From contig OZ320319.1 in the NCBI GenBank assembly GCA_976226885.1, positions 77,810,001 to 77,874,000 on the forward strand: DNA of 64,000 nucleotides, read 5' to 3'. Below are positions 1-64,000 of the stretch, one piece after another. A program made the translations under genes and the position numbers. The first letter of the stretch is position 1; the number at the start of each line of letters is the position of its first letter. Under the pieces are notes generated by a model. That model was not told the origin of the DNA. It worked only from the letters and a program-made list of their open reading frames with translations, and ran no database searches. The stretch comes from Iphione sp. A-MEVVRFRX5. Lineage: Eukaryota.

Positions 1-3000
1 GTATAAACCACTGGACTGTTTGCCACGGCTCTCATTATAAGAACCGCTGTTAAAACGGAAAGATCCATTGAACGCTTCAACAGCAGGAAACCCCGGCATA
101 AGACAATACTTTATGACTCTCGTGTTCTCAGAGCACCCCGCCTTTCCCATGGTAAACTCCGGTGGGTTCCCTGGCTTATCGCGCATTCCCCTCACATAAA
201 ACATACTGCTCGGACCCACCCCACAACATGGCCGTGCCCACCTCTTCAAGCTCCAAGTAGATGTTGTACCTGTATCTCTGGTTCGCCGGAGACTGGTATT
301 GACACAAAAAACGGCGACAAGGTAAGACTCCCATGGACGGGGGGCCAAGGAGTACGCTGTACCCAGTACAAGTGTCATTGAGGGATCTCGAGTGGAACCC
401 TCATAGTGTTAATATTACGAATGCGACACATCGTAGTGACAAAGTTGCATTGTACTCCGTTGTTTTGTCTTCAAACCCAAACTACCTGAGTTTTCCCCCT
501 ATTGTACCGATTCACAGATATATTACATGCATAAAAAGGAAAGTGAAATGTGTTCAGTCCCACCGCGTCGTCCTCTTTCCATATTGCTGACATTTATGCA
601 CAATGAAAGATGACACTGTGGAGAATCAATAACGGCATTCTTTCTCCAAGCATTCTGGGTTCATAGGTCATACCTTGTTTAGGACGACTATGAAGAAAAA
701 AAGAGTTGATATGGGAATGTTTGAAGGGAAAGACATCCGAGAACCAGACTTAAAATATCACGAGGAAAAAACAAGGCGCAGAAAGTGTGAGGTAACGAAA
801 GGAATGATAATGAGGCTGGCAAAGATTGGCAAATCGATTCTGTTTTTTGCATGGTTTGGAAAAAAACGTATATGTTATGTGGTTTCTTTGAAGTGGTATT
901 TTCTGTATCGTTGGCTTTGTCATTGGGAATACATGTACTTGCAAACTCGGGACACAGTTCGTGTCATTATTCTATGATGTTGTGCGAATACATGTATGTA
1001 TGTTCAACTGTTAATATTGAAATGTAGATAGATAATCTTAAAATGAAGCTTTACGATGCTGTACTTTACATTGCAATGGTAACCCTACACTCTACTTCAA
1101 TCACATTATCTACAAGGTACGCAAACAGTGTTACAAATCGGTAAGAGGGACAGGGAGTGAGACCGAAAAAAAGATCGAAAGAAGGGGACGAAGGTGCAAT
1201 TAGGGCCATTAACCTGGGCATGGTGGACCTCTACTCCTGTTCCTCAGAACCTGCTCCTGTCTCCCACTCCTGGAGCTGCCTACTTATTGGCAGGGGGAGG
1301 CGAGGGGGGGGGGAGGCTATGAGGAACAGGAAGAGAGGTTAGTCTGCAGATGAGAAACAACAGCACTGTTTTGTAGATGTGACACTCCTACAAGACCAGA
1401 GAGGGAGGGATATTCGGGCCTTGTATTGCTGAATGCAACGAAATACCTCAGGCATATCGATCACTTATATACATCTGGATCATGAGGTGTACAGAGGAGA
1501 AGAAGTCAAGAGAGAGACCAGGAGGTGGGGGAGGGAGCGATGAAAAGGCCAAAAAATGAACTCGCGTGGACCAAAGACATGGAATTTAAGTGGCAGAGAT
1601 GGGAGGACACCAGTGAGACAGAACAGGAAGGCGACAGACTGGGGAGTGTGGTGGAGGGATACAAAATCATCGTCTTGAAGGTGGTGTTTTCCCTATCGTT
1701 TCAATTGCCTCGCGGGCAACGTTTCATCTTCAAAAAGGCAGCATCTCAAGGCGACGCTTTATAGTCTCATCGTGCGCCTTGGGCCCTGTCACCGTGTCAG
1801 GGAGTACTGCCTTACCGTTCCCATCAGGTCCCTTGCCTTGTGGACCTCAATGGTTTCAGGATAGAAAAAGGAATGGTAGAGGATGGCATTTTCACAGGCC
1901 ACACTGCCGAATGGTAATTGTTCCTTGTATATGGACAAAGATAATCGAGTTTGGTTTGAAATTAAGATGGTGAATTTTTCTGCCTTCCAGTCTTTGCCGT
2001 CTGTATTAGATACAAAAGGGTCTTAATAAGGCAGAGAATATGTATTTAAGCAGAAGTGAATAATGTATGATATGTTAAAGTTACATCATAGAGCAAATTA
2101 AAAATTTAAATAACGCCTCGGTATTTAGATCAGAGAAGGTCCTTCTAATTTCGACATATTTCCTTGTGAACTCATACGCTTTCTCTGTCATATTCACAAG
2201 CGGTCTTTTTTGTTTAAACTAAACGTTTTAATATCTATCTAGAATACATGTATATAATAGGCACGGTTTGGCAATTTCACACAGGGATGGTAATGAAAAT
2301 AACTATACCGCTATTATACGTTTGTATTATTATATAGAAGATGACTAAAATGTCCTGCAGAACGAAATATTCTATATCATAAGACTTTCAAATTTGTTGC
2401 CGTTATACGTGTACATATATATATACATATATGTAAAATATTGCACCTCCACTCACAAAGCGAAGTTTCCCTATCAGAATATTTAACAGATGAAAAGGGA
2501 ACATGAAATATCGACTGGCACCAGTGGGTCCCAATACAAAATAAACAACCAGTGAACTCGCTGTACCTGGATCATAATTGAAAATGAACTTACTAACGGT
2601 AGGGGTGTAATTAATATAAGTATAGCGATGGAGAGGTAAATACATGCCTGTAAAGAGATGCAATGTGTGAACATGTAAATGTGTAGTGCTGAAATTGTTC
2701 AAAAGATAAAAACCTCTTGGAGTGCAATCTATCCCACCATTTATGCAGTGATTATGACGCCAAGCAATGGGCAAATGAACTGTTTTAGTAATTTGTATAA
2801 TTTCATTTTCCCTTGAGACATAATATAATTAGTGGATGATTATCCAGTGTTAATTAACAATATGGTATATACATATGATACCAAAGATATTATAATGTCT
2901 CTTAGTCTAGTGGAGTGCTGGCAGTTAGTAGATTTGAACAAGTAACAAAAGTAAAAAATCTGGTTCACTCCATATACACAAAAATAGTTGTGCATAGGTG

Positions 3001-6000
3001 ATCTCTCTTGTGAATGCAAAAAGAAAGGGTCTGTTTATTCAGGGAAACATGCTTACTTATATACTCCATGGTTACATAATAGTTGCTAATAATAATCAAA
3101 ATGTCTAGACATATGTCTAGACTGGAGGAGATTACATATTCATTACATAACTTGTGCTAGATTTAGCTACGGACTCCCTTTTGTGCCATAGCAATATATG
3201 TCATAGTTGCCAAGTACACAATAACTTATATATAGTGCAATCCATGTCAAGCCTGAAACGCATCATTCGAGGTGGTTCACCCCAAACAGACCACTACCAC
3301 TACCAAAGGGAATGTTACCACATGGATTCATGCACACACTACAATATTTTAACTGAAAAAAACTATTCATATGACTTTGTCAATGATACACAAATGTTAT
3401 GGTTTCTATATAAATGTACATTGCGTACTTCTGAGCTCGCAATCTCAGCTAGAAGTGAGAGAACTCCAATCAAATGGGTCCACGGCCAGTGTTGTCTGTT
3501 ATTTGAGTATTATCTTAAGAAATAGCGATAGACAGAATTTTTATGAGCATCCCTATGAATCACTAGCTTCTAATTCAGTTATCCTAGAAGGAGTAGAATA
3601 AATGGGAGTAGGATCAGTAGCAAAATTATACTTAAACATAAGCAACTGCTGTGTTGAGCCACGAGAGGAAATGTTTATGTATACATAATCGTCTTGACAA
3701 GGACTTTATCTAACTTAAACCTCCCCCTTACGACTGTATGGTGTGTTGATGGGTTTAATCGATCAAAATACAGCAAATGTTACCACAGGTCACTAGTCAT
3801 TGAAGTGATTTAGCACCAAGAATAGCCTAGAAGGTTTGGAGGCCAGTGGCCTGCCAAGGCAGAGTTGAGGTGGCCATCGAAATATCTGTGACAGGACAGG
3901 AATAAGGTTTTATTACCCAGTCAACAAGTTCTGTAGAAAGATAAACACGAAATCATAAAGAGCATATGTTTACCAAAACTCTATTAAGTAATATACGCTG
4001 TTTTGATCCGAAAAAGAGAAAGTTGGGTGTGGAGGGTGTCCCCAAACATTAATCAACAAAATATCAAGAACTTCTACCGGTGGTTATGTTAAAGATGCCT
4101 TAAATTTATGAAAATATGACAAATTTTACTGGAGACTGCAATAAGGATATCTTGAAGGCACTGAAATATGGCAACTCCTTTCTAAAGATGGCTTTAATTC
4201 CCGAAAATATAGCAAATATTATTAGAGGTTACTCCAAGGATTACTTAAATTTAAAAAAAAAAGAGGCGGGGTCTTCTCCAACATCATTTCAAGTTTCCAA
4301 TAGTTCAAGCTGTGGACATACTTTAAGTAGATATACTACGAGTGGGTGGTTCCGATGGCTCTGTCCGAGGGCTTTATGATCTACAAAGGCCAGTACAATA
4401 CTATAAACATTTCCAGTCTCGGTGGCGCGGTTGCCAAGAGCGCGGGGACCCATAACATGCAGGGAAGGCTCTATATCCAAACATTAGCAGTATAGAGCAA
4501 ATCAACGGTGAACTTACGGGAAATAAAGTCGTCGAGAGGACGGTTGGGATAAAGATCGAAAAGGGTGGCAGGTATGGTTATATGCATATATTGCATACAT
4601 GTGTCACACCATGCAGTGACAGCTGGAAGTATAGGGGAAAATAGGTAAATGTGCAGTAATGTGCTATAATTTGGGATACATTCGAATTAGATGTCACACT
4701 TGGACATACTATTATATAGGAATTAGGTATGGGCATCTCTCTAATTCAGATATCTTACAAGGACATTCAGTAGTGAAAGTGTAATTTTCAAAGATAGGCA
4801 ACTGCTCTGTATGTACAACTGCTCTGTATGTAATTACTATGATGTGACTTTTCTGTTGTTTTTTTACACTTCAAGGTATTTCGAAAGATCTCTTATCTGT
4901 GCTTTAAGTTTGACAGCCCACCTTCAGGCGTATCATGGCTACCTTAAGGAGTATCATCTCACCTTCCAGGTACATGACCTTTGGTAGGTATGCGCAAGAC
5001 TCCATGACAGAGCATTTTTCTCTCCTAATTTAGCCCGTTTCACGAGAGATCATCTACCGCAATGGAGTGGTGAGCAAGTGATCTGTATTCCCAACGCGAT
5101 AAATCGGGTTACTAAGATACCGGAATACGAAGGCATGGTGACGTAGGGTTAGCACAGGAAGCTGGCATTCTAGATTTAAATGATATGTTTCTGCATACCG
5201 TTTAGGCAAAAGGACGATCTTGCAGCGCCCACCTAAGTCCTCACTTGATGTAGGCTTAGTATCAGGTGAGGAGAAATATGTAGAAAACAAAGAGTCACTC
5301 CACACACAGAATAATGATGGCAGGACCAATAACAATAGAGCATTCTCATGCATTTCCTCACGTGTAATTTACCAGGCAGATTTTATATTTAGTAGTTAAG
5401 AGAAGTTAAAGCAGTTGTTCCGGGAGGGGCTGGGAATGTGTCCCATTTACACTTCTTCTGATTAAATGTACATTAATGGAAATAATCAGTGAGGTGAAGA
5501 GGGTTATGCCTGTCTGGGTCACAAATCTGATTCAGACATCAAAAAAGGCAGCCCAATTACGCAGACGTCACCAGGAGCTCTTGTCGATAGTCACGCTTAT
5601 TACATACACCACACACGCCTACATTACATGTAATTATACAGACTAGATGTGTGTGTATATAACTAGGTGCATATATACTCACCTTGATTAAGGCATACTG
5701 TTGACAAGGACACTGAGACGGTTTAACAGTAGTGTAGGAAACCGAAACCCATCCCAGAATGCAATTGTTGACGAAATAATGAAAGGTGCTTAATTATCGC
5801 TCAAGTGACCACTTGTAAACGATGATCAGTGGTGATTGTCTCCGGATGATGCGCGACTATGCCGAGTGGGATGCACATCACTCACACAATATGGGAAAAC
5901 ATATAACAAATCCTGGCGCTATTTCATCACAGCCATTTTATGCTCCAATGTTGCTTACATTACGTTACATTGCAACCGAGGTTACCTTAATAGATTGCAG

Positions 6001-6899
6001 GGAAAACAGGTTTTTGTTTGTAAATGATTTATTATCGTTTAATAAGGAGGGAATAGCAGTCATTTGAACTGGAAAGCATCTTTCTATAGTAGCAATCATC
6101 CACAGTCGGTTGACAAAGATTGCCCGATCAGTATCACTCTTGTGAAACGCAGTTGTATTTTTCACTGCGACTTAATTTCAGACAAACATAAAAGGAGGGG
6201 TCGTCGGCTATTTCCTCTCGCGTGGTTTATCTTAACCTCCGTCCGGGGGCTATATCAGGTTCCGGGTGGAAAAGGGGCGAAAAAAATGTGACCAGCAGAG
6301 ACGGTAAACGCTCGCGGCAAGCTCTCCGATTACTTGTCTGGGAGCCAGGCTGTGATTGGCTGGGCAGTCAGCAGCTTGTACGCTGAGCAAAGTCTGACGG
6401 GTCTGCAGTGTTTGATGTCAGAGCCCGTCCATGCATGAACGACGCCAGACTCTGCAGGTACAACTCGTGACTAAAGTCATTCCAGTCCTCGTAGGTGATA
6501 TCTTCTCGGACATTTCAGTAGGTAATGGAAAGGTGGTAGCAACATATCCGCACCAAAAAAAGCCTCAGAACTTAGATGGCGGAGGTATTTACAAGCAGAA
6601 ATGCCTTGAACAAAATAAGTATCAATAACTCGTGATCATGAGTGCTTTTGGAATATTGATTACGCCATTTTTTTTATATACGTGTTCCTTAAGTCTTTCT
6701 TAACCTGCATGTGCCTTCATCTTCTCCCTTCAATTCTGAGTGTGAAGAAATGCTGGGCTCAGTACGTTTGGGGCTGTCCCAAAGGTAAATACGCAGAACG
6801 TTGTTAAGACAGCGTGGCGTTTAGTTCGAGTTCTGTTCTGCCTCAGAGCTATAGAAGTATATGGGAATACATGTCAGTGTTTATGTTCTTCGGGTTGAA

Positions 6900-7450
6900 C
6901 CCAGGTCACATCAACAATGCCTCCAGAGAACTTCATCTTGTCCTCACGCTATAATAGGTCTAATCAATCTTAGGGAGTGGCAAGCTTGGTGACTGGTGCA
7001 TTATCAGTCATCCTTAGTCGTTATAGAGTCCATTAAGGAAGGAGAGCTGCTTCTCACAGAAGACAACGGCCACGTATTTACATGTAAAAGTATGTATGAA
7101 CGAATAAAAACAAGCTTGATTGGCCTTACGTGGCTTTCTATTGTGACGATTTATTCGCCAATGGTTTCTAAAGGCGAGGCAATTTTGAATTCATTTGTTC
7201 ATCAAACGTTCGTACGACGGAGAAATATAGGGGTTGACTCTGCCATGGCTAACGAGCGTACATTCAGACGTGCACTGGAGAGCCTTACCTGTCATAATGT
7301 TAGCCAATCCTTTGGTCATGACGGTGAAAAGAGACACTTTGGTCACTGGTCTGTTGTACACAAAGTCCGTGTTTTTTTTCTATGGTCCCATATTTATAAT
7401 ACTGTCGTCCTCAAATCGTTAGCTCGGAGGCTAACTACTGAAGTTGACTT
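6900..7450 (-). mobile_element. Highly decayed LINE (CR1/L2-like) reverse-transcriptase remnant, tentative
   Basis: Minus-strand frame reads NTDFVYNRPVTKVSLFTVMTKGLANIM...IQNCLAFRNH...KYVAVVFC with stops. This loosely follows the LINE RT order NYRPISLL..SK.LE.I / QxGFR / VxxVFLD. The 191-aa plus-strand ORF (6996-7571) looks like its antisense shadow. Confidence 0.3.
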
Positions 7451-8769
7451 TGTGAAGGCAATGAAGGGAACGACGCTATATATAAGGGTTGTTTTCTCTC
7501 ACAGCACATACATGAATACCGTCAAGGCATCAGAGCTTGATATGATTGTATACACTGGCATATTTTCCTGATGTCCAAGGATGTAGCGTACTGTACTTAT
7601 GTACTCTAATAGATTTAAGACCAACTATTTTACTAGCACGAAATCAAACTACCATTTGTTCATCTTCAGTGGTAAAACTCATTGTACCTCGATGCATTGA
7701 GAAATGGAAAAAAACCCTTCAATTCAATTGACCAATTGCACAACATGTGGTCACAATCAAATAAACGGGTGGGAATGATGCACTTCTAACCATTTGCAGG
7801 GACAACTGATTGAGCTGTCAGAGGAAATGGTTAAAACACGTCATTATGATGCTGGATATACAGAATGTTTCTAAGTTACCTACGATTGGTCAATTCAATG
7901 GGCCACTAAAGGTAAAAGCAGACTGAGAGTATACACATGTGTATAGACCGTGTTGATGCCCAGGGACGAGGGTAGAGCTCTCTGGGCAGTAACTATACCA
8001 CATCTCACTTTTGAGAAGACCAGACTAACTCACTGCTTATGAAAGAATAACTACCATACTGACTCCTCATGATATGTCTGCACAGATGGTATCAATGCAT
8101 GTATCGAAGAGGATTCCAGACAGAAAAAGCAAAAAAAAACAAAAATTTGGCAAAACGTTTACTTGCCCTCCGCCGTTTACACCTTCGTGTAAAAGAATGA
8201 CTGGGGAGGGTAACGTAAATATAATAACTACGATAAAGCAAACACTGTATCAACTTCGACTATTAGTGTTCCCTTCTTGATTTGCTATAGTATTTTGTAG
8301 TGCTAATTGCCCCTGCCTTCAATTGAGGAGATCATCTTGGGAGACCACAATAGTATTTTCTCCATTGCAGCCTATTTCACCGTGCTTCCCCCTTTAACTC
8401 AGTGTGTAGCAACCGTTTATTACTCCACCCCCGTTCCTGCCCAGCATCTAACGCCGAAGGGACAAGCACAATGAGAGCTATCGAAGCTCAGCAAGAAGGG
8501 TCACCCCGTCCAGATAGAGATCGTGAGACTGGCCTGTTGCTGTATGGAGGAGGAGGTTAACTGGCGGTTACAATGACTAGCCAGGACGGGGTCTTCTTGT
8601 CAGTCATCAAGGTATCCAGCAGACAACGCATGCACTCTTATCGTCAAAGGATCCAAGCTCGCGGAACGGTTCACGGTGGGCCATCACGTTCGTGTCAGAC
8701 AAACCGTGATGGAAACGCTGCAGTGAGCCCGCCTGAAACCCCACCTCGCCTCTATCTATGGTCTTCATT

Positions 8770-8810
8770 CTCTCCCTCTCATTCGGTCTCTCTTTCTTTC
8801 TCTTTATCCT

Positions 8811-8850
<40 letters not shown>
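8770..8850. repeat. (CT)n microsatellite / pyrimidine tract
   Basis: Direct reading: tctctctctc... run at about 8814-8848 within a CT-rich tract. Confidence 0.9.
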
Positions 8851-8851
<1 letters not shown>

Positions 8852-11471
8852 GATCCCTCTCGCTTTCTCTTTTCATCCAGGTAGCAGCAATCAATAGTTA
8901 AATCAAGCGGGCTTTGAATTTCATGCGAAACACCAACTTTGCTACCCAAAAAGCCAACGGGGAAAATACCACTTGACGTAATCTAGTGCACGGTGGCGAA
9001 AGATTACGTCAGGGTGCACATCGTGTTCTTTTGCACGCTCTGTGGGCCTGTAAGACGGAGGAGACAAAAGTAGAGAGGCATGAGGGCGAGAGAAGGTTAA
9101 CTTTATGCATGCGAGTTATTTGTTACACTGGCCAAGGAGGGATACAGACCACGTGATGGATTGCGTGATGTCACATGACTATAAAGTCGCTCCTCGGCAA
9201 ACGCTGCCCGAGAGTGGGGGAGACAAGACAGATTGCTTCGTCTATAGAGCTGTCTGCGCGGAGAATGTGAAATGAGACATGGACATGTCTTTTGTGTTTT
9301 CTTTTTTATCTTCAAAAACCAACCATAGTCTCCTCATCATGCTTTACAGGTGTCATGATACTTTACTAGAACGCACCCGCAAAAAGTAATAGAAAACATG
9401 CATAGGCTTTCAGGGGGGACTGTGTCTGCATGCAAAGTAAAGCATTTTGCTCTGAATAACCTGACTAACCTTTTCTATTCGAAGGCAACATACTAATTTC
9501 TCGAAGACAGTGAGAATGATAAGTATCAGTCGAGGAACTAAAATGGAAAGAGACCTACAATATTAGAAGGGGTAGTATTGAACCAGGATTGTGGCGAAAA
9601 TGGAGACCCATATCTATTCTCGGTCAAGCATACAGTGAAACCTTTATGCATTATTTTCCGAACGGTGATACTTTTTTTCCAGGAATCACCTTACGGCAAA
9701 GCTTGTGAACGAAAGCCGTTTTGTTTTGCGAGAATTTCAGAAGACGAAATATTAAAATCAAGTGTAGAAGGTGTTTGTCTCTGGAGAAGAATAGGCCTGT
9801 CCTTGTCGGGAAATACAATGTAGACCTTTTTACTTGTAACAATATCTCTTCCACGTGTAAACACCTACATTGCTATATATCTGTGAAAAAATGTATATGG
9901 CTAATTTACGGAAGACTAGATGTTAACAGGTAACGTTGCACGTTGTGTTTTGACGTGAGATATAGATCTATCTAATAGTGATTTCCATTCATTTTTTCAT
10001 TTTCTCTCCTTTCCCTCTTGCACTCCCTCAGCCTGTAAATATTGTGGGTTTTTTTTCTGCATTGCCTTGGGGGGAATGCCTCTCTCCGCGGGAGCCCATG
10101 CTGCACTTCCAACGCTGGCAGCAGTCTCGACATGGCGAGGCAGCCTAAGGGGGGGTGGGAGTGGGGGGGGAGGTGTACATGCCGCTCCAGGTAAGTAGTG
10201 ACGATCATTTCTCTCAGCGGTAGTTGCCGGCAGAGACCACTAGTGGTGCTGCCGTCCAGGCTGGCGGAGGCGGCGGCGGGCAGGGAGCGGCAGGCTCGTC
10301 GACACAGTTCACCAACCATTGGGGCCATGCGGGCGGTGGTAGGAAAGGTAGGAAGGCAAGCACGTACGTAGCCCTGTGTCCGTCCGTTCAGTGTGTAAGT
10401 GTGTGTTACTACAGCCGGCCCATGCACCAGTCGGCCGGGATCTGTCTTCACTGACGGTCGGAGGTGGGGAAAGGAGAGCAACAACAGCTGACGCTCGGTA
10501 AAAGCCAGGTAGTTTGGGTTGGCCGTCTTGGTGAGCTGGAAAACGCACAAAGCGACACGCACCGTCACACGTCTTCTCAGGTTCTGAACGGCTGACTCCT
10601 CCACCCACCGCCGACTGTAAACCATTCAGAGGTGAGTCCGGGCTCCTCCACTCACAAGAGGCATATCACAGCCCCCCACCACAGCGTCACGATCTCTACC
10701 CCCCGCCAGATTGTTGCACCCCTGCAGCACCACTGACTGGCCCACCACACTCGGCAGCAATACTGAGTGCAGATCGGGCTTCGTTACCTGACACATTTAA
10801 GCTCCTGCTGCAGTTGGATATGATATATTGGTGTTAGTTGGTACTGACACGTTGGTCTGGTCCCGTCAGGAGGCGGCGGTGCTGGTCGTCCCACTGACAG
10901 CAGCTGGCCGCCGTATTTACACCTGGGAAGCTGGGACGGGAGCCGTGGCTCTCTCCGTCAGGACAGGTGTCACTATCGCGGAGCAGGCCGTGTCGTGCAG
11001 GAGAAAAGTCAAGTTATGGAGTACAGACCAAGCTGACAGCTACCCCTGGAACACAGGTGACTCATTATCTTCCCTATAGCCTGAACCTCTCGCCCTCAGG
11101 CTTTATTTAAAACAACAACCTACAGAGTAGCGTTGGCAGCTGTGCGTGTTTTGGGGGAGGGATCATTCTGGTCTGAAAACGTCCACCTGAAAGGGAGCTT
11201 GCTATGGGAACACTGGAAAAAAGGATACATTGATAGACGCGAGGCGTCCCTTCAAATTGGTTAATGCTACATGCTTCGACCTCACTGGTGTAAGAGAGAG
11301 AGAAAAAACAAGTTATGTGGGAAGTATTTCAATGGTGTGGCAGACAATGTAGTAACACGCGACGAGTGATCCAGTGATGCCACCAGACATTCACATTTCA
11401 ACCATTAAGGGACAATATCGGTAACGTTTCTTCAAGTCTAGTCCGGTAGGGGAGCGCTACACTACGTCACG

Positions 11472-12614
11472 ATGGGTGACAACACCTGCGACGTGAACCA
11501 AAACTCCAAAGTCGTCGCCGTGGAAGTGGCGGACGTCGTCGTACACAGTGGCCCCGACGGTCGCCCGGTCGTGGTCGGCAGCGGCGACGGCGGCGGCGGC
11601 GACGACATTGAGAAGGCGTCGGACAAACTCAAGACGCTGTCGCTCGGTACGACGGAGATCGAACCCGACAAGGGCGACGATTCGTCGACGACGTCGAGCG
11701 GCGTGTCGTCTGGCGGCTCGACCAGCATCACCGGAAGTACGGCGAGCCCCGACAAGGACGACAAGCGGCGCAAGTTCGACGTCAGCCTCGACTCGTGGAA
11801 CATCTGGAAGGAGGACATCGAGTACGCGCCCGCCTCCGACAGCGACGACGACAGCGGAGGCGGCGGAAGCATCTCGGACATTTCCGGTCTGCGGCGCTTC
11901 CGAGAGCCGCGATCGGCCGGCAGTGCCACCCTCGACAGTAAGAAGAGCCGCTTCAGCTTCCTACGACGGTTGTCACTGCGGGACTCGCGCGAGCTGAACG
12001 CCCCCAAACGGGAATCCTTTGAACTGCGGCCGCCGCCGAAGCGGCTTTCCCTCCCGGAATTGAAAATCGAGACGCTGCCGCAGTACTTCGTCGTCAAACA
12101 CCTGGGTTTTCGGCGGAGCACCGGCTTGTACGGGATGCAGCACGTGCGCGGACCCGTCGACGCGGTCGTCACCGCCGTGAGCAACATGCGACGCGGACAG
12201 GAAGTGACGCTCGCGCAGCTGCACATCACCCGCAAGGGCGTGCACATGAGCACGCACGCCGACAATCGCGGCGTCTCGCTCGACGCCGAGTTCATCCCCC
12301 TCCAGTTCATCTCCTACGCCGTCCAGGACACGGTGCACCCGCGGATCTTCTGTCTGATGGTGGTTCGGACGGCGGCGCCCAACGGACAGAAGGCCGAGTG
12401 CCACGCCTTCGCCTGCAACCGCAGCGCCACCGCCAAACGTCTGGCGCTCGCCATGCGGTTGGCCTTCGAGAAATACGCCGAGTCCCTCCAGGGTAAACCA
12501 CAACGACTCCATGTCGACCTCCATGCGGGCCGATCGTCGACGACGACGTCGACTAGCGCCAGGGACAAAGACGGATCGGCGGGGAAGGCGATCAGGTCAG
12601 AGTGCGATGCATAA
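11472..12614 (+). CDS. PTB/PID-domain adaptor protein, 380 aa, single coding exon (resembles the invertebrate CG12581-type PTB family)
   Basis: GC-rich ORF with strong C/G third-position bias and acgATGg start. The C-terminal half has PTB hallmarks: FVVKHLG..GLYGMQHVRGPVD, LHITRKGV, ISYAVQDTVHPRIFCLMVV, ECHAFAC...AKRLALAMRLAF. The N-terminus is Ser/Asp-rich and low complexity. Subfamily assignment is from memory. Confidence 0.88.
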   Translation: MGDNTCDVNQNSKVVAVEVADVVVHSGPDGRPVVVGSGDGGGGDDIEKASDKLKTLSLGTTEIEPDKGDDSSTTSSGVSSGGSTSITGSTASPDKDDKRRKFDVSLDSWNIWKEDIEYAPASDSDDDSGGGGSISDISGLRRFREPRSAGSATLDSKKSRFSFLRRLSLRDSRELNAPKRESFELRPPPKRLSLPELKIETLPQYFVVKHLGFRRSTGLYGMQHVRGPVDAVVTAVSNMRRGQEVTLAQLHITRKGVHMSTHADNRGVSLDAEFIPLQFISYAVQDTVHPRIFCLMVVRTAAPNGQKAECHAFACNRSATAKRLALAMRLAFEKYAESLQGKPQRLHVDLHAGRSSTTTSTSARDKDGSAGKAIRSECDA

Positions 12615-15600
12615 GGTCCTCCAGCGTTCAGGGCAGGTTCCTGAAGTCTGGAGGGCAGTGCATTGTGACAAGCACCACAGACACACCCTCACCCGTATAG
12701 TTTCAAGCGGTAAGTCCCAGGTATATGTAATCCAGAGCAAAAACATTTCACAAATAAGAAAATGTCTTCAATATAACACATACAAGTCGATCACGAGGTG
12801 TTTTGAAGTCATTCTAAGAGATTTCGTCTTCAGTCAAAACAGGACGGTTTGGAAACCTCCGGAGTCATGGTGCAAGATACCACGGTAAATTCAATGTACG
12901 CGTCGGGGGGAAAAACTGACTATATGTCGATCGTTACCCGGAGAACTGACTGCCAATTAACTCCAGTCGGGACTGGTACAAAAAAAAACTGTGCTCAGAT
13001 GTTCTCGTCGTTCTGAAGACATTCTGACAAATGCAATGTAAATTGTGATAATTTCCGTTCTATTTTTACTTGTATGAAACCATAACAATAGAATCCTTTG
13101 TCTAATTTTTAGTCGAAGAACGCTCGTATGTGTACAGCTATGTACTTAAGGTTACATACAACTTAGCATGCAGTGTATGCCTAATGACACTCTAGCATGT
13201 CTTATATACGCTAATAAGTTATCGAAAAACCTGTTATATACATTTATACATCTATTTCGGTGACAAGGAAATTGAGCATCGTGACTTAACCACATGTATT
13301 TCATCCACTGAGATAAAAAAAAAAAGTTCAATACCACGTGTATAGAAGGGAAGCTGTCTAAAAACACTAATCGCCAAATGACTATGCAAAATCGATGGAG
13401 GTTGGGATCGTTATTAACGTGTAAAGGTCTGATCCATGGTGCTCCTAAACCCTACTAAGAATTTTAGTACAGAACGATATTCATAGACATGTACTAGTAT
13501 GTATGTATGGTGATATTTCCAACCAATCAAATCCCGTGAATCCTGCCCTTTAACAACAGCCGGCCTGACAATTACATTGCATTCCGATATACTGCTACAT
13601 GATAGATAATTATAGTCTCTGGCGTAAGACTTGGTCTGCATTTAATACATTACATGCAACTACAATTACGTCACTCGAAATTGACTATGCGTGTATATAG
13701 TTTCTATAGATTTCAGTGCAAAGTCAAGCAAACATGTTGTCCGCCCGTTTAAACTTCACATTTATTATTGAATGAAAGGAGCCAGGGAAGTCCGATTTAA
13801 TAGTAGCTGTCATTGAGATATACAGGCCGGGATGTCACTGTCAGCGTACATTTTTGTATATATACATTTCATATTAGAATAATATGTACATACGTCTTAT
13901 ACACGTATACGCATGTGAACCAGCAGAGAGCAAAAAGAAAACTGGTTCGGGGGTTGGGGTTGGAGGGGATGGGGTGGGGGGTTATAATAGAACTCATCGC
14001 TGGCAGGCGCACAAGCCCAAAGCCCTTATTGTCGGGGTAAGACTGCTCAGGTTCGGCCTAGCGCTTCCTTTGTACAACTGGGGGTTGCCTTTAAGTCAAT
14101 GCACGAAGCTCCTGCTTGAAAATGTATTTGTCCCACACCGCACAGTCCATTGTACATGTATGTGATGTATACCTGTGTGTTAAATGTCCGTATTACTGAA
14201 CGATCCGTTCATGTATATATATATATATCTTCACTTCAGTGGGAACATCCTATATGATCGATGCGAATAAAAAAAACCAATCATTTACCTCAGGTACAGG
14301 TGAGTTAAGTGTGATGAATTGTTCATTAGTGCACCTCTTCAGACACGGTTCAGTTATCAATTAATGAGGCATAACCATACGTGGCATATGAAGAAGAAAA
14401 GAAACCAGACAAATTAAAGAGTAGCCTTAGTGCAAACTCAGAGTTAAAGTTGACGATGAGCAGAATCTGTACCAATTTGTATGGACATTGTTTTTCAGGG
14501 ATTCATACAGGCAAAACACACTTCCATGTCAAACCGGTCCCCCTTCTGTGTTAAACTGTTACGATTTCAAGAGTTAAATACCGATGTACATGGGCATCTG
14601 TTCTGCTTACCCTACCTTACACATGGACAGGAAACATTGCCAATATATATACCTACTGGCGTTATGCCATGTATACAGTTATAGAAGTGTTCAGTTCTTA
14701 AATTCATTATTCAAGTAATATCCAACCAGTCATGTAACATGTACACGTATGTATCATTTGATGTTTTATAATGCTTTGGAGGGTGCCTTTGTGTGGGAAA
14801 GGCAACAGGCAGACAATGGGTGACACTAGACATTTTCCTCACGGTAGTCCCGGCATCAAAGGAGCCGTAATTTTGCTGACAGTGAAACAATTACACACGT
14901 ATAATGATAATAATGAAAAAGTTTTGTCAATTCCTACGTTGAGATAACTACCTGTACGTATAAATCACCATCCAAGCCTTTGGCACGACAAAATAATAAT
15001 GATCATTTTCATTGCATTTCATCCACATGCAAGCTGCAGTTGACAAAGGGTCGTTTAAATCCAAGCAAGACGGAATAATGGTGTTTCAAGCAGAATCTCT
15101 ACAATTTGGCAGTTCCATGGTGGAGACCCTCAGGATTTCAAGTCTAACGTCCCAACTTGCGTGGGTCTTCGACTAATACACTAAGCACCTGTAGCCCCTA
15201 TGCTTGAATGTGATTTCATGGATCAAATCGTGACCTTTATGCTCGATGGACTCTCCGGCATCTGGGAAACCTTGAAACCTCCGCGACGTGGAGGTGAACG
15301 TCGGAGAAACGTCCTTTTGTGTCGGTGGCTGCGTGTACAGACCGCGGTCACGGGTCATCGTTTCGTCTCCACAGCAAGATTCACCTCTCGTCAATTTGCT
15401 GACCTCAATTCACCGCCGAGTATTCGCAACTTGGCCATTTGCTAGCGTTAAGATTGGTTCACACATGTATACATACATACATGCATACATACGATACGTT
15501 CGCTTGACAAGAGGGTATTTTTTGTCCCAAACAATGAATGTTTTTCCCCCGGTTATGAGATCCATTTGTTACATTTATGAACAATTCCATTGGTTTAAAT

Positions 15601-18600
15601 CTGGTTTCCAAAATGACCTTTAACTGTTGGAAAAACGTTTGTTCGTTCCAACATCTATATATTCTTTTGTATATCGAGCCACACTTTATCAACAACACTT
15701 ATAGAAGTGATTTGCATGTTGAAAATACCTCAACCGAATCGACTTACGGACGATATTTGACAGCATCTCCTCTCTCCGGGGGGGGGGGGGTAACAAAGGC
15801 CAAAACAAGATTGATGGGCTAATTCCGAGGGGGTGGTGAAATTTAATATAACACCTTTCGGCATTCTTGCAGAATATAGAGGTCAATAGTTTCTTTCTGT
15901 ACACCTGAAATATAGAGGTCACACTGCGGACTAAAATATAAGCGGTCGATATTTACAGCTCAAAATATCCATGTGCATGATCACGGCAATGCCACGCTCA
16001 TTTCAGTCCCAAAGCCATTAAAAGCTTGCATGAAGAGAAATGGTTTCTGTATACTTTCTGCATAGCTGACTCTGAATATAACTATACGTTTAAACTCATA
16101 TTTAAATAAGCCTCTGAAGTCGTCACAGGGCAATGAACACGGTGATGTTAAATGTGCATTCGTACAGAAATACGGAGACCAGATACACGAATATTGTGGA
16201 ATGTCGTAATTGCCTTGATCACATGTCATTTGAAACCTAATTAATTTATAAACTCACACATAGAGGGTTATTTCTCAATTGACTGGGGAACTCGAATGAT
16301 TAAATGCACTAGATGCAAGTACTCTTTGTTACAGCTGGACAACATTTTATCGTTTGTATGAACATATATATGCAATGTCGTGGTGTAGTTCCACTTCTCT
16401 GGTTTTAACACATGGTGATTAACCATCTCGCCTTTGTGGCGTGTCATGCTACATTGGGTGCAGCAGTAGGACACTGTACATAGTCACTGACACGTCAAAA
16501 ACGCGACACTTAAAGCGTCGATAAGTTGATTCGAGAATTTTCATCGACCGCCGCCAGGTGACGTGACCCGGAAGGCTACGATCACGACTCCATTGAATTA
16601 TGCAAATCAGCACACGTGCTATTTTTTGCACATCATGAGCCTCATCACCAGTCATGGAAGCATGCGTGTTCCACGGTGCTGGGAGCCCGTTCCACCAGTT
16701 TTTTTTTGGAGGGGGGGCGGCGGTCGAACATTAAAACAAGAGCGTATCGATGAAGCACGGGATTACTATACTTGAAGGAGCTGAATTGGGGCGTGGAGGG
16801 TTGGGAAAGGGGGGGGGGGCGTCGGTAATACCAGGGAGGATCACCGAGAGAAACCGAAGCGAAAATAGGAGGCGGGAGGAGTGGGGGCGTAGATGGAGGG
16901 GATTTCGATTGGGAGATTCGTATGCACATCCATGTCGATCCAGCGCGCGCACCTGAATTATTTGTAATCGTCCATGTTGTCATAGTGACGGCATCACACA
17001 ACCCAGACCCCTTACCGAGTGGGCTGCGCTAACAGTACCACGCACCATCCCCCCTCCCCCCAGCCCCCCGCCCCCAGCGCCCCCCGCCGCCCCTGGCCAG
17101 CTAGATATCCCACGGATCCAGGCCTAAGAGGGATATTTAAGTATGAGTTATTAGTTTGGTGAAGGCTGGGGTCACGTTCTCTTGTATTCTTTACACAGGA
17201 AGAGCAGACCGGAAGTATGAAGGGCATCGTTGACACAAATAGTCTCCTGTGTGCATTGCCGCAATGATTAATATACAGCGAGGGGAATATGTTTGAAAAA
17301 CATTATTTTCAAATAGGCAACGTATTTACAATGGTTCCAGGACAGCTGCTGGTATCCTTCACTGTAAAAACTACCATTACCAAATGCACCCTAAACTTTA
17401 GTATACTAATATGCCATTTAATTGTCCTAACAGGAGGATCTTATGAAGCATAATTCTATGGATATTCTGACATCCACAAACTTTTATAGTTAAAAGGCAC
17501 CTGGTATAATATCGTTACACATTCTTAGAGGGGGTTCCAACCCTGACAGTGTAACTTTCTTGCAGACGCATGTGGAACCGGCCTAATTTGGTGCATATGG
17601 ACATAGGTATTAAGTCTGTGAATTCATGAGAGCAACAGGGACTTCAGGCAGTATATGTGAATCAGTAATAAAGATTAGTACTTATTGAGGAGTATTTCAT
17701 TATTATTGCGACTCGTGACTGTAAGGACCACCTGTAATCTTCACTGGCATATAGTATCGAATGCCTGCCCAACTTTTAACAAATGCTGTGCGCACATTAG
17801 GTTGCAGAGCTCCCGTTGTTTTGCTGAAATTTATGATTCAAAGATACAAAGAAAACAGTTCTGGCTGGCGGAATTTTTCTCCAAAACACGTGATCCCCTA
17901 TGAAAAGTGGTAAAAACTTAGGTAAAATTCAGTCCTGGAGGGAAATTTTTTCTTTTGTTTAGTCTGTGTGTTAAGGGAAGGCGGCTCATTTTTGATGCAA
18001 GGGGAAATACGGGGTGGGGGTTCCCTGTGAGAGCATTGGACCACTAGAAGCAAAAAATATATCCTATTTGAACTCACATATTTGCGGGATAATGGCTGTC
18101 TAGACCTCGTCAACCTGCCATACCTACAAACTTTAAATGAAGGAAATATAGCGATGGATATGCACACTAGAAAAACAATAAAATAGCATTTTGTCTGTCG
18201 ATGGCCAGATCCTAATTTAAACGCATTGTAATCACTGATTCGAGTATCAAAAGTATAGAACTTAGCATGTGGAAGATTTTTGTTGTTGTCTATATTGAGG
18301 AGAACAACCTTGCTTGTAAATACTATTTCCTCACCTGCACAATTGGTAAAACCTATAAATTGGCTTATTTCACCAGAAGGTAACACTTAACGCCTCTAGA
18401 TTGTAAGCTTAGCTATACAGATTGGAATGCAGTGCTTCTGTCTCAACATGTGATTTTTTACATTTGTTATATGCCCGTCCAACACCACAAGTAAATGGTC
18501 TTTGTGTCGAGGAAATGGTAGACGAACGGGTTATGTCTAAAGCGACTCCACATATTTTGGTGTAGGAATAATTTCGAAGATGTCAACGGGAAAATACAGC

Positions 18601-21600
18601 TGTGTTCAGGAGAAAGCTGCCAAACCGACACCGTCGTGAGAACAAACAATCGGACCAAATTATTAATAGCTGCACCTATCTATCGATGACAAATAGCTTT
18701 CTCCCTTGTTCTCGGCCAGGTGAGAATGATTGAATAAATATGTAATGTACTGATAGGTGCAGGCTACCGGCGCCCACACATTTAAGATACTCTTGCGCCT
18801 GGTGTTGGTACTAAGGTCTGGTAGCTCATTTTGAAGGTATTTGAACAAACCTACACACATTGAATGTAATGATGTGTTCTAAAACCACATGCTTGCCTAC
18901 ACGAACCCCAGGTAGGTACGCCCTGTGGGGGCCGAAATGTGGTCCCACCTTCATTAAGTCCAAGTTAACCTTCACTAGACCATGCTGACGAGTGTGTCGT
19001 CGTATGGATTCTGTCTGGATTTAGAAATATTCGATCTCCCTCTGCGAAGTAGCACTCTGTACTGTACCAGAGATTTCTGAGTGCGACTTTATCCACCATC
19101 TGGCCGCCTGGATTATTCATGATTCGCTTTCGGAGAAGGGTTAACTCCCCTCGATTGCTACTCCACGCCTGCAATAATATTGCCTCTGTTCGATACGTCT
19201 AATGCGTTTCGTCTTTCAATGCCTGTGTTTTTCTACGATTTATTTGTACGTCCATCTCGTTTTTTTCTCACTGTCTGCGGTAAAAATAAATGCAGCGGAA
19301 GTGCGGAGCTGTGTAGGCGAAAGAATTATTTAATGTAGGTCCGCTTACTGTTATAGTGACGTCTAGTGTAAATTCATTGTGTGGGGGAAAAGGTAGACAA
19401 ATATTGGAACAGGAGTTCATTCATGCAGATATGAACATCTGACAGATTTAAGTGACCTTATGGTGAAGTATTTATAACATGTTAGTATTTTTTCTGTGTC
19501 TGAAAAGATCGACAGAGACCGAGAGATTGGTGCGAGGGAAATGGTTTCAATACCAGTTATAACGTGATTGAGAGTCAGTCGCTTAATTGTCAGTACATGT
19601 ATATTGTGAATACCTGTGTTGGGAAGAATGGACACGGACCACAAGGCGACAACTGAAGAAGCCATTCTTTCTGTATATATAATGTTTTTTTTTCTGTACA
19701 CTTGACACGGGATGCCATGTCCGTGGGAACAATACAACAAAATAACTTGCACTTTCTATGATATTGAGAAAAACCTTCAAGCAAAATCTTGTAAAGTCCC
19801 TTGGGTGGTTCATATCACCTCTCAAATTCACAAGAGTCCACTCTTCACTTTAAAATCTGTCATAATGATTTTAATGAACCATCATATCAGTGGCCTCACC
19901 TGTCTGGTTGTCTGTCAGAGATTTCTTTGCTGTTTTTTTTATATAGATCTTCGCAGAGAACAACCAAATTAAGGGATTTTCGTTGCAGCGGACTGGTCTC
20001 AAAATATGAGAAAACGTACCGTATACTTGGATATCTTTAGCTGCATAAGAGCAAACTGTTTGATCTGTGGAACTCAGTTAAATACATTGCACACATAGCA
20101 AGTGCAGTGCAATACCCTGGTGCAATTACACAACCTGAGTATTGGATTTCCCCTGCCCATAATTACGTAAAGCAAACCTCTGCCCTATGTGTGGGTGCAA
20201 GCTGGATCCCAGAAAGAGGATTCTCCACATTCTTGCTTATAGAAGGTGTGACACTTGCTGGTAGGCCATGGTTTACACATGCTTTACATATGCATCGATT
20301 TGTGTGTGAAATTTGTATGTGATTCACCTTTCTCCAATCCTCCATGGAAAAGAACCATAATATCCACTTATGCATGTAGCGTGCATGTTTACATGGCTGT
20401 AATGCTGTCAAAAAGTCATGACCATGTTGCACTGCTTGCATGTGCATGTGAAGCATGTTTATCATGAAATGCCCCAGTAGAGTAGTGCAGTTTCGCTTCA
20501 AAAAAACATATGTACATGCACAGCCATGGCTTTCACGGTGTCATGACAGATCGGGAACTTTCCCCATCTGATAACACACTACAATGTGGACTATATGCTA
20601 CATGGTACAGACTACACACATACATAGAAACAGTCTGATTGATAACCATAGTTCCAAAGTCCCACCATGAAAATATGCAATCACAGCCACGAAAACACAC
20701 ACACACGGACATTCAGTTGTACAACCCCTGTGTTATGGAGGTATATAGGGAGTGGAGAATGCATCCCTTGTAGCCAATATCCTCCCCTGTAAGTGTACTG
20801 GCTGTGTTATGCATTATATTTTTGGTGGTATTTGTTTGGTGTCCAGGGGTACAGGGGATTGTCTTTGCCACAGTTTTGAACAAGATGGTCTCATCTGGCA
20901 CCATGTGGGGATTTCTGTTGCTGCAGCCACTATTGTAGGCAGTATAGCAACGAACAGGGTCAGGAGATGTTAAGGTACTGAGAGTTGTACAGCTCTCCAA
21001 TCCTGTGGAACAAGGTTTGTATCAAGTATCGTTGTGAGGTGTGCCTTGTGCTTTATTTCATTGACTGTAGATTTTCGTCTCTTTCCCCCCCCCATGTACT
21101 GAGACCACGTAGTGTCAAAAATGTACATTATGTATACTTAATTCCCAGGGAAAACTTTCAAGTGTAAACTATGTGTTCCAATATCGCGACTCATCAGGAG
21201 AAGACAACATAAACAGTTGCCAGACCCTGTATGGAAAGAATTCACGTGAAAAGAAGGAATGCATACTTTTCAGCATTGTATTTGAAGTCTTCAACACTTG
21301 CTACATTCCTGCTATCAACTTTATCCCGAAGGCAAGGACGTGACCCCTGCAATCCCTCTCCCAATGGGTGTGCATTCATTGGCACGAAGTCTCTGCTCGC
21401 CCCCCTCGGACATGAATGCTGAAGAGGTCACACTTCTCATCCTATCTTTAGCCATCTATCTGTTAAAGGGAGAGAGGCCTGCTATAAAGTATATTTGCAA
21501 ATACAGAGTCAGCCGACAGCGAACGGTTTCTGTCGCTGACAGATTATTGTAGGAACGTGGTCAGTTGCTAAAATTAGTAAAGTTTGGAGAACATGGCAAT

Positions 21601-21779
21601 AGTACACTGGGTTAAAGTTGTGCATATACCAATGCTCGATGACCATACACCCTTTGGTAAAGGTTGCAAGATATGTGTTTTTTTTGCTGACAGGTCGCAC
21701 ATGAGCCGACAAGAATTTGTATTTGTATAATTGTATAAGATACTAATAACATTCGGGTCAGTATTGTTCAAAAGAATCA

Positions 21780-21958
21780 ACACTTGAATCATTATTTGCG
21801 ACCACCCTTCTTTTCCAAGCTTAAGTGGTCATATTAGCCATTTTGGTCGAAAATTGATCCAAGTTCCTATAACAATTAGCATTACTGTACCAATGTCAAG
21901 TGGTCGCACTGGCAAGAATGGTCACAAATTGGAATGGTCGCAAACAGGGTTTCGACTG
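21780..21958. mobile_element. About 179-bp TA-flanked MITE (Tc1/mariner-pogo type), left end degraded
   Basis: Right end ...ggtcgcaaacagggtttcgactg|TA is the reverse complement of the cagtcaaaaccctatttgcaacc end at 39432. Internal gcgacc/ggtcgc motifs are present. Confidence 0.55.
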
Positions 21959-24900
21959 TATACTGAATGCGTGATGAAAATAAGATGGTAAAACGTTCTT
22001 TCGGTGAAAAGTTCATCACGTAGAATTGTCTGTTCGGTAGTTTTCAGCTGTTTGGAAACGACTACATGTATATAAATGCACATACCTTCCTGAAAGTACG
22101 GTTCCTAAAAGAATTTCAATTCATTCACACGTATGATGACCGTACAATTTCATTTCAGTCCCTTTACATACCTGCAACGAAATACCTAATTTGGCAAGAA
22201 CCCAGAATATAATAGACTATATCCTGTGGGATCGCCTAAAGAAGGTTAACATCAAATCTTTATAAATAGTTGAGCCGTGATATCTCCATAAGGAGGACGC
22301 GTTTTTCCTATGAAAGCCATGTCTTCTCCCGTCCCTAGATATTCCTAAAACTGTAATTAGATGCGGAGTATAGTGGTCCTAGACGTTTGTTTTATCCTGT
22401 ACATGAACGTAAATTATTTGTTTTTAAAATGGTGACCTATCTGCATAGGTTAACGTTGTTGTCTGTAGCGCTTTCTGATAGAAGTAACAGACCTGGAAGT
22501 ACACTTACACTGTATACCCTCTACCCTAAGGTATCATGCCAATAATGGTTTATACATTACAATCAGTTGTCGGTGGATATGATCAGAAGGACCGGACTCT
22601 GCTGGGAATACATGCATAGAAAAAACAAACACCTTTTTATTCTAAATTGCTATGAAATGAAAAACGACACCGAGCTTGCAGCACACGTGACCACAAAAGG
22701 AATCTTACTTCGGAAGATCAAAAGGTAGCAAAATAATTGAGTAAATTTACCTGACTACACAACACTTGTCATATTACTGCCTTTATCCCCCACCTGACGA
22801 GAAGAAGTGTTAATTTCAGTAAAAATGTACCTGGTTGGAATCTTTCCAAAATTAATGAAATCCTCATTCTATGACACAGTGCAGCAGTTTTTTGCTAAGT
22901 AGTTGGGGTCGTCGCTAAATTATAAATAATAAATGCCACGAAAGCCGTGCCGGCAGCTAGATGAGCAAACGAGTAGGTTGGTTGACTGACTAGTGCAGGG
23001 GTTTTACATTTTTGAATAGAGAACCATAAGTTTGATGAATACATCAAGCAATTGTATGTGGAATACAGTGGAGTCAGCATCAATAAAATGTTCAAAGCTG
23101 ATGTAATCTGACTTCGTTATTTTACACGTAGACAGGTTTCTGTCTTATGTTTCTACTTCGCCCCTTGTTATAATGAATCATTTAGTTAAAGAGTACATGT
23201 TTATGCTCTGTACTGATTACATGTAAGTTGATTTAAATACGATGATATATGTTGATGATGCTACTATCCAAATACCAGTGGTATTCATTTGACATGCATG
23301 CATCCTGCGTAAATTAACCATACAAGTGATCTTATTCCCCTTGACCAGATGGATCTATTTCTTTTATCAATCATGTAATGAATTATGCATTAAAACAACA
23401 ATAGACGCGATTTTTCCAACCAAAATATACCTCAAATAATAACCAGAAGGGAGCAGGTAGAGATCCATGATTCAAAAACTATGTTGTCACGAGAAGAGTC
23501 TAGAAGTTTTATCTTGTTCCCGAAATTCACCCAATCCAATAGCCACATGGACTGTTTATTTATTCTCATAAGTGTAGAGAACATTTATTTTGCTAGAATG
23601 GAATTACTAAAGATGATATGATGATCTATGAGGGAACTAAAGGTGTATTATATGAGATAACCTTGAAATGAGCTGGCACTTTGGTAGCACGACCCACATT
23701 ACAAGAGGCACAGGTATTTATTAGATGCTCGAACTTATGCCACTATTGGATGCAAGAATATGTGCACGGCAAAGGTATGCAGAGGCAGCCAGTGAATACG
23801 TTTAACAAATTTTGAATAATCGTATACGTATGAGAAAAATAATGCTTTTCCTCAACAAATACATGTACGATGCATTTCTATTATAAAATGTCAGTGTCTT
23901 AAACTGAAAAGGCACACGTATGCCACACATAAAGTTTTTTTTTATTTAAAAGGGTCCCTGTGATAGACAATCTGTACAATATACCGGTCGGCCAGGGAAA
24001 ACCGTGTCAGGTTAACCGAGTCGAAGACCACCTTCTTTCTCAGGCAGTATGTATAACGAGGCAATCTTATTGCCTCAACGCATAAGATTCATATTTACAT
24101 TTATATCTCATACTCCAGAAGTGACTAGGTTCTTTTTTTGCAGATCACTGCCAAATACAAAAGGTAAGTTCTGTTATAAATGTCTTAAATGTTGGCATGA
24201 AAAAAGTTGTCCACTTAGATACTTACCATGTCCTAGCAGGCAGGTACATGGAAGTCACACATAATGCAACATTACTGACCACAGGAGCAACTTGACATAT
24301 TACCATATATGGTCTGCATGACATGACTTTCAATGAAAAAGCCACTATACCCAACAGTGGACGTAGATTCCACCCTGTTCAACCTTACACCAAGTGAATT
24401 AGAGCAGATGGGTGACATATTGCACCCCCTCCAAACCACATACCATTACCTCGCTCACTCCCACCTGTAACCCACCCTCAATGAACCGCAATGTGAGCGA
24501 CACGGATTTGCAGAGAGGTTTTGATTATATAAACGTGCTGACTATTATAATCTTGCAGTAGTTTGACTGTGTGGGTACAACTTGGAAATCGAAATACAGT
24601 CCTCGTTCATCTCTGTGTAAAATGAAAAGAGAGGAAGAAATCATCGGTTTATTTTGATTCAACCAATATATTTTCTTTAAGCGAAGCCTTTGATGTGTCC
24701 TTCATTTAAAGCTAAGCATGTCATCGTGGTTTGGCACACAACTTTCGATTAGGTTACACTTGGATCCACCAGTTGCTAGGCGAAGACGTTGTCACGGACT
24801 GTACGTAATATCTTTTACACTTTTTTTCTCTTTTCTGCAGGCATCGCCATATCTTAAGTACATGTACAGATGCCAATAATAACTAACCAAATATGTATAT

Positions 24901-27900
24901 GTAACTCATATCTCGTCTAATTATATCCTTAACACGTCTGTGCGTACATGAATATATGTACATATGGTTCATAGTTGAGGAAGTCATAAAAATAAAAAAA
25001 AAGGTTATAAATACATGTACTGATTTACTATTCATTTCATATGCTTGAGAAATAACAATACAAATGACGATTCAAACACGTACGTTTATATAGTATGCAT
25101 TTCAATACATGTTCATTTGGCCACCCGCTGACTGAGCCCCAAACTAGGTCAACAGCCTTTTCATTCACACTCCGAGTCCCATCATTGCCAACGTTGTATA
25201 TAGTATTGTGTCTATATTACCATAGGTGAGGAAGTCCCTACGGCAGGGTAATTATCAGTTATATGGCATGGTAATATCGAGGGTGGTAGGTACACACCTA
25301 ATGAACTCGTCTAGCTGACTCTCATTTGTGGTTGTGATGAGAGGTTTTAGAGTGTAATAATCTATGCTAAAGGGTTTATTATCTCCCCATGTCAGTCTAC
25401 AATGATACAATCATGCTGCTCCTGATGGAGACATTCCTAATGGAATGTCTAATTATACGGGAGTAATTTTGTACAAACCAGCTATAACTGAGAGGTACAA
25501 ATATGGGCTTGGATATGTATTCTCTGTTATACGGACGGAATCGCCCGGGACATATATGTAATCCATATAAGAGGCCATACCTAGCAGTGGACCAGATGGC
25601 AATATAAGAACACAGATATGCTGCATGGAGTTCAAATATACGTATGTATCTGTGTTGCATGGCTATGCTACATCAAAGGGTTTTTTTTCAATGTATCAAG
25701 ATGAATTATATAGGTTGTACAAAAGTAAATCAAGCACAAAAAACTAATAGGGCGGGGATAACCACCAATGCCTCAGACATCCTGTTCAAAACTGGAAAAA
25801 GAATTTCAATCTTACCTGAAAGAAGGCTCAGTTTGGCAAAATATTACTCTTTCTGACGCAGCCTGGTTCTCCGCTTCAAAAAGAACTCAAGGATATAAAC
25901 AAGACGGGGAAGTACACATTGAAGATTCCCTTGACTGGCTGAAACTTAGTCAGACAGGAAAAGAGCTCTAATCACGTTTATAAGTGCATTATATTAAGTG
26001 AAAGACACTCCCAACTCTAATCGATTATTAATGGTTTTGCTGTACTCTTCTGACGCGATATTCTGGAGACTTTTCTTGGGGTTTATCAAGTGTATCAGAC
26101 TGTGACCTTAGTTTCTTTTGAAATGGCAATTAAGTATTGTGGCATTTCGAGGGGGGTGGGATCTTAAGTGGGCACTTCCATGCATTAGTTTGGCTCCCTG
26201 TCACCCCGCAAACAAATATAAGTTATTGGCCTCGACATCAGAATAGGAACTCCTTCTTGGTTTTGGTATGGTGGAATAGATATTTTTTCCCAAAGGAGGG
26301 ACCACACTGACTCCTGTAGCATTGAGATAAACTTTCTAATTAATGAGAGAAGCTTGCCAGGTCTACAATCTTCCTACACACTAATCACTGTGACGCGATA
26401 CACATTTTATACAAGGCGAATATGAGCTGAATTCTTTTGGCGAAAATCTTATCATATTTATCGGGAATGCAATGGAATGTTCACCTAGAATCGGCCATAA
26501 TAGGCTATGCCCGAGAGACAAATACACTTTTAAAAGAAAACTTCCACGGTTAATGGAATGATGATTGCATTAATCCGTATATAAAGAGGAAAAATTATAT
26601 TAAAATATCCAGGGTTATGGTTTGCACAAATCTAGGTGTCGTTTCTAAAAGAAAGGTTGATTTGCATTAAATATTTAGTCTCAATCAGGTTTTGCAGTCG
26701 TTTCTATTGCCTATTTCCTGTCGCAATAATAACACTAACCATCTTTAAAAGTGTTCCATTGTGTAAGTGTATTCCATACCATTCATAACATCCAAAAAGA
26801 ACTGTTGCATTTACCTTCTTCTTAATCGGGAGGAATGTAGACTGAATATCACAGTTGTCTGAATATTGTCTACTGGGGCATATATGTAAACCAAGTCTCT
26901 CAAGTTGCCGCACATACACAGCTTGTATAAACTGTCATAAAAAAAGATTCCGCCGTAATTCTAAAACTTTTTTCCAACCCACATAATGTAAACGCCCCAC
27001 ACCCTAAGCTCCATATGTCGCGTTATGAAACGTAAAAACGAAAGAAAAACCGGACAAAGACACTGTCCAATCCTCTTCCTTTATCGTTCATGGGTTTTAA
27101 TGGTCTAATCCGTCCCTCCAAGGTCACCGCTTCTTCCTGTACCGCGCAGCCTTATATGTTTTTAACCTGCCCGTCTTTTTTTTCTTCTTTATCGGTCGGC
27201 ACACACACACATATTCCACAGGCTTCCCTCAATGCCAAGGAAGAAACTCGTTTTGTGGGTCCGTCGAGACAAGAACTTGTGTCTGATCGTGTTTGTACAG
27301 TCTGCCCCACTTAGCCCAGCATAACCAGGTATGTATGGAAAGGAAAAGATACGGAGGGTTAGAGACAGAAGATATATATATTTATGTGAGGGGAAAAATC
27401 ACGCATTACAAAACAGGCAACCTTTGATTGATGTCTCGGCATATTTTAATCGAAACCTGGTCGTCTACCCTTGACGAATACATATGTGTCATTGAGCGAT
27501 TCAAGTGGTCTATTGTCTTCATCTATTTTTCTTTTCGACCGGGGACATATATATGCGCTAGTGTCACGCGCAGTTCCTCTCATAAGCTAGTAAGGTGGGC
27601 TGCATATGAGGAAACGGCGGCGGTAAGAATTGAGTTACAAATAGCATAGGTAGTACACGCGTATAATTATATAATGACTTGCAAATAATTTCACTACTTA
27701 ACACGCTTAGTATATCATTGGATTAGATCCCTTTCGGCCTTTGACCGCTCTCGGAAGCCCCTATTTCCTCCCAATTCGAGCATTTTGCACACTACTAGAG
27801 CACGCACTGTTAAATACACTGACTCGGTAGTCAAGTCACAGGATTTACTGAAACAGCAAGGAACATGCATATATATTTGCACTGGCACCTTTGTAGAAGG

Positions 27901-30665
27901 GTCTTCCGGGGACGTTTACCCCGAGGATCCTTAGCAGCAAAGGTTATCAACAATCTCGCCTGGCGTCCTGAGTTGGAGGGGGGAATGGGACGGTATATGC
28001 CAGACAAGTCTTGAGTTATATTCTGACCCTCCCCCAGTCTTCCAGACATCATTTTTGCGTAGTCCCAATTAGAGCTTTAAGTGATGTAATTACCATGCTT
28101 GGCGGGGCCAAATTAAGGGTGACCGAGAGACTAAATTGGATGATACCTATCGTCATCTTTCATTTACTCGGGACAGAAACCAGTCAAACTGGATGGCAAA
28201 GCATCGAGGAAATGTATCCTCAAAACGGATAAGTAAGTGCATGTGCGCATAAAACTGCAAGTACAAATCATGAAACGACAACCCTAATTACACGTCAAGA
28301 GCAATCCACAGGCCCCACTTTCTGTGTTTCTGAGGGACACTAGCAACAAAAGAAACTACACTAATTTAACCTGCAATATAGATATGCCTAGGAATGTGTT
28401 TATTATAGAACATTAATGACTGTAAAGGAAGATAATGTCTCCAGCATCGTTTATGTCATGTACTTTTTTGGTCGATAAACGTGACGAGACCGAGTATTTC
28501 AATTGAACAAAAAGCCTACTGACACCACCAGCGGCACACCTACTGACACTACAAGGTACAATACTGCAACATGAAAGTTTTATTGTAAAACATTTTGTCA
28601 TTTGCAATAAAACAGCCTTTTTCCTAACGTGCTGCCACCACAACCCCCGACCCACCCACCCCGGCTACGATAATATGTCGACCGAGGTTAGAGGTGTATG
28701 CACAGAAAAAAAGGACGAAACGGGATCTTGCAGAAGGGGAGGCTGGAGGAATGCCTGCATGCAAAAGACACCACGGTTCGCAGTACACCCCAAATACACA
28801 TGAAGCAAATCATAATTGACAGTCCCTAACCAGTCTTTCAGTTCTGGTAGCTGACAATAATAGCTTGGCACCCCTACTTTTAGGGACAGACCTGCTGCTG
28901 TGAGGGGTTTGGAGCAGTCCTCTCGGAAGTAAGTCAAGCTCTCCTTATTCACAATGGCTTCCAACTGCACCATTTTGACCGCTTTCCGCAAGAGAACCGT
29001 GGCAGAGGGGGAAAAAGGGGGGAGGGAAGGGGAGGGAAGGGGTTGATGTCCATCGAGGCACGATATAATGGTAGATATGATATTTAAGTGATTCGTCCAT
29101 AATGGCTAGGCGCAAGCCTTGCACTACCGTTAAACGGACGTTTATCTCAAGTGCGTTATTTTGGGGTTCAAGATCGCCTCCCCTGAGGCTACAATTTGAT
29201 TAACTGCAGACTTCAATCCGTAATAACGGGAAATAAGCTGTTGTATCCCTGTTTTCAAAGAGAACCACATTCCTCATTGAGGTCTTTATATGACGAAGAA
29301 GCCGAAAGGTCCCCATTGTCATAAAGACTCAGACTGTGTAATTTGACCCGAGTGAGACAATTTTTGCCGCGCAGTTATTCATTCTCCCACGTGATGACAG
29401 GCCATCTGCGTTGTGTATGTACATACTTTCACCCTCACCTGACAAGGCAGGTCCCTGCGCAAACTTCTAGAGTTCGTCTTAAACCTCTGTTACCCGCTCA
29501 TGACCAACCCTAATTCCGATGGTCCCCAGCCACTGCCACCATTCAGTCAGGTCACCATACCTTGACCTGAAACCCGACCAGGTCGCCCCCTGGTGGCAAC
29601 GAAGCAGCTTTCAGGGGTGTCAGGACACTCGCGGACATTTTAGGTCAAATTACAGAGCACACCAAAACGATATGCTCTTGTCGATGGTGGAAATACCATA
29701 AAACACCCCAACATCATTCATCCACGGATATCTGAGACAGTTGTACATATATTGGTAGGTTTATTATTACCTACAGGGTGTTTAACCGCTGGTAGCAAGC
29801 ACGTACATGAATGAACAAGGGGACTTGAAGCAACCGTCCATTTTTGCCCCCTTCTGTATGCTGTGTGATCCTGCACAGCTGCCAATGTTCATACCCCCTC
29901 TGGCGAAAAAACACAACAAATAAAAGACCGACAACAAATCATCCGAGCAAAGCATTGTCGATGAGCGTTAAGATTGTCTCTCTGGAATGTGCCTTTCAGG
30001 GATAGACCCGCAGGTGTTAAAAGGGCGCGTCCGTAGCGGGCGTCCTAATACATTATATGATTTATCACATTTACTCCCCGAGATCTTTCGGGACGATCTT
30101 TGGTGGTATGTGCGACATGGGTTAATATTCGTGCCTTGGGAAGTGCATTCTACTTTCATACTTCTACGCATTTTGGTGTCGGGGGCGGGGGGTTCTTCCA
30201 CCGAACAAAACGCGGGCTTTCGGCAATTGCCTTGCGTTTTGACAGGCTTCACGCTCGCATCGCACACATGCACAAGTGGTCACCAACAATGAGAGGGCAA
30301 CTGAGGCACACCAGATCACCCCAGTCCGAGCGCTGACTTGACTTCAAAGCGAAGCTAATGGTTAAAGAGAGTGGGGACAGCGGTGCATGTCGTGCAGGCA
30401 GACATGACCGACGTTGTAAGAGGCATGGATGAACTGGTAATGTATTAAGGAGTGGTAGTAGCTAAGTTTTGCATAGACTCAAGGCTCAGTTACTTGGTCG
30501 GGGGTAAGGCCCGATTTCCATATGCATGGGTTTTTTCTGTACTCCGTGCAAGGGCAGAAAATCGGCATATATTTTCTGGACAAGTACGGACACCCAGTTT
30601 CCATGTACAAGGGTGATAGTGGAGGGAGGGAGAGAGAGAGATTGAGAGAGAGAGAGGGAGAGAGT

Positions 30666-30800
30666 ATGGTTTTTCGTGGAGGTTGAGGCATATCAGTAGA
30701 AATTGTGCGGTTTTTAATGGAGGTTGAGGCCTAGGCCTATCGGTCGAAATTGTGTGGTTTTCCATGGAGACTGAGACATTGGTAGAAATTGTGCAATTTG
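30666..30800. repeat. Three degenerate 40-47 bp tandem units followed by two octamer-like ATGCAAAT motifs; (GA)n just upstream
   Basis: Unit ggttttt..tggaggttgaggc....gtagaaattgtg is seen three times; atgcaaatgatatgcaaatt lies at about 30802-30821. Confidence 0.65.
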
Positions 30801-33800
30801 TATGCAAATGATATGCAAATTACAAAACATTTCACATGATCTGTCATGTGATAGGCAGTGTCTATCCAGCTGTAAAACCCCATCTATCTAGCCTTCTGGT
30901 CTGTGGGCATATGTGGTGCGGAAAAAACGAACACTGTCCGTTTTCTGTCTCCGGACACAGGGCACAGGTCCCAGAGGACGTACACTTGGTAACAACTCTG
31001 TTGAAAATCATTGTTTTGTTTTTCCTGAAGCACAGAGCCCGTGGTGTGGAAAACATTTCTTTACACAAGGAAACTGGGCCTAAATACTTTTGCTTATGTG
31101 GACGGGAAAAAATGGCTGAACCTAACAGAAGATGCATTTAGTTATGCTTAGTTAACATCACCCTGGTACCTATACAAAGCTGACTGCTTGTTAGAAACTT
31201 ATTAAAGCAGTTGTGTCTTCGTCCTTCTAAAACTAACTAGTAGTTAATCCTGACAAAATATACCGGTTGTTATATTGTTATGACTTAAATCGACAGGTAC
31301 GTTGTATGATTTAAAAAAAACTGCCAAGTCGTTGTGTCATTACGGAATTATCGTCTGCTGCATCATGACAAAAGTAACTGCTCGTTATATTCCACTTCGT
31401 GCACGGTATTTCCTAGAAACACTGACCGGAGCATGAAGACATTCTACAAGTTTGTTCAGCGCAACGAGCAAACGACATTTTAACTTACTAGAAACATGCA
31501 CTGATGATGACAACCGAAGAAAGGGGTCTGTGTGATGAGGCACTGTCTAGACACGGAAGATTCTTAAACGACTGAATTGTTTTTTACCTCGTTCATTAAC
31601 CGACCTTTCATGTTGAGGTTCCAATTTGATACAAGGCAACACAGGCATGTTTCAGATTCCTGCCATTGATTTGAGACGATGGACGGTAATCTTTCATGAA
31701 GATTTATTAAAATTAAACTACTGCTCATACATTGCTGTAGTACCAAAAACTAATGGCATGAAATAAGATACAGCATGAAATGATGTCATACATGGCATGA
31801 GTACAAGGTATTTTAGCGACGTAAATGGCAATCAAAAGAAATTTAACATACTCAGTATATTATACAAATGTAATGGGATAATGCCTATTTCAGATTTGAG
31901 GCCCATCAATGAAAGGTCCCATCAGAAATAGTCCAACTGCGATTCACCAATATTAAGGTTATGGAGGTGCCGATGGGAGGAGTGTCCATGACGAATTCAG
32001 GAAAAGATCCATGCTGCCGTGTCAAGTTTCCCCATTTCTGTTACCTCACCTTATTCGATTTTAGAATATCCGTGCTTGGCCGGGTGAAAATGGGGTCGTG
32101 TCTCCGGTTAAGATGTAAATCATGTGACCTTATCTGCCTAAGAGGTTCTATAGGCTTCACAAATCAATGCATGTATGTGGGGCAGGTTTAAGAAGATGAT
32201 GTCTACCATGGGAGGCCCACCTTAAGGAGAAACAGAAAGGTCGAGTGACACCAATCAAAAGCATTGCAAAAAAAAGAGTTGACATCATTATCATGCAGAT
32301 CAAATTTTGGGATTTTGCAATACAGAGGGGTGTATATATACCCTCGAGGGTTAGTTAGTGTGCGATCAAGTGAGACTGATGTAAGGTATAGGAATGTGGA
32401 ATACCCTTACACACAAACGCCCGCCTACCAGCACATGGATGGCGCGCTCGGCAGTAGGGGTTTATTTCGGATTTTTACCCCCGCGGGGTCGCCAGGGCAG
32501 AGGGGTTAGCCGGCGAGGCTGCTTTGTGCACGGGTGTACTTACATCGGAAGGTGAGTACATCAGAAGGCTATCAGAGGACGAGGCGCACGTACCGCCGCC
32601 GACCCCCCCCCCCTCACCTCCCCCCTCCCCCATTACCAACCCCCACCCCCACCCACCCACTCCGACTGCATGAAATACCAAACACGGACCCAGCCCACAC
32701 ATATCATTACGCCTGCACACTCAGGTATCCCCAGCTTAAAGGGGCAAGCCGCGGAACACCTTGATCCACGCGCATGTACATTGAAATCGCTCCGTTTTTC
32801 ACAAACACAGCTGACTGGTGGGCTACGGCAGGTGGCTCCCCCCTCAAAATGTTTACTCTTGTCACACGTCCTCTCGATCTCTATCCCTTCCTGCCCATTG
32901 CGCAGATGTTTTACACGTGCACTTCAGGGAAGGACTCTAATGTGGGTTGCAGTTGCAATTATGATGCTTGAAATGCTGTCCAGCAGTGGTAGTGTTTCTA
33001 TTCAGACCAACATTTGTCTCATTTGGCCAAGGTATTTTATTCTGAAGGTTAAGTTTATATACCCAGAGCTATTTGATCTTTATTGTTGTACACATATGTC
33101 TAGTTGACTATCGACGTTTGCCTAAAATTTGCAGGCCCAAGAGAGGATACTAAGGGGCCCTTTCCATGTAGACATGTTGTACGCATGTGGCGAATACAAC
33201 TCCACTATTTTCTATTAGTGTATTTCCATGTACGTGGGTTGTATGGCCCCATATGCAGGTAAGGACAGACCAGTTCACCATATAGTCGATCCGCCCCTGG
33301 GTGTGGGTCGTGACAACCTACATACATGGAAATGCCGGCTTAGGCCCAATGTCCATGTGCCCATGTAGGTGTGTACTGCCATGAAGCAGTGTGAAGTCTC
33401 TCCACGTCGTAATGCCCACATGCATACATAAAAATAACATGTTAAAATCATGTGGAATGTTTATTTATTTGTCTGAATTCTCATTATGGAATTTGCGTGT
33501 TGTATGTCATATGAAGTGAAGAATTTTCCATCCCCATGTGAATACAGGGTTGTCCTTTTAAGTCATGGGAGCTAGTGGTAAGCTGTATCAACACATCTCT
33601 TGGGATTTAACGTTTACGGCAATGTTTCACCACGTAAGTGTTCCAGTTGCCTCAAGTCCGTAGGACTTCTGCCTTCTACTCAACAATGCTTGAAACTTGC
33701 TTTGTATGTAAAAAGGAACGGAACATTGAAGGACAACTCACAAACACAAACACTTTCTTTCTCAAGGATTGAAAGAAGTTTCTGTGTGTCAGTTTCCTTT

Positions 33801-34247
33801 GACATACCTCGATCCCCCGATGAATAGTGGACCAGCCACAAATCATGTCGATACAATGCAATTTCCAGGAGGCAAAAGAACAGAACGGAGCGGAGCGCAT
33901 GGGGGTTACTCACCCAGCCGTTTCTCGATCACACAATGAAACTTAACCTGCGCGTAGTACGGTGTATAGAACTGTAGATTTGGGAAATACGAAAAATACA
34001 TGCAGCACGATGTGTAATGGGAATTTACCCCGTATCCCACACATCACATGTTAAAATGTCAACCACCTTTCCCGCCTATGTCTACATGGAGGTAGTTGAT
34101 GGCACATACATGTACGTGCACGAACTATTTTTGTAATTTGTACGACGAAGAGAGATGGACCTCGACTTGCTGAAAACAAACAAGGGATACGGTTAAGTAG
34201 CTTGTAATGAGCCGCCAGATACAAAACATTGCCAGCACTACGAATTA

Positions 34248-34427
34248 CAGTTGAACCCCTCAACTAAGGACACCCTCTATAAAGGATATCCCCCCATTAT
34301 GTACAGGTTGGAAACAGAACCAACTCTTTAAAATCATGTTTACATACTCCTGCTATATAAAGGACACCCTGCTTTATGGACAGTTTTTGGTCAGTCCTTT
34401 TGCTGTCCTAGTAGAGAGGTTCCACTG
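34248..34427. mobile_element. 180-bp MITE with CAGT ends and TA target duplication
   Basis: Left TIR cagttgaacccctcaactaaggaca; right TIR (reverse complement) cagtggaacctctctactaggaca; TA on both sides. Confidence 0.8.
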
Positions 34428-34849
34428 TACTCTCAAGTTTTGCCCGTGCAACTTCGATCCTCGACATTCCCATATGAGAACTCTCATAACTACTGCCCTG
34501 GTCAAGACTTTGGCTTTGAAGGCATCGGCTCTTACATAGAAACTGTCATCATGTGGATTTCTAGGGCTATATAGCTGTTTCATAGAATGAACAGAGTTCA
34601 CTTAGAATATGACTTTGTGAGATAGCTTTACTACTATATATCACAAGTACAAATAGCAATACGGTAGAATGCCTCGAATCGGGGCACCCTCTCAAACTGC
34701 CCCTGAGATATGTTCCTATTGGAGACTTCTTTTAATACGGAGAAAGTAGAGTCTGTTCTTCACTTAGGTTTCCTTATGGAAGAGCGCGGACCTACGTCAC
34801 AGCTCTGTGCACTCAAGCGGAACCGTTGAAAGCAACTACTGTGGGCTGT

Positions 34850-35410
34850 CCACCATCTATAGATATGTGTGTAGTTGTGTGTATATGAATGTGTGTAGGG
34901 ATGTGTATTGGTGTATACACCTTTGTGTGGTGTATAGATATGTGTGTACTTGTGTGTATGGATATATGTATAGATGTGTGTAGGTGTACACATCCTTGCA
35001 TTGTCTGTAGGTATGTATGTAGTAGTGTCTATAAATGTGTGTATGATTGTGTGTAGGTGTATGTATCTGTGATATGTGTATAGATATGTGCATTGACATA
35101 GGTGTTTGTGTCTTTGCTATGTGTGTAGCTGTATGAATGTGTGTATGCATGTGTTTAGGTGTGTGTGGTGGGTGTGTATTTTTTATAAATGTGTTTATGG
35201 ACATGTGTGGGTGTATGCTCCATTGTATTGTCTCCCCTCTCTCTCTCTCCCTCTGTCTCTCCCTCTCTCTCCTCTCCCCCCTCTCTCTCTCCCTCTCTCC
35301 CTCTGTCTCTCCCTCTCTCCTCTCCCCCCTCTTTCCTCTCCCCTCTCTCTCCTCTCCTCTTTCCTCCTCTCTCCTTCTGTCTCCCTCCTTCTCTCTCCTC
35401 TCACTGTCCT
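34850..35410. repeat. Compound low-complexity tract: (GT/AT)-rich microsatellite followed by (CT)-rich tract
   Basis: Direct reading: gtgtgt/atgtgt repeats at 34850-35210 and ctctctccc repeats at 35230-35410. Confidence 0.9.
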
Positions 35411-35652
35411 ACACTAGTGATTTGACACCTTTGTTTTCAACGGTTCCGCCTGAGTGAACACCGAGTACCCGGCTGTCCGCGCTCTTCCATTAGAGGCATA
35501 TATCTATTGGAGGTGTGTCCCAAAGGTGGCTTTCTACTAATATGAAAAATCAGCAGAAGGATTTTCCTCAGCTGACAATTCCTACATATCCAATGATACA
35601 TAAAGGAACCAAAAGTGTTGGTTATGGAGGGATCACTATAAATTGATATGTA

Positions 35653-35830
35653 CAGTGGAATCTCTATTTACAACCATATCGATTTGCGACCATTCTCTAT
35701 TTAAGACCACCTAAAGTGGATACCAAAATGTTGTTTTCTATTCATTTGATACCCTATTTGCGAATAAAATTTACTATTATGACCACTTTTTATGGGAACG
35801 AAGGGGTGGTCGTAAATAGAAACTCCACTG
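35653..35830. mobile_element. 178-bp MITE with CAGT ends and TA target duplication
   Basis: Left TIR cagtggaatctctatttacaacca; right TIR (reverse complement) cagtggagtttctatttacgacca; TA on both sides. Confidence 0.85.
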
Positions 35831-36459
35831 TACATGATATATGGGTGTAAAGCACTCGTGTAAATTTGATGAATAGTTTTTACAGTGGCTTTCCTCAGAG
35901 TAAATCGATGGAAGTGACCCGAATCAAGCAGAGTCCGTACCTCTGGCCTTATGTCATTAAAAGTTTACAAAAAAATATCCAAAACATCATTAAATATGCA
36001 ACAAGGATCGCGATCAATACCAATTCTCAGGCTATCACACTAGGGTACTGAGGTTACGACTACCCATTAAGCTAATCCATACGGCACCTTTAATTTTGTA
36101 TGAAGGCGAAGAGCTCGCCAAGATCATGACTTTGAAATGACAAAAAAAACAGTACAAAGTGACTTTCGAGGTTTTATTTGGGTATTGAGGTATACAGACA
36201 AAGCACCCGTCTAGAGAGATCTTTAAAGATGAGTATAATTCATGCGTTTACGATAAGTGTTGACTGTAGATGTGTGCATGGCAGCGAGAGCTAAATAAAA
36301 GGTCTCCTAATGATGGCGACTAAACTACCGCCTGGGTATGTCAAAGTATGTTGACTTGTCACTGCAGTCTGTTTATGCTGGCTGTGTTGAGTTAACCAGT
36401 ACAAATATGAGGTTGGCAGTCTTGCACAGAATGACACAGGGATGAACTGAACTTGGCAG

Positions 36460-36771
36460 GCTTGGATAGAATGTTACAGATAGGAGTTGAGGTGGACAGT
36501 CTTGAATATACTGTTACAGGTTGGAGTTAAGGTTGACAGTCTTGGATAGAATGTTACAGGTTGGAGTTGAGGTGGACAGTCTTGGATATACTGTTACAGG
36601 TTGGACTTGAAGTTGACAGTCTTGAATAGACTGTTACAGGTAGGAGTTGAGGTGGACAGTCTTGGATAGAATGTTACAGATAGGAGTTCAGGTGGACAGT
36701 CTTGGATAGACTGTTACAGGTTGGAGTTAAGGTCGACAGTCTTGGATAGAATGTTACAGGTAGGAGTTGAA
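36460..36771. repeat. 40-bp minisatellite, about 7.5 copies, in the predicted CRPPA 3' UTR
   Basis: Unit gttacaggttggagttgaggtggacagtcttggatagaat repeats with exact 40-bp period from 36473. Confidence 0.95.
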
Positions 36772-36783
36772 CAATTTGAGGCT

Positions 36784-36903
36784 TTATTGCGTTCCCCTGG
36801 CATACAACGTTTGGCCACTTAACGTTGGATTCCTGTTGAAGGCGAGGTCGGCAACGATTTCAGGAAAAGGTCGAAGAGCGTTCCAGCATTCACTCGTTTC
36901 ACT
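36784..36903 (-). CDS. CRPPA: CRPPA/ISPD exon 9 (terminal): SETSECWNALRPFPEIVADLAFNRNPTLSGQTLYARGTQ*
   Basis: Acceptor catccag; phase 0; resembles the vertebrate ISPD C-terminus [20 protein letters not shown]. Confidence 0.8.
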   Translation of the reverse strand, partial: SETSECWNALRPFPEIVADLAFNRNPTLSGQTLYARGTQ

Positions 36904-37483
36904 CTGGATGTAAATTGAAATCATGAACGAATGGGAGTCACAAAACATCTTGAATAATGGCTGTACGTTTCTGACTGTTTATCGCTCGGAAAACTAATTG
37001 TGAAATGGAGTCAGTTGAAACTACTTGGCAACAGTAGTAGCTTAAATAGACCACATATACAATCAAGGCTTAACGCTTTGCTGCGCTGTTTATCTTTCCA
37101 AGCTTGGTGCATGTACCCTGTGTACCTGTCCATGCATATTAACCTTAAAGAAGTAAGCTTGAATGCACCTCAACATCTCAACTGACGCCCCACCTACGAT
37201 ACTCAGCGGGCATTGTAAGAGAATCAATGACATCGTTACCAAGGAATACGATCATTCTTGCAGTCAGCGCCAAAATTAGAATATCACCCACATACACATA
37301 TGTGCACATGCACATTCATCTTCATCAATTCTAAGACCACACAGTGTAAAAGTCGTGATGATGACATTTCGATGTGTCATCATCCTGACTTTCTGTGCTG
37401 TGTGGTTTTGAAATTGATGAAGATGAATGTACAATGTGTACATAAATAAAATCGCACCCCCCCTCTCCTCCCACCATGCTTAC

Positions 37484-37774
37484 CTCGACTAGAACGAGAT
37501 TCAAGCAGACGTCTTTTGGCCTGAACCGGGCCGCCATGGAGAGAACCGCCCGCCTGAGCGAGTCGACATGGGAGGCGGCCGAACCGTCGCTAAGAAACGC
37601 GACGAAAATGACGCCATACGACATGGTCCGGTGGCGCGCCCTGAGGAGACGCTCGAGAACTACCTCCGTCATTTCACACTGTTCACCCACAGGGCCGAGA
37701 CAGTGAACGCAGGCTACATAGGTGCACGGTGCTGCGTCGAGAGGGTCCTTTGCGGCTTCAGATCCATAAGACAC
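37484..37774 (-). CDS. CRPPA: CRPPA/ISPD exon 8 (C-terminal domain, 97 codons)
   Basis: cag|VSYGSEAAKD...CTYVACVH...KDVCLNLVLVE|gtaagc; GC-rich coding bias; phases 0/0 fit the neighbouring exons; distant match to the ISPD C-terminal domain. Confidence 0.8.
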
Positions 37775-38414
37775 CTGTGGTGCAGACGAAATTCATATTG
37801 TTTATAATGTATGATGTAAACTGGTATGAAACAAGCAAATCCTGTTATGTATGTGTAATCCCTTACTTCAACTATCCCTCTTCAACTATTTTACTCACCA
37901 TATCTGAATTTAACTTATTCCATTTCACTGGAAGGCCTCTACTGTACTTCACAAATGTACTTGAGAAGTGAATAAAATCTTCAATTCAACTCAATTTGTT
38001 TATGTTACCCAAAACAAATTTAAGTGAATCCAAAGAAGGCTCCTAGTCTTAGTTTTGCTCTTTTGCAATTACAAGTACCTGTACTCTATATTTATGCAGC
38101 ATGAAGGTGGTACTTCAATTTTTATTCTTCTCGCATGTGTGTTGGAGGTGAATAACACCACAAACCACACCTATTTGCTGAGTGCTGTTCGCTTTCCACG
38201 ATTACATGCATTTACTGAGGTGCAACAGTGATGAATAATTACAGTCATAAAAACATCACTGGTGCCATGTTATGGGGTCTAGGAGCTCATCTCCCCCGGG
38301 GTACAGAACATCACAAAAATTACTGTGTACTAAATATGCGGGGCCGTAAGCCAGATGAAATAATGACATTACTTTCTTAGGTATGATTGTTTTACAGATT
38401 CAGTGGATTCTTAC

Positions 38415-38506
38415 CGTTAATGACACTGACGTCAGTGCATTTTCCAATGCAGCATTAGTTTCTTCGTCCTGAAATCGTGACGTTATCATCACACTGCTGT
38501 GCGTTT
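38415..38506 (-). CDS. CRPPA: CRPPA/ISPD exon 7: (E)THSSVMITSRFQDEETNAALENALTSVSLT
   Basis: ttatag acceptor and gtaaga donor; the only candidate I found giving the required phase 1 to phase 0 bridge with an open frame. Confidence 0.75.
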
Positions 38507-39431
38507 CTATAACACGAAAATTTGGCGTGAGATTAATCTTTACACTAATAGATACATGGCTGAACATATTGGAGAACGTGTGTTTATTATCAAGACAAAA
38601 TCACTATGCAGTTGTGGTTGTATATTGGATATACATTCTACATGTTTAGGCTCTGCTACACTGCACAAGACTGGGGGCTGAGTACAATGTGCATGTACAA
38701 GTACTTCCGGTTGGTCGACTTGCTGCTAGAATGATTTTGTTTTTATGCCATGCTCTTTTGTAGTCTAAATGTGTTAGAGCGTGATAAGGCTTAAAAAAGT
38801 TCTGTTTCCGGTAACAAGCTGAAAACATATAGGGCTGGTCGGTAGGTGGTACTTTTTTATTTTCCTTTTTTTTTCAATATTAATTATCACTGGAATGGAA
38901 ACATGCATATGACAATATCACTTCTACAACTTACATTTTAATGAAACATAAAATGAAAGCTAAAGCCACAAGGAAGACAATGGTGTATAATATGAGTCTC
39001 TACCTCTATTCAATCCGGAGGCAAAACAAGTAAAAAAATGTCCTACTGGTACTCAAAATAAGGGTCGGTCAGGATACCAGAAACACAGATTTATTTTTTT
39101 ATTGGGCCTAGCGAGAATTTTGATAAGAAAGTTAAGCAATATACTTTAGTTGTACACACAGAAATATTGTATGACCATGAGAGAATGGTGTATCTCAGTG
39201 TGTACAACATGAATATGGAATAACATAAGATACCCGTATATAATTAAATTCATTTCAACAGATAATGTTGAAGGGTTACTGCTAGTGAAAAATTGTTTGA
39301 CTTCACTGTTGGCGGGATGCCATACTGTCACACTGATTTTTGCTGCATATTGCCACATAGCTTACATAGAGACACAGAGGACAGTAAGACTACCAAAAGG
39401 TTGCTTAGATATGCTTGACTGCACAGCTCTA

Positions 39432-39610
39432 CAGTCAAAACCCTATTTGCAACCATCCCTTGGTTTCCAGCTGAAGTGGTCGCATTGGCGAATTTGGTCG
39501 CAAGTTGGGTATGGTTAACATAAAGGTTCAAGATTTGTGATCCCACCTCAGATGGTCGTATTAGCCAGAAAGGTTGCAAATCGATGTGTTCACAAATAGG
39601 ATTTCCATTG
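39432..39610. mobile_element. 179-bp TA-flanked MITE in CRPPA intron 6
   Basis: TA|cagtcaaaaccctatttgcaacc ... cacaaataggatttccattg|TA. Confidence 0.65.
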
Positions 39611-39691
39611 TATAAAGCTCACCAAGGTCTCACCCATCTGGAAACAATATGGACGTCTATGCGTATGTACTGAATGACAATGAAATCATAC

Positions 39692-39737
39692 CTTTAATCA
39701 TTCCCTCGGCAGCATAGATATCCCGCTTGTAGGTTAC
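39692..39737 (-). CDS. CRPPA: CRPPA/ISPD exon 6: VTYKRDIYAAEGMIK
   Basis: ccgcag acceptor and gtatga donor; near-identical to the vertebrate ISPD segment VTYKRDLYAAESIIK. Confidence 0.93.
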
Positions 39738-40851
39738 CTGCGGAGAAGAGAGTATTGGGGCACAGTCAGAGGTTTCAGCTACGTCCGAGTTTAATACAGA
39801 AATAACCCGCGTCGAGAGAAATGCAAGCTTAAATCTTCAAAGAAGATACACGTAGCGTGAAGTAACTCAGCAATGTATACAATAGGGAAGAAAACTGCAC
39901 GCAAATAACAAGACACTAAGACAGTCACTTACTCAAAAGCTGAGTAGTTACAAAATATAGTATAAACTCAGTTAACATCTACTTCTGTGCAGCGACTGCC
40001 ACTAAACTATGGACAGATGTGGTGCGAACCACATCAGTTCCTATATATGAGTTACAGCAATATATATTCTCCTCAGAACTCGCCCGGGTCACCATGATAA
40101 TGACTGCTTTGGGGAGTTGGTGGACCCATTCTTGTCACAAAAAAAGTATCTTATGCCTGGAAAAGCATCTTTCCATAGGAGGACAAAGTTAAGAGAAATT
40201 CATATTTAACTCCTAACACCTCGGATTAGTTAAAGGCACCATCAAAAGCCATGCACTTTACATATCCAGAGCATAACACTTTACACTAAAATCTCTCCTT
40301 TACCAACCTAGGACCCGCTCTGAAGGTCCCAGACGACCTAATGTACTGCAGTTGATGGTTAACCTCAAAAATATTATAATAAACATAAACGCCTCCATAC
40401 TGGGACTAGTGGAGGCCAGAGCAGCTTGTAACCACTGAGGTGGGGCTCTCTCTTGTAAAGGGAACGGGATAAGTTCGAAGTTGAAAGTTGTTAATTCCAT
40501 TTCTGAAAGCTCTAAATCCCTTGATGTTTGTTGATCAATAACATGCGCACATTTTTTCTCTACAAAACTGATGGTATTCATATATGCTTGGATCACTGAT
40601 GTCTGGTCTGGGGCCGTTGGATTCTATGTGATACAGGCAGTAGCGTACTTACACTTAGCGTACTTACACTTTAAGTGGTATATATACAATGTTTATATCA
40701 AAATATAATATCTATACATGTTTTATGAGGCATTGCTCTTCATGCTCGTCTTTTTTTATTACATACTGTTTACGCAGCATTCAAACGACTTGGAAAGATA
40801 ATTATATCGTTACGGACGGCGTGAAAAAACTTTTGCAATGCCGACAGTTAC

Positions 40852-40956
40852 CTTCCACAGATTGGCATCTCCTTCGATGAGTTTGACGGTGGCGCTGCCA
40901 TATTTTTGGGCAAGATGGAGACATTCTGTGCCAAAGTCTAGGTCGTGCTCGGTACA
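40852..40956 (-). CDS. CRPPA: CRPPA/ISPD exon 5: CTEHDLDFGTECLHLAQKYGSATVKLIEGDANLWK
   Basis: ttgcag acceptor and gtaact donor; matches the ISPD motif DLEFGTECLQLALKY...LWK. Confidence 0.95.
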
Positions 40957-41781
40957 CTGCAAGTACAATGTAAATAAAATGACAAAACATGTTTAACTGA
41001 TATAGTTCTATATGACATGATTAACTCATACTAAAGCATATCACAATTGACTAGATATATATATGCTTACTTGAACACTGTGTAATGAGTGAGGATGTGT
41101 CTGTGGGGGTGAATTCTGGATCAACTCCACAGGAAGACAGAGTAGGTTTTAGTATTTGGCATGTTCGGCGGTTTAGACATTACATGCACCACTGAACTCT
41201 ATACCAGGGCAAAAGTATGAATCATCAATGTTTGTGGTATCCTTGTGGGTGGTAACCGCACCTGGACTCCCCCATTAGTAATTTACATGCTTTATATCAA
41301 TGAACTTCTGCTTGAAATTATGCTAGCTGTTTTAGTTTCTTACCAGATAGCTAGACTCCCTTAGTACTCCCAGCACACTTTAGTTTGTGGTGCAATAGCT
41401 GTTTGTTCTCTTCTTGCCAGGTGTTTAATGACAGGTGGTAAGTATATTTTGCTATGTTTATAAGTTATACTCTGTACTATCTATTTGGATCTCATATTGA
41501 AGCTAGAGCAAGAACTTCTGTATTTTCTGAAAAGTTCTTAACTCAATAAACATCTGATGTTATCTGATTCTAAACAACATGGCAATACAGTCAACCTCAC
41601 TGCTTTGAATGCTAGAAACCTTAATTTCCTCAGTATGTTGACCATATAAGGTAACAATAGCTTCATTATTTTAAAATACAAAATAATTTAAGTAACTGAG
41701 ATTATCCAGTATATCGAACAAACTTCCTGCCACAATACGGATTCGAAGTTGTGAGGTCTGACTGTATTCCATTCGGGATAC

Positions 41782-41931
41782 CTTCGAATAGGCCTTGGTG
41801 ATGACATCCAATTGGAAGGCCTGTGGCATCTCACTGGCTCGGTACTGTGACCGGTCCAGGGAGTGGCTGAGTAGACTGTCGGGTGTGGTTCCTATGACTG
41901 TGGAGACCAGTGGCCGTATACTGCCCGCTGC
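41782..41931 (-). CDS. CRPPA: CRPPA/ISPD exon 4: [14 protein letters not shown]...[27 protein letters not shown]
   Basis: AG/GT boundaries; conserved IRPLVSTV and RASEMPQAF motifs. Confidence 0.95.
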
Positions 41932-42399
41932 CTTTTACACGGAAAGCAACCACAGCTACATTACTGACCATCATAAAATGGATGTGCCTTCAACTATGCA
42001 AATACACAATGGAGCTTTTAAATTCTAATTAGAGGGGAATTTATGTCCTTTAATTCTATGGAAACGGCTGGTGATTCCAGGCACTACCCTGGTAGGATGG
42101 GTAGTGCCTGGAGCTCTCTCGGTCTCTAGCATATCATAAGGAGGTTACAAAGCAGCCGCTTTAAGCACAAATATTATATTTTGGAAAGGAAATAGAAGTA
42201 CATGTATATTGGGGAGTAAGAAATGAAATAAGTTTCCTGTACATAATATATGTCACTAACAGAAAAGTGACTTCAATCTTATCTTCAGAACGAATACGTA
42301 AAAGCAGCACTGAGATTTCTTTAGACATTACAACACAGAAATACCATAAGAAAGATGAAAAAGACTTATTCGTTCGAGTTCTGATACTCTCACACTTAC

Positions 42400-42500
42400 A
42401 CCATGTGCCATGGCTGCCGCAGTGATTTTCTGGAGAATGCTCTCAGTGACGAAAGGCCTGACAGCGTCATGTATGATGACGACATCTGGGTGGTGGCCAG
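42400..42500 (-). CDS. CRPPA: CRPPA/ISPD exon 3: [33 protein letters not shown]
   Basis: ttccag acceptor and gtaagt donor; IspD signature [10 protein letters not shown]. Confidence 0.95.
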
Positions 42501-44312
42501 CTGGAAGAGATTACACGAACACCAACACTGACGAAAAGTGTTAAAGCACTAGTGGTTAATGGTGGCATAATTACCAACTGTAAGAGGGCAGCACCTCACA
42601 CACCCATCCCTCCCTCTAGGGAGAAACAGCTGTTGGGACACCAGAGGCCCTTGGCTGTTACCTCAGAAGGTGCAATACTGTGTGAGTATGCACCTTGAAT
42701 TTTGACTTTTGTTTTCCCAAAATGGGAAGCAACTGCATTTTTTTGAAATAGCTGACAAATAAACACTGTGTTGTGGCATTCACAAGGTGTCTATGATGTA
42801 ATTATTGACTATGAATAATGTTTCGCGAAATGTTGGAGATATGGTCCTTATTTGCTCTTCAGGCATTACATTATCCCGAATTTCAATGTAATCCACATTT
42901 GCTGATTCTCTTGTATGGTGTATGTACTTTTTCTGAATTTGGACTCAACTGCATTTTAAGAGCCTGTTTGACTGAGATTAAATTGGAAGTAATTTTCGGT
43001 CTTCTGTAACTAATTCGTGAAGTTCAAAGGCTTAGTATTCTGCTCATACTTTACTGTACCCTGTTTGAATTTTTGAATGCAGATAATTAAGCCCAGAACT
43101 CACAGGTGGATTAATACTCGACCGAAAATAAGTCAACAATAGCTATTTGTGATATGCAAGAAAACGCTCGAATATATGATGAGAAAATCGTGACCAAGGA
43201 AACGATAAATATTGATGGTAACAAGTAAATGTATACAGGCACCCATTTCCTGTGATAGAAGAATAGATAACATAACTGTTGCATATGAATATGTTTCATG
43301 TAATAAAAAATATATATGACAAAGGATGAGACATGATGAACGAAAGGATACGCCTGTTAGAAAACCTTGCTCAGTACCCATTCCCAGAGTGAATGAAATG
43401 TTGAGAGGCGGTTATATAAAGATAGCCAGAGCTACACAGGAGAAGCAGCATGCATGAAATACTTACACATATATCCATTTATTTAGAAGTTCTGGGGAAC
43501 TTTTTTCATCGAGGTTTAGGTTGATGAATGACTGGACCTTTTGAAAGTTCGGTTTGAATTTACGGATCATGTGATGGGATTACAGGATTCGCCATGATGG
43601 TGTGATAATAACTAGAGAATATAGGATAGCGAAGGCAGTTAAGTTTCGTACCTGCATGGTTGGTTAAGTTTAACTTGAGAGTGTCCATGTTATAGGTATA
43701 ACCATACATGTTTGCCCTATTCCAGCCTTCTGAAAACTCATGTGAGCATGCACCGTGATACATAAACATCAAAATACTAGTGTACTTACCACTTTTCACG
43801 TTTCATACAACTGGTTCCTATGACAGAGAGAAGACCTGAATAGTTCTTACTGAGGCTATCCAAAAATAGAGAAGGTTTTGTTCAGCCACCTGATGACAAT
43901 TTTCCATAGCAGCAAAGACACCTGCACACTGGTTGATCACTTTTTATAATACAGAACGACTAGCCAGACAGGTCCATTATCTCGGGTAGGACAGATGCAT
44001 TAGGGTATGCCCAGATACCCCCATATAGATACAAAATGTTGCGTGGGAGACAAGCGCATGGGGTGAGTGGGAATGTGACAGTGCAGGTGTACAGGCATGT
44101 GGGGTTGAGTGAACGTGTGAATGTACCACACAGATATATGGGACTTATATAAGAAGGTGCCATATATGTGGGTTTCAGTGAGTTCTTGACAAATTTTGGG
44201 GGGATAAACATCTCAAAGTGGATCTGAATCTTTATCGTGAGTCGCTGCAGTGGACACGAATATAACAATATACACATGGATACATACATATATACATACA
44301 TAAAGTAACCAC

Positions 44313-44473
44313 CTCGTGAGAGAGCCTTGATGCCGCTGTAGATGGAGCGATGCCTGGTGACCTGCCCTTCTGCTAGTGACACCTTCTGGTGGTTATAGTT
44401 ACTAAGGATCTGCTCTGCATCCCCGTGCCATTCTGACGAAACCACCAAGACGATGTGTTCAATCCATGGTACC
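44313..44473 (-). CDS. CRPPA: CRPPA/ISPD exon 2: VPWIEHIVLVVS...GQVTRHRSIYSGIKALSR
   Basis: ctacag acceptor; conserved TRHRSI motif. The donor could be at 44313 (gtggtt) or 44310 (gttact); both are phase 1. Confidence 0.9.
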
Positions 44474-44963
44474 CTGTAGAGGTTAAAAATGGTCATTTTG
44501 ACACTCTTTATTATTAAATAATTATCCCCCAGAGATCTTGTGTCACTTTCTAAAGGTTTCATGTGGCGTGATTTACTACAACTAAGGCGATTTTGGTTGT
44601 TATAAGAATTTAAGACAATTAAAAAAGACTTCAAGAGAACAGGATAATGCATACACTACTAGAGAATTGTTCGGAATAAAATAAAATCGCTGAAAAGTGG
44701 ATAACGTTTACTCTAACTGCCAGTTTTACATTCTAATCAATTCACTCTTCATATCATCCTTCATCTCTCCACTTTACTTGCTCCTCGTGCTGTCCTTTTA
44801 AAGGTACTCATTAACTTCCCCAAAGTACATTCTCCCAACATGTAGCAATATTCCTACAAATATAAATTAAATTTAGGTCTAGGTCATATATTCATTCCAA
44901 TCACTCATGACGTAGCCTATATAATATGCCTAATATTCTGGTAATATTCTAAAATCTCAATAA

Positions 44964-45207
44964 CTTAGTAACTGGCCTAATACTAAATGACTATGCAAAG
45001 GCCTTTGATAGCAGTCAGCATGAGGTGATCTCAAATAAACTTTTCAATTTCTGCTTCACAAAATCTGTTCCTTGGATTACGAACTACCGGTACCTCTCGA
45101 GAAGAACACAATGAACCATAAAGGTAAATGGTGTCTTATCTGATTAGCATGTGATGGTCATTGGGGTCCCACGGGGTAGTATATGAGCCCGTCAATTATT
45201 GCGTTAC
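44964..45207 (+). mobile_element. Decayed CR1/L2-type LINE reverse-transcriptase fragment
   Basis: One frame reads LILNDYAKAFDSSQHEVISNKL...WITNYRYLSRRTQ*TIKVNGVLSD*HVMVIGVPRGSI*, i.e. the DxxKAFD and GVPQGS RT motifs with three stops. Confidence 0.85.
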
Positions 45208-45598
45208 AATGCTACATATTTCATCAAACTGGAAAGGGTGTGACCTGTTGTCATAGCAACTTGCACTCTGTGCATGGGCAGTGACAGTCCTGCTTAGGCA
45301 AACATTGCCACATGGCTTAGCTGACAGTCTATAAGATACGGGGTGATGATTCTTCTTCCATTTAAAAAAAAACTATAAAAGGTAGGAGAAAATGGTTTGG
45401 CATATATATAGATACGGTATTAAAAATTATTCATTCAAATTTTGAGAGATTTCTGTGGAGAAATAGAGAGCTGCAGCATGTCAAACCTTTGCTGAGGTAA
45501 AGCTCATATAGGTCATATTCACTCGCGCCACCTGGCTTCAATAGATGAGTCCATTGGGTCTGTTACTCTTTATGATCTCCATCAGTGATTCGCTGCAC

Positions 45599-45690
45599 AA
45601 GCTTGAAAGTTCATGCATGTTTGTTATATGCAGTACAATTCTCATACTGAGAGTGGGAGACCTGTACAGATCCAACAAATGTGGAGAATT
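45599..45690 (+). repeat. 92-bp direct repeat, copy 1 (copy 2 at 46873-46964)
   Basis: aagcttgaaagttcatgcat...ccaacaaatgtggagaatt; 2 mismatches between the copies. Confidence 0.95.
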
Positions 45691-46872
45691 GGCGAGGTAA
45701 CAGCCCCCTGGTAGCGGATTATTGTACTGAATGCATATAAATACTCGCCGCCAACGAGACCTGGCGCAGTAGCCGCAGGTCACCGAGCAAAGTAGACACA
45801 CTCACCCCGAGCAACGTTGCAAAATGGCGGAGGCCATGGTTGAGTACAAAGCAAAATTAGACGAGGCTTTACGAAGAGTAAAGTTGGTCGAGAGTGAACT
45901 AGAACAGGTGAAGAAGGCTACAAAAAAGGGCAAGCCAGCCGATACGACCAAGAAAGGCAAGAATAACACCAAATTTCTCGAGGGCGCAACGGGAGGCGAC
46001 CACGTGGACCAAGTCGGCAACGACACCCAATCGGATGACTCCGAGGAAGAAGAATTGCCGACCCCAGACCACCTGCGTAGCAAAGCCAACCAAGAATATC
46101 AGCAAATTGCGGGAATAATATACCCAACGTCAATCTCAACTGCAGGTAAGAAGAAAAAATTCATCTCACCTGCAACTTACATATATTTCAAAAAGTCAGA
46201 TACACCAGACGTTGAAAAGTTAACTTTCCCACAGTATGTAGCAGGACTTACGAGAATGATTAAAGATGACACGTACAAAGACGCCCCCAAAGACATTCTC
46301 TTCACTCATTTGACTGAATTAGCAGAGGAGGCCATCACCCTACCATGGCCGCCTCTTCGCACGTGGGTAACAGAACTCTGGCATGCGGCAGAGACGAGGA
46401 GATTCACGTGGGGAAATAGACATTTAGCCCACCTCTGTAAGACTAGGGCAATAAATGCCTACTTGGAGTCGAAAGTAGAGGGTAAACTCTTATCCCACTC
46501 CATGAAGGACGCCATTGTCATTTGCCCGCAGTGGCTCCAGTCGAAATGTGAAGAAAAGCACGAATCAAACGAACTGTTCTCTATAATTCATGCATGTCCA
46601 CTGTGTTTCTACCACCTAAACAGGCGTTTTGAGCACAGAACGGAGGCCTGCCGTCTCAAGAAGAAGCTACAGCAACCACGCCAGCAGACAGACAGCCAGC
46701 CCCAGCCACAACGGCGACGACCGGACGAGTGGCAATGAGCCGGACCCGACATGGACAGCTGAAATACACGATTTCAGCTACCCGACAACAAGAACAACAC
46801 CCCCAGTTCATCCAGCCTACGACATTATGACCCCGGTGCACTTGGCCACATGGCCAATTATTGCTTATTGCA
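45691..46872 (+). mobile_element. 3'-truncated Ngaro/DIRS-like (tyrosine-recombinase retrotransposon) fragment: 5' leader, gag-like ORF and pol stub
   Basis: TATAAA at 45736 precedes an intact gag-like ORF. An overlapping alternate-frame ORF (46629-46880, ...YDIMTPVHLATW) resembles the start of a DIRS-type pol and is cut at the right repeat. It lies antisense in CRPPA intron 1. Confidence 0.7.
45824..46738 (+). CDS. Gag-like (ORF1) protein of Ngaro/DIRS type, 304 aa, N-terminal coiled coil and C-terminal Cys/His zinc knuckles
   Basis: Intronless ORF with aaaATGg start. Helical core LTFPQYVAGLTRMI...HLTELAEEA...WPPLRTW...FTW. Cys/His array CPQWLQSKC...HACPLCFYH...HRTEAC is typical of DIRS/Ngaro ORF1. 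Confidence 0.72.
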   Translation: MAEAMVEYKAKLDEALRRVKLVESELEQVKKATKKGKPADTTKKGKNNTKFLEGATGGDHVDQVGNDTQSDDSEEEELPTPDHLRSKANQEYQQIAGIIYPTSISTAGKKKKFISPATYIYFKKSDTPDVEKLTFPQYVAGLTRMIKDDTYKDAPKDILFTHLTELAEEAITLPWPPLRTWVTELWHAAETRRFTWGNRHLAHLCKTRAINAYLESKVEGKLLSHSMKDAIVICPQWLQSKCEEKHESNELFSIIHACPLCFYHLNRRFEHRTEACRLKKKLQQPRQQTDSQPQPQRRRPDEWQ

Positions 46873-46964
46873 AAGCTTGAAAGTTCATGCATATTTGTTA
46901 TATGCAGTACAATTCTCATACTGGGAGTGGGAGACCTGTACAGATCCAACAAATGTGGAGAATT
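46873..46964 (+). repeat. 92-bp direct repeat, copy 2
   Basis: Matches 45599-45690 with 2 substitutions. Confidence 0.95.
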
Positions 46965-47291
46965 AGCTAATTAACGCCAAATAATGATTCGTGGCAAACT
47001 GAGGAGGTACTAACGATTTGTGGCAGAGTTATTATGATGTTCTCAACTTGATGGGATAAAAAAAAACAAAACTTTTCCCATGTTTTAAATTATACTTGAG
47101 CCCAGGGACTTGAGCTCAAGTCCCCTCCCCTTTCCCTTTTGGCTTTTCTGTCTAACCCTACTTAATGGCGAAAGGCCCTATCGAAATACACACTTAGGCC
47201 TATTCATAATCCAACTTAATATCTGTTTTCATGATTGGTCTGATCTGATTGTCTAAAAAGAGCAGCACCTTGCACTCAAGTTAAAATATAC

Positions 47292-47431
47292 CTCTCAAAT
47301 GCTTCTAGCGTGTAGCTGACGAGGGGCCGGCCAAGGATCGACACGTACTGCTTGGGAGTGGGGAGGCCCAGCCGCTGACCGCAGCCACCGGCCGGTAACA
47401 CGGCACACGCCCGAAAACACTCGTCGCCCAT
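47292..47431 (-). CDS. CRPPA: CRPPA/ISPD (CDP-L-ribitol pyrophosphorylase A) first coding exon: [46 protein letters not shown]
   Basis: IspD nucleotide-binding motif [16 protein letters not shown]; gtatat donor in phase 2 joins exon 2. Nine exons assemble into an uninterrupted ISPD ORF. Confidence 0.95.
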
Positions 47432-47871
47432 CTTGAGAACACTACAGACACAGGTCAATCGCTGCCAGGGGAAATCCCCTCAAGTTATTCCGAAATTGAC
47501 TTTCCTAGCGAGTTTTGCGGCCGTACACTACGCTCGTTGGTGTACAGAATGACCGGCTGGCCATTGTAAACAAATGAGTTACAACACCCGGAAGTTGTTT
47601 GGATGATGTGTTTTTCTTGACTTTGCTTCTGAAACAATGCACTAGCTGGCAGCAAAATCGAGTCACGTCATGAATAATGCGGTGACTAGAGGGCGACACA
47701 GTCACCACTTAGCCCATAAAACTCCTCAGCTAGGTACTCACAAAGCAGTGCGTACCGTTTGTGAACAAACTGGATGTACAGATAAACAACAATTTCCACC
47801 ATCCACTTGGGCACGAAGGAGTAAGCTAAGGACCAGACCAACACTCCAACCTCCTATCCAAATTGCCTCTG

Positions 47872-48030
47872 CATGCCCGTAGCCAAGGGGGTATCGGGGG
47901 TATCGGACGATACCCCCCAGAGCAATTAATATCTATTGGCCTTTATGGGAAAAGAAAAAAATAGTTCCACCCCTGTGGTATCAGGGGTATCGGCCGATAC
48001 CCCCAACAAAAGGTCCTGGCTACGGGCCTG
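47872..48030. mobile_element. 159-bp MITE with about 16-bp TIRs and 5-bp target duplication (CTCTG)
   Basis: Left TIR catgcccgtagccaag; right TIR cctggctacgggcctg. CTCTG at 47867-47871 and 48031-48035. Internal palindromes gggggtatcg/cgataccccc. Confidence 0.8.
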
Positions 48031-48194
48031 CTCTGGAAGCCAAGCTGCTGTCAGACCACAAACAATTTACTGAGACTGACGCCCTCCTTGGGGCTCACAT
48101 CTCCAAACAAGGCCCCTGACCCAGTATAGGTGTCAGCACTGCCCTGGCAGGTGAAGCGCCCTGCACTTGCAGAAACACTGCAGGGACTTGACAG

Positions 48195-48221
48195 CAACAA
48201 CAACAACAACAACAACAACAA
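48195..48221. repeat. (CAA)n microsatellite
   Basis: Direct reading. Confidence 0.9.
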
Positions 48222-48602
48222 GAAAGTAGTGCAGACACACTGTCTACCATTTCCAAACAACTTTGTGAAGATTTCCTTATTGGAACTATAGACCCATCGG
48301 ATATCATTAATTTTGGTGTGTTCCAGCAAAAAAAATATAAAAACTACGACACATCTTCTATATTCATTAAAATAATTTCCAAGGCTTTATGGCAATTCAG
48401 TAGTGTTCATTTAATCATAGAAAGCAGAAAAGTAACACCTGAATAGCTCATTTCTGGGATTTATACAGTGAATTTCACATTAATATGATGACGTAGTTTT
48501 GCTCATAAAGTGAAAAAGCGAAGGGTCAATTGAGCTCTCCTTTACCAAAAATGTGCAAGTTGTGCAAAAGCCTCCCTATATATTCATTTGCATACACATG
48601 TA

Positions 48603-49494
48603 CAGGACAACCCCTGATTTCGGACGCCCGGGCACAGCGGACGCCTCCCACAACGGATGCCCTGGCACCAGTCCCAAACAGAAACCCTGTTTATCATGTC
48701 TAATGGCGCCCAGACACAGCAGACACTCAGAGACAGCAGACACCCCGCCTTTAGACACTTCTTTTCCAGTCCCAAATGCTCATTTCACAAGGTCTACAGC
48801 AGATGCCCACCTTCTCTGGAGAAGGTACGACCCCTTCTCGTCACCCTCTCGCTCCTCCTTTCATGGGTGTCCGCACCCTGGAGAAGGTGCAACCCCTTCT
48901 CGTCACCTTCTTGCTACTTCTTTGATGGGTGTCCACACCCTAGAGAAGGCGTGACTCCTCCTCGTTACCTCCTTGCTATTCCTTTGATGGCTGTCCACAC
49001 CCTGGAGAAGGTGCGACCCCTTCTCGTCACCCTGGAGGAGGTGTCCATCACACCTTGGGGGCCCCAATGCATGCATAAGAGGGTGGAACAGGCCACTGGA
49101 ACTATTCACTCTCCTGCTGCTGACCACATCATACCTGCCCACTCCTTCAGTCTACTGTTGCCGTCCTTCACTCTGCCACTGCCGCCCTTCAGTCTGCCGT
49201 TGCTGTCCTTCACTCTGCCACTGCCCACCCTTCAGTCTGCCATTGCCATCCTTCACTCTGCCGCTGCCACCCTTCAGTCTGCCGTTGCCCACCCTTCAGT
49301 CTACCTTCTGCCAAACTCCACTCTACCACCACCAACATTTCCTCTACTACAGCAGACATTCCCTCTACAACTGCCAAATGCTGATCTACCACATTGAAAA
49401 TACCCTCTGCCACAGCTTGGTGACAGCAAACACACCCGACAATGGACGCCCTGGTGCCAGTCTGGTCGATGTCCGTTGTAATGGGGTTCTACTG
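48603..49494. mobile_element. TA-flanked non-autonomous DNA element expanded by internal minisatellites (60-bp x about 4 at 48810-49040; 21-bp x about 7 at 49145-49300)
   Basis: Ends TA|caggacaacccctgatttcggac and gtccgttgtaatggggttctactg|TA. Tandem units caccctggagaaggtgcgaccccttctcgtcacc... and ccttcagtctgccgttgccgt are visible. Confidence 0.6.
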
Positions 49495-51189
49495 TACATG
49501 TATTCTCGCGGATGTACAAGTTGCAAAATTTGAGGTGGCACTAGTGTAGCAAGCCTTGGGAGTGCAGACAGCCCATCTCAGCAGTACTTGTTTAGTTTGA
49601 AAGGCCACAACATTTTAAATATGTTATCTAAAAATCTAGTACTGCCAACAATTATAGAATCATAGGCGAACTATGAATACCCATTTGCATTAGTATGTAA
49701 AAAAATATTCATATAGTAATGACAAGTTTTTAGGCAAGCTTAAAAGACAGCAAGAACACCCTATTATTCCTTACAAGAACCCACCCAGAAAAATGCAGCC
49801 ACCGCAACTCTCTCTGATGTGACCGCTAGAATCATTAATCTCTGCACTTAGAAGTATGAGCAGAAGCATGGGACACACCTAGCTATCCATATTTTCGCCT
49901 GATCTATGTACCGGTACCAATGTCTTCATGGGCAAAGTGTGAATCAGAGATGTATATATGCTAACGGAAATCATATCTTTTGAATAAATGCCTTTGCTTC
50001 TTCAGTTGTTTTACTATTTGCATCCTTGCTAAATAATGGAAACACTGATTACGAGGTGTTTTCATTGAAGGAGAAGAAAATTTACTTGGTTGTATCTATC
50101 TCGACAAGACCCATCAGATTGGATAGATCATTGGGCTATTAGAGACAATATACATAGGCATATTACTAAAATTTAATGTGAGTTGTCAAAAGCGAAATTG
50201 TCGACCCTCTCCTGGTATGGTATATGTGAGTTGTGTGGGGGAATGCCATTTTCATAGGATTTTTTCCCTCTCTCGTCGAATGGTAGGCATTAGTGAGATG
50301 AAAAGTCATTTATTTTAAATTGTGCACAACTTCCAACATGGTGGGGGTAGGAGTAAGTAGCACATGTTCCATGGTTGATAAAACTCTGGTGCCTTGAATG
50401 GGTGGCTATAACTATACAGTGATGCATTTGATGAGCCAACTGGGCATACCTTCCTCTTTTGTTGGTGAAGAAGGGGTCCCACAGACATCATTCGATCATA
50501 AAAAGGCCCTGGAGCATTAAAAATAGATAGATTTGTAATACCTAATTGAATTTGAGCTGATCAATTGGGTTGCTTGTTCTATAATAGCTACGAAAGTTAT
50601 CTGAAAATTGCTCTGTGAAATGGACCAATCACCATCAGTAGAATGAACCCATTACAGCACTTACATTTTCCGTTTCTTAAGACGATGTCTGGAAATACAG
50701 CAAGCTGATTGGTGGATTTTCTATGTGACGTAACAAACTGTAAAAATCCTTATAGTAATGGTGTCTGGCGATTCACTCAATGGATTAGTACTTATTGCTT
50801 GAAGTTAAGTGACACTTTTCCAGCCACAGTATGTAAATAGCAAATAGGTATTATTAATATCAGCTTGTATGTTTCATAAATATATATGGAGCCTCTTGAT
50901 CGAGCTGTATGTGATTAACATATGAATGATTCTTTAGATAATCAGTGTGAGCGTAAGCCAAATTTCCATGAGTTTATGGAGCACTGTCTTGTAGGTTTAT
51001 TTCAACATTCGAATACACATAGTGGAATTCAATGTTTACATGACCTGTTTATTCATTACATATACATATTTACAAATCAGCTGTTCTGCTTACTATTAGC
51101 TGTATGCAAGTAGCCAAATAAATTGTCGACGTGCCCATGTATACACATGTATACATGTATACACATGTATACATGTATGTATGGTCTGA

Positions 51190-51700
51190 TACACAAGGTA
51201 GACATTCGCTGGGGCGACCACCTGGGGGACTGAAGAAATACGGTTGTCTCCGCAACTGGTTCCCCACGACATCTGCACCCACTGTAGGTCCCCCTCTAAG
51301 TCTTTTGTGGGGAGGCCCCAGCGTAGAGATGAGCGAGCTTGGGACTATGTCTCACCCATCACCGGTTTTGAATGGAGACGTTTCAGCCTAGAGAGGAGCA
51401 AAGTGAGGATTTTGTGTTAACCCTATCACCAGCTATGAAGGTAGAGGCCCCCAGCCTAGAGAAGCAAAAGCGTGGATTTCATGCTACCACTGTCACCAAT
51501 TTTAAAGGGAGAGGCCATTTGGGCGTTTCTGTGGTCTTTAAGTGGTCTCTGGGTCTCCTTTTCCGTGGTCATTATGCGATATGGTCTCCTCTGTGAACTG
51601 GTCTTCCCCACGTTCTTCAAAACTATTGTTTCTATCAGACGGTGGTCTCTCCCCCAGTCTGGTCTCCCCAGCAATCTGGTCGCTAAGTGAGAGTTCACTG
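51190..51700. mobile_element. Degenerate CAGT-ended MITE-like element(s)
   Basis: Right end ggtcgctaagtgagagttcactg|TA; degenerate left end near 51190; repeated gagacc/ggtctc motifs inside. Confidence 0.45.
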
Positions 51701-54456
51701 TACATAAGTACTGACAGTGAATCTTGGGATGAGTAGTCCATCAAAATACATGATGAATAGTAAACACCACTTCACCAGCAGAAATTATGGATAGCTAGAT
51801 TTGAAATGGCAGATCTGGACACAGGGGGGATTATTAGACTGAGTAGGAAGGAAAAAATAGAAATAGATGTGCTCAAGACGGAAGTAACAGACAGAAATAT
51901 TAGAATAGAATTTACAAGTACTTGTATTTACGTACTCTGTTTATACAAACTTTGAATACATGTTTAAGATTTTAAACGGTTTGAAACTACAATTCTACTA
52001 AATGCGTATAAAACACTGAAGTCCACAAACATTTCACCACCTTGTGAAAATAGCATAATTTGTAAATATAAAATAAAATAACAAAAATATTGTAAGATTC
52101 TCTTCACGAGCCTGCTACCGGACGAATTTCCAATAAATTTTGTTTGGTTTCTTTTACTATCACTGCAATAAAATCCTTGCCACTAAATTTCCCCATCCAA
52201 ATATGCTGGAGAGACTAGTGCAGCTGTGTTACCTAGCAAAATAATTAACCCTGTGAATATCAGTAAGCCATATGCTATCTCTCTAAAATACGGTGAAAGT
52301 GTCAACAAGGGTTATAATACAGATATGATGTTTTTAAAAGGTCTGTGATAAATGGACTGTTGATATCATACCTTTACATTCTTATATATGATACTAAATG
52401 ATTGGCAGCGCCCGATAACTAACTCATATACAAACAAAAAAAAACTCTGTATAGGAAATACTCTGGCCCTAGGATCCGACTGGAGGTCATAGTTACGTCT
52501 CACCCTGCAGCGTACACTGGGATAAGCTGAGGTTTGCGTAAATATAAGTAAAATGTAGGCGATCGTGGGTAGATTATACAACTGGACTGTTTGGGGGCAT
52601 GGGGGGGGGGTTTCAGATAGATAGTATATGTTTGTGTCCATATAGTGTTATACAAAGATGCACGCTCTGGTTATTCAAATATTAAGTATGACCTTTAACC
52701 GAAAAAAACTTGAGATTTTACATCCAATAAGGCCATACCTAGGCGTCAAGTGTTTTGTCATAGCTACACAGATAAAATGGCACTAAATGTGTACACAGTA
52801 TTATAATGACATTTTTTTGGATAATTTCCGATAAGATACGTTATGAGTTACACGGTTCGGCGTCAAAGATGCAGAGGAGATTATCTCGGTGGAGAGAAAG
52901 TAAGAGAAAGAGAAAAAAAATTAGAGTGGGAGTGGGTTGGAGGGAAGGAGGAATATTTTTTAGTACACATAATATTCGTCGATTTTAAAATGTGTACTTG
53001 AAATATACATTAATTCACAAACGTCACAGTAATGCTACAGAAGTCGGCTTGACACGTACTTGGAATCATCAGTCTGACTATAATTTTTGGTTTACTTAAA
53101 ATATTCTGATACTTATCATCTAATTACAGCCACCTGCAATTGCTCCTGTTAAAGATGAGATCAATTTGGTGATGTACTCTGCCCCCTATGCAACATTGAT
53201 TAAGAGGTCAGAACAGTCATTTTACGGAGCTTCATTTGAAATACTTATTGATTCACTTAGTTTCCTGTATTCTAGCGTCACAGATATGCACATATACACA
53301 ACTCAGACACAAAGTAAACAAAACTGAACGTTTTCCAGTTCAGAGAAATGACCTTCAGGTATAACTACCAGCGCCAACAGCTATCTGGAAGGGAGGAAAG
53401 TGTTACTGATATTTTTTTTCTGTTTTCATTTGAGCTCTCATCTTCTCACTGTCCATTAGGATGCAAGAAAGTACATCAATAATCATAACCACCACACGTA
53501 GAACAATGACCGTGAGGTCAACTTCTGGTAACTTAACGATGCCACATGAAAAGCTGTCACGATACAGTGTTCAATGTGTGAAATGTAAGGACGATAATGT
53601 AGACATCTAACAAGTTACAAGACACGAGTCTACAGACTGCCCAACTAGTTCCCATAGCCCGCTATGCGTGTACCACAGGGGTACAAGAACTGCCACTTAC
53701 TCCCGTCCATAAGGACGGTAAATGGGAGTAAAATTCAGGACACCTCAGAATAAGAAAAGTTTCCAGTGAAGATACTGGATTTTTGTCAAATTTGCGCAAC
53801 TGCACCTCAACAATTTTGCTGTGAAGTCAGGATTCAAGCAATGCATATATATCCATTTATATACCGGTATATGAAATTGTTGGGGTCTGTTTTGTTTGAC
53901 AATCATCAAATAATTATACATCTATCATAGAGCAGGTTAGGAGAGTTTTACATGTACATACACATATATAAATCATTTAGCTAAGATCGTCTACAAAACA
54001 AACCCGGCAGTATTATACACTGCCTGCCAGGTCCACGGGTGGATCAAGTGAGCCCTGCTCTCCTATTTATAGTGTAGGCCCTATACACCCTTACACTAAG
54101 TGATGCTCCCTATCTCTACTTACTGATGATCTGAGATCCCTGGTAAAAGACAGAAATAACTGCGGGACAAATCTCACAGGAAAGCACATACTTGAAAAGT
54201 GTACATATACTTCAAAATCTACAATACATATGGGTACATGTGCATGTTTCATGTAGCATTTGTGGTCATGCATCCATATACCTAATCTCGGTTTATCATG
54301 TCTATTTAAATATGAATCTGCATGTGTGTGTAGTCTCAGACGTGGACACGCATGCTTATACCAGTACATATATATGCATTGTAAGTGGTGGTGGTGGGGG
54401 GGGGGGGTGAACATGAATTGCTGAGGTTTGACTACGTGAGCTGCTCAACGATCCGG

Positions 54457-54489
54457 TTACTCGTGAAAGTTCAAGTATGAAATGATGTC
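54457..54489 (-). CDS. vWA / ET-like gene, putative terminal micro-exon DIISYLNFHE*
   Basis: catag acceptor, phase 0, stop after 10 codons. The alternative is read-through of the previous exon to the stop at 54691 (GVKVSE*). Confidence 0.4.
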   Translation of the reverse strand, partial: DIISYLNFHE

Positions 54490-54702
54490 CTATGCTGTAA
54501 CTCAAAGACCTCAGACACTCCATCCACCCCCCGGCCGCATCCCTCAGTTCATAGTTCTCAACAAGAACTGGATTTTCATCCTATCTTTGGTGTGTAGGAA
54601 ATACAGGTGACTTCATAGTCTCTCGGCTGCTCATTATCTGGTTTGGTTGCTGCACGTTGTAAGTTAATATGTATATGTACATGTGTGATTTTATTCAGAT
54701 AC

Positions 54703-55275
54703 CTTGACCCCCTTCCTGACGAGCTCCCTCTGGCGATAGCTCTCGGTGCTGCTGTCGTAGCGCCCCCTCCAGGCGTAGTCGCACACCTGCGCCAGCAGGG
54801 CGCGCAGTTCGTTCACCATGTCGGCGGGCGTGTTCGACCGCCGCACCGTCTGCGGCCGCCGCACGCCGCTGCGGGCGTACGCGCGCGTGAGGTCGGCGCG
54901 CGTGAAGCAGGCGCGCCGCACGTACAGCCGACAGCCGTGGCGGAGGGCGGCGTCGACGGCGCGGCGCTGGTGCGGGCGCGAGAAGAGCGCCGCCTCCCAG
55001 TGTCGACGACGGACGCCGCGCGTCACGCAGGCGAGCACGGGCGTCTTGACCGTCGAGGTGGGCGCCTGCACGGCGAACTCGTAGACGGCGGGCGGCGTCA
55101 TGTCGGCGTAGAGCTGGTGCTTGCGCGAGCCGAGCCGCTCGCCGTGGCGGTGTTCCCAGGCCTCGCCAGGGGGCGCCGTCTTCACCATAGCCTGCTGCCA
55201 GTGAGACCAGTCGAGGTGGGAGAGCACGAAACGGTCGCCGCTCACGCGCTCACGCAAGACTCGCTCGGGCCTCTT
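54703..55275 (-). CDS. vWA / ET-like gene, exon encoding a GIY-YIG-like (EFFECTOR OF TRANSCRIPTION-type) domain
   Basis: tacag acceptor; very GC-rich coding bias; motifs WSHW, PAVYEFAV, GCRLYVR, ALLAQVCDYAW; in phase with the exon ending at 61874. Confidence 0.8.
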
Positions 55276-55667
55276 CTGTATACAGGAAATAGAGGTGCAT
55301 TAAAGTAATTTATGTATATGTGCGAATGGTTTGGCGTTATGTATATATGTATACCTGCCTTACATGCAAAAATATTTTACAAACTTGTGGAAACTTGTGT
55401 CCTCCCCTGTCCCGCCCCCTCCCCCACCAAAAGCTCGGGATGAAAATGGCGCTTTACCATCCTAAACCACATCTATGCCCCCAGGGTTTTACCAGTTTCA
55501 CCATCATCGTGCATAGGCCGATTTTAATGCATTCAGCATTAGGGTATTTTTGCAGAGGTATATAATGGAAATTTTCATGGATTCATCAAATTTACGGTAA
55601 TTTTCCAACCACCCAAGAAGCATGCAACCACCAGTGGCATAGCCAACTTTTCCTATTAGTGGGCACC

Positions 55668-55924
55668 AAAAATTTTTGTACCAATGTTTATCACTAACAA
55701 TCAAGTTCTGACCTTTGACCTGATCTAATTAACATATCCTTTAAAAACCTCCACATTAGTCTACTTGGGTAACCAAAACTAGCTAAATATAACAAACACA
55801 GTGCTCCTGAAGAAGGTAACCCCATACCGAAACGTTGGGCAATACTGTAACATTCAGAAATAAAAGCCAGACTCATTAAACTGGACACCTGTGGTTGGGT
55901 TTTGTTTGATCATTATCATTTATA
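55668..55924 (+). repeat. Penelope pseudo-LTR, 5' copy (257 bp)
   Basis: I find no difference from 60176-60432 (offset 4508). The ORF track gives identical antisense 64-aa translations for both copies. Confidence 0.95.
55799..55847 (+). ncRNA. Minimal type I hammerhead ribozyme (5' pLTR)
   Basis: Stem I tgctc/gggca (extended by cagt/actg), core CTGAAGA, stem II ggta/tacc, GAAA, palindromic ACGT stem III. Predicted cleavage after GUU at 55836. Confidence 0.85.
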
Positions 55925-56116
55925 GATTTTTTCACTCACACTCAGCATCCATCCATAGGATCCCCAACCCAGGAGTCCGCCATTCCACACACAGGTCCAT
56001 TACTTCCCACTCTCAAAACTAGCCGCACGGCATAATTCGGAAGCAGTATCTCGATCAGATCTGGACCTAACGAAGGTACCTCCACCACACGGAATAACTC
56101 GAACACAACTACACCT

Positions 56117-56683
56117 ATGGCAGACTCGGATCAACAATCACAAAGAAACACTGACAACCAAACAACTGACCAGCAACCTGAGTCAGTAAGAATACCTGAT
56201 ACAGCTGTTCCGTATTTCCGCATGTGCCGGAAACTGGCACTGAACATTATCAAAGCAAAACACCACCATGACTACTTAAGAAGATGCATTGATAACCAGG
56301 TATCACCAAAGGGACTACAAATTCGTGTCCCAGCACAAATACCAGAACCAACACCCGACTTTATCATCACCTGGGAAAAAGCACATTTGGCTTTCAGTAG
56401 AGAGCTAACACAAATCCTTGCCGGATACTACTCACAGAGGGTCAACACCCTCAACACACAACTTGAACAATCCAAAGCGGAGCTGCAAAAGTTATGCAAC
56501 ACTCGACAACGGGAACACATCAATAGCATAATATGCAGACTAGAGACCACACAACAAACGTCTCTTCTAGAACGAAGAACAAGAAAAACCGGAGGTTTAT
56601 CCGGTACAACACCACAGACAAACGCAGCACCATCTTCAACCTCTCATCCTACACCCTCAACGAGTCAGAATGCTCAGTCCTAG
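56117..56683 (+). CDS. Penelope ORF1 N-terminal segment (separated from the RT frame by one frameshift)
   Basis: HHHDYLRRCIDNQVSPKGLQ matches the H..(F/Y)L..C....V.PKGL N-terminal motif of Penelope ORFs. One extra A in the A5 run at 56584-56588 would fuse it to the RT frame. Confidence 0.75.
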   Translation: MADSDQQSQRNTDNQTTDQQPESVRIPDTAVPYFRMCRKLALNIIKAKHHHDYLRRCIDNQVSPKGLQIRVPAQIPEPTPDFIITWEKAHLAFSRELTQILAGYYSQRVNTLNTQLEQSKAELQKLCNTRQREHINSIICRLETTQQTSLLERRTRKTGGLSGTTPQTNAAPSSTSHPTPSTSQNAQS

Positions 56684-58794
56684 AATTAGGCCTGAGCTTC
56701 GTCCCAACACCCCCAAAACCCAATAAGATCCACACCATAAGAGACACTCTACTATTCACCAGACGCATAAAACTGAAGCACTACTTCCAGGACATGGAAT
56801 CATCCCAAACCACACCCCTTTTTCCACAAGAGAAAACGGGATGGACACCCCCACCAAACCTTTGTGAATACATTGACACCAGCACCAACTACATTACAAG
56901 ACAAATGATGAAACCACTACCACATGCACGCCGCAAAGACAATCTCAACAATGAACAACGGCTAGCAATTCAAAGCTTAAGAAACAACACTGAGATAGTT
57001 ATCAAACCAGCTGACAAGGGAGGAGGCATAGTGATCCTGGATAGGATACACTATGAAACCGAGGCCCAACGACAACTGTCTAACACCAACCACTACACCC
57101 GCACCCCTAACGACACCACCCACCAGAGAGCCCAACAAATCACCCAAAGATTGTTAGAAATGGAACAATCCCGAGAAATCCCATTTGGAGCTCACAAAAA
57201 TCTATTACCAGCCAACATTCGCACATCCCCATTCTACCTACTACCGAAAATACACAAACCTAACAACCCAGGAAGACCGATCGTATCAGGAATCAACAGC
57301 CCCACCGACATCCTATCAAGAACTGTCGACATGGTACTAAAGCCCTTAGTGCCATTGTCATCCAGTTACATCAAAGACACTAAGCATTTCATTAACATCA
57401 TCCAAGCAACCAAGAGACTCGGCGACCGACAACACTTGGTCACCATAGACGTGTCGGCTCTATACACTTCAATCCCTCATGAGGAAGGCATTGAGGCTGT
57501 CCGATCAGCACTAACCGCCAAACCCTCCCCACACATACTACCAACCACAGCAGCCCACATTGTAGAAATGATCCTAAAGAACAACACATTCCATTTCAAT
57601 GGACAACACTACCATCAAGTCCATGGCACAGCAATGGGAACTAAGATGGCACCAAACTACGCTAACATATTCATGACACAATTGGAAGAAAAACTCATCA
57701 ACACCATGAATATCAAACCCATACTATGGAAACAGTACATCGATGATGTATTTGCCATCTTCGAAGGCACCCCTGATGAAATCGTGGAAGAACTCAACAA
57801 GTTGAATGACTTCCATCCCACAATCAAATTCACACATGAAATCAACGACAGCTCCATTAACTTCCTAGACACCACAGTATTCGTGGACGACAACAGACAG
57901 CTAATGACAAAACTATACAGAAAACCAACTGACACTTTCTCCTATCTCCACTACTCTTCTCACCATCCAACACACCTGAAAGATGCCATAGCCTACAGCC
58001 AGGCAGTCCGCATCAGAACAATATGCAGCAGACTATCGGACTTTGACATAGCATGCAAAACGCTACTCAAGCAATTAACCCTAAGGGGACACATCCACAA
58101 CAAGGTAAAGTCCGCAATTCAGAAAGCAAGAAATCTGAACAGAGAGGACCTCCTGCAACAACACAAGAAACAAGAGAAAAAAATGATCCCATTTGTACTA
58201 GAGTTCAACCCGTACCACCACAGAACACACCACATAATCAATGAAGCACTATCCCTCATCCCCAACCTGCCGAACAATAGGAAATTCCGTGACCACAAAT
58301 GGATGGTAACACATCGCAGAACTAGCAATCTTCGTGACATCCTGACGTCGTCACCTCACCCACGCAACCCTGCCAAGCCGGGGAGCACACCATGCATGAA
58401 ACACTCATGTAATCAGTGCGAACAAGTCAATCGCACAAACACTGTGACCTCCCACACCACTGGAGAAACCCACCAAATAAAGCACACCCTAAACTGTCAA
58501 ACAAGGGGCATCATATATGTCCTCACCTGTCCCGCTTGTGGTCAACAGTACGTGGGCCAAACGGGCAGGAAAGCCGGACAACGAATAGCGGACCACAAAC
58601 GGGACCTTCGTCGAAGGGACCGCAACTCACCTGTAACGAAACACATGTTGGACCATGACGTAACAGCAGAAGAACTGCAATTCTCCATCGTTGAGAAATC
58701 ACCGGATGATAAAAATATCCGGCTAAGACTGGAAGAGGCTTGGATCCGAGTAATCGACAGCACATCTCCGAGCGGCATCAACCAACAACTGTAA
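56533..58794 (+). CDS. Penelope reverse transcriptase + GIY-YIG endonuclease
   Basis: IFNLS, LGLSFVP, IKPADKGGGIV, YLLPKIHK, GRPIVS, TIDVSALYTSIP, GTAMGTKMAPNYANIFM, YIDD; CxxxxCxxC then IIYVLTC...YVGQTGR...RIADH...EEAWI...PSGIN. Confidence 0.95.
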   Translation: MQTRDHTTNVSSRTKNKKNRRFIRYNTTDKRSTIFNLSSYTLNESECSVLELGLSFVPTPPKPNKIHTIRDTLLFTRRIKLKHYFQDMESSQTTPLFPQEKTGWTPPPNLCEYIDTSTNYITRQMMKPLPHARRKDNLNNEQRLAIQSLRNNTEIVIKPADKGGGIVILDRIHYETEAQRQLSNTNHYTRTPNDTTHQRAQQITQRLLEMEQSREIPFGAHKNLLPANIRTSPFYLLPKIHKPNNPGRPIVSGINSPTDILSRTVDMVLKPLVPLSSSYIKDTKHFINIIQATKRLGDRQHLVTIDVSALYTSIPHEEGIEAVRSALTAKPSPHILPTTAAHIVEMILKNNTFHFNGQHYHQVHGTAMGTKMAPNYANIFMTQLEEKLINTMNIKPILWKQYIDDVFAIFEGTPDEIVEELNKLNDFHPTIKFTHEINDSSINFLDTTVFVDDNRQLMTKLYRKPTDTFSYLHYSSHHPTHLKDAIAYSQAVRIRTICSRLSDFDIACKTLLKQLTLRGHIHNKVKSAIQKARNLNREDLLQQHKKQEKKMIPFVLEFNPYHHRTHHIINEALSLIPNLPNNRKFRDHKWMVTHRRTSNLRDILTSSPHPRNPAKPGSTPCMKHSCNQCEQVNRTNTVTSHTTGETHQIKHTLNCQTRGIIYVLTCPACGQQYVGQTGRKAGQRIADHKRDLRRRDRNSPVTKHMLDHDVTAEELQFSIVEKSPDDKNIRLRLEEAWIRVIDSTSPSGINQQL

Positions 58795-58863
58795 GCGGGA
58801 CGTCGCCCGCCACGTCACCGTGACGTAACAATAGCCCCGTCACCATGACAACATCGCATCGCT

Positions 58864-59370
58864 ATGACAATGACGCAACAGCAAAAAACCTCCACATACG
58901 AGTACTTCAGTAACCGTTTTATCAGCTCTGAACTAATCTCCAGCATGGAGAAACTACAGAAATGCTCCATTTGTGGCGAATGGATGAAGAAAGGAGACAA
59001 GACCCTCCTAGACCACCTCAATCAGAAGCATAATCAACCAGGGAATAAAATCTCTGGTAAGTTGCCATGCTATTTCTGTATGAACTATTACAGCCGCTCA
59101 GACAGCCTCCAGCGGCATATACGAACGATGCATAATATTGATACCAAATTACCCCGACCAAAGTACACCCCTGTAAAAATGAACACTAAACCCAAAACTG
59201 TGAAACAAAATCATCGAGTGTGCCAGTCCCCATCCAAATACACTATACGCCTAGTATACAATACTCCGCTTGTCTGCAGAACGGACCCCTCCCAGTGGCG
59301 ACAAGTCTGGAACAACCACAACAACGGCACCAAGTATGACGAACAAGGCAGTGCACTCCACAATCACTAA
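58864..59370 (+). CDS. Accessory ORF inside the Penelope element: two C2H2 zinc fingers, 168 aa
   Basis: CSICGEWMKKGDKTLLDHLNQKH and CYFCMNYYSRSDSLQRHIRTMH fit C-x2-C-x12/13-H-x4-H. Confidence 0.7.
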   Translation: MTMTQQQKTSTYEYFSNRFISSELISSMEKLQKCSICGEWMKKGDKTLLDHLNQKHNQPGNKISGKLPCYFCMNYYSRSDSLQRHIRTMHNIDTKLPRPKYTPVKMNTKPKTVKQNHRVCQSPSKYTIRLVYNTPLVCRTDPSQWRQVWNNHNNGTKYDEQGSALHNH

Positions 59371-60127
59371 CACAAACAACAACAGCAACACCACTGCAGC
59401 CACCACGACGGTGAAACGTACTATTGAGATCGATCCTCCAGAACTGGATCCTACCGTCCGCAAGAGGCCCCGCCATGTACACCCCCTCGCACGCCTCACA
59501 TTACACAAGAGCAAGTCACGGATAGCATCAAGACTGATCAAGACTAAGGCCGTATGCAGCTCCAGCAGCAATACCAGTGTATCTTCAACCAGCTCCGTGG
59601 GTAGCAATCCACCACGAAAACCAGCTGAGGAGGTCAAGAAACCAATCGACTACACCACTCTACTGAAACGTGATTTAGAAGTATCGAGCGACGACGATGA
59701 ACCACCAGCACCAAGCAAGAAATCCAAACCAGTACCAAGCAAGCCTGCAACCAGCACCCACAACAAGACCCCGAGAAGCGTAGAGAAGCCACCATCCGAT
59801 ACCAAAGAATGAAACAACAAGATTCCCATGGACTGCAAACCGAAGCGGGAGAAGAACCCCCTGCTCCCCACTCCACGAGATGAGGAATATGTCCCCCACC
59901 CTGTAAAGCCAAGGACCACCAACAAGAACAGTGCAGACAACCATAGAGGCCTTTATGAACCAGTCCTAAGGGCCATTCCCACAGACGAATGGATTTATGA
60001 CATGTATCTCTTAGTAAAGAAGGCAGACACTTATATTGGTAACGCCATGGGTCGCGCCATGGTTATCCGCGGATTAGTACCAGAGAAACATAGATATGAA
60101 TTAAATAAGCAGTTCCTTAGACAATAG
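59255..60127 (+). CDS. Accessory reading frame inside the Penelope element: Ser/Thr/Lys/Pro-rich region plus about 100-aa C-terminal domain, interrupted by one in-frame TGA (59810-59812)
   Basis: ORF-track entries 59270-59812 and 59828-60127 are in the same frame, separated only by TGA and five sense codons (aac aac aag att ccc). Confidence 0.55.
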
Positions 60128-60175
60128 ACATCTGACCCAATTTTTGTACCACATAGTATCATATTGTATATGTAA

Positions 60176-60432
60176 AAAAATTTTTGTACCAATGTTTATC
60201 ACTAACAATCAAGTTCTGACCTTTGACCTGATCTAATTAACATATCCTTTAAAAACCTCCACATTAGTCTACTTGGGTAACCAAAACTAGCTAAATATAA
60301 CAAACACAGTGCTCCTGAAGAAGGTAACCCCATACCGAAACGTTGGGCAATACTGTAACATTCAGAAATAAAAGCCAGACTCATTAAACTGGACACCTGT
60401 GGTTGGGTTTTGTTTGATCATTATCATTTATA
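60176..60432 (+). repeat. Penelope pseudo-LTR, 3' copy (257 bp)
   Basis: Apparently identical to 55668-55924. Confidence 0.95.
60307..60355 (+). ncRNA. Minimal type I hammerhead ribozyme (3' pLTR)
   Basis: Same sequence as 55799-55847; predicted cleavage after 60344. Confidence 0.85.
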
Positions 60433-61033
60433 CATTTATGATTACTTGACATGAGATTTATTTGAAAGAGAGATATAAGAACTGCTATAGCCGCTCCAGG
60501 ACCATTTCAAGACTACATGGCAAAGGTCTCAGTCCCAAAAGCTAAATGTGATTCAAGTTAAACAGCCCTACGACATACTGCTGTATGATAACGTATACAC
60601 ATGTACTTCAAATTTTTAAAGATTTGTCCAATATTTCATCACATGATGACAAAACATCAAAATGTAGTTTCAGCGTGTTGGGAATTCCGCGTATACGGTA
60701 AGGATTTGTGGGTGATAACAACATGTACATCTTGTTAGCAAATATTACACATTCAAGTAACAGCATTAGGCCAAAGAAAATACATGTAGGTGTGTTTCTG
60801 GTAAAGACCAGCCAAAAACCTAGGTAGGGGGTGGGGTATCTTTCTGATTTTTTCCCCACTTTCTTCCTCTGGTTTTCAATAATAATAAAGACAATATGAA
60901 GAATTTTGACCAATTTGAATGAGTTTTACAGTTTTTTGCTGAATTTCCATGGACTAGTTGTTTTTCCACCAAGTTTACAAAACAAGCATTCGATGCAGCT
61001 AGTGCTGCAAATGGAGGTCATATGTGCTGCCGA

Positions 61034-61373
61034 CATCGTGACTGGTCCTTCCCGCTCCTCTGACAGCCCCCCCCCCACACACACACACAGCCGGCCCACT
61101 CACTAGCAGTACCTCCCCAACCTCTAAGGACCCCCCCAGCCAGCACAGAAATGTTGTAAAAACGTTGTAAAAAATGTTCTCAAAACGTTTTTAAAACGTT
61201 GTGTGTTGGCTGGGGGGGTCCTTAGAGGTTGGGGAGGTACTGCTAGTGAGTGGGCCAGAGCACAGAAACGTTGTAAAAACGTTGTGAAAACGTTGTACTG
61301 CTAGTGAGTGGGCCGGCTGTGTGTGTGTGTGGGGGGGGGGCTGTCAGAGGAGCGGGAAGGACCAGTCACGATG
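61034..61373. repeat. Nested inverted repeats around a small cccagc...gctggg MITE-like core
   Basis: Outer arms 61034-61112 / 61295-61373 (79 bp) and inner arms 61093-61146 / 61203-61256 (54 bp, 1 mismatch); aaaacgtt units in the loops. Confidence 0.9.
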
Positions 61374-61374
61374 A

Positions 61375-61476
61375 CCCACCTTCCCTCCCGCTCAGCCAGG
61401 ACCTGTCAATCACGTGAAGGTCCTGACTAATGTGAGGTCCCACCTTCCCTCCCGCTCAGCCAGGACCTGTCAATCA
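61375..61476 (+). repeat. 38-bp direct repeat, two copies (61375, 61439)
   Basis: cccaccttccctcccgctcagccaggacctgtcaatca occurs twice. Confidence 0.9.
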
Positions 61477-61873
61477 ACTAGGGCTGATGTCAGCTTTCAA
61501 CCCAATGCAAACTCCTTCCCTCACCAGTTCTACCATTGGAGCTCCCATAGAGATATCTCCACATCTCGTGGGAAGACTTTATCTCCTCAGTGATATAAGG
61601 GGGTGCAAGCTGGCTCAGACTTCAAAGAATAGGCCCCTCCCCCCATGACTCATTTTACTCGCCTCTATAATGGAGGTCAGCAATCCGCAACGATACTCCT
61701 ACGTATCGCAGATATGACCTCCATTGAATATATGCTGTGAAAACACATATCTAAGGAAATTTGGCCTTGGAAACTCTTGGGGCCCAAAACATTTTTAGGT
61801 AGAGTGAGGTTTTACTAGGTAGGGGTGGGTGACCAGAAAGACACCTTTTCTTTGGGGGGGGGGGGCCTTTTAC

Positions 61874-62009
61874 CTGTCTCCTTCTGCGCTTGGGACTGCC
61901 TTCTTGTTTCTCAACAGCTTCCCGTTTCTTGCCGCTGCTGGAGCTCTGTGGTCGTCGAGCCGCCCCGGTAGTCGCCGCTGTCGCCGTCGCCGTCGACGTC
62001 GTCGTCGCT

Positions 62010-62040
<31 letters not shown>

Positions 62041-62356
62041 ACGATTCGTCCGCCTTGGCACTCTTCTTAACCTTCCGCCCGGTCGGACCTGCTTTCTTCG
62101 CCTTCGTCGTTGTCCTTCCTGTAGCCGCGCCAGACGCGCCCCCCTGGGCGGTGCCACTAGCTGCGCCATCATCGTCGCCGTCGTCGGCATCGTCGACTAC
62201 TTCCGGTGCGTCGTTGTCACTAGTGGAAGCCGCCGCCGCTCCATCGGCCGATCCAGAAGGGCCCGCTTCGTTTTGGTCTTTGAGGGTGGAGAAGATTCGC
62301 ACGAGGTCAGGCTTCATTGCTCCTCGTTCCCGCTGGCGAACTTCCTCTTCAAAGGC
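61874..62356 (-). CDS. vWA / ET-like gene, linker exon (161 codons; Ala/Thr/Lys-rich low complexity, Thr-Ala hexamer repeat)
   Basis: ttgcag|AFEEEVRQRERGAM...PKRRRRQ|gtaaaa; phase 0/0. Confidence 0.85.
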
Positions 62357-62418
62357 CTGCAAGGTGGCGTGGGTTATAAAGGACCCTCTTAATAAACTGA
62401 GACTCACTGGAATTATTC

Positions 62419-62442
62419 ACACACACACACACACACGCACAT

Positions 62443-62478
<36 letters not shown>
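62419..62478. repeat. (CA)n microsatellite
   Basis: Direct reading. Confidence 0.95.
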
Positions 62479-62483
<5 letters not shown>

Positions 62484-62815
62484 TATCAGTATATCTAACG
62501 ATATCGCCAAACTGGTGCCCCTCGGCACATTCGCGTTTGAGACAGGTATAGAAAGGGAAAATATCTATGTTTGAATGATACACATGTTCATTTGATTGTC
62601 AACAATTCAATGATGATTGACGTAATGCAAAGTGGATTCTCGTTATATGAATGCAGGTAAGTTAACAACATTCAGCCAAGAAATTTCATGACGACTACAT
62701 ACTATTCCTGTTTATCAGAATTTACTACGTGAGGAGCAGGACTAACTAAGAAACGTCAGGACTAACAATGAAATACAGGTGTTGTTGCAAAGTAAAGTCA
62801 TGGCGTATGCTTTAC

Positions 62816-62986
62816 ATCAAAGAACTCGGCGCCCTTTTCCCTGTAACATATGGCCATCATCAAGTCGATGATGTTGTTCAGTTCGTCCAGCCTCAGATGA
62901 TTGCCTCCACTTTTCGTCGCCAAGTGCTGGTAAAAGTCGTCTGCCTCCTTGTTATTGAGGCACTGCACGGCATAGATGTGAACTCC
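62816..62986 (-). CDS. vWA / ET-like gene, exon GVHIYAVQCL...DLMMAICYREKGAEFFD (57 codons)
   Basis: ctgtag acceptor and gtaaag donor; C-terminal strands of a vWA fold (GVHIYAV, SGGNHLRL). Confidence 0.9.
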
Positions 62987-63652
62987 CTACAGAAAACATA
63001 ACCCATTCACATACCTCAGTGAGGACATTTCTCTCAATCTTCGCCCCAATAATTTTTTAGTGCCAAACATATAGCTTAATCTAGCATACTGTTTAGATGA
63101 GTTATTAGTTCAAGTTGAAGATGTCTCTCATAATGTCTATCACCTGAACAAGCCGACATATGTAAAATATTTTACTTCTGTTAACGACGGAAAGGGAAAA
63201 AGATTTCTACTGAGAATGTAGAGTTTTATTTGCTTTTAATTTCCCGTTTATACACGTACTTTAAGAACATCTTCTGGACCATAGAAAGGGACTACTACAG
63301 AAATTTATATTGTAGATGAGACACAGAGGAGGATCTCGCCAAGGCCTTTACTGTCATCTAGACACAGAGGGGTGTCAACTATTCTGGTGAAGCGTTATTG
63401 GGTATTTCATTTCAACACGAACCACTATTTGCCTCCTGTATTAAGCGCTAAATGCTATCCAGTAATTATTGGTGAACCGCTACATGCTAATAAATTCTTG
63501 GTGAAGCGTTATCTGCCCATCCTTTAAGCGTTATAGTTGATGTGAATTCTTGGTAAATTGTTATTAGCTATGCCATGCCCCCTCACCCCCTGTCTAGACG
63601 GGTATATATTTGTACGGCTATAACATCTGAGAGATCAAAGCAAATGACTTGC

Positions 63653-64000
63653 CATGTCCACCAGCCTTGCTACCTCTTCACGCCAATCAATGTTATCGAC
63701 ATTGACAGGGCTGTCAACTTCATGGGGAGTGGCATCTCCGATCACCACCAGAGCACGTTGCGCGCCTGGTCGCCAGGACAACTGGTTCCTCACTTGCCGC
63801 AGCACCAACTCGTAGCACTCCTCAAAGTCCCCGCCCCCGGTGCCACCGACACTGCTAATGAACTGACACAGCTCCTGCACGTTGTTGGTGAAGTCCACGT
63901 GTTTGGTGATGTAGCCGTATTCCTTCAGGTCGCAGTAGTCGCCGTGAGCAAACACAGCGATGCGTAGGCCCGGGATGTCCATGTTGAGGCGCTCGACCAC
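63653..64000 (-). CDS. vWA-domain exon (5'-truncated by the window edge)
   Basis: RIAVFAHGDYCD, GGTGGGDFEECYELVL, LSWRPGAQRALVVIGDATPH, DWREEVARLVDM resemble the vwkA-like vWA domain; the exon ends at a GC donor (ATG|GCAAGT). Confidence 0.9.

Follow-up and report, generated by a model that had tools for sequence, protein, structure and literature searches.

A Penelope-like retroelement with a conserved zinc-finger accessory gene, predicted to yield two products, downstream of its endonuclease

Introduction

Canonical endonuclease-bearing Penelope-like elements (PLEs) are described as having a single ORF, or that ORF together with an optional upstream ORF1 (PMC8557442). In the window, i.e., the whole 64,000-nt stretch of Iphione sp. 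DNA analysed here, the segment 55668-60437 is a PLE with terminal repeats, ORF1 and ORF2, followed by a coding cassette of about 1.2 kb that lies 3′ of ORF2 on the strand of the reverse transcriptase (RT). The locus raises the question of whether this cassette belongs to the element or was picked up by one copy, and of what it may encode. The original prediction, made from the letters of this locus, favoured long residence over recent capture.

The element and its terminal repeats

The copy measures 4.8 kb (4.77 kb); its site, at 77.8 Mb, is internal to a chromosome-scale contig. It is bounded by two pseudo-LTRs (pLTRs) of 262 nt each on the + strand, at 55668-55929 (5′) and 60176-60437 (3′), which are 100% identical, as had been predicted. 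Because the repeats are identical, the window copy is a recent insertion, and the predicted young age fits in this respect; despite the identical repeats, its long reading frame already has a premature stop. The A/C strand bias runs uninterrupted from about 55800 to 60000 (GC skew −0.1 to −0.4, AT skew +0.2 to +0.49), and it is indeed common to the RT ORF and the cassette.

Several blocks of the 5′ pLTR are kept in related copies, including TGACCTTTGACCT (55709-55721), a core motif on the + strand (AAAAACCTCCACAT..CTACTT..GTAACC, 55743-55774, repeated at 60251-60282), a hammerhead-like block (55799-55847), AATAAA (55859-55864) and a GU-rich block. The hammerhead-ribozyme-like motif, on the + strand with a second copy at 60307-60355, was read directly from the sequence as a helix I strand, CUGAAGA, a short helix II, GAAAC, GUU and a helix I strand; its constituents (CUGA(A/U)GA, GAAAC, GUU and two mutually complementary strands for helix I) are kept in 11/11 related copies. 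An additional A precedes helix II, helix III is minimal, and the Rfam models reported no hammerhead at E<=1 in the element, the call being made at the level of the motif. In the 3′ pLTR, AATAAA (60367-60372) precedes a conserved downstream TTGGGTTTTG block, and together they plausibly form a shared polyadenylation site.

ORF1 and the RT-endonuclease frame

ORF1 (56117-56683, +) encodes an N-terminal protein of 188 aa with 52-75% identity in related copies, and ORF2 (56533-58794, +) a protein of 753 aa with an RT and, at its C terminus, a GIY-YIG endonuclease. Pfam recognizes RVT_1 at residues 241-427 (5.1e-12) and, C-terminal to the RT, GIY-YIG at residues 659-739 (9.6e-7), which together with the pLTRs bears out the assignment to Penelope-like elements with a C-terminal GIY-YIG. 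RVT_1, DUF8422, HTH_animal and GIY-YIG are the domains found in 2746 relatives at E<=1e-30. The ORF2 translation also has the CCHH motif (IIYVLTCPACGQQYVGQT, then His residues), which is defined by two Cys between GIY and YIG (PMC8557442), and upstream of GIY-YIG a C-MKHS-C-NQ-C sequence corresponding to the C-x(2-5)-C-x-x-C linker, a feature of Neptune/Nematis that is absent from Penelope/Poseidon (PMC8557442).

Within the overlap of the two frames stands AGAAAAA (56582-56588, +), which is invariant in 15 copies. The third-position variability of the ORF1 frame extends to about 56575, the coding-frame signal changes from ORF1 to ORF2 at this heptamer, and the −1 relation between the ORFs is kept in the loci checked. 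The ATG of ORF2 at 56533 is missing from three copies (L048, L049, L050). AGAAAAA is probably a −1 frameshift site, judged by these patterns of conservation.

The cassette as part of the element lineage

Downstream of the endonuclease stop, three ORFs lie on the same strand, at 58864-59370 (frame 1), 59270-59812 (frame 2) and 59828-60127 (frame 2). In all aligned copies (15/15), with RT identity down to 55%, the order of the cassette and its frame relations are kept, and among full-length loci fetched by tblastn at 78% to 55% RT identity the order of ORF1, RT-endonuclease, fingers, low-complexity region and C-terminal domain is constant. Within the source genome, about 49 of the 64 scored RT matches (identity cut-off 55% or more) are followed, in the same orientation and at a distance of about 500 nt, by an ORF4-profile match. 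The split ORF3/ORF4 layout recurs in two external contigs (L053, L054), the fingers, low-complexity region and helical tail are found in one fused ORF in L055, L056 and L061, and the elements of Ruditapes (L057) and Argopecten (L058) have a two-finger ORF directly after the RT-endonuclease. In an RT tree composed of unnamed relatives and of bivalve and amphioxus proteins, the cassette gene is present on either side of the midpoint root. An RT-less derivative (L052) retains both ORF1 and the cassette.

Third-codon-position variability and dN/dS of 0.14-0.34 (0.17-0.34 for ORF3, 0.14-0.32 for ORF4) attest to purifying selection on the cassette. When 1.84 billion representatives were searched with a profile, 33 matched; the five contigs examined from among these were all PLE-linked. 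Comparison of the copies shows that the cassette is integral to the element lineage and kept by selection: its order is constant in all full-length related copies examined and its divergence keeps pace with that of the RT; the predicted long residence is thereby upheld. That the 1.3 kb instead entered the window copy alone, by transduction from the host or as a nested insertion of another element, is scarcely credible. Transduction of host DNA into the interval between the terminal repeats is on record for PLEs (PMC6431247), and the window copy represents a subfamily that is single-copy in the assembly, the next match having 75% nucleotide identity. Against such a one-off event stand the same order and frames in every full-length relative examined, those of other organisms included, the divergence alongside the RT, and a strand composition that is continuous through the cassette. 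Segmental duplicates of one locus are excluded by the 55-78% identities of the related copies, a search for repeats that would flank a nested element found none, and the searches run returned no host gene or separate transposable element matching the cassette.

A two-finger protein and its upstream spacer

ORF3 (58945-59370, +) would be translated from the unspliced message as a protein of 141 aa with two C2H2 fingers. It has a conserved start at ATG 58945; the original prediction of same-strand coding from 58864 to 60127 therefore holds for the strand and the coding character but not for the start, the stretch 58795-58944 being non-coding. The two predicted fingers are confirmed by a Pfam zf-BED score of 28.1 bits (cut-off 20.6) and by the finger residues in 13 copies, where C10, H24, H29, C42, C45, H58 and H63 are invariant and C7 nearly so, with the spacing C-x2-C-x12/13-H-x4-H. 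The structure model has two beta-beta-alpha fingers (pLDDT 85-93), and model and profile likenesses are to Tramtrack, ZBTB7A, CTCF and Zif268 fingers, with a Foldseek probability of 0.98 to 2drp. PDB profiles of Zif268/EGR1, ADR1 and Tramtrack fingers match finger 2 (1e-6 to 2e-5), and the S-R-x-D-S-L residues of the helix show little or no variation. Finger 2 has a classic DNA-reading helix, and DNA binding is predicted.

The spacer at 58795-58944 (+) is conserved in spite of being non-coding: codon periodicity was looked for in the aligned copies and not found, and its diversity is 0.42-0.50 as compared with 0.55-0.62 at neighbouring third codon positions. Its conserved elements are ACGTCA, TGACGTAAC (58821-58829), a copy of the core motif (58884-58915) and TCAGT (58907-58911), the last of which lies 34 nt upstream of the ATG. 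The motif in common with the terminal repeats measures 24-32 nt, and the spacer copy is 81% identical to that at 55743-55774. The same three-site arrangement (5′ pLTR, spacer, 3′ pLTR) is found in L033, L034, L035, L036, L039 and L042. Because the spacer holds a terminal-repeat motif that is common to both sites in several subfamilies, and because it exceeds synonymous sites in conservation, its sequence suggests an internal promoter of the accessory gene.

The ORF4 frame and its C-terminal domain

Near 59280-59290 the frame that shows codon periodicity changes from that of ORF3 to that of ORF4. The ORF4 frame, or predicted exon 2 (59280-60127, +), has third-position periodicity from about 59290 to 60127 and encodes the low-complexity Ser/Thr/Lys/Pro-rich region that had been described, with conserved motifs, and then the C-terminal domain. 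In the window copy the frame is broken by a premature in-frame TGA at 59810-59812, across which the periodicity continues, and Rfam gave no SECIS element in the element; in related copies the last two ORF pieces are one open frame of 277-315 aa. The three ORF pieces thus make up a single gene that uses two frames. Owing to the premature TGA, the long product of the window copy would be without the C-terminal domain.

The C-terminal domain is conserved across 30 sequences, external ones included. In an AlphaFold model of 59813-60124 it forms a three-helix bundle (59981-60115, +; residues 57-71, 73-86 and 91-101) with block-mean pLDDT of 95-97. The putative fold of roughly 100 aa is accordingly borne out by the model but shorter in its confident part, about 45 aa in three helices. 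Fold and sequence searches with this domain returned no informative relative.

A candidate intron between the two frames

A candidate phase-1 intron of 223 nt (59057-59279, +), with a conserved GTAAGT donor and a pyrimidine tract with CAG as acceptor, separates the finger 1 region from the ORF4 frame and encodes finger 2 in the ORF3 frame. The donor is the sole invariant run of at least 5 nt in the 1333-nt cassette and includes two of the three invariant third-codon positions, out of 111 positions; at the acceptor, xxC-AGx and the pyrimidine tract are maintained although the amino acids change. Joining at homologous sites is in frame in 12/14 copies and in L051-L054. L054 has a frame offset of 2 rather than 1, and its homologous GTACGT...CAG intron of 236 nt (2 mod 3) still gives an in-frame join. 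The fused-ORF lineages are without the donor. GT...AG ends, a consensus donor, a pyrimidine tract, an in-frame join and conservation beyond that of coding are thus all present, as in a spliceosomal intron. Among 39 ORF4-family proteins (33 profile matches and cluster members), none has finger 1 fused to ORF4. The accessory gene probably makes two proteins by way of this intron, to judge from its splice-site conservation. Because selection at the protein level also acts on the stretch of the candidate intron, any splicing that occurs must be partial.

Proposed organization and alternative explanations

The whole is best explained, and in our judgement likely so, by a PLE lineage with two gene units between its terminal repeats, the second of which is an accessory gene. 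In unit 1, ORF1 would be joined to the RT and GIY-YIG of ORF2 through a −1 frame change at AGAAAAA. Unit 2 would begin with the spacer, whose terminal-repeat core motif marks a probable internal promoter; its unspliced message would give the 141-aa two-finger protein, and removal of the 223-nt GTAAGT...CAG intron would put finger 1 in frame with the ORF4 region. In the long product, finger 1 would be followed by an NLS-like basic motif, then by a serine/acidic stretch and lastly by the small three-helix C-terminal domain. The accessory gene appears to be equipped with a regulatory region of its own and with an intron through which two products would arise. Our best guess is that these two products most likely bind nucleic acid in the nucleus and together serve as an accessory system for regulating or targeting the element.

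Two other routes to ORF4 have to be weighed. Programmed +1 ribosomal frameshifting between ORF3 and ORF4, with GTAAGT conserved for some other reason, would agree with the +1 frame relation kept in 13/14 copies of the genome and with the one collinear two-finger protein encoded by the distant lineages L055, L056 and L061. We hold it to be quite improbable: there is no conserved shift-prone site, the position of the ORF3 stop varies by >100 nt among copies, the offset of 2 in L054 is unbridgeable by a +1 shift and would be bridged by the homologous intron, and a shift would not explain why GTAAGT and CAG are conserved at synonymous sites. ORF4 could also be an independent, unspliced protein with its own start, reached by an internal AUG, a non-AUG codon, leaky scanning or reinitiation. 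Several external homologues do have a semi-conserved Met about 30 aa before the conserved motif IEI-PP-DPT-RKR, in the context M-[VI]-[TR]-P-x-[DE]-R, with which some of them start, and a Met stands at the same column in the window copy, L042 and L047. This Met is absent in L033, L043, L044, L046, L048, L049 and L050, no conserved ATG for ORF4 was found in the clade of the window copy, the ORF4-frame periodicity starts at the acceptor, upstream of the Met column, and the donor and acceptor signals are again unexplained. We regard independent translation as unlikely, although, given the semi-conserved Met, some lineages might translate ORF4 separately.

What the proteins do is a separate matter, for which the original prediction offered a self-encoded regulator, an RNP or targeting factor, or an anti-silencing protein as candidates. 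Retrotransposition may require them in cis as structural parts of the RNP or as chaperones, in the manner of the ORF1 proteins of non-LTR elements, rather than as regulators or targeting factors, a reading that we rate as unlikely while giving it appreciable weight. Retroelement chaperones commonly combine zinc fingers with basic low-complexity regions, and the RT-less derivative has kept ORF1 and the cassette alike. On the other hand, the element already has an ORF1, the R-S-D-x-L-x-R helix of finger 2 is typical of sequence-specific DNA readers, the promoter-like spacer and two putative isoforms suit a regulatory layout better, and an apparently recent copy was inserted with, or soon gained, a truncated long frame. 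The proposed regulatory or targeting role of unit 2 admits a more far-reaching version, which we put forward tentatively and consider doubtful: a PLE clade of marine invertebrates may have a “complex” genome, with a terminal-repeat-derived internal promoter and an alternatively spliced accessory gene whose two-finger short and one-finger long products would be a self-encoded switch acting on the element's own promoters or on target choice, comparable to what accessory genes do in complex retroviruses.

Relation to known systems and implications

In the tas/bet region of foamy viruses, an accessory gene is under an internal promoter situated downstream of the polymerase gene and gives a DNA-binding product and a second product with a common N-terminus that is spliced into another frame. 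On paper the layout is alike, the corresponding steps in the window being deduced from sequence. Foamy viruses are retroviruses and have an envelope gene; the window element is a non-viral retrotransposon, and there is no sequence or fold relation between them.

The closest likeness is to canonical Neptune/Nematis-type PLEs, with which the element has in common the RT and C-terminal GIY-YIG with CCHH, the C-x(2-5)-C-x-x-C linker and pseudo-LTRs, as well as a candidate hammerhead-like repeat motif, an optional frameshift-separated ORF1 and, through its candidate intron, intron retention (PMC8557442). Canonical PLEs are described as single-ORF or as having ORF1 and one ORF, whereas here the endonuclease stop and the 3′ repeat are separated by a conserved, transcription-unit-like second gene of about 1.2 kb. 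The element is a PLE variant, and two conserved reading frames after the endonuclease set it apart. The Terminons/Athena elements of bdelloid rotifers likewise combine a PLE-type RT with many additional ORFs, but are giant, telomere-bound and mostly endonuclease-deficient, whereas the window element is 4.8 kb in size and dispersed, has a GIY-YIG and carries one compact accessory gene; a two-finger gene is not among the Terminon extra-ORF types listed in the relevant passage of the review (PMC6431247). Bdelloid-rotifer LTR retrotransposons with captured ORFs also retain extra ORFs beyond gag and pol, and are a different element class with different ORFs (PMC5408684). In the papers searched, no downstream zinc-finger gene is mentioned for endonuclease-bearing PLEs, and to that extent the lineage is undescribed, as had been supposed.

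A conserved and selected accessory gene would change the annotation of PLEs, which are now treated as minimal, one-polyprotein retroelements, because at present second ORFs in PLEs probably get masked or mistaken for zinc-finger genes of the host. It would add to the instances in which retroelements have evolved complex regulation, and the candidate intron would give a concrete function to the long-noted keeping of introns by PLEs. The conserved, predicted DNA-reading finger is a direct experimental handle, the question being its target, and the cassette gene that encodes it is spread from the source genome to clams and scallops.

Structure of the element and its coding content

The Penelope-like element (PLE) at 55668-60437 has a 262-nt direct repeat at either end, the 5' pseudo-LTR (pLTR; 55668-55929) and the 3' pLTR (60176-60437), and the two are 100% identical to each other. 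Between these repeats, likewise on the plus strand, lie ORF1 (56117-56683), ORF2 (56533-58794), which encodes the reverse transcriptase and GIY-YIG endonuclease (RT-EN; Pfam RVT_1 5e-12, GIY-YIG 1e-6), and three further open frames 3' of ORF2 (58864-59370, 59270-59812 and 59828-60127). ORF2 contains a C-x4-C-x2-C linker and two cysteines between GIY and YIG, features that mark Neptune/Nematis-type PLE endonucleases (Craig et al., PMC8557442). A strand A/C bias is continuous over the entire element body. The original prediction of a PLE with additional zinc-finger/low-complexity coding sequence inside its pLTRs, sharing its A/C bias with the RT ORF, is thus correct, as attested by the repeats, reading frames, domains, linker motif and bias.

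In two published accounts, endonuclease-bearing PLEs are described as single-ORF elements with an optional frameshifted ORF1, and extra ORFs are described only for Terminons, which are giant and mostly endonuclease-less (Craig et al., 2021, PMC8557442; Arkhipova and Yushenova, 2019). Our search of published papers turned up no relevant description of PLEs with a C2H2 gene or with a second or downstream ORF.

ORF1 runs into ORF2 over about 150 nt (56533-56683), in a -1 relation that is kept in the loci checked. An AGAAAAA heptamer at 56582-56588 is invariant and marks the place where the coding-frame signal changes over; it differs from the textbook X-XXY-YYZ slippery pattern. Since the ORF2 ATG is absent from the divergent copies L048, L049 and L050, a -1 frameshift seems more likely than separate initiation.

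The assembly contains no second member of the subfamily to which the window copy belongs, and the closest other match has 75% nucleotide identity. In the window copy ORF1, ORF2 and ORF3 are all open, and the long downstream frame is interrupted by a TGA at 59810-59812. Selenocysteine at this codon was rejected, because the codon falls within a variable linker, every relative is open there, and Rfam models detected no SECIS element in 55000-61000 at E<=1; given that empty scan, we read the TGA as a nonsense change.

The cassette across the genome and the selection acting on it

In the same 1.18-Gb assembly, cassette DNA has matches of 65-79% identity at about 30 places, and the C-terminal 99 aa match more than 147 places, often closing an open frame of ~280-320 aa. 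Among 20 loci fetched from this genome (L031-L050), tblastn of the full-length copies recovered ORF1, RT-EN, fingers, low-complexity region and C-terminal domain in identical order, with RT identity spanning 78% down to 55%. When an RT protein search (78 scored hits) was cross-matched by coordinates with the ORF4 profile and C-terminal searches, 64 RT hits had >=55% identity, and about 49 of these were followed ~500 nt 3' by an ORF4 match on the same strand. None of the 14 hits at 50-53% identity had an ORF4 partner among the 135 scored of 8742 candidates, a scope that makes this result uninformative.

Coding constraint was assessed by scoring variability by codon position over 15 aligned copies. 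Third-position variability peaks in the frame of ORF3 (58945-59370) over ~58915-59280, and in that of ORF4 (59280-60127) over ~59290-60127, where it is uninterrupted by the TGA of the window copy. Pairwise dN/dS values fall within 0.17-0.34 in ORF3 and 0.14-0.32 in ORF4, with 0.22-0.25 for the least saturated pair. On the grounds of this periodicity and dN/dS, both frames are protein-coding and constrained. A one-off transduction as the origin of the cassette was rejected because the cassette recurs, with the same order and layout, across related copies; its long residence in the element had been anticipated, and the question of whether it is family-wide and under purifying selection is answered affirmatively by the copies that share it and by dN/dS of 0.14-0.34.

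The PLE clade is highly abundant and diverse in this genome: the RT query drew 5643 first-look candidates, and among those scored, many copies at 50-62% identity keep an intact frame of 760-810 aa. L040 and L041 (C1:0.3 Mb, C10:100.15 Mb), and likewise L033 and L034 (C17:87.2 Mb, C18:3.8 Mb), lie on separate contigs and form pairs that are near-identical across the whole element; a recent transposition or a segmental duplication could account for this, as could redundancy in the assembly.

A two-frame gene with a candidate intron

The ATG at 58945 is the conserved start of the accessory gene and opens ORF3, which comprises 141 aa with two C2H2 fingers, and no ATG is conserved within the clade for ORF4. 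The two frames appear to be joined by a candidate 223-nt, phase 1 intron on the plus strand (59057-59279, GTAAGT...CAG). Its donor, GTAAGT at 59057-59062, is unchanged in 15/15 copies and is the sole invariant run of at least 5 nt across the 1333-nt cassette; of 111 third positions, three are invariant, and two of those lie within the donor. About 220 nt further 3', a pyrimidine-rich stretch with a terminal CAG (59277-59279) is conserved, and the acceptor is always xxC-AGx while the encoded residues vary (V/L/P, then C/S/R, then R/S). Excision of 59057-59279 would fuse the first base of a Gly codon with AA of the ORF4 frame. By frame compatibility derived from coordinates, the join at homologous sites is in frame in 12 of 14 copies, with introns of 214-244 nt, and also in L051-L053.

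In 13 of 14 copies the ORF4 frame is +1 relative to that of ORF3, and +1 frameshifting was considered as the principal joining mechanism and rejected. The external contig L054 has an offset of 2 between the frames, instead of 1, and its homologous GTACGT...CAG interval measures 236 nt (2 mod 3), so that the predicted join is again in frame; this contig gives independent support for the candidate intron. An unspliced message would encode the two-finger protein, and a spliced one would encode finger 1 joined to the ORF4 region, ~319 aa in intact relatives. The accessory gene likely yields both products, because the candidate intron stretch itself encodes finger 2 and is under selection. Judged from sequence, we consider it probable that the element encodes an accessory system with this gene and intron architecture.

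Predicted accessory proteins

The predicted ORF3 model contains two beta-beta-alpha fingers (pLDDT 85-93). The finger 2 helix, S-R-x-D-S-L-x-R-H, is nearly invariant, and this finger matches those of Zif268/EGR1, ADR1 and Tramtrack; the top Foldseek rows are tandem fingers bound to DNA, and a word-based protein search returned no candidate. The ORF4 region carries a conserved basic, NLS-like block (I-E-I-x-P-P-x-x-D-P-T-V-R-K-R-x-R-H-x-H-P-L), a serine run, a D-L-x-V-S-S-D-S-D acidic/serine block, proline motifs and a predicted three-helix bundle (pLDDT 95-97). Neither its low-complexity nor its C-terminal piece matches Pfam; for the latter, the ESM Atlas feature search gave no usable match, and structural comparison of the model produced generic helical matches only (Foldseek PDB best E=4.9, atlas TM<=0.39, VIA-align best Z=4.8). 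The ORF4 profile found nothing among PDB sequences at E<=1.

We propose that the element encodes an accessory nuclear nucleic-acid-binding system. That such a system regulates the element's promoters or guides its targeting, rather than acting as an RNP or chaperone component, is a possibility that we put forward tentatively.

Distribution and forms of the accessory gene outside this genome

Among 1.84 billion representatives, the ORF4 profile matched only 33 proteins (best E-value 2e-21), nearly all from short contigs. A split two-frame gene follows RT-EN in two Logan contigs, ERR14368249 (L053, RT 49% to the window) and ERR14368248 (L054, 48%). A single fused ORF is found in SRR30503391 (L055, RT 45%), with two fingers and low-complexity sequence before leaving the contig end, and at two loci of ENA ERZ25767047 (L056, RT 42%; L061, ~40%), where a helical tail follows. 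Ruditapes philippinarum (L057, RT 40%) and Argopecten irradians (L058, 38%) possess a two-finger ORF directly 3' of RT-EN, and the cassette is absent from the one Branchiostoma and one Ylistrum copy examined. A 527-kb contig of ERZ25767047 contains ORF1 and the zinc-finger cassette with RT-EN missing between them (L052:6531-8948), which may be a non-autonomous form keeping the accessory gene.

In the RT tree, gene-bearing elements fall either side of the midpoint root; each side includes the fused form, and the split form is restricted to one well-supported clade. A donor of the GTAAGT kind is absent from fused-ORF lineages. In our reading the fused form is the ancestral state and the split gene is derived from it, the root being a midpoint only.

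Spacer, pLTR motifs and flanking DNA

A 150-nt plus-strand spacer between ORF2 and the accessory gene (58795-58944) is without codon periodicity, and its conservation exceeds that of synonymous sites. It retains ACGTCA, TGACGTAAC, a 24-32-nt motif (CCATCCACAT...TACTTCAGT) and, 34 nt 5' of the ATG, a TCAGT that we take to be initiator-like. The 24-32-nt motif also occurs in both pLTRs of the window copy, and at all three sites in six related loci (L033-L036, L039, L042). The shared motif and the TCAGT render a putative internal promoter reusing the pLTR core plausible. So does Drosophila virilis Penelope, whose transcript starts within the pLTR (PMC8557442). A scan of the spacer with bacterial promoter/terminator models was empty, a result of no bearing for a eukaryotic host. 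Both gene units could use the AATAAA and the GU-rich block that the pLTR likewise contains.

A hammerhead-like block at 55799-55847 and 60307-60355 comprises CUGAAGA, GAAAC, GUU and complementary helix I strands, and is kept in 11/11 related pLTRs. Its layout is compact, with an additional A ahead of helix II and helix III near zero; Rfam gave no hammerhead match in 55000-61000 at E<=1, and a single RT-9 chance match lay outside the element. Each pLTR further carries TGACCTTTGACCT (55709-55721 and 60217-60229), in which TGACC(T) half-sites are directly repeated; it is conserved in related copies, lies ~35 nt 5' of the core motif, and on the opposite strand resembles a DR1-type nuclear-receptor element.

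Just 3' of the element, at 61034-61373, is an inverted repeat whose 79-nt arms match perfectly (61034-61112 and 61295-61373, 182 nt between), and within which a 69-nt inverted repeat of 90% identity is nested. GC-rich islands of up to 75% GC with long ORFs on both strands lie either side of the element (54600-55310 and 61750-62500). Two simple repeats occur at 61949-62204 (triplet-like, CGY(CGY)n) and at 62410-62490 ((CA)n), and a minus-strand low-complexity ORF (61751-62407) may be a host exon.
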